This document shows positions 1 through 64,000 of a stretch of 64,000 nucleotides of DNA, one piece after another (within the stretch, counting starts at the first letter, position 1; every line of letters starts with the position of its first letter). The notes beneath the pieces are model-generated. The model ran no database searches and was not told where the DNA came from. It saw only the letters and a list, made by a program, of their open reading frames with translations. A program made the position numbers and the translations under genes. Source of the DNA: an uncultured Hormoscilla sp. (GTDB taxonomy: Bacteria > Cyanobacteriota > Cyanobacteriia > Cyanobacteriales > Desertifilaceae); the NCBI GenBank assembly GCA_963921275.4, contig OZ001293.3, positions 6,464,001 through 6,528,000 of the forward strand, given 5' to 3'.

Positions 1-1
1 G

Positions 2-277
2 GCGCGATCGCTGGAAGGGGCTGCCCATTCAGGAGGACTGGAAGCCTATACTGGTAAGACGGAGTTGTTTATCTATCCGGGCTATCATTGGCGGGTGGTA
101 GATGGGTTGATTACTAATTTCCATTTGCCCCGTTCTAGTTTGCTGATGCTGGTTAGTGCTATGCTGGGACGCGACCGCTTGCTGCACCTGTATCGTGAGG
201 CGATCGGCCACCAATATCGCTTCTATTCTTTTGGCGATGCGATGCTGATTTTGCCTGATGCCTGGAAAATTATCTGA
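2..277 (+). CDS. queA: S-adenosylmethionine:tRNA ribosyltransferase-isomerase, 3' end (runs off window)
   Basis: C-terminal QueA motifs [18 protein letters not shown] and [12 protein letters not shown]. Confidence 0.95.
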
Positions 278-692
278 AAAACTGATTGCGAATTGCCAAT
301 TGAGAATTGAAAAGTGCCAATTAAGAATCTACCATCTAATATCAAGTCTGGGTAATTACCCACAACCCGCGAAACCCCGCAGCCATGGCCCGCGCTAACC
401 TGGGTTTGAGTCTTTATCGACAAGGCGATATCGCGCAGTACTCTTCAGACTGCTAGGGATTTATTTCAACAGCAGGGCAAGTCCCGACAGGTCTCGCGGC
501 TTAACCGGATTTTACAACAACTCAATCGGGCTGACGAATAAGGATGAACGGGTAGGAAAGAAGGAACAGCCCCGATCGCCTATGGACGAAGATCTCATTT
601 CTGACGATCCAGATTTTTCGGACCGTCTGCGGGCCGATCGGGGCTATACACCAATGGATAACATCCCCAAGATACCATAAGAATTCACCAAG

Positions 693-808
693 GTTAGCGG
701 TCAGTTGCTAGAGGTCAGTTGTTAGCGGTCAGTTGTTAGCGGTCACTGGTACCTGTTGGGCCTGGTACGCGGTCACTGGTCCCCGGTCACCACCGATCGC
801 CAGTCACT
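693..808. repeat. degenerate 14-nt (2x7) tandem repeat GTTAGCGGTCAGTT
   Basis: about four units, decaying into GGTCACT heptamers. Confidence 0.75.
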
Positions 809-893
809 ACCCTTCGCTATCGATAAACGATGCCCATCCTACAACTTAATATAGTAGGGTAAAGTAAGTGAGTATTCTGGGATAGTAAGTGCT

Positions 894-2153
894 ATGGGCG
901 GTAGGCGACCAATTGCAATTGACTTATTTGCCGGTGCCGGTGGGATGACCCTGGGTTTTGAACAGGCGGGGTTTGACGTACCTGCTGCGGTGGAACTAGA
1001 TCCAATTCATTGTGCTACTCACGAATTCAACTTTCCCTTCTGGTCAGTCTTATGCCAGGATATCGCTGACACGACAGGAGATCAAATCAGGAACTGCATT
1101 GGGGATAGAGAGATAGATGTTGTCTGTGGAGGACCACCTTGCCAAGGCTTTTCAGTGATCGGAAAACGCCAATTTTCCGATCCGCGCAACTGCTTAATAT
1201 CTCACTTTCGGCGGGTAGTATTAGAACTAGAACCGAAGTACTTTGTCATGGAGAACGTCCCCGGACTCGCCCTGGGAAAACATCAACAGCTGCTCAATGA
1301 CATTATTTCCGAATTTACGGCGAATGGTTATCAAGTATTATCCCATCAAGTGCTGAATGCAGCTAACTATGGAGTACCCCAGAACCGGGAAAGATTATTT
1401 ATGCTTGGGTGCCGTCAAGGACTGCCATTACCCCAATATCCGGAACCCATAACTAGACCAAATAAAAATCCAGATGAGAACCAAGACTTGCCTTTGACAC
1501 CGACAGTATGGCAAGCTATCGGAGACTTGCCGGAAGCAGAAAAATATTCAGTATTGCGGAAAAGGGACCAGGTAGTAGCAGAGTACGGCAAACCAAGTGA
1601 TTACGGTCAACAGATGCGCGGTTTGTGTATGATAGCAGATGATTACTCCTATGCCCGCCAGTACGACCCGAGATTACTCACTTCCAGTATCAGGACAAAT
1701 CATACGAAGAAATCTAGAGCAAGATTTGAGGCAACAAGACCTGGTAAAATAGAACGGGTCAGTAGATTTCATAAACTCAATCCCGAAGGTTTGTGCAATA
1801 CTCTGAGGGCGGGAACGGCACGCGATCGGGGGGCGTATACATCTCCCAGACCGATACATCCGTACACACCGCGTTGCATTACAGTCAGGGAAGCAGGAAG
1901 GTTACATTCCTATCCAGACTGGTTGAGATTTCATGTTACCAAATGGCACGGCTTTCGGCAAATAGGAAATTCGGTACCGCCGTTATTAGCGAAAGCTGTA
2001 GCAGCAGAGATCATCCGTTCTCTAGGAGTAGAACCCTGCAAACCTTGTGAAGAACAACCTTTGGGAAAGAAAGAGTTACTGCATATGACTATGTCACAAG
2101 CAACTGCATATTATGGTGCAGATCCCCAGGCGATCGCACATCGGAGCCGATAA
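894..2153 (+). CDS. dcm: orphan C5 DNA cytosine methyltransferase
   Basis: motifs DLFAGAGG, GGPPCQGFS, ENVPG, PQNRER and GNSVPP; no adjacent endonuclease gene. Confidence 0.93.
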   Translation: MGGRRPIAIDLFAGAGGMTLGFEQAGFDVPAAVELDPIHCATHEFNFPFWSVLCQDIADTTGDQIRNCIGDREIDVVCGGPPCQGFSVIGKRQFSDPRNCLISHFRRVVLELEPKYFVMENVPGLALGKHQQLLNDIISEFTANGYQVLSHQVLNAANYGVPQNRERLFMLGCRQGLPLPQYPEPITRPNKNPDENQDLPLTPTVWQAIGDLPEAEKYSVLRKRDQVVAEYGKPSDYGQQMRGLCMIADDYSYARQYDPRLLTSSIRTNHTKKSRARFEATRPGKIERVSRFHKLNPEGLCNTLRAGTARDRGAYTSPRPIHPYTPRCITVREAGRLHSYPDWLRFHVTKWHGFRQIGNSVPPLLAKAVAAEIIRSLGVEPCKPCEEQPLGKKELLHMTMSQATAYYGADPQAIAHRSR

Positions 2154-2279
2154 GCCGTTCGTAGTAAGACACACGGTTCGTAGTAAGCACTTCGATGCAC
2201 TCGCGCTACTCGCACTACCCCTCGCGCATCGAAGCGTGCTTGCCAGGCGCTTCGCGCCTAGAGGAGTCGTTCGTAGTAA

Positions 2280-2481
2280 TATCATGTCTGATTAAATGCC
2301 CATAATAAAAATTGCATCACCTGTAGGTTGGGTTTCGTGCCTCAACCCAACCTCGATGTCTCTCGGGTTTTCGCCGTGCGTTCGGGAGACATCGAAAGTA
2401 AGCCCTGTTGGGTTTCGCGCTTAGTCTACCCAACAAACGCAAGAGATATTTTTTATTACGGTTAATCATCCCGACTTGATA
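2280..2481. mobile_element. MITE with TATCA(T/A)GTC terminal inverted repeats and TAA target duplication
   Basis: TAA[TATCATGTC...GACTTGATA]TAA; related ends at ~340 and ~16788. Confidence 0.65.
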
Positions 2482-2623
2482 TAAGACACACTTTACGGCT
2501 TGCCTGTAGTTGGGTTGACTTCTGGAAACCCAAGGTCAACCGCAGTAATGGTTGGGCTTACCCACGACCCACGTTACCCAACCTACAGGAATTCCCAATT
2601 GGGAATTGGGAATTGGGAATTAA

Positions 2624-3100
2624 TTAGGAACAATCGAAAGCTGATGGGATGTATTCTTGGAGGATGAACTGATAATTGCCAACCCGTACAGCTTGCCCCA
2701 GTTTAACAGGTTCTGACTGATTTGCTTGAGGGTTATAATTTTGTAATTGAGGTAAACTATGACAGCGCACTAAGGCAACATCAAAGCGACAGGATAGATC
2801 GGCATAGGCGGGATATTCGGCCAGAAATAACTCCGCCGCCTGCCAGATTAACTGCTGCTTTTTGACCGCGATCGCCAGTTTGCCACCGGCATCCCAGTTG
2901 CCGCGACTGCGAGTTTTCACCTCCACAAATGCTAACTCATGGGCCCGTTGGGCGATGATGTCCAACTCTCCCGATCGCCGTAGGCGCGCCGCAGGCGATC
3001 GGGTACGCCAGCGCCGGTGTAAGATCGCCCAACATTGCTGTTGCAGCCACTGTGCCACCAGTTCTTCTCCCAAAACCCCTTTATCAGCAGATAAACTCAT
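2624..3100 (-). CDS. YraN/UPF0102 family nuclease-like protein with an 8-aa in-frame insertion
   Basis: G-x-LGEELVAQWL, GELDIIA, FVEVKTR and CRFDVALV motifs. Confidence 0.9.
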   Translation of the reverse strand: MSLSADKGVLGEELVAQWLQQQCWAILHRRWRTRSPAARLRRSGELDIIAQRAHELAFVEVKTRSRGNWDAGGKLAIAVKKQQLIWQAAELFLAEYPAYADLSCRFDVALVRCHSLPQLQNYNPQANQSEPVKLGQAVRVGNYQFILQEYIPSAFDCS

Positions 3101-3166
3101 CAGCCTCTTTACTCAGTTGGCTCGATATGGTACAACTATAATCGCATATCTATTAACTTTTGTCCT

Positions 3167-3679
3167 GTGATGAATCCTAGACGACACTGGCCTCTGGCCA
3201 AAATGCTACTGAGTTTATGCCTGTTTCTGCTATTGTCGATCGCAGGGGTAAGTGCGATCGCGACCCCTGCGTTAGCGACAGACTACAGCGAACGCATCCT
3301 CAAAGGGGCGGACTTTTCTGGTCAAGATCTGAGAGACTCAAAATTTGAGAGAGCAGATCTGACAAATAGTAACTTCTCTCATGCAAATTTGCGAGGGGTG
3401 AGTTTGTTTTTAGCTAAGCTAGATGGAGCTAACCTGGAGGGAGCGGATCTCACATTCTCTATAATCGACACAGCTCGCTTTAACAATGCTAATTTAACCA
3501 ATGCTATATTTGAGGATGCTTTAGCCTATAATGCCAAGTTTGAAGGCGCGATCGTTGACGGTGCCGATTTCACAGGGGTGTACTTCCGGAGAACTACGGA
3601 AAAATTGCTGTGTAAGGCAGCGAAAGGTACTAATCCTGTAACTGGCAGGAAAACTCGCGATACTCTTTTTTGTTATTAG
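3167..3679 (+). CDS. pentapeptide repeat protein, exported or lumenal
   Basis: signal peptide, A(D/N)LxG pentapeptides, C-terminal CxxAxGTNPVTGRxTRDTL. Confidence 0.9.
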   Translation: MMNPRRHWPLAKMLLSLCLFLLLSIAGVSAIATPALATDYSERILKGADFSGQDLRDSKFERADLTNSNFSHANLRGVSLFLAKLDGANLEGADLTFSIIDTARFNNANLTNAIFEDALAYNAKFEGAIVDGADFTGVYFRRTTEKLLCKAAKGTNPVTGRKTRDTLFCY

Positions 3680-3939
3680 TCTATCGTGAATGGTAGGTTG
3701 GTTGAGGTCCCTTACCCAACCTACCATTCGGGGTGACGGGGAAGTTGATTTGATCTAACCCTGCATTTTCTTACGAACTCTCGGGTTGGGATGATAATAT
3801 CTTAAATAATTCAATTGTTCTTTTTCTTCAGCAGTAAATGATATGTTAATCATTGTTACAGATATTACTAATTCGATGGCATTCCTATCATAACTCAACT
3901 CTCACAAAAGCGCAAGTCGATCCCTATCCGAGTATATTA

Positions 3940-4956
3940 GAGGTTTTTTGATGCGAGATGGTAGATTGGTTTCCGAATCTGCACCTGGTGATGTTTCTAA
4001 AATTGTTCCACTCCTACCCCCAAGCCTGCCCTATGGCATATCTTACCAGGCGAAAACGGCTAGCGGGATGAGTGGGGGACCGGTGTGCTGCTGGCAAGGT
4101 GATTGCGGTGCATGGTCACAGGGATGAGGCATCCATTAATCACCTTAAGTGGGACGTTCTGATAAATGTCTACAACACAATCAAAAGCCAAATTGATAAG
4201 GCGGAAAGTTTCTTGATGCAAGGGAATAACTTATCACAAAAAGGACAGTATGAAAAGGCGATCGCATTATACGACAAAGCGATAGATATTAAGCCAAACT
4301 ACTATGAAGCTTTGGATCGCAGAGAGATGGCGCTAATGTACTTGAAAAAATACAAAGAGGCGATTGCAGATTATGATAAAGCAACAAAAATCAAACCAGA
4401 CTATTATGATGCTTGGTATCACAGAGGCTATGGGCTAAGGCACTTGGGAAAATACCAAGAGGCGATCGCATCTTACGAGCGAGCGATATAAATTAAGCCA
4501 GATCATTATAAAGCTTGGAATTACAGAGGCTATGCACTAGAAAAGTTGCAACTATCATAAGAGGCGATCGCCTATGAGAAAGCAATTAAAATTAATCATA
4601 ACCAATATGCAATCAATAAGCTCAATAATATGCTACGGTACTTAGAGGCGATCGCACCTTTTGACAAAAAGATAGAAATCAAGCCGGACGACCATGATGC
4701 TTGGTATAACAGAGACGTGGCGCTATTTAACTTAGAACGATACGAAGAGGCGCTAAAATCCTATGAAAAAGTGATAGAAATAAAGCCAGGCTACATTATG
4801 GCTTGGAATAACAGAGGCTTGTCGTTAGAGAACTTGGAACGATACGATGAAGCGCTAGAATCCTATGACAAGGCCATTAAAATTTATCCTAACTTCCAAG
4901 ATGCAATCAATAACCGTAAGCGGTTGCTTCTGAAGCTAGGACGTCCAACCCGATAG
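3940..4956 (+). pseudogene. trypsin-like peptidase plus TPR protein, fragmented
   Basis: GMSGGPV..GKVIAVHG remnant at ~4060-4120, then TPR repeats broken by stops (4489, 4558) and frameshifts. Confidence 0.75.
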
Positions 4957-5015
4957 AGATACAGATTTTCCTATTCCTACTATGCAGCCAGAAACCCGGT
5001 TTCTTAGCTTTACGG

Positions 5016-6965
5016 CTAAACATCACTTTCCCAAGGCACCTGTACCAAGTCTAACAGAGAAGTCTGGCGGAGTCGATCTATTTCCGAAATTCGCTGCTTG
5101 GCCTGATAGAATTGCTGATAATAATAATGCCACCCTTCTGGATCGCGAACTCGGTCAGTATTTGTCCAACGTCGCAGACAATAGCGAGAACGAATCTCAC
5201 AAATGGCCCTCTCCATACAGGCGATCACAGCTTGAATAATCAGAGGAGTGCGGCGGATATCCCGTTGAGTTTTCTCATCCAAATAAAATAGCTGTTGCAC
5301 TTGCGCCATTTGCTGAGAAAATTGGAGACAGTGGTCCTGTAATTTAGAGAGGAGGTGGGGTGAAGTAAGTTCTAGGGACTGTTGAACAAGCTGAATTTGA
5401 GACCACAAAAAGCGATGCTGCTGTCTGGTAAAGTCTAAAGCTTTATCTCTGAGGGCCTGGAGAATTTGACTGCGGTATTGGGGATAATGGAGGTAAACTC
5501 GTAGGAGTAAAGCTTCTGCCTGTGCTAAACGTTGGCTATCAGAACTAACGGGTAACTCTACAGACTTGTCTTGCTGCTGCTGAGATTTCTGCTTATCTGC
5601 CCGCCGTTGTGGTTTTTTAACTTGAGTGAGTAAATCTTGCGCTAGTTTGGGCACCAGTCGGGAGTCTCCTGAGGAGAGGAGTTGGGCACATAGATTGATA
5701 TAATAGGTGCGGGACGTGCTATCTTGGATCTGTCTGAGGAGGGCGATCGTCTGCTTGGAGACTTGCTGAAACTGATCGGCTTTTTGCAGATTTTTGCCCT
5801 TGAGGATTTGTTGAATTTGCCAATCTATCCAGAGAGGGGCATCTGCTAACAGTTGTTGGTAAGGTAGAGGAGAACCAGAGAGTTTGAGAAAGTCATCGGC
5901 ATCTTTGCCATCGGGAAGGTTGAGAATGCGCAGTTGCACCTGTCCTTTATAGGCCAGATCGGCAACTTCGCCAATGGCCCTTTCGGTAGCAGTGGTGCCC
6001 GCAGCATCGGCGTCAAAATTCAGCACCAGGCGTTTAGAAGCACTGTAACGCAAGAGTTGCCGAACTTGGGTGGCACTTAAAGCCGTGCCCAGAGAGGCGA
6101 CCACATTGGTGATGCCAGCAGCATGGAGGGCGATCGCGTCAAAATAACCTTCTACTACCACAGCCTGGTCCAGTTTAGCAATAGCATCTTTAGCTTTATC
6201 CAAAGCAAAGAGAGTTTTGCCTTTATCGAAGACAGGAGTTTCCGGAGAATTGAGATATTTAGGTTTGTCATCCCCAAGAGTGCGGCCCCCAAAAGCGACG
6301 ATCCGTCCTTGGATGTCCTGGATGGGAATTGTCAGGCGATCGCGGAATCGATCGTAATAACCGCTACCATTCTTGCGGGGCAGGATCAAGCCTGCCAGTT
6401 CCACCAACTTGACAGAATAGCCCTTGACCTCTACTAAATAATGGTATAGGGTTTCCCAGCCAGGTGGGGCATAACCCAGTTGAAACTGTTGAATAGTCTC
6501 TTCCCGTAGCTGGCGATCGGATCTAAGATATTCCAGGGGGGTCTCTCCTAGGGAAGGTTCGCGCAGGGCATGTTGATAGAAACTTGACGCCAAAGCCAAA
6601 ACTTGATATAACTGTTCTTGGAGAGTAATTTGGCGTTGGAGTTCGTGGCGTTCTTCTGGTGCCATGGTCTTGATCTGCAACTGGTGCGATCGGGCCAGGT
6701 CCAGGACGACATCAGAGAAAGAACGCTTATCCAGTTCCATCAAGAAAGTGATGACATTGCCGCCAGCACTACAACCAAAACAATGGTAAAATTGTTTAGT
6801 AGAACTGACCGTAAAGCTGGGAGATTTTTCCTCATGAAAAGGACAGAGTCCGACAAAATCCTTGCCCCGCTTGCGGAGGACGACTCGTTGGGAAATCACA
6901 TCGACAATGTCAATATGCTGCTTGACTTCTTCAATAGTGTCGGGGTGCAGGCGCGGAATGATCAT
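5016..6965 (-). CDS. dnaG: DNA primase
   Basis: CPFHEEKSPSF zinc finger, KYLNSPET, TOPRIM motifs VVEGYFD and NFDADAAG. Confidence 0.98.
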   Translation of the reverse strand: MIIPRLHPDTIEEVKQHIDIVDVISQRVVLRKRGKDFVGLCPFHEEKSPSFTVSSTKQFYHCFGCSAGGNVITFLMELDKRSFSDVVLDLARSHQLQIKTMAPEERHELQRQITLQEQLYQVLALASSFYQHALREPSLGETPLEYLRSDRQLREETIQQFQLGYAPPGWETLYHYLVEVKGYSVKLVELAGLILPRKNGSGYYDRFRDRLTIPIQDIQGRIVAFGGRTLGDDKPKYLNSPETPVFDKGKTLFALDKAKDAIAKLDQAVVVEGYFDAIALHAAGITNVVASLGTALSATQVRQLLRYSASKRLVLNFDADAAGTTATERAIGEVADLAYKGQVQLRILNLPDGKDADDFLKLSGSPLPYQQLLADAPLWIDWQIQQILKGKNLQKADQFQQVSKQTIALLRQIQDSTSRTYYINLCAQLLSSGDSRLVPKLAQDLLTQVKKPQRRADKQKSQQQQDKSVELPVSSDSQRLAQAEALLLRVYLHYPQYRSQILQALRDKALDFTRQQHRFLWSQIQLVQQSLELTSPHLLSKLQDHCLQFSQQMAQVQQLFYLDEKTQRDIRRTPLIIQAVIACMERAICEIRSRYCLRRWTNTDRVRDPEGWHYYYQQFYQAKQRISEIDRLRQTSLLDLVQVPWESDV

Positions 6966-7105
6966 GAAATTTATCCTTGAAAATGGAGAATTGAGAATGG
7001 AAAATGGAAAATTGAGAATGGAAAGGTGTTAGCAGTCATAAATATAATTGGAAGCAATTTAAAATTCGCAATTTACAATAGTGCATAAGAGGGGAAATAT
7101 AGCAG

Positions 7106-8473
7106 ATGGGAATAATTTTTCTGTCAGCAGGTCATGGCGGGATCGAAAGTGATGGGTTCAGGGATCCAGGGGCGATCGCCGGAAACACCACAGAAGCAAA
7201 AGAGATGATCCAACTGCGAGACTTGATAGCGGCGGACTTGCGATCGCGGGATTTTGAAGTGCTGGTGGTGCCAGACGACCTGAGTTTGCGGCGGTCAATA
7301 GACTGGATCAACATTCGTGCGAGACGAGGGGATGTATCAGCAGAACTGCATGCGGATGCCTTTTCTAACCCGGCAGTCAGGGGAGCGAGTATATATTACA
7401 TCGCCAATAACCAGGAGCGCAAGAACCATGCCGAGTTGTTGCTGCTGGCTCTGTTGCACAGGCTACCTCAACTGCGAAGTCGGGGAGCCAAACCAGATAC
7501 AGCTACAGGTGTGGGTAGTTTAGCATTTTGTCGCAACGTGATTCCCCCCTCTTTGCTGATTCAAGTAGGCTTTCTCACCAACCCGGACGATCGGTTCTTG
7601 TTGCAAAATCGACGGCGGGAAATTGCTCTGGGAATAGCGGACGGACTAGCAGCTTGGAGCCGTACTATTGACCCCATTGGTGCTCCCAGGCCCACCCCGA
7701 CTCAGACAGAGACCTATCCCACGATTAATATCAATCTTAACGGTCAAGTCTATGGGGAGCTGGGGGCGATCGTCAATGGCAACGCCTACATCCCGATCGA
7801 CCTAGTGGATAGTTTGGGGATTAACTTATCCCAAGCAAACGATGTCCGCCGCATCAATTATCGTAACATAGTCTATATCAAAGCGGTAGAGTTGCGGGAT
7901 TTCAATATCTCAGTCAACTGGGATAACAATACCCGGGCAGTAGTTTTACGCTCGGTATTGAAGATCTGCGGCGGTCAACTGGATCGAATTATGCGCCATG
8001 GTAACACGTCGGAAGTGCAGCTGATGATGTTTCTCAAAACGAACAATCCCGAAGGTCTCGACCAGTTTCCCGACATTCCCCGACTATACCGAGAAGAGGC
8101 ATCCATAGAGGGCGTCAACTATGATATCGCTTTTTGTCAGATGTGTGTAGAGACAGGATTTTTGCGCTTTGGTGGGGAAGTGCAACCCTCGCAAAATAAC
8201 TTTGCCGGTTTGGGAGATCTGTGGGCGGGGTCGGGTGGTGCTGTTTTTGCCAGTGCCAGAATTGGCGTGAGAGCCCATATTCAACAATTAAAAGCCTATG
8301 CTAGTACGGAACCTTTGGTGCAAGAGTTAGTTGCGCCCCGGTTTCGCTTTATTACTCGCGGCATTGCCCCCTTGATCGGACAGCTGAGTGGTCGTTGGAA
8401 TGCCGACACTCAGTATGGCGATCGCATTCTCTCCCTTCTCCGGCGTCTGTACGAGTCCGCTGGGTTACTTTAA
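7106..8473 (+). CDS. tftA: Amidase_3 plus glucosaminidase protein (hormogonium tapered-terminus morphoprotein TftA-like)
   Basis: IFLSAGHGG..DPGAIAG..EAKEM amidase N-terminus; C-terminal AFCQMCVETGFL..QNNFAGLG glucosaminidase. Confidence 0.8.
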   Translation: MGIIFLSAGHGGIESDGFRDPGAIAGNTTEAKEMIQLRDLIAADLRSRDFEVLVVPDDLSLRRSIDWINIRARRGDVSAELHADAFSNPAVRGASIYYIANNQERKNHAELLLLALLHRLPQLRSRGAKPDTATGVGSLAFCRNVIPPSLLIQVGFLTNPDDRFLLQNRRREIALGIADGLAAWSRTIDPIGAPRPTPTQTETYPTININLNGQVYGELGAIVNGNAYIPIDLVDSLGINLSQANDVRRINYRNIVYIKAVELRDFNISVNWDNNTRAVVLRSVLKICGGQLDRIMRHGNTSEVQLMMFLKTNNPEGLDQFPDIPRLYREEASIEGVNYDIAFCQMCVETGFLRFGGEVQPSQNNFAGLGDLWAGSGGAVFASARIGVRAHIQQLKAYASTEPLVQELVAPRFRFITRGIAPLIGQLSGRWNADTQYGDRILSLLRRLYESAGLL

Positions 8474-9134
8474 TTTCACTGTCATACCACCAGGGGTTCG
8501 TTCCAGGCGCTAGTGTTCGGCTTGATTTACTGCTGAATGTTCTGCTTGCGAGGCTTTCAACTTGTCAATATCCTTGCGGGTTTCTTGCCATTGACGCTGG
8601 TAAATTGCGACCCGTCCTGTTTTCTGGATCTAGTTGTGCTTCAATGCTTTGACTTGTTATTCTAAGGCATTGAAGCGCGATCGGTCTGCGGACGGCAATC
8701 TTAAATTATTGGTTTGTATCATTCTCAACACGAGCAAGGCCGGGTTTTTATGGAAGTGTTGTGAGTTTTTGAGTGAGGGGAACACGGCTTACGCCTGCGC
8801 GAGAAATCGAACTGTGCGGCTGACAACGATTTTTTTCGCTTTTATCACATGAGTGATACGGTCCCCGCGAAAGTAGTTCTTCCTACTATTAGCTAATCGA
8901 GTGAGAGCTGGGTAAATAATGCTTGAAATTATTACATGAAAAGGGTTTGAGCGAAAGCCACGTAAACTTACCAGCAGTCACCTACTGCATATGCTTATGG
9001 CCCCGAAGACAAATCTGGGAGAATAGGTATGAAGGGCTTTTCTCACATGAACTAAGCAACATTGATTAAACTCACATGAATGAGATTTTTCGGCTACATA
9101 TATCTAGATTAAAGTCACATTGATTGAAAAATTA

Positions 9135-9315
9135 GTCACGGGACTCTATGACAAAGTAGCGTGACTCTATGGCAAGGTAATATTAAGTGAGGGGTTCGTC
9201 ACGTGACTCTAACGCAGAGTCACGCAACTCTAACGCAGAGTCACGCAACTCTAACGCAGAGTAGCGCTGCTTAATTGCAGAGTTACGTGACTTAATATAC
9301 TGGTCATGTGACTTT
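9135..9315. repeat. 21-nt tandem repeats (ACTCTAACGCAGAGTCACGCA x~3 plus degenerate units)
   Basis: direct inspection. Confidence 0.8.
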
Positions 9316-9337
9316 CACGCAGATGCTCCGATAACAG

Positions 9338-9605
9338 TTGCTCAAAACCTGTGGGAGTACAACGTGGCACTCCAACAAGCGGAGTTACTCGACCAGACTC
9401 GACAGCAAGCTAAAGAACTGGTCCATGCACTCTTTGCAGCAAACCCAAGCCCAGATGATTCAGAATGAAAAAATGGCCAGTTTGGGGCAGTTGGTTGCAG
9501 GTGTTGCCCATGAAATTAATAACCCGGTCAACTTATCTAGGGCAACCTCGTCCATGTAAGCGAGTACAAGATTTACTCTCTTTTGTGCAACTATACCAGA
9601 AACAT
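9338..9605 (+). pseudogene. sensor histidine kinase fragment
   Basis: [23 protein letters not shown]-box; frameshifted and truncated by a repeat cluster. Confidence 0.8.
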
Positions 9606-9804
9606 GGCGACGCACGGCGAAACTCGGGGGACAGCACTACCCCCGAGACATCGTACTCGCACAAAAGGGGAGACGCTGGCTCCTGGCCTTCCGATTTTTC
9701 CGGAACGGTAGACGCGCTCATTCAAAGTCCGATGTCACCACTTACAAGAGTCGGACCGATCGCGCAGGGGTGTGGTCAAAACCCGTTGGTAGGAGGCCTC
9801 GCCT

Positions 9805-9935
9805 TCTGTGCGCCCCGGTCGCTCGATGTCTCCCGGGAGCTCGATGTCTCGGGGGAGCGCTAATCGCACTACCCCCGAGACATCGTAGTCGCACTACCCG
9901 GGAGATATCGTAACCGCACTACCCGGGGCGCACAG
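9805..9935 (+). mobile_element. triply nested 43-45-bp palindromic mini-elements
   Basis: inner 9841-9885 lies inside middle 9823-9910, which lies inside outer 9805-9935; each has inverted arms and a GCTA.(T/C)CGCACTACCC loop. Confidence 0.85.
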
Positions 9936-10335
9936 CCCGAACCCTAAAGGGTCCGGCTACAGGAACAAAGCCCGCCTGCGCGGGCTATTTACACGCATCT
10001 AAGATGCACCCGGCTATCAACTACTTGTGACCGCACCCAAGAGACCGCTCGCGTGTCTACTCGCACAAAAGGGGAGACATCGTACTCGCACAAAAGCTTA
10101 GACATCGACGCCACATCTGGTCAAAGGCCACCAGTTCCAGGGGTTGCAGGACACTCAAATGTCGCACTCCCAACAGCATAACCGTGACCGCAAAGCTGGC
10201 AATCAAGACCCGATGTGCGATTTCGGACTGGTAGTTGAGTAATCAACTTTAGTCTTTTACCGATGCGCCCGACAATGGGAATTTTACTAAACCACTGATA
10301 ACGATGAGGCAAGTTCAGGACTGGACCAGATGATT

Positions 10336-10911
10336 TCAGGGAAGAAAATAACTGTACCAAGCCGACTCGCCATTGTCATTGGCTTGACGCCGCAGCAAAC
10401 GCCAAGATTTCGCTTCTATCTGCCGTTGCAGGTACAAGTCAAAGGGGTTTTGCCCTTGAGTGACTTTACCTTCAGAAGACATCTTAATAGTATAATCATA
10501 AAATCCCTGTAAATGAAAGGTGGCTAAATTTTGCACGACCAAGGGTTCGCGCTTGGTAATTCGCAGCCGTTCGATTTGATCGCTGGTGGGTGAATCCAGG
10601 TGCAGCTGCTGGGTAAGCTGCTGCTGGGTGAGACTCAGCTGCAGAGCGATCGCCTTCTCTACCAGCTGCTTATTCGGCGTAGGACCGTTGATGCTACAGG
10701 CGACTAGCAGTCCCGCCAGGGCTAATGGTACAATGACCCGCCAAATCCTAGTTGCTCTTGAGTGCATGAAGGCCGATCTCATCACTATCTTGACTATTCC
10801 CATATAGTAAAGGATATTTAAAAGCGCCCGGATATTTACTATGATCGATCGTATAACTTCGCTTGTGTATGCCTCCCTATGTCCAACAAGACTCTTGGTC
10901 TCGATAGCCAA
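10336..10911 (-). CDS. putative lipoprotein (true start probably ~10770-10790)
   Basis: hydrophobic stretch ending in the lipobox LVAC; plausible cyanobacterial hypothetical protein. Confidence 0.7.
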   Translation of the reverse strand: MAIETKSLVGHREAYTSEVIRSIIVNIRALLNILYYMGIVKIVMRSAFMHSRATRIWRVIVPLALAGLLVACSINGPTPNKQLVEKAIALQLSLTQQQLTQQLHLDSPTSDQIERLRITKREPLVVQNLATFHLQGFYDYTIKMSSEGKVTQGQNPFDLYLQRQIEAKSWRLLRRQANDNGESAWYSYFLP

Positions 10912-11505
10912 CTTTACAATTATCTCCTATCTAGCTCCTTGCGCGAGCCAGAGAGCCTGCGGCAACTGCGCTGGCAAACAGCTAGTCATCGAATGGCCCG
11001 CATGCAGATCGCCCCAGAGCAAGGACAGTTCATGGCCCTGTTAGTGCAGTTAATCGGGGCAAAGAAAACTCTGGAAGTCAATGTTTTCACTGGCTACAGT
11101 ACCCTAGCTGTGGCGCTGGCGCTCCCTCCAGATGGAAAGATAATCGCCTGTGATGTCAACCAGGAATATACTGATATAGCCCAGCAATCTTGGCAAGCCG
11201 CTGGAGTTGCGAACATGATAGATTTACGGATCGCCCCCGCACTAGAAACATTGGATCGACTCTTGGCAAATGGAGAAGCCCAAACCTTTGACTTCGCTTT
11301 CATAGATGCCGATAAAGAGAATTATCAGGGATATTACGAGCGATCGCTCCAACTCTTGCGCACTGGCGGCTTAATGGCTATCGATAACGTCCTCACCCAA
11401 GCAATTCGAGCCTTCAATCATTTGTTGCACCAAGACGAACGGGTGACCATTAGCATGGTGCCAATTGCCGATGGATTGACTTTAGCACTCAAACGAGGTC
11501 TCTAG
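10879..11505 (+). CDS. class I SAM-dependent O-methyltransferase (CCoAOMT-like) with a probable in-frame deletion
   Basis: MQIAPEQGQF, FTGYS, FDFAFIDADK, IDNVL. Confidence 0.88.
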   Translation: MSNKTLGLDSQLYNYLLSSSLREPESLRQLRWQTASHRMARMQIAPEQGQFMALLVQLIGAKKTLEVNVFTGYSTLAVALALPPDGKIIACDVNQEYTDIAQQSWQAAGVANMIDLRIAPALETLDRLLANGEAQTFDFAFIDADKENYQGYYERSLQLLRTGGLMAIDNVLTQAIRAFNHLLHQDERVTISMVPIADGLTLALKRGL

Positions 11506-11581
11506 GTTTGCTCAAGTCTCCCTAACTTGCTTTGTCCAATCGCTCTAGTTATGATATCACGCTTAATGAGGGGAAAACCGC

Positions 11582-12155
11582 TATGGAGTTTGTCATTATC
11601 ACCCTACTTTTCCTGGGGATTATCTTTTAGCTACCGGGAGTTGTCTGGATGGGAATTCAGGCTTTCGCTGATCATCCATCTTGGGGTTTAGCTTATGTAC
11701 TTATCCCCGGATATTGGTTGGCATTTTTCTATATCAAATGGAAAATCAAATGGAGAAGACAAAGAATAAAATGGCCCTTTGTATTGCAGGTGTTGGGTTA
11801 TTTATTCATAACCATGTCGGGAATTATGTATTTGTTAACTCCCCTCAGCTTATTGAGTTTTAAGCAGTCTAAAGTCCCGGTAGAACCAACGACGGCTCCT
11901 CTGCTGGAACTGGAGTCGGAGCTAAAGTTGACTTATGAAGAATACATGAAGATCGCCTATTCATATTACAATAAGCAAGATTATAACACAGCTTTAATCA
12001 ACTTTAGAAGAGCCTTGGCTAAACGACGATCATTTAGCTCTGGAGGAGGCCCGCAAAACTGAAGTAAGGATTAAGCGCCGGAAATATCAAAGATTCATGA
12101 GAATAGGTTATGCAGCTTTCGATCGGGGAGATTATGACACGGCGATAATTAACTA
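11582..12155 (+). pseudogene. membrane protein with TPR-like C-terminus, disrupted
   Basis: transmembrane segments; stop near 11630; repeated YMKIAY..DYNTALINF units in different frames. Confidence 0.6.
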
Positions 12156-12226
12156 AAGCACAGAGCAGTCAGTAAATTCAAAATTTTTGCATTAACAACT
12201 GACAACTGACAACTGACAACTGAGCC

Positions 12227-13480
12227 CTAGCCCAGGGGAAGGGCGATCGCAAATTCAGTCCCTTTTCCTAATTCCGAGAAGCACTGCAATTTGCCTCCGT
12301 GTTTGTTAACAACGATTTGATAGCTAGTAGTTAAACCCAAGCCCTTGCCAGAACCCACAGGTTTAGTAGTAAAGAAGGGGTCAAAAATCCGGTTGATATT
12401 AGCTGGAGCGATTCCCGTGCCATTATCGGATATTTTAATGGCTACCCTCTGGTTATCCACCAGGGTGCGAATAGTGATGCAACCGTCGTACAGGAACTGG
12501 TCCTTTCCCTGATGCATGCGCTCCGCTAAAGTGCAGCGAGACTCAATCGCGTCGATCGCATTATTTAAAATGTTCATAAAAACCTGATTCAATTGTCCCG
12601 GATAACATGCCACCTTGGGCAAGTTGCTATATTCCTTAATGACTTGAATATTTCCCAGTCGGTGATGTAAAATTAACAGAGTACTTTCTATGCCTTCATG
12701 TATATCTACAGCCTTCATCCCCGTTTCGTCCAGACGAGAAAAGTTCCGCAGGGACAGAACAATCTCACTAATCCGCTCAGCACCGGTTGTCATTGAATCC
12801 AATACTTCCGGTAAATCTTCGATCAAAAAGTCTAATTCAATTGCCTCCGCTTTGGTGGAAATATCTTCTAGATCGGACTGCTGTCGATAGAGGAGGGCAA
12901 ATTAGATCAGGTCTTGGACGTAACTGCTAGCATAGGTAAGATTGCTGTAGATAAAAGTGATCGGGTTGTTGATTTCATGAGCGATGCCAGCTACCAGTTT
13001 TCCCAAAGATGACATTTTTTCTGAGTGAATTAGTTGGGTCTGAGTTTCTTGCAGTTCTTGCAAAGTTTTGCTCAGCTGCTGATTGGCTTGAGTTAATGCC
13101 CTCTGTGACTGATATAATCGTAATCCAGCACGCACTCGCGCTAGCAGTTCCGAAGGGTCAACGGGTTTGGACAGAAAGTCGTCCGCACCCGCATCCAGTC
13201 CTTGCACCCGATCGGCCAGTTCTGCCTTACAAGTAAGCAGAATAAAGAAGGTGCTAGCTAACTCCCGGTCGGTCTTTACCCTCTGACAAACCTCTAGTCC
13301 ATCCACGTTCGGCATCATCCAGTCACAAATAATCAATGCTGGACGTATATGTCTAGCCAAGACCAGCCCTTCTAAGCCATTTTTGGCCAGCGCGACTTCG
13401 TGTCCTTCAAGCTTCAGGTCTCTTTTGAGCAGTAACCGAGTTGCACCATGATCGTCTATCACCAGAATTTTTGACATCAT
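12227..13480 (-). pseudogene. hybrid response regulator-histidine kinase split near 12900
   Basis: REC plus H-box ORF 12902-13480 and HATPase ORF 12227-12826 (FTTKPVGSGKGLGL). Confidence 0.85.
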
Positions 13481-13499
13481 AAGTGGAGATAGTAAGTTT

Positions 13500-13925
13500 C
13501 CTAATCTAAAATCCTTGCATCGGTGTTACATGTTTGCCATGAAAGCTTTCATCTGAGCGATAATTTCCTCTAACTGAGAGATTAACTTGGCGGCTTAATC
13601 AAGTTGGTCGGACTCTGCCAGTTGCTCGATCCTCCCTGCTAACTCTGGTATAAATCGCACTCCTACGGTGCTAGCACCTCCTTTCAGACAATGAGCGATC
13701 GGTGTCTCCTGGGTAGTGCTTCTAGGGGTCGGGAGACACCGACTGAGCTAGGGTGACTGAATTTTTGGTAGCAAGAGCTGTCTTTGCCTCTGTTAATTGA
13801 GTTTCGGCATCGGACACGAAGACTGGCAATAATTATAACTTAAACTCTGCGTCTCCTCTGGCGATAAAGTCCAGGCGATCGCCATCTACTGGAGATTCCT
13901 GATTGGTGACTAGTGCTTGGGTACT
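13500..13925 (-). pseudogene. degenerate Hpt domain, duplicate of the adjacent kinase C-terminus
   Basis: 13850-13921 nearly identical to 14270-14341; H-x-LKGGA motif; carries a palindromic element at 13700-13742. Confidence 0.75.
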
Positions 13926-13958
13926 GGTGCATCGAGCCGGAGGTGCAATAGCCCCACC

Positions 13959-16165
13959 CTAAAGGGTGAGGGTTGCGATCGCCTCTTGAGAAAGTTGTTG
14001 TATATATGCTTTCACCCGCGACAAGCTCTGCTCTATTTGTGCGATTAAATCTGCTGCACCCTGGAGTTGGTTTTCTTTCCCTTGAGCCTCCAGTTGAGCC
14101 GCCACCTCTGGGATAAATTTTACTGCTATTGTAGCAGCACCTCCTTTCAGGCGGTGCGCAAGAGAGACGATCGCCCCGGCATCTAAGGCAAGCAAAGCTG
14201 TTTGTAATTCCCCTAAGTCTGTTTCGGCATCTGACACAAATATCTGCAATAGTTCCAACTTAAACTCCTCGTCTCCTCTGGCGATAAGGTCCAGGCGATC
14301 GCCATCTACTGGAGATTCCTGATTGGTGACTGGTGCTTGGGAACCCGAAGCTGCAAGTGCGATCGCCTCCTGTTGAAGTTCGAGATTTTCTTTTGACCAT
14401 CGAGAAATAACGGCGGACAAATCTGCCATCGATACTGGTTTACTGAGGTAGTCATCCATGCCAGCTGCGAGGCATTTTTCCCGATCGCCCTTCATCGCAT
14501 TTGCCGTCAGGCCAATCACCACCGTATGACGTTCATCACCTTCGCGTTCCCGCAGCAAGCGCGTTGCCTGGTAACCGTCCAACACTGGCATCTGACAATC
14601 CATCAACAGAATTTGATACCATTCTTGCTCGATTTTGTCAATAAATTCTTGACCATTATTTACGCAATCAGCCTCGACACCCAGTTGTCGCAACTGATTG
14701 AGTACCACCTTTTGGTTGATGGGGGTATCTTCCACTAAGAGGATTTTAACAGCATCGTTTGTAGTAAACACTTTAGTGTTTCTACCCTCGGAAGCCCTGA
14801 AGTGCGCTGACGATTGCGCTGCGCGCACAGGGCTACGCCTACGCGAACGAACAACCGATTTGCTGACCAGGGAACTCACCAAACAATCGTACAGCGACGA
14901 TTCCTTGATGGGCTTGAGTAAATAGCCTGCAAACCCGCTTTCCCGCACGCGGTCGGCGATGTCCCCCCCATGGAGAGAAGTCAGCAGAATTAACTTCGTC
15001 TGGGCCAAAGCAGGTTCGTTTCCGATTAACTGCCTCAGCATTTCGCCGTTCATTCGGTGTCCCCGGGGAACGCTAATCGCACAAAAGGGGGGACACCGCT
15101 GCGGCATTTGCATGTCCAGTAGCGCCACCTCGTAAGGTTTGCCTTCCGAAGCTGCCTCCCGTAAAGCAGTGAGGGCGTGAGGGCCGTCTTCTGCTTCTGC
15201 AACGAACATACCCCAACTCCTGGCGAACATAGAGACCACCTTGCGATTAGTGGCATTATCGTCCACTACCAACAGCTTTTTCCCTGTGATGACTTCTGTG
15301 GAAAGATCCCTCGTCCTTTCGGACAGGGGCATGCCACATTCAGCGGCGATCGTAAACCAGAAGGTGGAACCAACCCCTTCTTCACTTTCTACGCCAATTT
15401 CCCCGCCCATCAGGGTTACCAGTTGCTTGCAAATAGCCAGGCCTAAACCCGTCCCCCCATACTTGCGGGTAGTGGAGGCGTCTACTTGAGAGAAAGATTT
15501 GAACAACTTTGGCTGAGCTGCTTTGGGAATGCCAATTCCTGTATCCCGGACGCTAAACCGAAGATGGCATTGGTTGGAGTTGACATTCCCCGTATCCACC
15601 TTGACGTGGATGACAATTTCTCCAGTTTCGGTGAATTTGAGGGCGTTGCCGATCAAATTAGTGAGCACCTGGCGCAGGCGAGTGGCATCAGCTTTGAGGA
15701 AACGCGGCACTTCTGGTTCGACTACCCCAGCTAATTCCAGACCTTTGGCAGCGGTTTGGGGCGCAAACAAATCCAGCAGGTTTTCCACTAGCTTTTTGAG
15801 GTCGAAATCATGGGCATCCAGCCGCATTTCCTCAGCTTCCAGTTTAGAAAAGTCGAGAATGTCGTTAATAATCAACAGCAGGTTCTCGCCACTGCTATGA
15901 ATAGTTTCCACAAAATCCCGTTGTTGCTGATTGAGGGGCGTTTTCAAGAGCAAATCCGTCATTCCCAGCACGCCGTTCATGGGGGTGCGGATTTCGTGGC
16001 TCATGTTGGCGAGGAATTGCGATTTGAGGCGGGCGGTTTCTAGGGCGGCTTCCCGTGCTTTTACCAATTCGTTGATGATGTCGGTTACCATGATGATGCC
16101 GCCGATCGTGCCATCGGGTTCGTACCAAGGTTGAATTGCCCAGCGGAGATATATTTGACTGCCAT
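13959..16165 (-). pseudogene. hybrid histidine kinase (partial PAS-HisKA-HATPase-REC-REC-Hpt), 5'-truncated
   Basis: [23 protein letters not shown], two REC domains, HRLKGGA; 5' part replaced by antisense FG-GAP sequence. Confidence 0.85.
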
Positions 16166-16525
16166 CGTCGCGCTGATGGATGACAGCAATGATGTCGGCG
16201 TCGATCTCTCTAGCGAAACAGATCTCAACTGGCAAATTGGCGATACTGGCGACTTCAACAGCGATGGCAACACTGATATTCTCTGGCGCAATTATGCTAC
16301 TGACGCGAATAAGGTGCAGCTGATGAATGGCACTACTGAGGGTAATGAAGTCTCTCTGGAAAGTTTGGCTGACAGTAATTAGCGCATGAGTGGCACGGGA
16401 GACTATAACAACGATGGTAATATCGACATCTTGTGGCGCAACTATGCGACTGGGGAGAATAAATTCTGGCTGATGAATGGCACCAGCAAGGACTCCGAGG
16501 TCGATCTGTTGACTGTCTCTTTGAT
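16165..16525 (+). pseudogene. FG-GAP/VCBS repeat protein fragment
   Basis: two GD(F/Y)NxDGxxDILWRNYAT repeats, internal stop, no 5' end. Confidence 0.8.
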
Positions 16526-17088
16526 TATACGATCGAGCTTACACCCGGCCTGGATACTGTAGTCAGCACTGCTGCAGTTGGCTGGGTTGCCTAAAGTTAG
16601 GTTTGTAGTAAGCACGCTTCGTGCTTACTAGGCGTGAAAGCGCCTAGAGAGTCGGTCCAGTTTTCTCGTTCCCACTGGCAACCCCGGGGAACGAGGGTTT
16701 GGAAACTCTGCCTCCCTTGACAAATAAAGTTTTGGCCTAATTTGACTGCCGGTGAACAGGAGGAGATTGTCTGTAGCTTCCTCTCATATCATGTCTGATT
16801 AAATGCCCTAACATAAAAATTGCATTAGCTGTAAGTTTGGTTGAGGCCCCTTACCCAACTGAGTTTTGCGTTACACTCTATATGGTAAAAATCAGAGGTT
16901 CTTAATTGTGGGTAATCGCCCCTACTTTCTATCATAATGGAGATAGGTTTGAAGGGGGGGCATAATCGACGGTTGTCGATCGGGTCATTACTAAATGTGG
17001 AACAATGGTGTGAATAATTTCTTGGCAAGGCCACGAAATCGCAAGCATCAAAAAGATGAAATGTGAATGAATACATAGGAATAATGCG

Positions 17089-17345
17089 ATGTATGCGATT
17101 GATTTTGAAGCTACTATTGAAAATGGAATGATTCCGATTACGCAACAAAATTTGGCGCAATTACAGCCACAGATGAAAGTCGTTGCAATAAAAATCAGAG
17201 GAGAAACAAGAGGCTCTCAAGCAAAAGGATGAATTTTTAACCGAGGTAGCGCAGCATCATTTCGATCTGCCGCCAGACTATCACTTTAAGCGGGAATAAC
17301 TTTATGACAGAATCTAAATGTTTCTTTGATACCACACTGTATTCG
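17089..17345 (+). pseudogene. degenerate antitoxin plus start of a PIN-domain toxin
   Basis: MYAIDFEATIENGMIPI..., FDLPPDYHFKRE, then overlapping MTESKCFFDT. Confidence 0.5.
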
Positions 17346-17517
17346 TAAGATTTGCAGCACAACCAGTTAATCAAAGATGCCTTGACAATTCTGAACTCGT
17401 TTCTTATGAATAAATGCAGGTTTTCTCAGAACCGTCTGAGTTCATTCCAAAGTTTTTCTCGTTTCTCGTTCCCTGGCTCCGCCAGGGAACGAGGGTTTGG
17501 AGGCTCTGCCTCCCTCG

Positions 17518-18010
17518 GGACTTGTGGGCGGTCATTGCATTGGCGTTAACCCCTATATCTCACTGCTAAGGCAGAGGAAATCGGTTATCATCCCCAAGTA
17601 ATTTTGGCAGGACGCCATGTTAATGACGGAATGGGGGCTTATTTGGGCGATCGCTTGATCAAACTGATCGCGACTCATGGAGATGTTCCCATTAAAAAAG
17701 CCCGGGTAGGAATTTTGGGTATAACATTTAAAGAAAATGTCCCAGATACCCGTAACAGCCGCGTGCCGGATATTGTCAATGCCCTGCAAGAGTTCGGCAT
17801 TACCCTCTTAGTTCACGACCCCTTGGCTAATGCCGAAGAAGTCAAGCCTCAATATGGAATTGTGCTGACTAATTGGCAGCAATTCTTTGATTTAGATGCT
17901 ATGGTATTGGCAGTGAGACATCGCCACTATCTAGAAATGCCCACCTGATAAGTTGCTCGGCTGTCTGCATCCTGAGGGTATTTTTATGGATGTCAAATCT
18001 GCCTTTAACC
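17518..18010 (+). pseudogene. nucleotide-sugar dehydrogenase (TviB/WbpO-like), C-terminal fragment
   Basis: GLVGGHCIGV..YL, ILAGR and LGITFKENVPDTRNSRV; N-terminus absent. Confidence 0.85.
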
Positions 18011-18057
18011 CGGATACCATTCCCCCTCACATCACTTACTGGAGTCTTTAGCTTTCG

Positions 18058-18178
18058 TAGGGTGGGCACCGCCCACCACGGAAGCGCTAAAGCGCTTACT
18101 ACGAACTGTAGGGTGGGCACCGCCCACCACGGAAGCGCTAAAGCGCTTACTACGAACTATAGGTGGGCACCGCCCACC
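18058..18178. repeat. tandem REP-like doublets (BIME-like, ~50-nt unit)
   Basis: GTAGGGTGGGCACCGCCCACC alternating with inverted GTAGTAAGCGCTTTAGCGCTT. Confidence 0.8.
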
Positions 18179-18500
18179 AGACCCGCTATCAAGTATAATA
18201 TAATATAGGTGACGAGCGCGGACTCTCGGTTCGTAAAACATGAGGACTAATACCATTTTGTCAAAACAATGCTACAATTAATTTTAGCGTTATGGTATTA
18301 GTCGGTTTTAACCGACTTTAGCCTCTAGCATTTGGGTTTGAACCCTCGCTATCTCCTGGGTAGTGCGAGTACGATGTCCCCTATGCATGTGCGACTAGCG
18401 CTCCCCGGGGACATCTCCCGACCACGAGATAGCGAAGGCGGGCTGACAGCGAAGGGACCAAAGTCCTCACTACAAACCTTATTTTCAAATTCGATCGACA

Positions 18501-19505
18501 ATGGGAAGTATATTAGTCACTGGAGCCGCTGGTTTTATTGGTTTCCACCTCTGTCAACATCTCCTGACAAGGGGGGAATCTGTTATTGGCATTGATAATC
18601 TCAACGACTATTACGATGTTAGCTTAAAACAAGATCGGTTAAAACAGCTGCAACAACACCAGCAATTTCAGTTCGCTAAGCTGGATCTAGCCGATCGCCA
18701 GGCCATCCCAGAATTGTTCGATCGCCATCAACCAGAGAAAGTCGCTCATTTAGCAGCCCAAGCAGGGGTGCGCTATTCTCTGAAAAATCCCCACGCCTAT
18801 GTGGATAGCAACTTGGTGGGATTTGTGAATATTCTGGAAGAATGTCGTCATGGGGGAGTCAAGCATCTGGTATTTGCTTCCTCTAGCTCTGTTTATGGCG
18901 TGAATAGTAAAACACCTTTTTCTGTCCATGATAATGTCGATCGCCCGGTGAGCCTATATGCAGCGACGAAAAAGGCCAACGAACTAATGGCGCACACCTA
19001 CAGCCATCTCTATGGTTTGCCAACCACGGGTTTGCGTTTCTTCACGGTTTACGGACCTTGGGGACGCCCGGACATGGCCCTATTCTTGTTCACCAAAGCC
19101 ATTCTAGCTGGAGAACCCATTAACGTGTTTAATCACGGCAAGATGCAACGGGACTTTACCTACATTGATGATATCATTACGGGAGTAGTGTGCGTACTAG
19201 ACAAGGTTCCCGAACCCGATCCTAACTGGTCTGACTCCGACCCGGGAAGCAGTCACGCCCCTTATAAACTGTACAATATTGGCAACAATCAGCCCGTGGA
19301 ATTGCTCAGGTTTATTGAAGTCCTAGAAGCATGTCTGGGTATGAAGGCGCAAAAGCATATGCTCCCGATGCAGCCTGGGGATGTTCCCATCACTTACGCG
19401 GATATCGAGGATTTGGAAAAGGCGGTGGGTTTTCGACCCAGCACTCCCATTGAGGTAGGAGTTGAGCGTTTTGTTGCTTGGTATCGCAACTATTTCCAAG
19501 TTTAG
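18501..19505 (+). CDS. NAD-dependent epimerase (UDP-glucuronate 4-epimerase-like)
   Basis: GAAGFIG, HLAAQAGVRYS, YAATKKANE, FFTVYGPWGRPDMA. Confidence 0.95.
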   Translation: MGSILVTGAAGFIGFHLCQHLLTRGESVIGIDNLNDYYDVSLKQDRLKQLQQHQQFQFAKLDLADRQAIPELFDRHQPEKVAHLAAQAGVRYSLKNPHAYVDSNLVGFVNILEECRHGGVKHLVFASSSSVYGVNSKTPFSVHDNVDRPVSLYAATKKANELMAHTYSHLYGLPTTGLRFFTVYGPWGRPDMALFLFTKAILAGEPINVFNHGKMQRDFTYIDDIITGVVCVLDKVPEPDPNWSDSDPGSSHAPYKLYNIGNNQPVELLRFIEVLEACLGMKAQKHMLPMQPGDVPITYADIEDLEKAVGFRPSTPIEVGVERFVAWYRNYFQV

Positions 19506-19551
19506 GTAGGATGCGTGACAGCTATCATATGGGTACTGCTAAGTCACGCAA

Positions 19552-20167
19552 CTACTCTCCAGTTAAAATAGCAACCAATATGCGCATCAACTCTTGCAAG
19601 TCGGCGGGAACGCGATATAAGTTCAAGTCTTGAGTAATTTGCTTTTCCAGACGTGACAGCACCGAAAACTGCCAAATTTTACCAATGGAAACTGCTTCAT
19701 ACAACGGATTTTCCCCTTCTTCTGCTAGAGTGCGATCGACTGCAATTAATTCCACTGCCAACTGCTTAAAGCCCCGTTCTAGGTTTTCATCTTTTGCTGC
19801 AATCACCAATAACTGATTTCCTGCTTGCAAAAAGTAATCCAGATAACCTTTCAGTTGAGGTTCTACTTCCAGTGGATAGGAAACTTTTAATTTCGCTTCT
19901 GTATAGTCGATCAAGTACATTAAAACAGGCGCAATCAAAAACTCCCGTCTCGCCATCTCATTATCGATCGTGATATAAGGAAGGCTTCTTCTCAGCCGCT
20001 GTTCCCGAGATGACAAACCTTCAAGTTGTTGTTGGGATTACGGTAAAACTAGCTCTTTCGATGTAAATCCATAACCGAAATACTCTAAGATATCCTCGGG
20101 ATAGTAGTTCCATTTGAAATAATCAGAAAAATTACATGATTCGGGAAGTTCTATCTTTTTACTCATT
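19552..20167 (-). pseudogene. conserved cyanobacterial restriction-endonuclease-like protein, frameshifted
   Basis: EMARREFLIAPVL..LKGYLDYFL; N-terminal part (FSDYFK) lies in another frame. Confidence 0.65.
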
Positions 20168-20661
20168 GTCCAACCTCACTAAGCAAAATATAGCCCGCGC
20201 AGGCGGGCTTTGTTTGTCTGGCCCCACCCCTCGTTCCCACGGCTCTGCCTGGGAACGGGTTCCGGCGGTGGTGGCGACGCAAAAGTGAGATGCGCCCCCA
20301 CAACTCCTCCAAGGGTAATAGGAAAAGAGGGCTACCGGTTCTGAAGGGGAAGTCTGACTATAACCGGTGGTGACGAGCGCTCCCGGTTACAGGGTTACAG
20401 GGAGTCTGGGGGTCGTCTCGATGTCTCCTGTGTGCCGTTCCCGTAGGGTGGCGCAGCCATGTCCCCTGGGACAAGAGCTCTGGCAGAGATATCGAAGTCG
20501 GATTAGGCAAACAACAGTCGTATAATTGCGTTACATAACTTAACAATAATTAATATAGCAAGGGTAAAGGTTCGGTTATATTTAGTGGTTGAGAAAGAAC
20601 GAGAAAAAATTTCCTCGGTGCGATCGCCCTTATCGGTGCGATCGCCCATTCATTCTTTAGG

Positions 20662-21020
20662 CTACATACCAATATGCTTGACTAAGGCGGCTGTCTGCTG
20701 TAGGGGAACCAGGCTATTAGCACAGAAAATGCCGGATGCGGCCACAGCGGGGACGCCAATGCCGGGCATGGTGCTGTCGCCGACGCGGTATAACCCAGGG
20801 ATGGGCGTTCGATGCGCGAGGGGTAGTGCGAGTAGCGCACCCCGAGTGCATCGAAGCGGTCCGGGAAACATGCCTTGACTGGCTTGACGGGAGAAGCTGT
20901 GGGCCGCACCCTCAGCAATACTGTGGCTTTCGCATACTAGGACATCTTTACCATAGCGGGCCAGGAGGCTTGCTGCCACTAACCCCCAATGCCGCTACCA
21001 ATGACGATCGCGTCTGGCAT
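20662..21020 (-). pseudogene. phytoene desaturase/carotenoid isomerase-like FAD oxidoreductase, middle deleted
   Basis: IVIGSGIGG..VCESH N-terminus joined directly to the TPIPGLYRVGDSTMPGIGVPAVAASG C-terminus. Confidence 0.85.
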
Positions 21021-21080
21021 AGTTCTTTGGTCATCTACATTAGAGATAATATAACATAATGGACTGACGGTAGGGTACTA

Positions 21081-21951
21081 GGGCGTGTCATCAGTTAAGC
21101 CAGACGACAGAAGCAGCCAGATAAATCGCCCCTAAAAAGTTACGGGCTGTTTTATCATAACGGGTAGCAATAGCGCGATACTGCTTGAGTTTGGCAAAAA
21201 AGTTTTCAATTAGATGGCGAGCCTTGTAGAGGTGCTTGTCATAAGGATAAGGAACTTGGCGATTCACCTTGGAGGGAATGACCGCTGTGCAACTTTGAGC
21301 TTGGAGTTTTTGACGGACCCGCTCATCAGCATCATAAGCTTTATCTGCCAGGATTGCCTCAGCTTCAAGGTTTTCAAGGAGGACATCTGCGCCATCTTGA
21401 TCGTGGGCTTGTCCTCCCGTCAAAAAGAAGCCTGTGGGATTCCCCAGAGCGTCACAAGTGGCATGAATCTTTGTACTTAATCCTCCTCGACTTCTACCAA
21501 TGGCTTGAGCGTTACTCTCTCCACTCATTGTCCTCTCTGTCCTCCCCGGAATCTTTTTTTGCGCCCCAGCACTGTGTTGATGCGCTCGCACGATTGTCGA
21601 ATCAATCATCCCATACTCGTTATCTGCGTCTTGCGCCAACAGCTTGAATATCCTTTCCCACACTCCACTTTTATTCCATCGGCTAAATCTTGTATGTACT
21701 ACTCGAAAATCTCCAAACCTTTCAGGTAGGTCTCTCCACGGGATTCCCGCTCTATATCGATACAACACTGCTTCAACAAACAGTCGATTATTTTTGGCCG
21801 TTCCTCCTACATGGCCGTCTCTCCCAGGTAGCAAATCCTTGATTTTTTCCCACTGGTCATCTCTAAGTGCATATCTACGCATTTTTCTCTGTGTTTCTCT
21901 CTCTTCGGTTTATCTATTCTATCCTTTCTTTCTCTAACTGATGACACGCCC
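21081..21951 (-). mobile_element. IS5-family insertion sequence, intact
   Basis: perfect 17-bp IRs GGGCGTGTCATCAGTTA and TA duplication; empty site present in the tandem copy at ~22190. Confidence 0.95.
21091..21882 (-). CDS. IS5-family transposase
   Basis: DUF4096-like N-terminus (GIPWRDLPERFG), IDSTIVRAH, ADKAYD, YKARHLIENFFAKLKQYRAIATRYDK. Confidence 0.95.
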   Translation of the reverse strand: MRRYALRDDQWEKIKDLLPGRDGHVGGTAKNNRLFVEAVLYRYRAGIPWRDLPERFGDFRVVHTRFSRWNKSGVWERIFKLLAQDADNEYGMIDSTIVRAHQHSAGAQKKIPGRTERTMSGESNAQAIGRSRGGLSTKIHATCDALGNPTGFFLTGGQAHDQDGADVLLENLEAEAILADKAYDADERVRQKLQAQSCTAVIPSKVNRQVPYPYDKHLYKARHLIENFFAKLKQYRAIATRYDKTARNFLGAIYLAASVVWLN

Positions 21952-22349
21952 TAATACTCTTTTATGTCATTGTCATTGGTCATTGTCATTGCTTCGATAT
22001 CCCCCAGAGGGGACGCGCCACTCGCACTACCCCAGAGATATCGAGGGGGGGGTTCAGAGAGATTAGCTTGTGCTGTATATGAGTTGCCCCCCCGAAGCAA
22101 TCTCCTATCTTGCTGTCCAGGGGAGATTGCTAGCGCGACGGCGTCGCACGCTATTAGAGATAATATAACATAATGGACTGACGGTAGGGTACTAATACTC
22201 TTTTATGTCATTGTCATTGGTCATTGTCATTGCTTCGATATCCCCCAGAGGGGACGCGCTACTCGCACTACCCCAGAGATATCGAGGGGGGGGTTCAGAG
22301 AGATTAGCTTGTGCTGTATATGAGTTGCCCCCCCGAAGCAATCTCCTAT

Positions 22350-22640
22350 CTTGCTGTCCAGGGGAGATTGCTTCGGGGGGTCTAGGGTTGGTGTTCCTGA
22401 CAATTGCGGTTTAAACTCCCCCCCTCGCTTCGGACACCTGGACGTCAGTTCTTGCTGTCCAGGTGTCATTACTTCGGGGGGGTCTAGGGTTGGTGTTCCT
22501 GACAATTGCGGTTTAAACTCCCCCCCTAGCTTCGGACACCTGGACGTCAGTTCTTGCTGTCCAGGGGAGATTGCTTCGGGGGAGTCTAGCGTTGGTGTTC
22601 CTGACAATTGCGGTTTGGGATCCCCCCCTCGCTTCGGACA
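22350..22640. repeat. ~102-nt tandem repeat, about three copies
   Basis: unit TTGCTGTCCAGG...CTTCGGACACCTGGACGTCAGTTC; reads as a 34-aa repeat on the minus strand. Confidence 0.85.
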
Positions 22641-22748
22641 CGTGGGCGTAAGATTGACTTGATAAATCAGTAATAATTGTGATAATATCTTTTCATCCAG
22701 CTGACTGGTGGTTCACCGGCAAGAGTTGGGGAATGGGGTGCCAGCCTA

Positions 22749-24614
22749 TTGATTTTGTTTCCATTGTCGCCAAAACTACTAATGGGTAAAACACGAACCT
22801 TGAGCGATCGCCTGCTACTCCAGAGTCGGCATCAACTATTAGAAGCCATGAAAAATCAAGTGCAAGGGCGTCTAGAGCAGTCCTTGCATCGCGCAGTACT
22901 GAAGGATCTCGTGAGAGATCGGCAAGCAGAACCGCTCCGAAGGGATATTAATATCAAGATTGGAGGTAGTCCTACTTTTCAGTTGCCGCCAGAGACAAGT
23001 CTGAGGGAAATATTCGACCAGAACAAGGGTGTCTGGCTGATTTTGGGGTTGCCAGGAGCTGGTAAAACCACGACCCTGCTAGAACTCGCTCAGGAACTGA
23101 TCGCAAATGCCCAAAGGAACCAACCCGTGCCAGTTTTATTCGACCTTTCAACTTGGCAAGGGGAGCCACTTGCCGACTGGTTGGTGAGACAACTTGAATT
23201 CAATTATAGCCTGCAAGTGAAGATTGGCAGAATGTGGCTGGATAATGGTCAGTTGCTGCTGCTATTGGATGGGCTAGAACGACTAGAGTTAGAGCGTCAA
23301 GAACAATGTATTGAGGCGATAAATCAGCTGCTGGAGAATGTTTCCGAACCGCTCAATATGATAGCTTGTTCTTGTCTGGAGGAGTCTAAATGCTGCAAAA
23401 ATAAGCTGCGATTAAATGGGGCGGCTTGGTTGCAACCCCTGAAAGATACTCAAATTAGAGACTATTTGGTCAGTGCTAGCAGTCGGGAACTTTGGCAGTG
23501 CATCTATAATGAACCGCAGTTGTTGGCCTTAGCAAAAACCCCGCTACTGCTGAGCGTGATGACCCTCGCAGATGAGGAAATTTTAATTCATTCCTGGAGG
23601 CGCATTACTTCCGATCTCGAACGGCATCAATACTTGTTGAATGCCTATATGCGTCGGATGTTGACAGTCCAGATTAACCAAGGGTGGTATGGGAGAGGTA
23701 AACAGCCGCGCCCAGAGTTAACTAGGCATTGGCTGATTTGGCTGGCAAACAGGATGAAACAGGAGAATTTAAGCGAGTTTTTGATTGAGAAAATGCCACC
23801 TACTTGGTTGCCAAATTCCACGCAAAGGCGAATTTATCGGCTGGGGGTGGGGGCGATCGGCGGGCTGACGATCGGGCTAATTACGGGAGTATCGGTCGGG
23901 CTGGTAACTGCTAATATAACTCAGGTGTCGATCGCGGGGATAAGCGCTGGCCTGCTGGCTAGCCTGTTGGCTGGGATGATGTCAAAACCGGAGAAAATTG
24001 TCATGAGCGATCGGGCGATATGGCCGGGAGTTCAGCTATGGCAGCGGTTGATTAATTTGCCCGGTTGCAAGTGGATTTTGGTGCTGGTGACGGGGCTAAT
24101 TTTGGGAAGTGTTTTGGGGTTAGGGCTGCGTTTCGGGCTCAGGACGGGGTTAGTTGCTGTTCCGGTCGTGGGGTTGGCAAGCCTAATTTTAGGGCAGATA
24201 ATGAGATTGACTATTCCTAATATTGGGGGCAGAACTTTTCCTAATCAGGGTATCAAGCATTCAGCAATTATATCTGGAGTAGTGGCGCCAACTGTGGGGT
24301 TGCTAGCTGGGGGAGTTGCGGGACTGTCGCGGGGATATTTTAGCAGTGGGAGTCATGGTTGGTTGGCGGGGTTAGTGGCGGGACTGGTAAGTTGGTTGGC
24401 GATCGCCCTTTATCCAGGTTTAGCTTGTATACAACATTTGATGCTGCGGTTATTGCTATATCGGAGTGGAGCAATACCCTGGAATTATGGGCGCTTTCTC
24501 AATTATGCTACAAGCAGATTGCTGTTGCAACGATGGGGTGGGCGCTATCAGTTCAGGCATGATTTGCTGCAAGAGCATTTCGCGCAACTGGAAGAGTTGA
24601 ATATTCGTTTTTAG
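22749..24614 (+). CDS. NACHT-domain NTPase with C-terminal Gly-rich transmembrane region
   Basis: LILGLPGAGKTT Walker A, LLLLDGLE Walker B, IPWNY..FL..A..LLLQR.GG.YQF.H.LLQEHFA tail. Confidence 0.9.
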   Translation: MILFPLSPKLLMGKTRTLSDRLLLQSRHQLLEAMKNQVQGRLEQSLHRAVLKDLVRDRQAEPLRRDINIKIGGSPTFQLPPETSLREIFDQNKGVWLILGLPGAGKTTTLLELAQELIANAQRNQPVPVLFDLSTWQGEPLADWLVRQLEFNYSLQVKIGRMWLDNGQLLLLLDGLERLELERQEQCIEAINQLLENVSEPLNMIACSCLEESKCCKNKLRLNGAAWLQPLKDTQIRDYLVSASSRELWQCIYNEPQLLALAKTPLLLSVMTLADEEILIHSWRRITSDLERHQYLLNAYMRRMLTVQINQGWYGRGKQPRPELTRHWLIWLANRMKQENLSEFLIEKMPPTWLPNSTQRRIYRLGVGAIGGLTIGLITGVSVGLVTANITQVSIAGISAGLLASLLAGMMSKPEKIVMSDRAIWPGVQLWQRLINLPGCKWILVLVTGLILGSVLGLGLRFGLRTGLVAVPVVGLASLILGQIMRLTIPNIGGRTFPNQGIKHSAIISGVVAPTVGLLAGGVAGLSRGYFSSGSHGWLAGLVAGLVSWLAIALYPGLACIQHLMLRLLLYRSGAIPWNYGRFLNYATSRLLLQRWGGRYQFRHDLLQEHFAQLEELNIRF

Positions 24615-24984
24615 TAAGCACGAAGCGTGCTTCCGGGTTCTCTCGTTCCCTGCCCTGTGTCCCCCGGGTAGTGCGACTACCCGGGGGACACAGCCAGAGT
24701 CAGGGAACGTTCATCGGAGGCTCTGCCTCCAAAGTAAATCAACAACGAGTGTTTAATCTTCTCGCAGGAGGCATCCGCCTCGAAGGGATGTTTCGTTCCC
24801 TGTGTCTCGCAGGGAACGAGTGTAATTAGCTGAGGAGTTTCTTTATCTAACATAGCTGTAGGTTTTCCGATCGAGTTCTGCCAGCATCCTAGCTAATTTA
24901 GTACTCGCGAGATTTGGTAGCATCAATTCCCAGCCAACGGCGAATTTATCTTTGTCTCCCAAGTGGCGATAGCCCTAATATATG

Positions 24985-25658
24985 TAACTGGTAAGTAAAG
25001 CTATCTTCATTATCGTCGTCAGTAGTGGAGAAAGTCCCTACAACGCTACCCAATGTAGAGTTTTCATCGATGCTGCCGCTGCTGAAGTTGATGTCGGTAG
25101 GAGGCTCGGCAACATTGTTGATGCCAATAGCCAAGGCCTCCGAGTAACTGGCCCCAGTCTCGTCGGTAGTCTGGACGCGGATGCGCCGTTGCCGCCGTTC
25201 TCGCCGGGGCCGCCGTTCATGCCATTATTACGAGGAAAAGAAGTAAAATTAGCATTACCACCCACCCTTCCCGTGCCGCCATTGCCACCCATGGCGCTAT
25301 TATTCTGGAAAGTGCTATCGGTCACCGTGACCGTCCCGTTAAAGACAAACAGGGCACCGCCCATGCCTGCCGCCCCGCCGCCGCCATCGCCTCCCCGGGC
25401 CCGGCCGTTGCTAAAGGTCAGGTTATTGAAATTGACTGTACCGCTTCTGACAAAGAACAGCCGGTATTGGTTGCTGCCATTAATGGTGTTGTTGTTCCCA
25501 TCTATCGTGAGCTGGTCGTCTTCTTCAATAAGGGGTAGCAACCCTGCCAGGGTAATATCTCCCGTGATGTTAATGGTATCTGCCTCACCGTTATTCGCGG
25601 AAGTGGTAATGGCTTGGGATAGTTCTGCTGCTGTGTCTACGTTGTCAAATATAGCCAT
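24985..25658 (-). pseudogene. truncated paralog of the large Gly-rich/cadherin surface protein
   Basis: N-terminus homologous to the gene starting at 59017; deletion at ~25185 joins it out of frame to a cadherin fragment. Confidence 0.85.
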
Positions 25659-25974
25659 AATATCTCCTGATGTAAGAGATGAACTTTTTTAGGGGTTGGT
25701 CACTAGCGACCTTGAGGGAAGCTAGCTAAAAGCTATCTATAGTAGCATTTCCTGCTTTGTTAGGGAAGGAATTAATTATACTTCATTTTTTGGTTCCTCA
25801 TTGGGAACAGCAAGTTCGCCACAGGTGATAAGTAGTAACCGGTGACGTTTTGGGCCCTCAGAAGGGTGCGGTCATAAATAGTTGATAGCCGGGTGCATCG
25901 ATGATGCATGTAATATAGCCCGCAAGGTCGAACTACGAACTACTTACCAACGGGCGCAAGACCACACCTCCGAT

Positions 25975-26210
25975 TTTACTCCGGCCAAGGAAGTGCTTAC
26001 TCCGGCCAAGGAGGTGCTTACTCCGGCCAAGGAGTTACTCAACTGCCTTTCGGTAATCTTGTCTCACGTCAAAGCAAAAGGTTGTGACGCCACCGAATGA
26101 CTCTCGTACTCGGTGGAATGATTCAGTTACTCCTGGAAATGAACAGTTACTCCTGGAAATGACTGAGTTTTCCCGGGAATAACTGAGTGACTCAGTTATT
26201 CCCGGATAAA
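25975..26210. repeat. ~21-nt tandem repeat arrays
   Basis: TTACTCCGGCCAAGGA(A/G)GTGC x3; CAGTTACTCCTGGAAATGA x2 plus degenerate units. Confidence 0.8.
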
Positions 26211-26599
26211 ATATCTCCATTGTTAAGGGGCGTGAGCGCAGGCTGCGACCTTGGAGGCCAATGCCATTTAGGGAGAAAGCCCAGAGTCGGCTGAGATGTC
26301 TAAAGGGCGCACTACTCGTATTGCCCTTACGACATAGACATTTTGTCCCGTCAAGTGATGGGTGCGGCTCAAAAGTAGTTGAATTAGTAGAGCAATTTTG
26401 GTCATCTTTTTTTACGTCGAGCATAGCTTCGATGTCTCCGGAGAGCTTTCGGTGTCCGTCATTAAGCCCGCGCCGGCGAGTATGGAATGTGTAGCCGGAC
26501 CATGCACGGGTTCGCGATCAATCAAATCTCAATTCTGACGCGCACCTTCAAATTAGTTAAGCCAAAAACTTGTTTACTATCTGACTCATCCAGGCGGTA

Positions 26600-26773
26600 A
26601 GTAATGTTGTTGTTCCCATGTATCGTGAGTTGGACGTCCTCTTCAATAAGGGGTAGCAACCCCGTCAGGGTAATATCTCCCGTGATGTTAATGGTATCTG
26701 CCTGACCGTTATTACTGGAAGTGGTAATGGCTTGGGATAGTTGTGCTGGTGTGTTGACGTCAAATTGAGCCAT
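26600..26773 (-). pseudogene. N-terminal stub of a third paralog of the same surface-protein family
   Basis: MAQFDVNTPAQLSQAITTSSNNGQADTINITGDITL; upstream ~100 nt shared with the 25658 copy. Confidence 0.8.
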
Positions 26774-27112
26774 TCCGATCTCCTAATGATGAGGATGAAC
26801 TTTAGGAGGGGTTGGTCACTGGCGACCTTGAGGGAAGCTAGCTTTTAGCCATCTATAGTAGCATTTCCTGCTTTAACTACAGTCATTAAAACATATTTTA
26901 CGGAAATTATCATCAATTATTTGCTACTATACTGTCGGAGTTGGGTATCTCTCAATTTAACCCATATTTCGCAACCTCATACCCCAGCAGGTTTCCTACG
27001 ACGCTGGCTTTCTTCGTCTACGATTCGTCTACGAAATGAATCACTTGCTGAAAAGCGGTCTTTTATATCTACCCGTCCTATTTGTTTCACGCTTCCCATA
27101 CATAGAGTCCCC

Positions 27113-27272
27113 CGAGTACGAATCTTCCGTGCCTGAGCACGAATCTTCCGTGCCCGAGCACAGGTGACATCATCGTTGTCATCGTCATAGGTATAGGTTC
27201 CTCAACCGAGAGGTTTCAAACCCCAACCGAGAGGTTTCAAACCCTAACTGAGAGGTTTCAAACCTCAACCGA
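27113..27272. repeat. 21-nt tandem repeat arrays
   Basis: GAG(T/C)ACGAATCTTCCGTGCC x2; CAACCGAGAGGTTTCAAA x3. Confidence 0.8.
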
Positions 27273-27958
27273 TCGGCACCGGTTAGCAGCTAGTATAGTG
27301 CCGGTTGAGGTAAAAGTACCCTCCCTAGAACGGGTGCTGCCTGGGTGTGGTCTCTGACCGCACCTGTAAGCTACCCTTCACTTGTTGGTATTGAAATCGA
27401 ATCTGCAATATCTCCGCTAATTCCTCTACTCCTACGTCACTCATCGCGGGCCTCTTGTTAAAACAATTATCACCGGGTGCATTCATCCCCAGCCACTGTA
27501 TCCTTGACAATCTGGTAATCTTGATTACCATCACTTGTGGCGAGATTTATTGCGATCGCGAGACAGTTTTACCGCATCTGGTCTTCTCCGGGCAGGCGAG
27601 AGTACAGGATTTTGTCAACAGCGAGCCGTACTTGACACTGTGTCGCTTAGCCCAGGTATTTAGCGAAACCGCAGAGGTAAATAATGGACCGGCCCGGACA
27701 GTGGGCTTGCTGCTGAAGATAGTGCTGATCTGCCGCAAGGTGAAGCCATACCTGGAAAAGCGACTGGCGCTTTTGTACAATCACTACGAGTCCTGTACCC
27801 GAGATGCAGTACAGTGGTTAATCGAAGCCTTTGAACATGTGAATCTGGCTTTGAGTGCCAACTTTGGTGCTGTCGATCTGTCTCTGATTACCCCTAAGTC
27901 AGCCGTTGGGATTAGCATGGAGATGGTAGATATTCTAGGTAAAAACCACCTCCAGCCC

Positions 27959-29398
27959 ATGAGTTCAACCGATCTCGATCGAGAACTAGACAGTACCATT
28001 TCTAGCTTTGCACAAATGCAGGCAGATCTAAACTACTTCCACGCCCAAGATGCTTTGCGCTCTCTAGTGGCCTCTCTTGATTTGACTCAGCGGGAGCGAT
28101 CGGGACTGGAGTCGCAAATCGAAAGTCTGGAAGCCATGCTGGACAAGTTAGAGCGCAGTTGCGTGTATATTGCTGTATTTGGCATTGTCGGACGAGGTAA
28201 ATCTTCAGTCCTGAACGCTCTCCTGGGTGAAAATTTGTTTACAACCGGTCCCACTCACGGCGTCACTCGTGCCATTAACCGGGCGGATTGGACAGTTAAC
28301 CTCCAACCGGTACCAGGGGACTGGTCCGATATTGTCCGAGTCACGCTACAAAGTCAAGGACAATCTCAGGTGCAGTTGATAGATACCCCTGGAATAGATG
28401 AGGTAAAGGGTGAAGAACGAGCGGCCTTGGCCCGTCAGGTGGCGAAACAGGCAGATCTGATTCTGTTTATTGTGGCTGGTGATATTACTAAGGTAGAGTA
28501 CGAGGCCCTCTCAGAATTGCGATCGGCCAGTAAACCAATTGTACTGGTGTTTAATAAGATTGACCAATATCCGGATGCTGACCGGATGGCAATTTATCAC
28601 AAGATTCGGGATGAACGGGTGCGTGAGTTGCTATCCCCCGATGAAATTGTGATGGCCTCGGCGTCACCGTTGGTGGCCCAGGCGCTGAAGCGCCTAGATG
28701 GCAGTATGGGGGTGCAGCTGACTCGCGGTAAACCCCAGATAGATGATTTGAAGCTGAAAATTCTGGAGATTTTAGACCGAGAAGGTAAGTCTCTGGTGGC
28801 CCTGAATACTATGCTCTATGCAGATGAAGTGAATGATCAGTTGGTGCAGCGGAAGATGACCATTCGGGAGGCGAACGCTAATCAGATTATCTGGAATGGA
28901 GTGATGGTCAAAGCTCTCGCGATCGCCCTCAACCCGGTAACAGTCCTAGACATCCTCAGTTCTGCCACCATTGACATTGTCATGATTCTCACCTTATCCA
29001 AACTTTATGGTATTAACATGACCCAGAAGGGAGCCATTAATCTACTGCAAAAGATTGCCTTGACAATGGGAGGAATTAGTGCCAGCGAACTATTAGCTTC
29101 CTTAGGACTAAGTGGGCTGAAAGGGTTATTAGGAATAGCTGCACCTGCCACGGGTGGCGCATCTTTGGCTCCCTATCTGTCAGTGGCGATCGCCCAAGCG
29201 GGGGTAGCGGGGGTTTCCTCCTATGGCATCGGACAGGTGACCAAAGTTTATTTAGCTAATGGTGCAGCATGGGGGCCCGATGGTCCCAAAGCAGTTGTGA
29301 ACCGCATTCTCGCTTCTTTGGATGAAACGTCAATCTTGAGTCGGATCAAAGATGAATTGCGGTCTAAATTAGATTGGCGATCAGGAGCATCTCAATGA
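27959..29398 (+). CDS. Era-like GTP-binding protein with DUF697-type C-terminus
   Basis: G1 FGIVGRGKSS, G3 DTPG, G4 NKID; the ORF is open upstream to 27455. Confidence 0.9.
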   Translation: MSSTDLDRELDSTISSFAQMQADLNYFHAQDALRSLVASLDLTQRERSGLESQIESLEAMLDKLERSCVYIAVFGIVGRGKSSVLNALLGENLFTTGPTHGVTRAINRADWTVNLQPVPGDWSDIVRVTLQSQGQSQVQLIDTPGIDEVKGEERAALARQVAKQADLILFIVAGDITKVEYEALSELRSASKPIVLVFNKIDQYPDADRMAIYHKIRDERVRELLSPDEIVMASASPLVAQALKRLDGSMGVQLTRGKPQIDDLKLKILEILDREGKSLVALNTMLYADEVNDQLVQRKMTIREANANQIIWNGVMVKALAIALNPVTVLDILSSATIDIVMILTLSKLYGINMTQKGAINLLQKIALTMGGISASELLASLGLSGLKGLLGIAAPATGGASLAPYLSVAIAQAGVAGVSSYGIGQVTKVYLANGAAWGPDGPKAVVNRILASLDETSILSRIKDELRSKLDWRSGASQ

Positions 29399-29560
29399 AA
29401 GAAGAATTAAGAAACCCGGTTTCGCCGAAGTTACCAGGTTTCTGGGTTACTGAATTGATCTTGACAACCTCGGCACAGGGGAGTTATAATAAATTTGGAG
29501 CGAAAGCAGATGTAATGTTATGCTCCATAACAGAGATAGAAATAATTGAGGCAATAGGTT

Positions 29561-29785
29561 ATGACTCTAGATCAACTTGAAGCAGAAGTTCTTGCTCTCC
29601 CAAAAGATTCTCTTGTCAAACTACTTGCTCGACTGATTGAGCAGTTGGACCAACTTAGTGACATCGATCAGCAGATAGCATAACTGGGTCGAAGAAGCTG
29701 AAGCACGCGATCATGAGATGGCTACTGGCAAAGTTATCGGTCGTCCCGCTAATGAGGTTTTTCAACGGCTGCGCGGATATTTAAA
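29561..29785 (+). pseudogene. addiction-module antitoxin, disrupted
   Basis: MTLDQLEAEVLALP..WVEEAEARD pattern with an internal stop. Confidence 0.7.
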
Positions 29786-30083
29786 ATGAAAACAGTTGAA
29801 TTTAATCCATTGGCAGACAAAGAATTGACAGATGCTGTTGTCTACTACGAAGAACAAGAAGCAGGTCTGGGATTAGAGTTTATGGAGGCAGTGGAACAAG
29901 CAGTTAACGTAACTGATGCGCTATCCAGCAATAGGTTTAAAAGTTGGAGCTTCTATTCGTCGCTTAGTACTGCAAAGATTCCCATACTTGCTACTGTATC
30001 GCATTTTATCAGATGAAGGTATCCGTATTTTAGCAGTAGCGCATCATCAGCGAAAACCTCAGTACTGGCTCGATCGCGAGTAG
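29786..30083 (+). pseudogene. ParE/RelE-family toxin, frameshifted
   Basis: EFNPLADKEL..YYEEQEAGLGLEF, then RFPY..ILAVAH..RKPQYW in another frame. Confidence 0.8.
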
Positions 30084-30536
30084 CAATCTCTGTAGAATGG
30101 TCTACTATAATATTAAGGAATTATGTAGGGTGGGCACTGGCTAGGCTGTTCGCTTTGTTCGATGGCTCCGGAAAAAAATCATGCACTTTTTGTGTAAAGT
30201 TATGAGACCGTGGATCGATTTCTCTATATGAATTGTAGGCGATCGCGTCGAGCACGATACGGTCCTGAACGATCTGGCCCGAAAAAGGCGAGCGCAATAT
30301 TCACCCGGTAGCACTGCCCACCGTGCCCACCGTAACGAGAACCGGTAGCGTATCAGCATTTGCGGACTAGACTGTTCTAGATCGAACAACCTGTTTTCTG
30401 GGCTACTTATAGTTTCACAAAAACATTACCGAGAGGTAGTTTACAGAGGAGTAAAAAATACTGCCGCTTTGTCAATCACAGACCTAAGTAATCTATAATA
30501 GAGGTATGGCAAGATATTCAAACAGGTGCAGGTAAA

Positions 30537-31313
30537 ATGGATTGGCAAGAAATTGCAGATAACTGGGTATTAATTCCCCGTCATCCGATCGGGATAGTAC
30601 ATTTTCTTGGAGGTGCCTTCGCCGCCCCAGCTCCCCAACTCACCTATCGCTGGTTACTGGAAGCCCTGGCCCAAAAGCGACATCTGGTAGTGGCGACGCC
30701 CTTTGTGCAGACACTGAACCATAACGCGATCGCCCTTGAAGTCCTCAAAGCCTTTGAGACAACCACCGAACGCTTACAAAAATCAGCCACGTTATCGAAA
30801 GCCTATCTTCCCATCTACGGAGTCGGACACAGCCTGGGTTCCAAGCTGCATCTGCTCATTGGTAGCCTATTTGAGGTATCTCGTGCGGGGAATATCCTCA
30901 TGTCCTATAATAATCACCCCGCCCGTCGCGCTATCCCCTTGGTCGAGCAACTCAACTTAACCCCAGCTTTCAATATCGAGTTTACTCCAACACCGGTAGA
31001 AACTAACCAGCTAATCGCTCAAGAGTACAGCATCGGCCGCAATTTGCTGATAAAATTCCAGAACGATGATATTGACCAAACAGCTAGCTTAATGGACCTC
31101 TTGCAAAAACGCTTTGGCAGTATGGTTGCCAGTCTGACCTTACCCGGAACCCATGTAACACCTTTAGGGCAAGATGTCAACTGGCAAGCGGGAAGAGAAT
31201 TTACGCCGCTGGATGCGGTAGGCCAGTGGGTAAAGCAAGAATTCTTATATAAAGAGTTAAATCAGCTCTTGCGGGAAATGAGCCGCTGGCTAAATCCCGT
31301 TTTACCTGTTTGA
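30537..31313 (+). CDS. DUF1350 family alpha/beta-hydrolase-like protein
   Basis: HFLGGAF..PQLTYR, GVGHSLG, NLLIKF..DDIDQ, LPGTHVTP. Confidence 0.88.
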   Translation: MDWQEIADNWVLIPRHPIGIVHFLGGAFAAPAPQLTYRWLLEALAQKRHLVVATPFVQTLNHNAIALEVLKAFETTTERLQKSATLSKAYLPIYGVGHSLGSKLHLLIGSLFEVSRAGNILMSYNNHPARRAIPLVEQLNLTPAFNIEFTPTPVETNQLIAQEYSIGRNLLIKFQNDDIDQTASLMDLLQKRFGSMVASLTLPGTHVTPLGQDVNWQAGREFTPLDAVGQWVKQEFLYKELNQLLREMSRWLNPVLPV

Positions 31314-31509
31314 TCGGAATTAGTCAAGTGGTCAGCAGCGCAGGACACGCAGCCCTGTGTAAGACAGGCGTCACTATCCCTCAGAAGTCAGTGGTATTAC
31401 AGGTAGCTGTGAAATGTTTTGTGCCAACTATGAAGTATGAAGTATGAAGTGTGAAATGTGAAGCGTAAAATTTTATCCTTAGTCCCCCCTGATAGCGTAG
31501 ACAAAAAAA

Positions 31510-32285
31510 TGAGCGATCGCGACAAATCCAAAGAACAGCTAATTGAGGAATTGGCAGCACTGCGCCGAGAAGTAGCCACACTGAAAATCACCAAACAAGC
31601 TTTCGATGCTCAAAATGAGCTAACTACTTCCTTATTAGCAATAAAGCAATCGGCGACTGGATAGCTAATGCTCAGAGCGATACTAATACAGACAGTGCAA
31701 ATTGCTAATAGGCTAACTGGCGCGATCCGCGCTGGGTTACGCTAAAGAATCAACCTTACACCGTTCGCTCTGCACTCTGCGTACCCATTTTTCAAGGTAA
31801 GCTGTTGGTAGGGATTATTACCATGATGCATTCGGTGCCAGAACATTTTACCCTTTCTACGAGCAGTGTAATCCAGATGATTGCTGCACAAATCGCTCTG
31901 GTACTTGACAATACTCGACTCTCGATGCTCCAAAACCAACAGCCAGTTCAAAGAGTAGGAAAAACAGAGTCCCAAGGGTCAAGTAGGGATAAATTATATG
32001 TTCTGGGCATGTACATAATCGATCAGAATGGAAAATTTATGTACAGTAACCCCAAGCAGAGATTTTTGGCTATCCCTTTAGTTCACTTGCCCTCAAGTCA
32101 ATTTTAGATTTTAACACAGCCGATCGCCGGGGAGAACTTGCCGATCAGATCGGTCTCTGTCTTGGGAGTCACGACCAAAATCTTTCGGGCCGCTTCCCAG
32201 GAGAACGTAAAGACCGCAGTATAATTAATGTAGAAATTTATGGCACGACCACAAAATTTTACGGCAGACCTGCTACAATCGGCGT
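31510..32285 (+). pseudogene. GAF/PAS signalling protein remnant
   Basis: MSDRDKSKEQLIEEL start and GIITMMHSVPEHF..AAQIALVLDN GAF end; stops and frameshifts. Confidence 0.6.
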
Positions 32286-32287
32286 TC

Positions 32288-32944
32288 TCAAAGCGGTGTA
32301 ACTTCGGCACGATACAGCAGTTTATCACCATGACGGTAGCCTGGAACAACTACCTTTACCAGATCCCCTGTTTCTGCCGTCCCCTCTGCTAGCTGGTGCC
32401 ACTGGGGGTCGTAAGGCACTTCTGAACCAATAGGGGCGATCGACTCTACTCCCCATTGTTCCACCAACTGTTGGACAGGTCGTACTAGAGGCAGCAAATT
32501 AACCGCTGGCAACTGGGGATTTTCCCTGGCTTTATCTTCCACGATCGGCCATTGTCGCAACCAAGATTCCAAAACAGCCAAACTCGACTGCTGAAATTCC
32601 AGCATTAATTCTTGCCGTTGGGAAGTTAGCTGTGAAGCCAAGCGCTGATACTCTTGGCTGATTTCACTATTGGCATCGCCGACACCCGCAAAAGTTGCCA
32701 GTAACTCAGTCACTGGCACTTCCAAGGTCTCAGACAGTTGGCAGAAAATTTCCCACCGTAGCCTGGATATTTCGCCTTTCCGCAGGCGTCGCAGCTGCTT
32801 CTCAGGTACACCAGACTTGCGACTGAGGGCCTTAAAGCTAGATACTCCCACCCGCTGCATTAACTGCAAGAGCACTTGGTTATAGGTTGGTTCATTGTCC
32901 TGGGGTGATGGTTCATTGTTGATTGTTGATTCTTCATTGTTCAT
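32288..32944 (-). CDS. HTH domain plus GrpE-like domain protein
   Basis: N-terminal HTH; C-terminal VPYDPQWHQ...VVVPGY..GDKLLYRAEV. Confidence 0.85.
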   Translation of the reverse strand: MNNEESTINNEPSPQDNEPTYNQVLLQLMQRVGVSSFKALSRKSGVPEKQLRRLRKGEISRLRWEIFCQLSETLEVPVTELLATFAGVGDANSEISQEYQRLASQLTSQRQELMLEFQQSSLAVLESWLRQWPIVEDKARENPQLPAVNLLPLVRPVQQLVEQWGVESIAPIGSEVPYDPQWHQLAEGTAETGDLVKVVVPGYRHGDKLLYRAEVTPL

Positions 32945-33022
32945 TGTTCATCGGATGATGTATGGCTCATGGAATGCCTTTCACCATGCATCATTAACTA
33001 TTAACAACTGAGGTAGGTTTAA

Positions 33023-33565
33023 TCAGACCTTGACTTTTTCGGGAGTAGCTGCTACGGACGCTCCTTGCAGATGGGCTTCTAAGAACCACAACCGCTTGTC
33101 AATGGTACGAGATATCTCAGTATAAAGGTCAGCAGTGTCCGCGTCACCGAAATCATCCGTAAGGCCGATCGCCTCCCGCAGGTGCTTAGCGTAGGGAGCA
33201 AAACGATCTGCTAAAGCTATCACATGGTCTTTCCCATCCAAGATATCCAAGGGATATTCCGGCAGTATCGACGAGCACGCCACTATCCGAGCCGTTCCCA
33301 TCGCCAGTCCGCCCAGAGCTGCGATCCGCTCGGCTACCATATCTATATACTCTTCCAGTTCACCAGCCATTTCATCAAACATTTCGTGTAGGTGATAGAA
33401 GTCCATTCCTTTGACATTCCAATGGGCTTGCTTGATCTGTGTCTTTAAGTCTAAAGTAGCTGCCAGGGTTTGATTGAGTATGGCGATCGTCCCCGATCTA
33501 GATTCTGCGGGGATATCAAGCCGCGTTGGATACAGACCTTGTTTGTTGTTGTTGTCACTCATCAT
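33023..33565 (-). CDS. dps: DNA starvation/stationary phase protection protein
   Basis: KQAHWNVKG.DFY.LHEMFDE..DMVAERI ferroxidase motifs. Confidence 0.95.
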   Translation of the reverse strand: MMSDNNNKQGLYPTRLDIPAESRSGTIAILNQTLAATLDLKTQIKQAHWNVKGMDFYHLHEMFDEMAGELEEYIDMVAERIAALGGLAMGTARIVACSSILPEYPLDILDGKDHVIALADRFAPYAKHLREAIGLTDDFGDADTADLYTEISRTIDKRLWFLEAHLQGASVAATPEKVKV

Positions 33566-33678
33566 CTCACTCGAGTTTCCAATTGTAACTTGATCTAGTA
33601 TTATCACGCCAGATGCATCCGCCGTACCGAACGGGAGGCGCGGTGGACGCGACAGCGGATGGTTTCTTTGCCCAGACG

Positions 33679-33864
33679 CTAGTGGTCCTCATAGCGGTGA
33701 CAACCAGAAAAATTATAATACTCACCATCCACTTCTAACACATCAATTGGTTCTCGTAATCCTTCCGCTTGAATAGATGCCATCAAAGCTGCCACTTTCG
33801 CCTGATCCGTTTGTCTGGGCAGGGGGCGGCGTATCTGATTTGTGGGTATTTCTGCTATTCTCAT
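33679..33864 (-). pseudogene. sulfiredoxin (ParB/Srx fold), C-terminally truncated
   Basis: IRRPLPR..PIDVLEVDG.YY.FSGCHRY followed by an early stop. Confidence 0.8.
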
Positions 33865-34063
33865 CCTTTGCTTCCTCCCTTCCTTTCTTAATCATAGTCG
33901 TTATGACTTCGATTTTGTGAGAATTTGTCAACAGACCATGACTTATGGGGTAAGGCCCAGAACCAACTTACGGAAAACCTGTCATAACGGAAATAAATCT
34001 CCTCATAGAGCCTTCCGGTTAATCAATGGGGAATAAAGTTATCTTGACTAGCAGTGCTCTTGG

Positions 34064-35770
34064 ATGAAAGAACAGATGCACAAACATAAAAGTGGTCGCT
34101 TCAGTGATATTTGTCTATCAAGGAAAAAATTTGTCTTGAAATTAGCAGGTACGATGCTGATATCATTTGGCTGGGTGTCAATGGCAGGGTCTCCCTCCTG
34201 GGGACAAAGTGCTCTTGTGGATATCGAACTTCAGATCGGAGTGGTGCAGCGGTTTGGGAGTAAAGCAAATGACAGCTTAACGGTAAAAGCGACTTCAGGG
34301 GAGAAGCTAGCGTTACGCTATCAGACAATAGAAGGAGAAGCGATCGTCCATACCGAAAGCGTCAAGCTACAGGTAGGGATGCGTCCCTTACCAGAACCAA
34401 TACTACAGGAACGGGTGGTGTTAAGCAGCCATCGCAGCTTCGAGAGCGCCGAACAAAGTGCTCGTCAGTGGCGTGCCAGGGGAATTGAGACGGAGATTGC
34501 TCATCCTGATAGGTGGCAGGTGTGGGCAAAACGCTCGGTTTATCACACTCCCTTACTACGACGCCTGCTGCTGAAAAGTCTGAAAGCGAATGGCGACGAC
34601 ACCTCTTACCTGGAAACGAAAGTCCTGCGCCAGTTTCCCCAAGCATTTTGGATCCTGGATGGCTACCACTACAACCGGCACCAGCTGGATATTATCAGTG
34701 GCAAAGATTTAATTCAGGTAAGTAGAGAACTCGACGGACAGTCCACCAAGCACCTTTACGGGGGCAGTCTGCGACTCCAGCTGAACGCTTACGGGTCCTA
34801 TACTTTAGTCAATAAAGTGCCTCTAGAGACCTATCTACGAGGCGTTGTTCCTCACGAAATTGGAGCCGAAGCACCAGAGGCAGCCCTGAAAGCCCAGGCA
34901 ATTTTGGCCAGAACTTATGTCCTGCGGAATTTACGGAGATTTGCCATCGATGACTATCAACTTTGTGCCACTCCTGAATGCCAGGTGTATAAGGGATTGG
35001 CCCAAACATATCGGGCTGTAGACAAGGCGATCGCCGCCACCAAGGGTCTGGTGCTAACCTACAACAACGAGCTAGTTGACGCTCTGTATTCTTCTACCAC
35101 CGGCGGCATTACAGCCCCTTACAGCGACCTGTGGGATGGACTGGAGCGACCTTATCTAACAGCGGTGGTGGATTCTGTGGGCAATGTGTGGGATTTGGAC
35201 AACAAAAGCTTGGCATCGGAAAGCAACTTCCGCAGCTTCATCAACCTGAAGAAGGGATTTAACGAAGAGGACTGGGATTGGTTTCGCTGGCGGTACGAAA
35301 CTAGCTTGTCAGATATGACCGAGTTTCTCCAGAAATATCTCAAGGGGCGCAAGCATCCCCAGGCTGGCTTTCAGAAGATTCACTGGGTAAAGGTAGTAGA
35401 GCGATCGCCCGCTGGCAGAGTGCTGAAAATGGAGGTGCAAACGGATAAGGGCAGAATAGAAATTGAAAAGGATCAGATTCGCAATGCCTTTTGGGCTCCC
35501 ATCAGCACCCTATTTTACATCGAGCCTCTTTACAGAGACGATCGCACCCTGAGGGGTTATGCCTTTGTCGGCGGTGGCTTTGGACATGGAGTGGGCATGT
35601 CTCAAGCTGGATCCCATAGATTGGGTAAGCTGGGTTGGTCAAGTGAGCGTATTCTCGGCTTCTACTTTCCCGGTACCCATATCCAGCAGATCCACGAAGA
35701 GATTATCTTTTGGCAGCATCCCCCATCAACCAATGCTTCAGCATCCTCTGAACTGGCATGGCTTGTCTAA
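34064..35770 (+). CDS. SpoIID/LytB domain protein
   Basis: VPLETYLRGVVPHEI..ALKAQAILARTY, CQVY.G, GGGFGHGVGMSQ. Confidence 0.93.
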   Translation: MKEQMHKHKSGRFSDICLSRKKFVLKLAGTMLISFGWVSMAGSPSWGQSALVDIELQIGVVQRFGSKANDSLTVKATSGEKLALRYQTIEGEAIVHTESVKLQVGMRPLPEPILQERVVLSSHRSFESAEQSARQWRARGIETEIAHPDRWQVWAKRSVYHTPLLRRLLLKSLKANGDDTSYLETKVLRQFPQAFWILDGYHYNRHQLDIISGKDLIQVSRELDGQSTKHLYGGSLRLQLNAYGSYTLVNKVPLETYLRGVVPHEIGAEAPEAALKAQAILARTYVLRNLRRFAIDDYQLCATPECQVYKGLAQTYRAVDKAIAATKGLVLTYNNELVDALYSSTTGGITAPYSDLWDGLERPYLTAVVDSVGNVWDLDNKSLASESNFRSFINLKKGFNEEDWDWFRWRYETSLSDMTEFLQKYLKGRKHPQAGFQKIHWVKVVERSPAGRVLKMEVQTDKGRIEIEKDQIRNAFWAPISTLFYIEPLYRDDRTLRGYAFVGGGFGHGVGMSQAGSHRLGKLGWSSERILGFYFPGTHIQQIHEEIIFWQHPPSTNASASSELAWLV

Positions 35771-35884
35771 CTTGTATCAGAGGAATCTTGTTAGTGGTTA
35801 TCTTTGTAAACAACCACTAACAACTGCTCCCTCCCACTCCCTCCCACTCCCTCCCACTCCCTCCCACCAGCGCTATCGCTAGTT

Positions 35885-36184
35885 TTAGTACAGCTCTTCT
35901 TCTTTATGGGTTTCGATCGTGCAGTCTGAAGTCGCGTAAGCCACGCAAGTCAGGACATACCCGTTGGCTGTCTGATCGTCATCCAGGAAGAACTGATCGG
36001 ACTGATCGATTGAGCCCTCTATAAGTTTGCCAGCACAGGTCGAGCAAGCACCGGCGCGGCAGGGGTAGGGGAGTTCAAGTCCCTGATCCTCAGCCTTATC
36101 CAGAATGTACTTATCATCGGGAACCTCAATCGTCTGGTCTAGACCTTCATCCTTGTCGATCAGTCTTACCTTGTAAGTTGCCAT
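35885..36184 (-). CDS. petF: plant-type [2Fe-2S] ferredoxin
   Basis: [26 protein letters not shown] upstream. Confidence 0.93.
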
Positions 36185-36234
36185 ATCGCATTCCTCTCAA
36201 ACATTCTTTCACTAGGTTCATAATATTTACTTAT

Positions 36235-37167
36235 GGTCGGGGTCGAGCTGGGAATCACTTCCCAACCCTCCAAGAGCGAAACCGGACTTGCGACTTTCAC
36301 CGCTGGGGCTTGTCCTTAGGCATATCATCATCAATAATTAGGTCACCCCGTTTCCCCTTACCCTCTGTAATTTTACCCCTTATGGTCAATCCTATTGGAC
36401 CGTTAATGATTTCAGCTCCGGAAGGTTCGCGGAGGGTAGTTCAGCAAACCGGTCTAACCGCTCTTTACTAACATTTCCCCATTCCTGATTTATCGGGGCT
36501 CTGAACTTTACCCGGCTGAGACTCTAGTCCATATTCATACTTTTGGATTTCTCCTAAGTTTTGCGACATATTAGGGCTACTTTCACCAAAGGCTTCTTAC
36601 CATATCCGTCCGACGTCAGCTTATCCACGGGCATTACCCCGGGCATTTGCTTCTTAGGACATCCTTCCCCTCGTGGCTTGCGCTATGCGCTCCGCGCACG
36701 CTACGCGCACGTACATCTAACTGGTTCGGCCCCGTTGAGCCAAACAGCACACGAGAGGTTACTTCGTTCCCTGGTATCATTTCCCGATGCTTTTAGGCCC
36801 CTGCTATACCCCGGGAGCTATTCGAGTGCGATGCTAGTAAGCAAATACTACCAACACTAACTACCATTTCCCTTTTGGGCCAGCGTATAAGCCTTATTCC
36901 GCTGGTTCTTATTAACGAGGCTTTCACAGGTTCGCTTGTTCTAACCATGAGCATCTTTCCTAGCGGTGTCACTGGCTTAGGCTGCCAGCTACCCTACATT
37001 TAAGTCCTAGCGGAGCACCACGACGATGTCACTCCGCAGCACTAAGGACCGGCGTTACCCCCACACCTGGGGAGAGAGAATTTAACCCCCATGATATCCA
37101 GAGTTATCTGGCAGATGGAACCAGTCAGACTTTCACCGTTACCGGTTTACGCCTGAACGAATCGCAC
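36235..37167 (-). mobile_element. ORF-less group II intron, divergent copy with damaged domain V
   Basis: 5' GTGCGATTCGTT; colinear with the other two copies; DV/DVI-like 3' end ...GCTCGACCCCGACC. Confidence 0.88.
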
Positions 37168-37392
37168 ATGAACTATTAAGTCTTATCAGCTTAACAGTTT
37201 GTAACTCGGTTAGCTCCATCTCTGATATTACGGGAAAATTTCGGGCTTGTTACAGTTTTTTACAGAGCTATTGAATATAATTTATTATAAGTTCTGCTTA
37301 TTATATCCTGATTGCTTATATCTGTTTGCGATGAGCAGGACATGATAAGAGTAAAGGTTGTGGTTGAGGTTGTGTTACCGCCGGTGAATAAC

Positions 37393-38418
37393 ATGCATGG
37401 GACCGTGACTCTCAGAGTTGGGATAGTTGGGACTGGTTATGCTGCCAAGATGCGGGCGCAAACCTTGCAAGCCGATCCACGCTCAGATTTGGTTACTGTT
37501 GCCGGTCACTCTCTGGAGAAAACCCAGGAATTCGCTCTTAACTATGGGGCTGAGGCGTTAAGCAACTGGCAGGATCTGGTAAATCGTTCCGATTTGGATC
37601 TAGCGTGCGTCTGTACAGTGAATCGAGATCATGGTGTCATAACTCGTGCGGCACTCAACAGCGGTAAGCATGTGGTGGTAGAATATCCCCTTTGCTTAGA
37701 TGCAACCGAAGCTGAAGAACTGATCGCTTTGGCTGCTGCTGGTGGTAAGCTGCTGCATGTGGAGCATATTGAACTTCTCGGTGGCTTGCATCAGGCTTTT
37801 AAGCAGTCATTACCGGCAATTGGTGACCCCTTTTATCTTCGCTACGCCACGATCGTCCCTAAAAGACCGGTGTCCCCTGGGATCGCTACTCGCACTACCC
37901 AGAGGACACCGCCAGCTCATTCGGGCTGGAAATATAACCGAAAGCTGTTCGGTTTTCCCCTGACTGCTGCTCTCTCCCGTCTGCACCGACTTACGGATGC
38001 CTTGGGTACAGTCGCTACCGTCAGCTGTCAAGTCCGATATTGGCCAGTAAAAGAAGATGACTATAGCGCTTGTCTATGTACTGCGCAGTTGCGGTTTGCT
38101 AATGGGGCGATCGCCGACGTGCTCTATGGTAAAGGAGAAACCTTCTGGCAGGCTGAACGGAAACTAGAAGTTCATGGAGACCAAGGAACGCTGATCTTCG
38201 ATGGCGGCGATCGGGGTTTTCTGGTGCGAGGAGAGGAAACGACACCCATAGAAGTTGCCAGTCGCCAGGGTCTATTTGCTAAAGATACTGGCATGGTGTT
38301 AGATCATTTAATCGCAGGAACGCCATTATACTTGTTTCCGGAGGCTAGTTTATACAGTCTGAAAATTGCCAATGCCGCTCAGCTCTCAGCCGCTACAGGA
38401 CAGATTGTCAATTGTTAA
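37393..38418 (+). CDS. bvdR: biliverdin reductase (Gfo/Idh/MocA family) with a 15-aa in-frame insertion
   Basis: VGIVGTGYAA, GKHVVVEYPL, LLHVEHIELLGG and FGFPL.AALSR as in cyanobacterial BvdR; start uncertain. Confidence 0.85.
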   Translation: MHGTVTLRVGIVGTGYAAKMRAQTLQADPRSDLVTVAGHSLEKTQEFALNYGAEALSNWQDLVNRSDLDLACVCTVNRDHGVITRAALNSGKHVVVEYPLCLDATEAEELIALAAAGGKLLHVEHIELLGGLHQAFKQSLPAIGDPFYLRYATIVPKRPVSPGIATRTTQRTPPAHSGWKYNRKLFGFPLTAALSRLHRLTDALGTVATVSCQVRYWPVKEDDYSACLCTAQLRFANGAIADVLYGKGETFWQAERKLEVHGDQGTLIFDGGDRGFLVRGEETTPIEVASRQGLFAKDTGMVLDHLIAGTPLYLFPEASLYSLKIANAAQLSAATGQIVNC

Positions 38419-38504
38419 TTGTTAATTGAGCAATTGCCCCAATAAAACTTTACCTATTACTAATAACTGATATGGTGGGCAATGCCCACCCTACTAACTG
38501 ACAA

Positions 38505-39767
38505 TTATCGTCCTAATTTATTAGGAATTCCTTGACAGCCTCCAGGAATAGTAGCGAGCGATCGCTCGCCGCACCAGGCACAACAATAGTAACGCTGTTC
38601 TTCAGATAACCCTTTGACACCAGTGAAGTCAGCTTTTTCCACTACAGCGCCAGTATATTCGCCAGTGGAGTAGTTAGGAGGGTGATTTTGATCCCGGGGG
38701 GTGGCTGTTTCCGGCGAGCCGTAGAATAAACGGGTTCCCCTGAGGTCAGCACCTATGAGATCCGCCTCGTACAATACAGTGCGAGAGAGATTAGCCTTGA
38801 CCAAATCGCAGTGTTCCAGATTGGTTCTGACTAGATAAGCTTCGCTCAAATCTGTCCAGCGCAAGTCGGTTCCCGCTAGGTTTGTCCCCGCCAGAATCAC
38901 CCCTAAATCTATCACCCGGACGCCGTTGGTCCGATCTTCCTGATAACCGCCCTTACCATCAAAGATAGGGCGTCCCAAATGGTAATCTCGTCTCAGGGGA
39001 GTGAGGAGATTGGACTGGGACAAAAACCGCAAGACTTTGGCTTTGCCCTGGGCGTCTACGCTGCTGAGAATGGCAGCGGTGCGGCCTTCTGCGAAGGCTC
39101 TTTCTTGAGGCCAATCTTCTAGCATCCCTTCATCATCTAATGCTAGATCCGAGACACCTTGGAAATAAGCGTCAATTGTTTGCTGCTGAGTGATGATGTT
39201 TTGCTGAATTGTTAAGTCTCTGGAAATGACGTATTGACGCCAAGAGATATAAACTGCTAGGATGGCGATCATGATTTGCCCCAAGGCCCCTACCCAATCT
39301 GCCCATGAGCCAAATTCATCCCATTTAGTCTGGTTGAGCCAATGGCCAATGCGTTGGTAAACACCGATAAATTTGAATAACCCTCCTAGGGCTGCTGAAA
39401 AGCCAATTAATCCTAACAGTTGGGTACCCTGTTGTGGCGATAAATCTCCTAGCAAGTATTGTATAAAAGGCCAAATCAGCCGCAATGACACTAGCAGGGC
39501 AACAAGGGTTCCCGATATGCCAATCCAAAAGCTATTGGTGATTATTCCTACGAACATAACGGCGATCGCCACCACTGTCACCCAGCTAGCTGATGGGTTG
39601 GCTTCTGTCTGGCTAGCGATAGTCCCTCTAGTGGTTTGATGTTCCGAAGGCAGTGTAGACAGGTGCTGTTCTGCGTGGCTTGGCCGTGGTCGCCTCAGGG
39701 CCCTAATGTTATATTTTTCTTCCTCTATGGGAGAGATGGGGGACATTTTATTTGACTCTAGGTTCAT
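38505..39767 (-). CDS. membrane-anchored pentapeptide repeat protein
   Basis: transmembrane helices, QQTIDAYFQG, pentapeptide block, YCCAWCG..TIPGGC tail. Confidence 0.9.
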   Translation of the reverse strand: MNLESNKMSPISPIEEEKYNIRALRRPRPSHAEQHLSTLPSEHQTTRGTIASQTEANPSASWVTVVAIAVMFVGIITNSFWIGISGTLVALLVSLRLIWPFIQYLLGDLSPQQGTQLLGLIGFSAALGGLFKFIGVYQRIGHWLNQTKWDEFGSWADWVGALGQIMIAILAVYISWRQYVISRDLTIQQNIITQQQTIDAYFQGVSDLALDDEGMLEDWPQERAFAEGRTAAILSSVDAQGKAKVLRFLSQSNLLTPLRRDYHLGRPIFDGKGGYQEDRTNGVRVIDLGVILAGTNLAGTDLRWTDLSEAYLVRTNLEHCDLVKANLSRTVLYEADLIGADLRGTRLFYGSPETATPRDQNHPPNYSTGEYTGAVVEKADFTGVKGLSEEQRYYCCAWCGERSLATIPGGCQGIPNKLGR

Positions 39768-40023
39768 TCTGTGTTATAATGATTATATCTCAATGCAATC
39801 AAATTGTAGCTAAACCTGTATAGTGACAGCAATTTACTAGCTCAGGACAATTATAGTCAGCGAGCAGTGGGTATTAGGCCCAAGTTGTCAGTGATTTAAA
39901 CCAGGTGTAGAGGCGACTATAGTCACCAGCGTTTACAGTCACCAGAGTTTAAGGATATAATAGTCATTGCTGCTACAAGATAAATGATAAAATTTGGGAT
40001 AAAAGACTCTGAGAGTAGGAAAG

Positions 40024-41187
40024 ATGGAGACAGCTAAACAAGACACAATCAAGATTGTTGATGATAATCAGACTAATATCAAAATACTGTTCAGTATTTT
40101 GAAGGAGTTCGGGTTTAAGGTATTAGTGGCTAAAGATGGCGAAAGTGCGCTGTCTAAGCTGGAAGAAGTATTGCCATATCTCATCTTGTTGGATGTGCAG
40201 ACGCCGGGTATAGATGGGTTTGAAACCTGCCGCCGCTTGAAAAATTATGCCAGAACAAAAGATATCCCTGTGATTTTTATGACGGCTCTTTCTGACACGC
40301 AGGATAAAGTCAAAGGGTTGACCCTAGGGGTAGTTGATTATATCACCAAACCCTTTCAACATCAAGAAGTTTTAGCGGGGATCAATATCCACCTGCGGAT
40401 GCGGAATTTGACTAAGCAACTCCAGGAACAAAATGTACTTCTGCAAAATTAACGTCGGAGTTAGAAGAACGGGTATCTTCAAGAACGGCTGAACTTAGGG
40501 AATCTTTGGAAAAACTCCAGCAGGCTCAAATCCAACTGGTTCAAAGTGAAAAAATGTCGTCTCTTGGTGAATTGGTGGCAGGTGTGGCTCATGAAATTAA
40601 TAATCCGGTTAGCTTCATTGCTGGTAATGTGAGCTTGGCGTCGGAATATACTGAGCAGATTTTCGAGCACTTGCAACTATATCAGGAGAAATTTTCCGAT
40701 CCGGGAGCATAAATTGAACAGCATGCGGAAGATATTGATATATCTTACTTGCTGGAAGATTTGCCGAAAATGCTGACTTCAATGAACGTAGGAGTCGATC
40801 GCATCCGCCAGATCAGCGTGTCTTTGCGGAGTTTTTCTCGCATGGATAACACCTCCAAGACACAGGTTAATATTCATGAAGGGTTAGATAGTACGCTGAT
40901 GATTTTACAGCATCGCATCAAGGCTAACGATCATCGTCCCGATATTGAGGTGATTAAAGAATATGGCGATTTGCCTCTGGTGAATTGCTATCCCAGTCCT
41001 TTGAATCAGGTGTTTATGAATTTGCTAGCTAATGCTATTGATGCTTTGGATGAAGATAATCTGAACGGGGACTGGCTTGGGTTTGTCTATTTGTCATGAT
41101 ATAATAAAGAAAAAGCATGGGGGATCGCTGCTATGTAATTCAAAAATTGGTGAAGGGACTGAGTTTGTCATCAGGATTCCTCAATAG
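40024..41187 (+). pseudogene. hybrid response regulator-histidine kinase, fragmented
   Basis: REC, H-box and partial HATPase segments separated by stops and deletions. Confidence 0.85.
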
Positions 41188-41314
41188 CAAGTGGTGGGCG
41201 GTGCCCGTAGTGGGCGATGCCCGTGGTGGGCGATGCCCTACGGACATATATGTGTCCTAAAGGTGCGATCGCCCGAATCATTCATGCTAAAATAGCTTAT
41301 ATAAGAGGAGAGCA

Positions 41315-41533
41315 ATGGACATCGAATACACAATACAAATCTGGAAAGAAGACTCGCAATTTGTGGCCCACGCTATGCCAATAGATTTGATGAGTTCAGG
41401 TGAAACACCTGCAGCGGCAAGAATAGCCTTAAATGAGGCGGCTAATCTCTTTATAGCTGTTGCTACAGATATGGGCGGGAATAAATTCTCCCAGAAACTG
41501 GCTATTTGTTGGCTAATAAGTAATAAAATTTAA
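41315..41533 (+). pseudogene. HicB-like antitoxin, probably truncated or frameshifted
   Basis: YTIQIWKED..FVA......SSGETP..A...L.EA pattern. Confidence 0.6.
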
Positions 41534-41632
41534 CAATTAACATAGTTAAGGCGATCGCCCTATCCCACCAGCTGCACCGATGGTGATATGAGAGCGATCG
41601 CTCTATTGTCGTTTCTTAAGCGCAACTGTCAA

Positions 41633-41752
41633 CTAGAAAATACCAAGAAGGATGAAGAAGCTCAGCCCACACAAACCTAGGAAGGCGACAATCAGAATGT
41701 CGGCGATGCTGTGATCTTCTCGTGTTGTTGCTTTGGGTGTATTTTGAGCCAT
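41633..41752 (-). CDS. 39-aa small membrane protein
   Basis: MAQNTPKATTREDHSIADILIVAFLGLCGLSFFILLGIF; AGGAGA RBS; single transmembrane segment. Confidence 0.5.
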   Translation of the reverse strand: MAQNTPKATTREDHSIADILIVAFLGLCGLSFFILLGIF

Positions 41753-41971
41753 AGTTGTTCTCCTGCTTTAACTATGCTTCGATTCTAGAATGTCCTTGGT
41801 GTTGATTGGTCAGCTTTATTAGAGTTCTTGATAAATCTTCATCTGGCTTAAAACAACTTAGTTTTTATTCATCATTTACATATATTAAATATCTCGGCTC
41901 TGGGGGTATATTTAAGAATATTTTAACATTAGTTCGTTGTTGCGCCTGCACGCAACAACGAACCGGATTTC

Positions 41972-44842
41972 CTACGAGGTATAAGCGGACATGGGTAAGC
42001 AAGCACAGACAAAGTTGCGATCGCCAAAGGCATTATCGATCTGTCCGACAGCAGGCCAGAACTTATGTTCGCGCGTCCAAGGGGCGGGATAGGCCGCCCG
42101 ATCGCGAGGGTAGGGATGAGTCCATTCGGCAGCTATCAAAGCTTCTGCGGTATGGGGCGCATTCTTTAACAGATTATCCTCGGCATCCATCTTACCCAAC
42201 TCAATTTCTTCAATCTCGCCGCGAATGGCAATCATGGCATCGCAAAAGCGATCGAGTTCTGCTAAGGATTCGCTTTCGGTGGGTTCTACCATCATCGTTC
42301 CGGCCACTGGCCAGGAAACTGTCGGGGCGTGAAAACCATAGTCCATTAAGCGCTTGGCAATGTCGGACACTTCTATGCCGGCAGTCTTTTTGAGCGATCG
42401 CAAATCCAAAATGCACTCGTGGGCGACTTTCCCCGACTTCCCTTTGTACAAAATGGGATAGTAAGCATCCAAGCGACTGGCAATATAGTTAGCATTGAGA
42501 ATTGCTATCTTGGTGGCCTCAGTCAAACCGGCACTTCCCATCATGGCAATGTACATCCAAGAAATCGTGAGGATGCTGGCGCTACCCCAAGGTGCAGCGG
42601 AAACTGCCCCAATGCGTTGTTCGCCTTCCATCTGGACCACAGCATGTCCGGGGAGGAACGGCACTAAATGGGACTGCACTCCAATTGGTCCCATGCCAGG
42701 GCCGCCGCCTCCGTGGGGGATGCAGAAGGTCTTGTGCAAATTCAGGTGACAGACATCGGCCCCGATCTCTGCTGGACGACATAACCCTACTTGGGCATTT
42801 ATGTTAGCCCCGTCCATGTATACCTGCCCGCCGTGGCTGTGGACTACCTGGCAGATATCCTTAATCTGTTCCTCAAACACCCCGTGGGTGGAGGGATAAG
42901 TCACCATTAAGGCCGCAAGTTCATTGCTGTGCTTGGCAGCTTTTGCCTTCAGATCTTCTAGGTCGATGTTGCCATTCCCGTCGCAGGCGACTGGCACTAC
43001 CCTCATGGCGCACATCACTGCCGAGGCGGGGTTCGTCCCGTGGGCCGAGGTGGGAATTAGACAGATATGGCGATGGGCTTCACCCCGCTGTTGGTGGTAT
43101 TGGCGAATCACTAGCAAGCCTGCATATTCCCCCTGGGCACCGGCATTTGGCTGAAGGGAAATGCTAGCAAAACCCGTGATTTCAGCTAACCAGGCTTCCA
43201 GTTGCTGGCAGAGAATTTGGTAGCCTTGGGTTTGGGACTGGGGCGCGAAGGGATGAATCTTGCCAAATTCGGGCCAAGTTACTGGCATCATCTCTGCTGT
43301 TGCATTTAGCTTCATCGTGCAGGATCCCAGGGGAATCATTGATGTTGTCAGAGACAAATCTTTACTTTGTAGTCGATGCAGATAGCGCAACAACTCTGTT
43401 TCCGATCGATAGCGGTGAAAGACAGGATGAGTCAGATAGCTGCTAGTCCGGGCAAACTTTCCGTTCTGACTGTCGAGTTCTAACTCTTCTACAGTAAAGG
43501 GCAACTTTTCAGCACCTGCGAAAATCTGCCAGAGATCTAGCAAGTCTTGTTCCGTGGTAGTTTCATCCAGACTGATGCCTACAGTACGATCGTCTATTGT
43601 CCGCAGGTTAATCTGACGACTTGCGGCTGCTGCCAGAATTTCTGCGCTTAGTTTTGACCCCAACTCTACTCTCAGGGTATCGAAGAAAGGTTCTGAACCG
43701 ATCGCATATCCCAGTCGCTGTAGTCCTGCTGCTAGCTTGACTGTTAAACTATGTACTTTTTCGGCAATTTGCTTGAGTCCTTCGGGACCGTGATAGACAG
43801 CATACATGCTGGCGATCACCGCTAGCAATACCTGAGCAGTACAGATATTGCTAGTAGCTTTTTCTCGGCGGATATGTTGTTCGCGAGTTTGCAGGGCCAG
43901 ACGCAATGCGGGCTTGCCCTGGGCATCCTTAGATACCCCCACAATACGTCCTGGAACTTGCCGTTTATAAGCTGCACGGGTGGCAAAGTAAGCTGCATGG
44001 GGTCCCCCATATCCTAGGGGAACTCCGAAGCGCTGTGTGGTGCCGACCGCGATGTCAGCCCCAAATTCTCCTGGTGGCGTCAGTAGGGTGAGACTCAAGA
44101 TATCTGCTGCTGCTGTGACTAAAGCACCTGCGCTATGAACTTGTTCTACAAACTCTCGATAATCGTAAATTGCTCCATCGGTAGCAGGATATTGCAGCAA
44201 GGCCCCAAAAATGTCTGGTCGATCGCCTGTATTGAAGAAAGTCCGGCGATCGCCTATAATTATTTCTATTCCCAAAGGTCGAGATCGGGTTTGCACTACG
44301 TCGATCGTCTGGGGGTGGCAGTCAGCAGAGACAAAGAAAGCTTTTGCTTTAGTTTTACACAGGCCATAGCTCATGCTCATGGCTTCTGCGGCTGCCGTTC
44401 CCTCATCCAGTAAGGAAGCATTGGCAATTTCCATGCCAGTCAGATCCATTACCATTGTCTGGAAGTTGAGCAGGGCTTCCAGTCGCCCTTGAGCAATTTC
44501 TGGCTGATAGGGGGTGTAGGCTGTGTACCAGCCCGGGTTCTCTAAGATGTTCCGTTGGATTACAGGTGGGGTGATACAGTCGTGATAGCCCATGCCGATG
44601 TAGGAGCGAAATATCTGATTTTTAGAGGCGATCGCCTGCAACTGAGCCAGGGCCGCGTACTCACTCTGGGCTGGGGGTAACTGGAGGGGTTGCCGATACC
44701 GGATCGCCTGGGGTATAGTTTTATCAATCAGAGCATCGAGGCTTTCGGTTCCCAACAGTTCCAGCATTTGGGGGATATCATCTGCTGTGGGACCATTGTG
44801 CCGATGTACAAAAGAAACTTCATTAGGCATAGTCAGGCGCAC
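41972..44842 (-). CDS. gcvP: glycine dehydrogenase (decarboxylating), P protein
   Basis: [48 protein letters not shown]. Confidence 0.99.
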
Positions 44843-45312
44843 TCAAAGAACAGCTTTAGTGTCTCGCCGGTTACATAACTGGCGCAAGCACTTATTCTTT
44901 TGTAACAAAACTTGAGCAGTCCTGGTGATGCGTCCGGCGTAGTCTCGCCTGTCCGGGGGCGTCCGGCGTAGTCTCGCCTGCCCGGAGGTTGCCATTCGCC
45001 CCCTCGAACCACCGGTTGGGAGGCAATGCCGCTCGTGTAGGGTGTAGCCATGCGATATTATCTTGCCACAGGCAACCACCGGTATTATACAAAGCTCGAT
45101 TACCGCTAGTGGGCGATCGGCTAATCTTGGGATATGGGGTCAGAATAAATTTTCTTCTCAAGTGACTATAGATCACAGCAAAACATTTTTAATGGAGTTA
45201 TAAAGATGAAAGACAAAAAAACATAGCTGAGTAATGCAAATGGAGAGTGCCTCCGCACTATAATGCTCCAGAAAAAAGACATAGGCAAGGCTATTTGGAT
45301 ATAAGCTATTGA

Positions 45313-45431
45313 TAAGCTGTGATGTATTTAAATTGCATAGTAAAAAATGGCCATTATGGCGCTCAACGCTTATGGGTCGAGGGTTGCCACGATTTTATCG
45401 GAAGCCCGAAGATGCGATGCGCGACAGCTTA
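45313..45431. mobile_element. MITE with TAAGCTGT...ACAGCTTA ends
   Basis: 8-bp perfect inverted ends plus imperfect extension; no ORF. Confidence 0.55.
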
Positions 45432-45475
45432 TTAACACGAGGAGCAAATATTCTCTAATCTGACAATTATTTATC

Positions 45476-48400
45476 ATGACCAATCAGCAGGAACTTATAT
45501 CGCTTTTTGAATCTCTTATTCAGCGTAATGAGAGTGAGACTATTGACTTTAAAGTTGAGGCTTACAATCTCTCTATCAAAGAAAAACAAGTAGACTTAGT
45601 GAAAGATATAATCTGCATGTACAATACTCCTCGTAAAGAAGATGCACATATTATTCTTGGAGTAAAGGAATATACAGATCGCCCAAAAGATATTCGCGGG
45701 ATAGATTTAAGCACTACTAATCGCAAGGACTTAGATCAATCGTCAATGCAAAGTGCATTTCAAAGGGAAGATTTAGAAATTGAACCTTTTCTAAGATTCA
45801 GAGTCTCGACTCTCCAGTATAAAAGCAAAACCTTTGCAATTATAACAATCCCTGTAAATAGAAAAGTTGGTCCTTGTAAAGTTCTGAAGAGTAATTATCC
45901 TAAGCTAAAAACATATCGGGATAAATTATATTTTCGTCGAGTGACTGATAATGATTTAACAAGAAGTGTAGAGGAAGTTTGTGATATTATGTACTGGTTT
46001 CAAGATGGGTCCACTCAACCACCAGTCTCTTTACAAGAGGAATCACAATGGGATAGTTTTTTGGAAGCATCGTTTATCAGCGATGTGTCAGGTTTTGAAT
46101 TGTCTAGGAAGTACATCTTAGTAACAAGTCCATTGAGGAATGACAACATTAAAAATTTATCTGTTTTGGGCGAAATACCTGCGATATTAGTATTAGATTT
46201 TGACCCTGAAAGTGATGTAAGTGGTTTACTTTATGAAGTCAAAGGAAGGCTCAAAAGAAGTCTACATATCGTAGCTAAAAAAGATCGTCCAACTATTAAT
46301 CCAGAAAACGCAACTTATTGGTTCTTCGTGCGTGGTTTAGAGGGGAGAAAAGGAACTGTAGAGATTGGGAATTATAAAAAATGGAAGAAAAGCTATGGGG
46401 GAGAAATAAGCGAACAATTGAGAAATTTTGCAGAGGCAATAAGTCCTACGCCTATTACTTGTATTGTTCTTTGGTATCATGATGATTCACAACTAAATTT
46501 CCATTTAAAGCAAGTACTTAATTCAATTGAACAAGCCTTTGAAGATGCTGTTAACTTTGTTATAGCTACTAAGTATCCTGGAGAAATTCAGGAAATCAAG
46601 AACGAAGTTGATGTAGAGATAATAAATATTGCTATTCATCAATTATGTTCAGGGCTAGATGTCATAAGTTCCAGCAAAAGGATCGTAGAATCTAATGAGT
46701 ATTTTCTACCTTCAAGTTCTCATGCCCCCATTAGAATAACTTCTGAAGACAGAAAATGGTTGGAAGAAGAACTTGAAATTGTTCATCTTAACGTAGGTAC
46801 AACAGCTCCAGATTTGAACGAGGATCCAGATTTGAACGAGAGAATTGGTCGTCGTTTCTTGCGTGGAGCGGAAATAACCTGGCATGAATTGAGCTTGCAC
46901 GTTGATGTTAATCGAGAAAAGACAGACAAAATTAAACGTCAAGTAGAAACTGAATTAACACGCCGACGTGCATAGAGAATAAATCTTTACCATGAAGCAG
47001 GAGCAGGTGGAACTACTGTAGGTAGACGTATTCTTTGGGAGCTTCATGAAAGATTTCCGTGTGCCATTCTTAAACGAAGTAAACCCCTTGAAACTCTGAA
47101 CGGCTTTCTAGGTTGGCATCCTTAACTGGACAGCCAATACTGCTTTTGATAGATAGTTCCCAAATTCCTGAGAGACAAGTAGATGAACTCTATAATTACG
47201 TTCGTAGTAACCAGCTGTCAGTAGTTTTTCTGCATGTTCAACGTCGTTCAGCTCTAAGAATCAAGAAAGATAGAACTGGTTTAGAGGCGACACTATCCAA
47301 TAAGGAATATTGGCAGTTTGTGGAAAAGTTTTCGCAATTTAAACCTGAAAAGAGGCCGAAGTTAGAGAAGTTAGAGGTCAAAACTGCGTTCTATTTTGGA
47401 TTGCAAACTTTTGAACGTGAATTCCTTGGCTTAGAAAGATATGTAGGTAGTAGGCTTGAAAAATTGAATTCAGATCAAAAACGGATCTTACTTTTTCTGG
47501 CTATCTCTCATCACTATGCCCAACAGTCGATAAAAGCTCAAGCGTTTGCAGAGTTTCTAGGTATTCCGAAAAACAGAATTGTAAATCTTAAAGAAGCTTT
47601 TTATTCATGCGAGGACGTGCTCGATATTTTGATTGAAGAGAAGGGAAAGTATTGGCGAACAACCCACGATCTAGTAGCTCAAGAAGTATTAACGCAGGGA
47701 TTAATAACTCCCGGAGCGGATCGGCGTACATGGAAGCAAAATTTGTCACTTCTTGCAAAAAGTTTTGCAGAATTATGTCGTGGCAATAGTTTGAACCCCA
47801 GCGAGGAAATGCTGGAGTTAGTGAGGCGCACATTTATTTACCGCGATAATAGCGATGTGCTTGGCACTGAAAAAGTCGCAACAAATCAGAGCTTCTCGCT
47901 GTTGTTACAAGATATACCTTCACTAGAGGGGAGACTTGAGCTTTTAAGGAAATTGACAGAGCTATATCCAGAAGAAGCTCATTTCTGGGCACATTTGGGT
48001 CGTTTCCATGCCTCTAAGTTGAAAAACTATATCAAAGCTTATGAATACATCGATCGAGCTATATTATTAAATAGAAAAGACCACGTTCTTTATCATATGA
48101 AAGGCATGGCAATACGTTATGAAATCGACAACCTAATTGCAGAGAAAAATGAGGTACAAGCTATCGTAGATCGTGCCAAAGTTGCGAGTAATGCATTTGA
48201 AGAGGCAAGGGAGCAAAGTCCAGACAATGAACACGGTTACATCAGCGAGGTGCAGTTACTCGCACGGATATTAGATTACGCGGGTAGACAACACCAGAAT
48301 AGAGTTCTTGGTTACCTTTCAACTCCTGGGATAGATCCTTTCCTACTAAATAGTCTTGAACGTGCTGAAGATCTTTTGGAACAGGTCAGGCGTAATCGCG

Positions 48401-49215
48401 AAGGGCAAGGTGAACCAAGTGCGCTAGAAGTAGATTGTCAAGCTAGACTTGACGCTTTGTACGGAAGACATGACCGAGCTTTACAAATTTGGGATAGTTT
48501 GCTGAATCGAAGGAATAGCTATCACCCTCCACTCCGTCGTCAAATTGTCTGGACTTATCTGGCACGATACGAACGTTCTTGGAATGATATACCTAAAAAT
48601 AATTTACGACGAATTCAATCTCTTCTTGAAGAAAATATTGACGAAGAACCCAGCAATGATAAAGATCTTCGTTTATGGATACAAGCGGTGCGTTGGTCAC
48701 AATATCCACCAAGTCTTGAATCTGTCATTGAACGGGTGAGCTATTGGAAAGCTAACTCGGGAACGCTTGATTCAGTTTATTATCTATATTTACTTTACGT
48801 ACTTTCAGCACTGGAAGGCTCAGCACAAACTAAAGATAATGCAGAACGCTATATGGAAGAGTGTCGTCAAATGGCGCGATATCGCAAAAATCGCACTAAT
48901 AGCTTCGAGTGGCTTGGGTCGGGATCTGGAATAAACAGTCTTATTCACCATTCGGAATTAGGTCAATGGAAGACAGATATTGAGTTTTGGGAAAGAACCG
49001 ATCAATTAGTACGAGTTCAAGGTCGTGTTAATAGAGTTGGCGCACCACAGAAAGGTTACATTAAGATTAAAGGCGGTTTGTTAGCTTTCTATGTTCCGGC
49101 ACGTAGTAATCACAGTCGAGGTCGTTCAGAAAATCAACCTGTTGATTTCTACTTGGGGTTTAGTTATGACGGTTTGAGGGCATGGAAAGTGAAAGATATT
49201 GGGAAAGATAGATAA
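45476..49215 (+). pseudogene. SAMD9-like STAND NTPase (AlbA_2-SIR2-like-NTPase-TPR-OB; Avs9-type), interrupted by TAG at 46973 and a -1 frameshift near 47095
   Basis: ESETIDFK..KDIICMYNT..IILGV (AlbA_2); VLDFDPES; FLRGAEITW; NLYHEAGAGGTTVGRRILWEL..RFPCAIL; TPRs; VDFYLGFSYDGLRAW. Confidence 0.85.
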
Positions 49216-49503
49216 ATTAATTACTGCCGGAGGTATAACAATTGCGTTACAGCGGAAGGTCTAATCTTCATCAAGTAGTTCTCTCATCTTAGGCCCGATC
49301 GCTCCTGCTGACACTTGACAAATTAACAATTATTAGCATCGACTATAATCGATCTGAGATACTCTGGCCTATCTCTAGGCGCTTTCGCGCCTGGGAAGCA
49401 CGCTCTTCGTGCTTACTACGAACGACCGGAAGCACGAAGCGTGCTTGCCACGAAGGGCGTGAGGTCATCAGCGACCTGACTAATGACCAATAAGGACAAG
49501 ACC

Positions 49504-49899
49504 CTACTCTCCAAAAATCTTCTGACGATAGTCAGCTACGGCCATGAGGTCGTCATCTTCCAATTCATCGGGGTTTTTAAGCCGCACCTTCATCAACCAG
49601 CCTTCGCCGTAGGGGTCTTCGTTCAGTTTTTCTGGAGCCTCTTCAATCTCTGTATTGCATTCTATAACTGTACCAGTAACTGGCGAGTAGAGGTCTTCTG
49701 CTGCCTTCACTGATTCCACATTTCCGAAGGTTTCGCCTTTCTCTACGGCATCCCCTACTTCTGGTAACTCCACAAATACAATCTCGCCTAGCTGGTCAAC
49801 GGCAAAAGCGCTGATGCCGATCGTCGCTGTATCGCCTTCGAGTCGGACATACTCGTGGCTTTCCAGGTATTTCAGGTCATCGGGATATTCTAAGTCCAT
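49504..49899 (-). CDS. gcvH: glycine cleavage system H protein
   Basis: SHEY..GIS.FA..QLG, VESVKAA lipoyl site, NEDPYGEGW. Confidence 0.98.
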
Positions 49900-50060
49900 T
49901 TCCAGTTCTCCAATTTGCAGCAAAACTTATAGACAGCCATTAAGTTTACAACTTACCGGGTGCTGCGTTGCTATTTTTAGACTCTCGTTGGCAAGTTATA
50001 CCTACCAACGAGAGAAGACCCAGTGTCCCATGAGAGTTGACGTTAGTACTGCTGATAAGC

Positions 50061-51182
50061 TCAACGGCTTTTTGCCTTGTAAAAAGGTTTTTTGACCACT
50101 ATAGCTGGATATGCTTTGCCGCGAATTTCTATGAACAGTTCCCGACCGACCTTTGCTAGCTGGCTGGGAACGTATGCTAAGGCGATCGGATGACCCAAGG
50201 TAGGCGAGAGGGTGCCGCTAGTAACTTCTCCTACTGGTTGACTGGCAGATAGCACCGGGTAGCCATGACGGGCAATGTGACGCCCTTGCATTTGCAGTCC
50301 TACTAGGCGTCGGGGCGTGCCGTTTGCCTTTTGTTGCTCTAAGACCTGACGTCCGATAAAGTCACCCTTGGTATCTAGGTGGACTAACCAGCTTAAACCA
50401 GCTTCCAGGGGGGTGGTAGTCTCGTCAATATCTTGACCGTAGAGGGCCATCGCTGCTTCTAGGCGCAGGGTATCTCTGGCCCCCAGACCGCAAGGAGTGA
50501 CGCCAGCATCTAAAAGAGCACGCCACAGTTGCTCCCCAACAGCTGGATCTACCATTACCTCAAAGCCATCTTCCCCAGTGTATCCGGTACGAGCCAGGAA
50601 AGCTGGTTGGCCCAAGACTAATGCTTCTAGATGGCCGAAACGCCCCACTTTCGATAGTTCAGCTTCTACCAATGGCTGTAGATAGTCTACTGCTGCTGGA
50701 CCTTGCACTGCGATCAGGGCTTTGAGTGCCGAGAGGTTTTGTAATTCTACCCGATCGCAGTCAAGATGTGCTTGCAACCAGTCAAAATCCTTGACTTTGG
50801 TAGCAGCATTGACAATTATCATGGCCCGTTGCTCGTCCGTAGCCTCCCGATCTTGATAATAAAAAATGATGTCGTCCAAAATACCTGCTTCGGGCTTGAG
50901 CAGTACCGTATACTGAGCTTCACCTGGTTGCAGTCGTCCCAAGTCAGAAGGTACCAGCGCTTGCAGTTGCTCAACCGCCTGTTTACCTAGCAGGGCAAAT
51001 TTGCCCATGTGGGAGATATCAAACATGCCGCAGTTGCTGCGCACTGCTTCGTGTTCCGCACGAATGCCTGTAAACTGCACTGGCATTTCCCAGCCTGCAA
51101 ATTCTGTCATCCGGGCTTTGAGTTCTTGACAAACTGCATATAGGGGCGATCGGGCTAGTTCTGTTTGGGACTGATGAGCCAT
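50061..51182 (-). CDS. gcvT: glycine cleavage system aminomethyltransferase
   Basis: FAGWEMPVQF, FDISHMG, RTGYTGEDGFE, GLGARDTLRLEA. Confidence 0.98.
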   Translation of the reverse strand: MAHQSQTELARSPLYAVCQELKARMTEFAGWEMPVQFTGIRAEHEAVRSNCGMFDISHMGKFALLGKQAVEQLQALVPSDLGRLQPGEAQYTVLLKPEAGILDDIIFYYQDREATDEQRAMIIVNAATKVKDFDWLQAHLDCDRVELQNLSALKALIAVQGPAAVDYLQPLVEAELSKVGRFGHLEALVLGQPAFLARTGYTGEDGFEVMVDPAVGEQLWRALLDAGVTPCGLGARDTLRLEAAMALYGQDIDETTTPLEAGLSWLVHLDTKGDFIGRQVLEQQKANGTPRRLVGLQMQGRHIARHGYPVLSASQPVGEVTSGTLSPTLGHPIALAYVPSQLAKVGRELFIEIRGKAYPAIVVKKPFYKAKSR

Positions 51183-51399
51183 ATTTCTTTTCAATGTCTA
51201 ATCTATATTATCTTATACCATTGTCAAACTTTTTGCTACACTTCTTATCCTGTAATTCCCTCTCTTCGCTGTCAGCCCGCCTTCGGTGTATCGTGGGTTC
51301 AAACCCTAAGGTTTTTAGCTCAAGTCGGTTTTAAACCGACTAATATCATTTTCACAAATATAATTTACCGTAGCTATTTTTTATAGTATGAGCTGTTGT

Positions 51400-52426
51400 G
51401 GATTAGTTTGGGCTAACTCGTTTTTCCTCTCCTCAACTATTCTCTTACTCCAATTCACGTAAAATACGAACAGGAGAAGTAAGATACTTAATCAAGTCAT
51501 CCCCACCAGTTGCAGGTAAAACTCCCGGCGATAATTTGCGATCGTCGCATCTTGCTCGTGGGAGATGATATAGGCGACCAAATCTCCTTCCACATTGTCT
51601 ACGGAAACCGCGAATGCTTTCCCCTGATTTAACCGGTCAGTAATTTGGGGTTGCAGTTGCTGATTTATTTGCCCAGTATCTCGGGGGCGATGGTTTGTTT
51701 TTTCGACTCTAAACTGCTTTTTTCATAGAGATAATCGTCGCTAATATCGCTTTGGACGTAATTGCTTTGCTCGTCAGCAAATACTTTCGCCGAGACTACT
51801 TCCTTTTTGAGCATAAAGGTATGTACTCCGGAAAACAAGTTATCCATTGCCTGGCGAATGGCCTGAAAGGATACGCTGGTTTCCACGCTGCCTATGTGGC
51901 TTTTATTCCGAGCAAACAGGGTAAATACATATCTAAACCCGTTGTATATTCTCCCTTCCTCGAAGCCTTTGACAAAGATTTTTTCCTGATTAGTTAAATT
52001 CACGGAATATCTGACCTTCGATAGGTTGTCCCCAAATTTTTGCGGGCGATGAAACCGTAAAAAACTGGTGCTATCGGGCAGGTGAAAGTGCAGTTACTTG
52101 AGATTTTTCTTCCTCAGATTTTGATAGGTGGGGGTCGCAAACAGGCGATCGCGCTTCTGCTTTTGTGCTGCTGCATCTGCTTGATATGCCCCCGTAAATA
52201 TATCGATAATTTCTGGTTGATTCACCACCTCGTCGTAGATGGTTTGGGAGACCAATTGGTAGGTATCGACGGTGACGCGATAAGCGGTTTGCAGTTCGGC
52301 AACATGCTTGGATAATAATATCTCTTCTTTTGCCGCTTGGTTCTTGGACAAACCCAGTACCGTTACGGTCTCTAGCACGATAAAGGCCAGCAGGTAATAT
52401 TTGATTTTACTTAACAGTTGTTTCAT
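51400..52426 (-). pseudogene. membrane sensor with Cache-like periplasmic domain, fragmented
   Basis: transmembrane segment plus FLRFHRPQKFGDNL and GFEEGRIYNGFRYVF pieces in different frames. Confidence 0.7.
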
Positions 52427-53040
52427 TTATCTTGTCCGTAGCGTAGCTTGTAGGACAGGCGTCCCGCCTGTCCGGAGGTTGTCAGGATCGTCCCCGTGAG
52501 AGGTAATTTTGTCAACCCCTAATATTAATTTTGTCGATTTGCTCCCGTTTTGTCATCTCTCTCGGGTTTACCGGCGATCGCCATTCAAATCATCTTCTTT
52601 TTGACAGTAGCAAAACTTTAGGCTTGTGGCTAGGCGATTTCTGAGATAATGTCAAGGTTGGGGACATGAAAAATAAAGAAGTCGGGGATTCATTTCAGGC
52701 TATTTGCTTGACGTCAGTTGCTAACAGATATTACAATGAACTTAAATATTATTGAGCAGCAGAAGAACATGCTAGAGAAGCGAGTTAATGCTAGTATCGA
52801 AAAATCGGCACGATTCGAGATAATTTAGTTTTGGCTGGACTTGACAGGAAGGGCAAACGATGCTGAAGTTGGGCGATCGCAGCATTGTCTTGATGCTTGG
52901 CACTGGATGGCAACATCAGGATTTTTGGCAGCAGTCACTATCTTTAATAAAAGTTGTAATAAGGGGATTAATTTTTCGTTATTTAACTATCAACCCAAAA
53001 ATGAGTTATAATAATAGAAATCTGGTTCAATATCTTAAAC

Positions 53041-54850
53041 ATGACAGAGTTTCCAGCAGAATATGATAGTCCTTGGAAGGCGGGACTAGAACAATATTTC
53101 CCGCAGTTTGTCGAATATTGCTTTCCAGAAATCTACGCAGATATAGATTGGAGTCGCGGTTACGAGTCCATGGACAAAGAGTTTGAAGAAGTGGTGCGAG
53201 ACGCGGAATTGGGCAAACGGCTGGCTGATGGATGGGGTCGAGCCGGGAATCGCTTCCCGACCCTCCCTTTCGGAACCGGACTTGCGATTTTCACCGCATC
53301 CGGCTACTGGGTACTAGGCCCTTTTCATAGGTAGACTTAATAGGAATTACTTCCGTTAGCCCTTGCCGCCTGTCTTTTCTTCCCTTTCCTGGTTTAGCGA
53401 GTGGTTGTTCTGATAACCGTTAGTATCACCATTTTCAAGTCAGTTTTACCAGTTATCCATACCTTATCCTCCACTTGCGTTTCGGATTAGTTCCGTGGCT
53501 TTTTAGGATTACTCATTCCAGCAGCTTCCTAGTATCACCGACCCACGTCAGCGCTGGCTACCCAGCATCATCTACATTACTGTAGATGTTATCCCAGGAA
53601 TTACCCCGGGCATTCGCTTCTTGGGCCATCCCTCCCCCCGTGGCTTGCGCTTAACATCTAACTTGTCCTGATGGACAGCACACGAGAGGTTACTTCGTTC
53701 CCTAACAACATTTCGCGATACCTTTAGGTCCACACTATACCCCGAGAGCTATTTGAGTACTATATTAGCCAGAGTCTAAAACTAATACTAGCTACCATTT
53801 CCTTTTTAGGCCAGCGCATATAGCCTTATTTCGCTGGTTCCTTATAACGAGGCTTGCACATGTTTGCCTGCTCTAACCTTGGATATCTTTCCTAGCGGCG
53901 TCACCGGCTTAGGCTGCCAGTTATCCTACATTTGAGTCCTCGCTTAGCACCACGATGATGTCGCTTCGTAGCACCGAGGACCGGTGTCACCCCCGTACCT
54001 GGGAGGAGGGGAATTTAACCCCCATGCGGTCAGAGTTCCCGGCTAATGAAACCGGGCTAGCGTTCCGTGTTTGACCACGTTAGGCTAGAACGAATCGCAC
54101 AAAATCTTTAAAGTTTGGCTGCTGGATGGAACCGAGACTTGGATCCTCATCCACGTTGAAGTTCAGAGCCAGTATGAGTCAAATTTTGAAAGGCGGATAT
54201 ACGTTTATAACTATCGGTCTTTCGATCGCTTCCGCAAACCGGTGATTAGTTTGGTAGTATTGGCAGATGAGCGGCAAAATTGGCGACCATCATCTTACGG
54301 ATACAAATTTGACGGTTTTCGACTCCATTTAAGATTTCCGATCGTCAAGCTGTTGGACTACGAGCGGAATTGGGAGGCTTTAGAGCAAAGTCAAAGTGAA
54401 AATCCCTTCGCCGTAATGATCATGGCCCATCTCAAAACCAAAGCTACCAAAGACGATATGGAACAGCGGCGGCAGTGGAAATGGACTCTCGTTCGCGGAC
54501 TGTACTCCCGAGGCTATAATAGGAATGACATCTTGGAGCTTTTCCGGTTAATCGATTGGATGATGACTCTACCAGAAGAGTTGCAAACTGCCTTTGAACA
54601 ACAAGTCGAACGTTATCAGGAGGAGAACAAAATGCCTTTACTGAGTCAGATTGAAACACGGGCCATGCGAAGAGGAACGGAACTGGGGATCCAACAGGGG
54701 GTCCAACAGGGGGTATTACGGAGTGGCCGCAAATCAGTGCTGCGGGTCTTGGAAGTGCGGTTCCAGGAAGTGCCAGAGGCGATCGCAGATACTATTAATA
54801 GCATTGGCGACGTGGACTTTTTGGATCGGCTTCACATTCAAGCTGTTGTG
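53041..54850 (+). pseudogene. Rpn/DUF4351-like PD-(D/E)XK protein interrupted by an antisense group II intron
   Basis: YDSPWK..ELGKRLAD | KIFKVW..ILIHVEVQSQ reads in frame after removing 53230-54100; 3' end lost at a junction with the convergent gene. Confidence 0.9.
53230..54100 (-). mobile_element. ORF-less group II intron (871 nt)
   Basis: 5' GTGCG; DV AGCCGGATGCGGTGAAAATCGCAAGTCCGGTTC; DVI with bulged A; boundaries fixed by the host reading frame. Confidence 0.93.
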
Positions 54851-55302
54851 ATTGTCACCGTCGCCTGTGACTAACTGGTAGGTAAAGGTATCGGAAGAGT
54901 CAGGATCGATAGTTGAGAAAGTCCCTACGACTGCATTATCAGGGGAATTTTCATCAATGCTACTGCTGCTGAGTTCTAGATCGGTAGGAGGGGAGTTCTT
55001 TATAACAATATCAAAGGTATCTGTCACTTCAGATTTCGCTCTGTCGATGGCGGTTACCGTCACGGTAAAGGTGTCTGCGGTAGTAGGGATACCGCTGATA
55101 ACTCCCTGAGAGTTGATCGTTACGCCCCCTGGTAAACCGGTAGCTGTGTAATTGTCGATGTTGTTATTGATGTCACCGAAATTTGCGCTAATGTCTATGT
55201 CGAGGTTATTACCTAGCAAGAGTTGGACGTCGGGAATCTCGGTTAAAACATAAGGGGGGTTTTCCAATTGCTTCTCAGCCCTCAAATCTAGAACCTCTTC
55301 GG

Positions 55303-55757
55303 GGATGGTGCCAGTCAGGAGGTTGTTGTTCAGGTAGAGATCTACCAAATTGGAAAGATTCCCTAACTCCGTCGGGATGCTGCCAGTCAGTTGGTTGTCG
55401 TCCAGCCTGAGATCTACCAAATTGGAAAGATTCCCTAACTCCGTCGGGATGCTGCCAGTCAGTTGGTTGTCGTCCAGCCAGAGATATACCAAATTGGAAA
55501 GATTCCCTAACTCCATCGGGATGCTGCCAGTCAGTTGGTTGTCGTCCAGCCTGAGATCCTCCAAATTGGAAAGATTCCCTAACTCCGTCGGGATGCTGCC
55601 AGTCAGTTGGTTGGAGTTCAGCCAGAGATCCTCCAAATTGGAAAGATTCCCTAACTCCGTCGGGATGCTGCCAGTCAGTTGGTTGTCGTCCAGCCTGAGA
55701 TCCTCCAAATTGGAAAGATTCCCTAACTCCGTCGGAATGCTGCCAGTCAGTTGGTTA
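55303..55757 (-). repeat. LRR block 2, 72-bp tandem units
   Basis: about six near-identical units. Confidence 0.95.
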
Positions 55758-57384
55758 CCGAACAGGTCTTCACTGTCCAGCATAACGCCCGACATGATGT
55801 CCGCTGGAGTGGAGCCTCCCCTATTATCAGCGGCGGTATTGCCCGAGAAGGTTACATCTGTGAGGGTCACGGTCGGCAGGCTGCTGGGCATGCCCTGGTT
55901 GTTCCCGTTGATATTGTCAGTAATGTGCAGGGCGAAAATGGCGCCCCCTAGACCTTGGCCGGGGTTCGCGATAACGCCACCGTCGCCACCTTGAGCGTTA
56001 TTGCTGTTAAAGCTGCTGTCCGAAACTCTGAGATCGCCCGAGCGGATGAATATGGCTCCGCCCATGCCCGCGCCGCCGCCGAAGCCGCCTCGGCCGCCGA
56101 CGATGTTGCCGTTGCTGCCGCCGCCGCCGCCGAAGCCGCCGCCGCCGCCGTTGCCGCCGCCGCCGCCGTTGCCGCCGCCGCCGCCGAAGCCGCCGTCGCC
56201 GCCCGTGCCGATGAAGCGGCCGCCGCCGCCGAAACCGCCGTCGCCGCCCGTGCCGATGAAGCGGCCGCTGCCGCCGTCGCCGCCGAAACCGCCGTCGCCG
56301 CCGACGCCGCCGTTGTCCACGCTGCCGGGGTTGCCGTGAGCACGAGGCCGAGGAGTAAAATTAGCATTACCACCCGTATTATTATTAACGTCGGCATTGC
56401 CATCAACGGCGCTATTTTCCTAGAAAGTGCTATCGGTCACCGTGACGGTCCCGTCATGGATAAACAGGGCACCGCTTATGCCTGCTGCCCCGCCGGCGCC
56501 ATTGCCTCCCTGGGCCCGGCCGTTCATAAAGGTCAGCTCGTTGAAATTGACTGTACCGTCTAAGACAAAGAACAGCCGGAATTGGTTGTCGCCATTAATG
56601 GTGTTGTCGTTCCCATTTATGGTAAGCTCTACGTCTTCGTCAATAAGGGGTAGCAACGAGGTCAGGGTAATATCTGTCCTGATGTTAATAATATCTGCCT
56701 CACCGTTATTACTGGAACTGGTAATGGCATTGAATAGTTCTACTGGTGTGCTAACATTAAATTCGGTAGGAGACTCGTTGACATTGTTGACATTAATAGT
56801 AAAAGCCTCCGAGTAACTGTTTCCGGTCGAGTCAGTAGTCTGGACGCGAATGCTGTAACTCGGTTTTGTCTCAAAGTTCGGAGAACTATTAATTCGCAGT
56901 AAGTTCCATTCTATGGTGAAGGCGGCGTTATCATCGACACCAGCGCCGGAGACTAACCGGTAGGTAAAGGTATCTCCAATGTCAGGATCGGTAGTTGAGA
57001 AAGTCCCTATGACTGCATTATCAGGGGAATTTTTATCAATGCTACTGCTGCTGAGTTCTAGATCGGTAGGAGGGGAGTTCTTTATAACAATATCAAAGGT
57101 ATCTGTCACTTCAGATTTCGCTCTGTCGATGGCGGTTACCGTCACGGTAAAGGTGTCTGCGGTAGTAGGGATACCGCTGATAACTCCCTGAGAGTTGATG
57201 GTTACGCCCCCTGGTAAACCGGTAGCTGTGTAATTGTCGATGTTGTTATTGATGTCACCGAAATTTGCGCTAATGTCTATGTCGAGGTTATTACCTAGCA
57301 AGAGTTGGACGTCGGGAATCTCGGTTAAAACATAAGGGGGATTTTCCAATTGCTTCTCAACCCTCAAATCTAGAACCTCTTGGG

Positions 57385-57860
57385 GGATGGTGCCAGTCAG
57401 GAGGTTGTTGTTCAGGTAGAGCTGAAACAAATTGGAAAGATTCCCTAACTCCGTCGGGATGCTGCCAGTCAGTTGGTTGGAGTCCAGCCAGAGAGATCTC
57501 AAATTGGAAAGATTCCCTAACTCCGTCGGGATGCTGCCAGTCAGTTGGTTGGAGCTCAGCAAGAGAGATCTCAAATTGGAAAGATTCCCTAACTCCGTCG
57601 GGATGCTGCCAGTCAGTTGGTTGGAGCTCAGCAAGAGAAATCCCAAATTGGAAAGATTCCCTAACTCCGTCGGGATGCTGCCAGTCAGTTGGTTGGAGTT
57701 CAGCTCGAGCTCCTCCAAATTGGAAAGATTCCCTAACTCCGTCGGGATGCTGCCAGTCAGTTGGTTGGAGTTCAGCTCGAGCTCCTCCAAATTGGAAAGA
57801 TTCCCTAACTCCGTCGGGATGCTGCCAGTCAGTTGGTTGGAGTTCAGCAGGAGTTCCGTC
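57385..57860 (-). repeat. LRR block 1, 72-bp tandem units
   Basis: about six to seven near-identical units. Confidence 0.95.
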
Positions 57861-59170
57861 ACCCTGTTGTTAGTTACCGTCACCCCATACCAACCATTAA
57901 CAATAGAAGCATCGGGGGGAGTTGAGCTGCTGAAATTCCAGCTAACCCAGCCTGTATTGCTCCTCCAAGAAGCCCCATTGGTGCTTTGATAGAGAGCCCT
58001 TAAGGCCTGATACTCCTGCTGGATGATGATCAAGTTGCGGCGGGTGAATTGGTTACCGAACAGGTCTTCACTGTCCAGTATAACGCCCGACATGATGTCC
58101 GCTGGAGTGGAGCCTCCCCTATTATCAGCGGCGGTATTGCCCGAGAAGGTTACATCTGTGAGGGTCACGGTCGGCAGGCTGCTGGGCATGCCCTGGTTGT
58201 TCCCGTTGATATTGTCAGTAATGTGCAGGGCGAAAATGGCGCCCCCTAGACCTTGGCCGGGGCTCGCCATAAAGCCACCGCCGCCACCTTGAGCGTTATT
58301 GCTGTTAAAGCTGCTGTCCGAAACGCTGAGTTCGCCCGAGCGGATGAATATGGCGGAGCCCATGCCCGCGCCGCCGCCGCCGAAGCCGGCGCGGACGCCG
58401 TTGCCGCCGCCGAAGCCGCCGACGCCGCCGCCGAAGCCGCCGAAGCCGCCGTTGCCGCCGCCGAAGCCGCCGTCGCCGAAACCGCCGTCGCCGCCCGTGC
58501 CGATGAAGCGGCCGCTGCCGCCGTTGCCGCCGAAACCGCCGTCGCCGCCGACGCCGCCGTTGTCCACGCTGCCGGGGTTGCCGTGAGCACGAGGCCGAGG
58601 AGTAAAATTAGCATTACCACCCGTATTATTATTAACGTCGGCATTGCCACCAACGGCCCTATTTCCCTGGAAAGTGCTATCGGTCACCGTGACGATCCCG
58701 TCATGGATAAACAGGGCACCGCCCATGCCTGCTGCCCCGCCGGCGCCATTGCCTCCCTGGGCCCGGCCGTTCATAAAGGTCAGCTCGTTGAAATTGACTG
58801 TACCGTCTAAGACAAAGAACAGCCGGAATTGGTTATTACCATTAATAGTGTTGTCATTCCCATTTATCGTCAGCCCCATGTCTTCGTCAATAAGGGGCAA
58901 CAACCCAGTCAGGGTAATATCTGTCGTGATGTTAATAATATCTGCCTCACCGTTATTACTGGAACTGGTAATGGCATTGGATAGTTCTACTGGTGTGCTG
59001 ACATTAAATGTGGCCATAATTTTTCCTGATGTAAAGGATGATGAACTTTCTTAGGAGTTAGTCTTCTCTACCCAAAATACAGGAGCCGGTGGAAAGCTAG
59101 GGATTGGGGTGAAGACCTTGAATAATTCGATTCTAATCCAGAATAGCACTATTCTAACCATAATAAGTCT

Positions 59171-60041
59171 GTGCGATTCGTTCTAGCCTAACGTGGTCAA
59201 ACACGGAACGCTAGCCCGGTTTCATTAGCCGGGAACTCTGACCGCATGGGGGTTAAATTCCCCTCCCCCCAGGTACGGGGGTGACACCGGTCCTCGGTGC
59301 TACGAAGCGACATCATCGTGGTGCTAAGCGAGGACTCAAATGTAGGATAACTGGCAGCCTAAGCCGGTGACGCCGCTAGGAAAGATATCCAAGGTTAGAG
59401 CAGGCAAACATGTGCAAGCCTCGTTATAAGGAACCAGCGAAATAAGGCTATATGCGCTGGCCTAAAAAGGAAATGGTAGCTAGTATTAGTTTTAGACTCT
59501 GGCTAATATAGTACTCAAATAGCTCCCGGGGTATAGTGTGGACCTAAAGGTATCGCGAAATGTTGTTAGGGAACGAAGTAACCTCTCGTGTGCTGTCCAT
59601 CAGGATAAGTTAGATGTTAAGCGCAAGCCACGGGGGGAGGGATGGCCCAAGAAGCGAATGCCCGGGGTAATTCCTGGGATAACATCTACAGTAATGTAGA
59701 TGATGCTGGGTAGCCAGCGCTGACGTGGGTCGGTGATACTAGGAAGCTGCTGGAATGAGTAATCCTAAAAAGCCACGGAACTAATCCGAAACGCAAGTGG
59801 AGGATAAGGTATGGATAACTGGTAAAACTGACTTGAAAATGGTGATACTAACGGTTATCAGAACAACCACTCGCTAAACCAGGAAAGGGAAGAAAAGACA
59901 GGCGGCAAGGGCTAACGGAAGTAATTCCTATTAAGTCTACCTATGAAAAAGGCCTAGTACCCAGTAGCCGGATGCGGTGAAAATCGCAAGTCCGGTTCCT
60001 CAAGGGAGGGTCGGGAAGCGATTCCCGGCTCGACCCCATCC
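59171..60041 (+). mobile_element. ORF-less group II intron (871 nt), near-identical to 53230-54100
   Basis: GTGCGATTCGTT...DV...CGACCCCATCC; only about six substitutions seen by eye between the two copies. Confidence 0.93.
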
Positions 60042-60155
60042 ATTCCGACCTATTGTAGCGCTATTCTGACCGCAATAAGTATATTCTGACCGAGAATATA
60101 CCTCTTTTGACCTATAATAGCGCTATTCTGACCTATTATAACGCTATTATAGCCA
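60042..60155. repeat. degenerate ~21-nt tandem array (CTATTCTGACC...), continuing at 59130-59170 across the intron
   Basis: repeat phase is restored when the intron is removed. Confidence 0.75.
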
Positions 60156-60491
60156 AAAATCAGCTGATTCTTGGCGCGAATAAGTCAATTACCTCTCATA
60201 TTAAGATTACTTTTGCCAAGAATCAATCAATTTCACATATTTGAGCAAGATTACTCAATACTTTTAACCTCTTTTACTGTAAACCACCGGCGATAAGTCG
60301 GCGAGGGACCACTAGCTAGTAGGGTACTATTAGCCTTGATAACTTTTAGATGATGGTGGAACAGTTGCATGGTAGGATGATACCACGGACTGTTAGAACG
60401 CCTATCCGTCAATTATCAATTGGAAATCTTAAACTAGGCAACGCCATTTTGCTAAGCTATAGATATGCTAACCTATTCTGCGGCGAGAAAG

Positions 60492-60630
60492 ATGACAGGA
60501 GTTTGCAAACTAGAGATTACCGAGACGACTGAAGAGCTGAAAAGCCTGTTACAAAAGCAAAAATACGTTAGTAACTTTCAAAAACTGCAGGCGCTGTATT
60601 TGTTCAAAATCGGTCAGGTGAAGACACTCG
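60492..60630 (+). pseudogene. IS630-family transposase N-terminal remnant
   Basis: MTGVCKLEITETTEELKSLL..QKLQALYL.K resembles cyanobacterial IS630 HTH starts. Confidence 0.6.
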
Positions 60631-60679
60631 CGAAGCTTTTATTCAATACTGGATACGAACTCATATCAACTTAGCCGAT

Positions 60680-63254
60680 GCTTACATAAAGAGGATAGAA
60701 GGAGGCAATTGATGCTTTGAAAAAGTCTTGATAGTTGTTAACAGTCCATCCCCTGTTTGGGCTATGAGTCAAACTAACCTAGCTAGTGCCTATTACTATA
60801 GGATAGAAGGAGACAAAGAAGACAATCTAGAGAAGGCAATCGCTGCGTTAAAAAAGCATTACAAGTTTATACCTATGAAACTATTTTCCAGAAATGGGCA
60901 ATGATTCAAAACAATCTTGGTTTGGTTTACACAGATAAGATTAAACTAAACAAAGCAGATAATCTGGAGAAAGCAATTGAATATTTTCAACAGGCTTTGT
61001 GCGAACCTATACCCGTGAAGACTTTCCCTTAGAGTGGGCAAGGACTAACCACAATCTTGGCATAGCCTACTCGAAAGGAGACCTAGCAAGTAACATAGAA
61101 CAAGGTATTGCTGCCTTCAAACGGTCTTTGCAAGTCCGTATCCGTGAAGCTTTTCCTGAAAATTGGGCAAGGACTCAATTGAATCTTGGCAAGGCCTACT
61201 CAAAAAGGAGCGAAGGCGACAAAGCTGAAAATTTAGAGGAAGCAATTTATGCTTTCCAACAAGGATTACAAATATTCACTCATGAAGCATTTCCTCAAGA
61301 TTGGGCACTTGCCCAAAACAGCCTCGGTCTTGCCTACCAATACAGAATTAAAGGCGATCGAGCTAAAAATATTGAACAGGGTATCTCTGCTTATCAGCAG
61401 ACATTGTCCGTTTACACTCCCGAAGCCGATCCGATCAACTGTCTTCAAACATCTCGCAACTTAGGCAATTTCCACTTCACTGAAGGCAACTGGCAACCCG
61501 CTATCGATGCCTACGAAAAAGCCATAACCGCAGTCGAACTCAGTCACAGTTGGGCAATCAACTATGAACGTCGCGAAGAGATTATAGCAGAAGCAATAAA
61601 AGTTTATCAAAAACTCGTACAAGCCTATATCAATACAGAACAGTGGGATAAAGCGATCAAAACCGTCGAACGCAGCAAAGCCCGCAACCTAGTAGAACTC
61701 CTTGCCAACCGCGACCTCTATCCTAAAGGCGACGTTCCCCAGGAGACGATCGCCGAGTTAGATCGACTGCGACGAAACATTCCATCATTGGAAAGACAGT
61801 TGCAAGTAGCTACAGACCAACTATCGGGAAATAGGGATGACAAACAACGACTTTCATTAGAGGAGTCCCAGAAACGGCTACAGCAAGAATTGTAGTCCTC
61901 ACGGCAGCAGTTAGATGAGGTACTTAATCAAATCAAACCCAGAGACCCCAATTTCATTGTGACTCAGAGGGTGGAACCGATTCCATTTCAGGATATCCAA
62001 CGTCTGACTGACGATCGCACTGCCATAATTGAGTGGTATATTACGTCGGATAATATTCTCACCTTCATTCTTACTGCCAACAGTCGGCATCCTCTAGTTG
62101 AACAAGCCTCTGTTCGAGAACTAGAGGCTTTAGTAAATTTTGTAAAAGCTTATTTTACTGCATACTATCAAAAGGAAAACTAGCAATGGAAAGCTGATTT
62201 AGAATCTCACCTCAAACACTTGGCTGAGATTCTAAATACAGATCGCATCCTAGCCCGGATTGATGAAATTTTTGACAAGCAAGGAGGGAAATGCGATCGC
62301 CTCATACTCATTCCCCATCGCTTTTCACACCTGTTTCCTCTCCATGCTATGCCCCTGGAGAATGGCGATTTACTGTGCGATCGCTTTGAAAGAGGTGTTA
62401 ATTATGCCTCCAGCAGCCAACTGCTACAACTAACTCAAACCCAACAACGCCCTGATTTTCAACGCTTGTTTGCTATTCAAGACCCTGAAGAGAACCTAGC
62501 TTACAGCATCCTGGAAGTTGAAACCATCCGTTCGTTCTTCTCACCCGCAACAGTTTTGGCAATCAAATCTGCCCGGGAAGCAGATGTCAAAACCCATCCA
62601 GAATTATCCCTTGCCCACTGCAATCACTTCTCCTGTCATGGGGAGTTCAACCTAGAATCTCCCCTAAAATCGGCATTGCGTTTAGCAGAAATCAAGCAGT
62701 CAGACTCGGGATCCTCAGAAGATGGATACCTCACCTTAGCAGAAATCTTTGCCCTCAACCTGAAGAAATCTCGTCTTGTTACCCTCTCCGCCTGCGAAAC
62801 AGGCATGGCAGACCCCAACAGCATTAGTGATGAATACATCAGTCTGTCCAGTGGCTTCTTGTTTGCCGGGAGTCCCAGCGTAGTCAACGGTCTGTGGATA
62901 GCAGATGATTTTTCCACATCTTTGCTAATGATGAAATTCTACGAAAACCTGCAACAGTTTCCCCAACGAGAAGCTGGAACAGTCGCCCTCGCCCTCAACC
63001 AAGCCCAAAAATGGTTGCGAAATTTAACCAGCGAAGATTGCGAAACATATCTCAACTCCCTAGAACCGCAATGGGATTCTATTATTGCCAACCTACAAAA
63101 AAAAGAAGGAAAGCGAGTCAAAGCCGCAATAAAAGGGGCACGCAAGCAAATACTCGAACGTCGCCCCCATCCTTTTGCTAATCCCTACTATTGGCGGCTT
63201 TCACCGCTACTGGATTTTAGGATTCATCATCCGTGGCATTGCAGAAACTTTTGA
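60680..63254 (+). pseudogene. TPR plus CHAT (caspase-like) domain protein, fragmented
   Basis: FP..WA.TQ.NLG.AY TPRs, VERSKARNL, HFSCHG, LVTLSACETG; several stops and frameshifts. Confidence 0.9.
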
Positions 63255-63597
63255 CTCCAATCTTGACTATATAAATAGCTACCGGAGTCGCCAATGCTGC
63301 GGGCAAATTACCAGAGGCAGCTAGAGATGCAACCAAAGCGGTAACTACTCCCGCAAGTAGATCGTCTCTAAATTCATCTTGACAAACTATATTGCGGCAC
63401 CGCTGGGATAAATCTTCCAACCAACCCTCTGCTCGACTTTTTTCGATTCCCGCTTCCAAAGCTATAATTTCAGTTGCATACTCCAAATCTCCTTCATCAT
63501 CTGCTATCTCATCAAGGGCAGCCAAAGGCTCTAGATAATCTGCCAATTGAGAACGAAAATTCTCAATTTCTTCTGGCGTAACTACGATCTTGTTCAT
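63217..63597 (-). CDS. hypothetical protein
   Basis: 126-aa ORF, acidic N-terminus, hydrophobic C-terminus ending IVKIGVKSFC. Confidence 0.7.
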   Translation of the reverse strand: MNKIVVTPEEIENFRSQLADYLEPLAALDEIADDEGDLEYATEIIALEAGIEKSRAEGWLEDLSQRCRNIVCQDEFRDDLLAGVVTALVASLAASGNLPAALATPVAIYIVKIGVKSFCNATDDES

Positions 63598-64000
63598 CGA
63601 TCAACTTTTGAGAATTCAAGTGGTCTGTTGAGATTATAGCATCCAACTGTATAATCTTAGCATAAAAGTAAGCGGCTGTAACCGCCTTCGAGTTCGAGAG
63701 GAATTACCAGTAGCCCTCTGCTCTTTTTCTGCCTGTCAGCCAATAGGTAGTCATGTAGCCCTGACTCGAAAGATCCCAGAAACTCGGTAAGTTAAGAGTT
63801 ACCGGGTTTCTCATATCCCACAAATTATTTTTTGCGATCGGGGGGCGATCGGGGTTCGGTGGGTGCTATACTTGGGAAGACACGCGCAGTCGGTGAATAG
63901 ATAATTGCGGAAATATACTCCGAACAGTCACCGAACTGCGCCAAAGGATAACTCCCATGCGATCGCCCCCCGGTCGCGTTCAGACCAGAAAAAAAGCGCA

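Follow-up and report, generated by a model that had tools for sequence, protein, structure and literature searches.

A mobile 45-nt hairpin element that nests inside its own copies in Hormoscilla

The window, by which we mean the whole 64,000-nt stretch of DNA analysed here, comes from the genome of an uncultured Hormoscilla (the source genome, G000) and contains a nest of hairpins at positions 9806-9935. The nest is located between tftA (7106-8473) and a gene on the - strand, past a truncated histidine-kinase fragment. The remnant of another nest (9613-9676) comes directly after this fragment, and degenerate 21-nt tandem repeats lie upstream of it (9135-9323). A 132-aa ORF that runs into the nest (9465-9863) was rejected as a gene and taken as read-through of the broken kinase fragment. 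The features of the nest and its surroundings are as follows, with a slash marking a junction here and below:

9613..9676, + strand: right-half remnant of another nest, consisting of a small-loop guest and then GACATCG/TACTCGCAC
9789..9803, + strand: left part of an unrelated REP-type repeat, the insertion site of the outer copy; paralogous empty forms end GCC-GCCCGAACCC
9804..9806, + strand: TTC, the 3-nt 5' tail of the outer copy, whose C pairs with G 9935
9807..9818, + strand: left arm of the outer copy (inverted repeat I5; un-nested paralog at G000 C1:6859607)
9819..9824, + strand: junction spacer TCGCTC, which replaces GAGCGC of the intact host; TCGGGA in G002
9825..9836, + strand: left arm of the middle copy (inverted repeat I6; parsed pair 9825-9909)
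9837..9842, + strand: junction spacer GAGCTC; GATCTC in G004
9843..9884, + strand: inner copy, an intact 42-nt core with 13-nt arms and the 16-nt loop AGCGCTAATCGCACTA
9885..9910, + strand: G, rest of the loop (TAGTCGCACTA) and right arm of the middle copy
9911..9935, + strand: rest of the loop (TAACCGCACTA) and right arm of the outer copy
9936..9987, + strand: right part of the same REP-type repeat, and a second palindrome
10036..10110, + strand: right-half remnant of a three-level nest, without left arms

An inverted-repeat parse of the window resolves 9806-9935 into three hairpins, each inside the next, such that the pairing of the arms reproduces the order of nesting: the outer arms are 9806-9819/9922-9935, the middle arms 9824-9837/9897-9910 and the inner arms 9842-9855/9872-9885. 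The arm sequences of the three copies differ from level to level. The original prediction had described three levels of nesting, each with an insertion; the three copies are there and their arms pair by level, but they make two insertion junctions, the loop of the innermost copy being intact. Excising the 44-nt guest in silico leaves a 43-nt host at both levels, as predicted, and the guests end directly 5' of TAGTCGCAC (9886) and TAACCGCAC (9911). However, 43 nt does not hold as the length of the element. A paralog of the outer copy that holds no guest and has almost identical flanks (G000 C1:6859607) measures 44 nt and reads GG-GAGCGC-TAAC, where the outer copy of the window reads GG-TCGCTC-guest-G-TAAC. 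The 43 nt is thus the footprint of the junction, while the intact host has 44 nt.

The 130-mer of the nest folds with z = -9.0 on the + strand and z = -11.4 on the - strand, and none of 200 shuffles reached an equal fold. For the - strand of the inner copy the predicted fold is a 19-bp stem with a T bulge and a G.T pair, closed by a 5-nt loop. Two relatives, G002 and G004, carry the same nest as G000 with a changed spacer in each; the stretch from G003 breaks off at 9935, and an orthologous stretch across the nest was not found in G001. Two overlapping contigs from the public run X1 (9771-9886 and 9865-9964) are identical to the nest, neither of them spanning the whole of it alone. The nest is thereby confirmed, with three hairpin-element copies and two junctions between them, and an assembly artefact is ruled out by its presence in G002 and G004 together with the matching X1 contigs.

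The right-half remnants expected near 9650 and 10080 were found with the same junction, GACATCG/TACTCGCAC, at 9647-9662 and 10076-10091, both sitting on right halves without a left arm. Half-nests of this kind, with left arms only or right arms only, are common across many loci and, with the short collinear blocks relative to G002, may be breakpoints of rearrangements or deletions. The REP-type repeat and second palindrome at 9936-9987 resemble the repeats that flank the Y1 transposase locus L195. Rfam matched no family on the nest itself; its CRISPR-DR28 match at 9964-9987 falls on the second palindrome, and no array was seen around this match. Five further copies of the family lie in the window (13701-13740, 15056-15097, 18373-18415, 24656-24692 and 37869-37910), of which that at 15056-15097 is in frame within a hybrid kinase ORF (13959-16235).

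The family was compared across five genomes of the genus, G000 and its relatives G001-G004. An arm-profile parser finds 648 arm pairs in G000 and 14 in a shuffled genome; 489 of the 648 are outermost and 159 nested, to a depth of up to seven levels, and copies of the element make up 0.58% of the G000 chromosome. The commonest form has 13-nt arms and the 16-nt loop AGCGCTAnnCGCACTA, and these arms also occur with other loops. The 314 loop-anchored copies have 194 different left arms between them; the number of compensated arm changes is 662, compared with a mean of 244 and a maximum of 281 after shuffling. The upper stem has changed from G:C to A:T in 14 of 147 loops, which probably form one subfamily. 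Into the flanks, the fraction of copies that pair is 0.91 at pair 14, 0.47 at pair 15 and 0.19 at pair 16, and TTC stands directly 5' of 118 of the 319 outermost main-loop copies in G000.

The loop pattern was present in 5 of 61 genomes, all of them Hormoscilla, with 127 exact matches in G000 and 24-61 in the other four genomes of the genus. Among the 80 loci listed for the family at least 73 are Hormoscilla records and 7 are single matches elsewhere. The arm pattern has 148 matches in G000, and 1-4 matches in 8 of 300 other genomes of the phylum. No published description of the family was found in a search of the main texts of mostly open literature. In G000 the loop is balanced in orientation in all 14 bins, but with so weak a GC skew and so rearranged a genome this is no test of replication-strand bias. 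Restriction by the host at the AGCGCT of the loop was considered and rejected, the site not being depleted (observed/expected 1.02). Four other sites, GTCGAC, ACGCGT, CGTACG and GTGCAC, are strongly depleted in G000 C1 (observed/expected 0.02-0.08), which suggests restriction systems; contig C3, at 17.6% GC, may be foreign.

The sample of relatives covers about 2.9 Mb, much of it chosen around copies, and gave 165 mapped orthologous rows, some sites being counted from both sides. Of these rows 38 are empty-like, 61 share a copy of the same length, 52 share a copy with a changed interior and 14 are unresolved. The family is mobile, because the same sites are found filled and empty in these comparisons with relatives. 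In the 38 filled/empty pairs the net gain is 45 nt in 16 cases and 43-47 nt in 33. Seven of the 16 net-45 pairs are exact insertions of tail plus core, in which not a single base has been lost or duplicated: a 3-nt tail is followed by the 42-nt core, the tail is TTC in five of the seven, and six of them lie before a G. In other filled/empty pairs 1-6 target bases are replaced, two most often. A regular target duplication is absent from the 38 pairs, a few net-44 sites being readable as 2-4-nt overlaps. The first target base is G at 16 of 31 clean sites, and no motif longer than this first G was seen in the genomic empty sites. The loop target, which the original prediction had proposed to compare with insertion sites in genes, shares no motif with the genomic targets.

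Outermost copies lie inside ORFs of at least 150 aa in 94 of 479 cases, and 80 of these 94 keep the frame; outside ORFs, 215 of 385 copies are a multiple of three in length. One copy lies in an ORF with an RpoB domain (rpoB). General hairpin targeting was rejected. Among 426 non-nested outermost copies 17.4% lie in repeats, compared with 15.4% of 3000 controls, and a hairpin spans the insertion site in 31.2% of the copies and in 31.2% of the controls; stable folds are slightly commoner (19.5% of the copies, 13.4% of controls). Since the non-nested sites are enriched neither in repeats nor in site-spanning hairpins, the nesting is specific to the family.

Other small elements were seen alongside. 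Mini-elements of 15, 22-24, 33 and 36 nt make clean insertions, many of them adjoining CGA, and such mini-elements also enter the loop of the family at AGCGCTAC/TCGCAC (e.g., G000 C1:5697211). A 25-28-nt palindrome (GTTCCCA...GGGAACGAG), of the kind that flanks the RAYT-like loci L372 and L375, is seen at window positions 9943-9949 in comparison with L001 and L002, and replaces a short A-rich stretch of G000 in 10 of 11 rows. One loop was found in three states in three genomes, with TACCC, with AAAAG, or filled with this palindrome, for which AAAA may be either the target or an excision scar.

The nested positions are, as predicted, non-random and fixed: the 159 nested copies among 648 compare with about 4.5 expected and a maximum of 13 in 2000 simulations that treated 30% of the genome as insertion-tolerant. 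Copies at deeper levels are no less likely to hold another guest (0.22, 0.29 and 0.42, then small numbers). Guests have the same orientation as their host in 118 cases and the opposite one in 2, with 15 unscored (n = 135). Two hot spots account for 178 and 69 of 700 scored right arms. At the first, the type seen in the window, the guest ends before /TA or /A with a net gain of 43 nt (10 ACCG-ended /A junctions are counted in the /TA class); at the second, GG/GA/GCGCTA, the net gain is 45-47 nt. A minor nested type ends before ACTCGCAC. Insertion before TA(A/G)(T/C)CGCAC, as originally read from the window, therefore describes the major spot but not the sole one. In the predicted fold both hot spots adjoin unpaired features of the host, one lying at the edge of the terminal loop and one opposite the bulge. 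The outer copy is shared while the guest is present in one genome only at G000 5863576/L094, 1952654/L137, 4717275/L162 and 3298284/L336. Because of these shared outer copies at orthologous sites, and because an intact 44-nt paralog of the outer copy in the window exists, we conclude that guests entered their hosts.

The guests are not a random sample of copies. At the /TA junction guest ends are of CAT type in 192 cases and of CAC type in 3. Copies that end in ATC and those with other ends number 158 and 20 at /TA or /A, 7 and 62 at /GCGCTA, and 174 and 279 when free, and none of the 34 ACGG-ended copies is nested. One arm class contributes 32 of 86 nested guests and 11 of 117 free copies (p = 3e-6, overstated since the copies are related), and 38 of the 86 guests share their arm with some free copy. 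These biases in junction ends and arms reject the idea that guests are drawn at random from the free pool.

The junctions themselves carry a more specific signature. The 76 net-43 junctions contain 66 different host-guest arm pairs, and 75 of the guests start with GAT. Across 123 junctions the guest is associated with the 6-nt spacer, nominally a piece of host DNA (p = 0.0005, overstated since copies are related), but not with the outer end of the host (p = 0.24). Within the same set of related copies the spacer also goes with the inner arm of the host (p = 0.0005), and there is a weak association with the outer end (p = 0.014); a preference among subfamilies could explain these links equally well. 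G000 has 50 occurrences of the block GGTCGCTCGATG, the spacer block of the outer junction in the window; an intact host with the left side of this block was found nowhere in G000 and twice in the sample from the relatives. One GAGCTT cassette recurs within 20 distinct host arms. A normal host at L094 has gained a spacer that is known at 9 loci of G000, and multi-base patches switch at orthologous copies, as in the spacers of the window nest and with TACCC/AAAAG in several loops. At G000 5758240/L288 two genomes have different cassettes in one orthologous host with the same net-43 footprint, for which de novo insertion is a possible explanation as well. RecA is intact in G000. Our inference is that spacer-plus-guest cassettes from a small number of founder junctions have been copied among sister copies. 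Such copying is favoured over fresh site-specific insertion because the spacer travels with the guest across unrelated hosts. The self-targeting by any copy that had originally been suggested is thus not borne out, the junction type being tied to the guest end and the spacer to the guest; of the proposed site-specific or homology-guided mechanism the homology-guided part fits best, and the exclusion of slippage stands.

The search for an enzyme that could move the element centred on several candidates. Y1 proteins occur in all five genomes, with 20 matches of IS200-like and RAYT-like kinds; intact ones are encoded at L366, L370, L375, L377 and L381. There is no complete copy within about 1.5 kb of any of the 20 Y1 loci and 8 IS110 loci of the five genomes; the inspected Y1 loci are flanked by other repeats, and in G000 the copy closest to any of 12 candidate genes is more than 3 kb away. 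Both Y1 genes of G000 look damaged, one having an altered HUH motif and the other a frameshift relative to L381, and despite this G000 is the richest of the five genomes in exact loop-pattern matches. Replacement of a few bases on insertion is also seen, in 10 of 11 rows, with a type of repeat that borders a RAYT-like gene. A Y1/HUH transposase acting in trans is our tentative candidate, at somewhat less than even chances. It is favoured because of the REPIN-like geometry of tail plus hairpin, the strand-asymmetric bulged stem, the absence of a duplication and the behaviour of the RAYT-flanking repeat.

There are 10 serine-recombinase matches in G000; the upstream ends of the five near-identical genes inspected do not resemble the arms, and no copy of the element lies closer to them than 3 kb. 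The tyrosine-recombinase domain PF00589 has no match in G000, G001, G002 and G004 (completeness of the genomes 93-97%), and a match in 14 of 14 control genomes. Group II introns are abundant in G000 (in the window at 53232-53308 and 59963-60039), with 93 reverse transcriptase (RT) matches and 452 5'-end motifs; several subfamilies with different upstream exon motifs are seen. No autonomous insertion sequence with the same terminal repeats was found among the ends of 70 of 130 repeat clusters. At six GIY-YIG loci no gene is flanked by the element, and the 310-nt arm pair at one of the six is probably spurious. A small GIY-YIG gene is flanked by TGTCATTGCGAG repeats at L392 (G001) and L393 (G000), the G000 copy having a stop; together with these repeats it resembles the Ssn nuclease with its motif. 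In the available text of the Ssn paper the word 'cyanobacteria' has 0 occurrences (PMC11893778).

The reading that we prefer, with a probability of about 0.5, is that a Y1/HUH-type transposase acting in trans is likely to move the 45-base hairpin as a folded single DNA strand, and that nesting is likely due in the main to homology-directed copying, by which a few founder cassettes entered the intact loops of sister copies. The unit is the 3-nt 5' tail plus 42-nt hairpin core of the exact insertions, which enters without target duplication for a net gain of 43-47 nt, usually 45, and often before a G that lengthens the stem by one pair. The folded single strand might then be the mobile form, in the style of REPINs, with the Y1 transposase encoded elsewhere, though we would put the chances of this step a little below one half. 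Guests are found at the two hot spots beside unpaired features of the host hairpin. With somewhat better than even odds, a few ordinary loop insertions would have founded the junctions, after which spacer and guest were copied into other hosts by recombination or template switching, the homology being the arm that the copies share on one side and TAnnCGCACTA plus arm, likewise shared, on the other. The innermost loop stays intact, so that the step could be repeated (up to 7 levels are seen). The homologies available for such copying are about 14 and 25 nt, which is near or below the usual RecA minimum. The loss of 1-4 target bases at many sites counts against conservative HUH strand transfer; with a conservative transfer of the IS608 kind such losses are not expected. 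No event of excision, circle formation or conversion was observed directly; the public runs, of which four of 20 were compared, consist of contigs only, where excision and circles are not visible and joints to other copies are indistinguishable from paralogs. A bolder form of the preferred reading, possible but on balance doubtful, gives the element two modes: end-to-end insertion by an unlinked enzyme, and a homing-like conversion of loops via 14-25-base homologies that would build dolls seven deep, some of them translated (rpoB).

Alternatively, and in line with the site-specific reading first suggested, every nested copy could be a fresh insertion, made by an enzyme that acts on the host hairpin and cuts two structure-defined positions, the ends of the guest choosing the cut by an IS608-like guide pairing. 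The fixed positions do adjoin unpaired bases, the 76 junctions do contain 66 different host-guest pairs, one orthologous host has different cassettes with the same footprint, and net-43 footprints in which a G-N dinucleotide is replaced also occur at genomic sites. REP transposases are moreover described, in the part of the text available, as cutting near a hairpin and as retargetable through their guide (PMC8266576). We nevertheless consider fresh insertion unlikely: the tails TTC, TGC and TGA pair with the loop targets by one base at most, the nominal host DNA of the spacer travels with the guest, and a left block without an intact precursor in G000 occurs 50 times. In addition, 2 of 120 scored nests have an inverted guest, yet in several genomic insertions the loop is inverted relative to the tail. 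An RNA route, in which group II intron RTs turn hairpin transcripts into cDNA that is joined into DNA breaks, and nesting comes about through annealing to sisters, would make the tail a run of non-templated bases and attribute the small losses to end joining. The wealth of RT matches and intron motifs in G000 (93 and 452), the variable tails with 0-4 bases lost, and a GTGCG on the - strand of the loop that is like an intron 5' end are all consistent with it. However, the GTGCG match of 5-8 nt may be due to chance, target duplication is absent, most tails are TTC and pairing drops abruptly beyond pair 15, as for inherited ends, and public RNA runs contain at most 0.07 of the words; we regard the route as improbable.

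A classical site-specific recombinase of tyrosine or serine type, exchanging at a short core, would fit the lack of target duplication and the frequent replacement of 2 nt, and G000 has 10 serine-recombinase matches. A tyrosine-type recombinase has been proposed for the SDRs of Nostoc. Against this stand the failure to find the tyrosine type in four of the five genomes including G000 (completeness 93-97%) or a core common to element ends and targets, and the five serine-recombinase genes inspected, with their unlike upstream ends and no copy within 3 kb, and the explanation seems very improbable. Least of all do we expect that local slippage, duplication or misassembly made the nest. Its left halves do look like 18-nt and its right halves like 25-nt tandem repeats, and some orthologous copies have deletions and duplications in the loop, but the arms pair by level with sequences that differ between levels, whole guests of 43-45 nt are gained in one step at orthologous sites, and two further genomes as well as contigs from public runs contain the nest. 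Slippage as the main cause is refuted by the level-specific arm pairing and the one-step gains.

How tiny gene-less palindromic repeats such as REPINs, SDRs and the Rickettsia palindromic elements spread is a long-standing open question. The present element is real, mobile and self-nesting, and its family offers copies in the hundreds, exact footprints from 38 filled/empty pairs, and nested junctions at fixed positions. With these footprints and junctions, short oligonucleotides are enough to put models of cleavage and copying to the test. The family also shows that nested junctions of identical sequence are no proof of repeated site-specific insertion, since they can be inherited as cassettes. 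Copies in frame add peptide to housekeeping proteins. If the two-mode reading were true, the element would rank with the smallest known elements of homing-like behaviour and provide defined substrates for the question of how elements of the REPIN and SDR type move.

Among known systems, a MITE of a DDE transposase would show a target-site duplication, unlike the 38 pairs observed here. The element shares with IS200/IS605 derivatives, as far as the available text describes them (PMC8266576; PMC6006769), the absence of target duplication, a strand-asymmetric bulged hairpin and asymmetric ends. It differs in having one hairpin and not separate left and right ends, in often losing target bases and in that no parent insertion sequence was found; in place of a tetra- or pentanucleotide target there is only the preference for a first G (16 of 31 clean sites). 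The CGTC/NTS repeats with the Ssn GIY-YIG nuclease, in the parts of the sources at hand (PMC3733652; PMC11893778), and the Rickettsia palindromic elements are likewise palindromic repeats that have expanded in symbionts. In-frame insertions in housekeeping genes are common to both and to our element, the arms of which contain TGTC. In contrast to Ssn/NTS, the small GIY-YIG gene of the genus is flanked by the TGTCATTGCGAG-type repeat and not by the element.

The SDRs of the Nostocaceae, SDR1-8, are said to measure 21-27 nt, in multiples of three. The net 43-47 nt of the element lie outside this range, although its usual 45 nt is likewise a multiple of three. In common with the SDRs, as the available descriptions give them, the element is a very small dispersed cyanobacterial hairpin with empty sites in relatives (38 filled/empty pairs) and no known enzyme. 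Unlike them it has long terminal inverted arms, and it lacks the HIP1 target that SDR5 has. The available text of one later paper reports that SDRs were not found outside the Nostocaceae (PMC5861425), whereas the element occurs outside that family; the SDR paper itself (Elhai et al., 2008) is cited there and in the accessible part of PMC4390886.

The element resembles the REPINs of Pseudomonas, in what the available text says of them (Bertels and Rainey, 2011; PMC3116915), in being a non-coding long hairpin of two inverted units present in hundreds of copies; an inverted doublet that forms one long hairpin in many copies is also what was found here. It differs in being smaller (45 nt), in being tolerated in frame in genes, and in that a cognate RAYT gene flanked by the element is absent (0 of 20 Y1 loci in the five genomes). 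Nor was a free 5' GTAG seen before a hairpin: the GTAG on its - strand lies inside the stem, is predicted to be partly paired, and is missing in the CACAAAAG variants. Higher-order clusters of REPINs are mostly tandem, the word 'nested' occurring 0 times in the text available (PMC3116915). The intermediate proposed there, in which a hairpin pairs with the target through its 5' tail, has a geometry that matches the 3-nt tail and target G of our element. In how it works the element is like REPINs and cyanobacterial SDRs; we do not claim it as a member of either.
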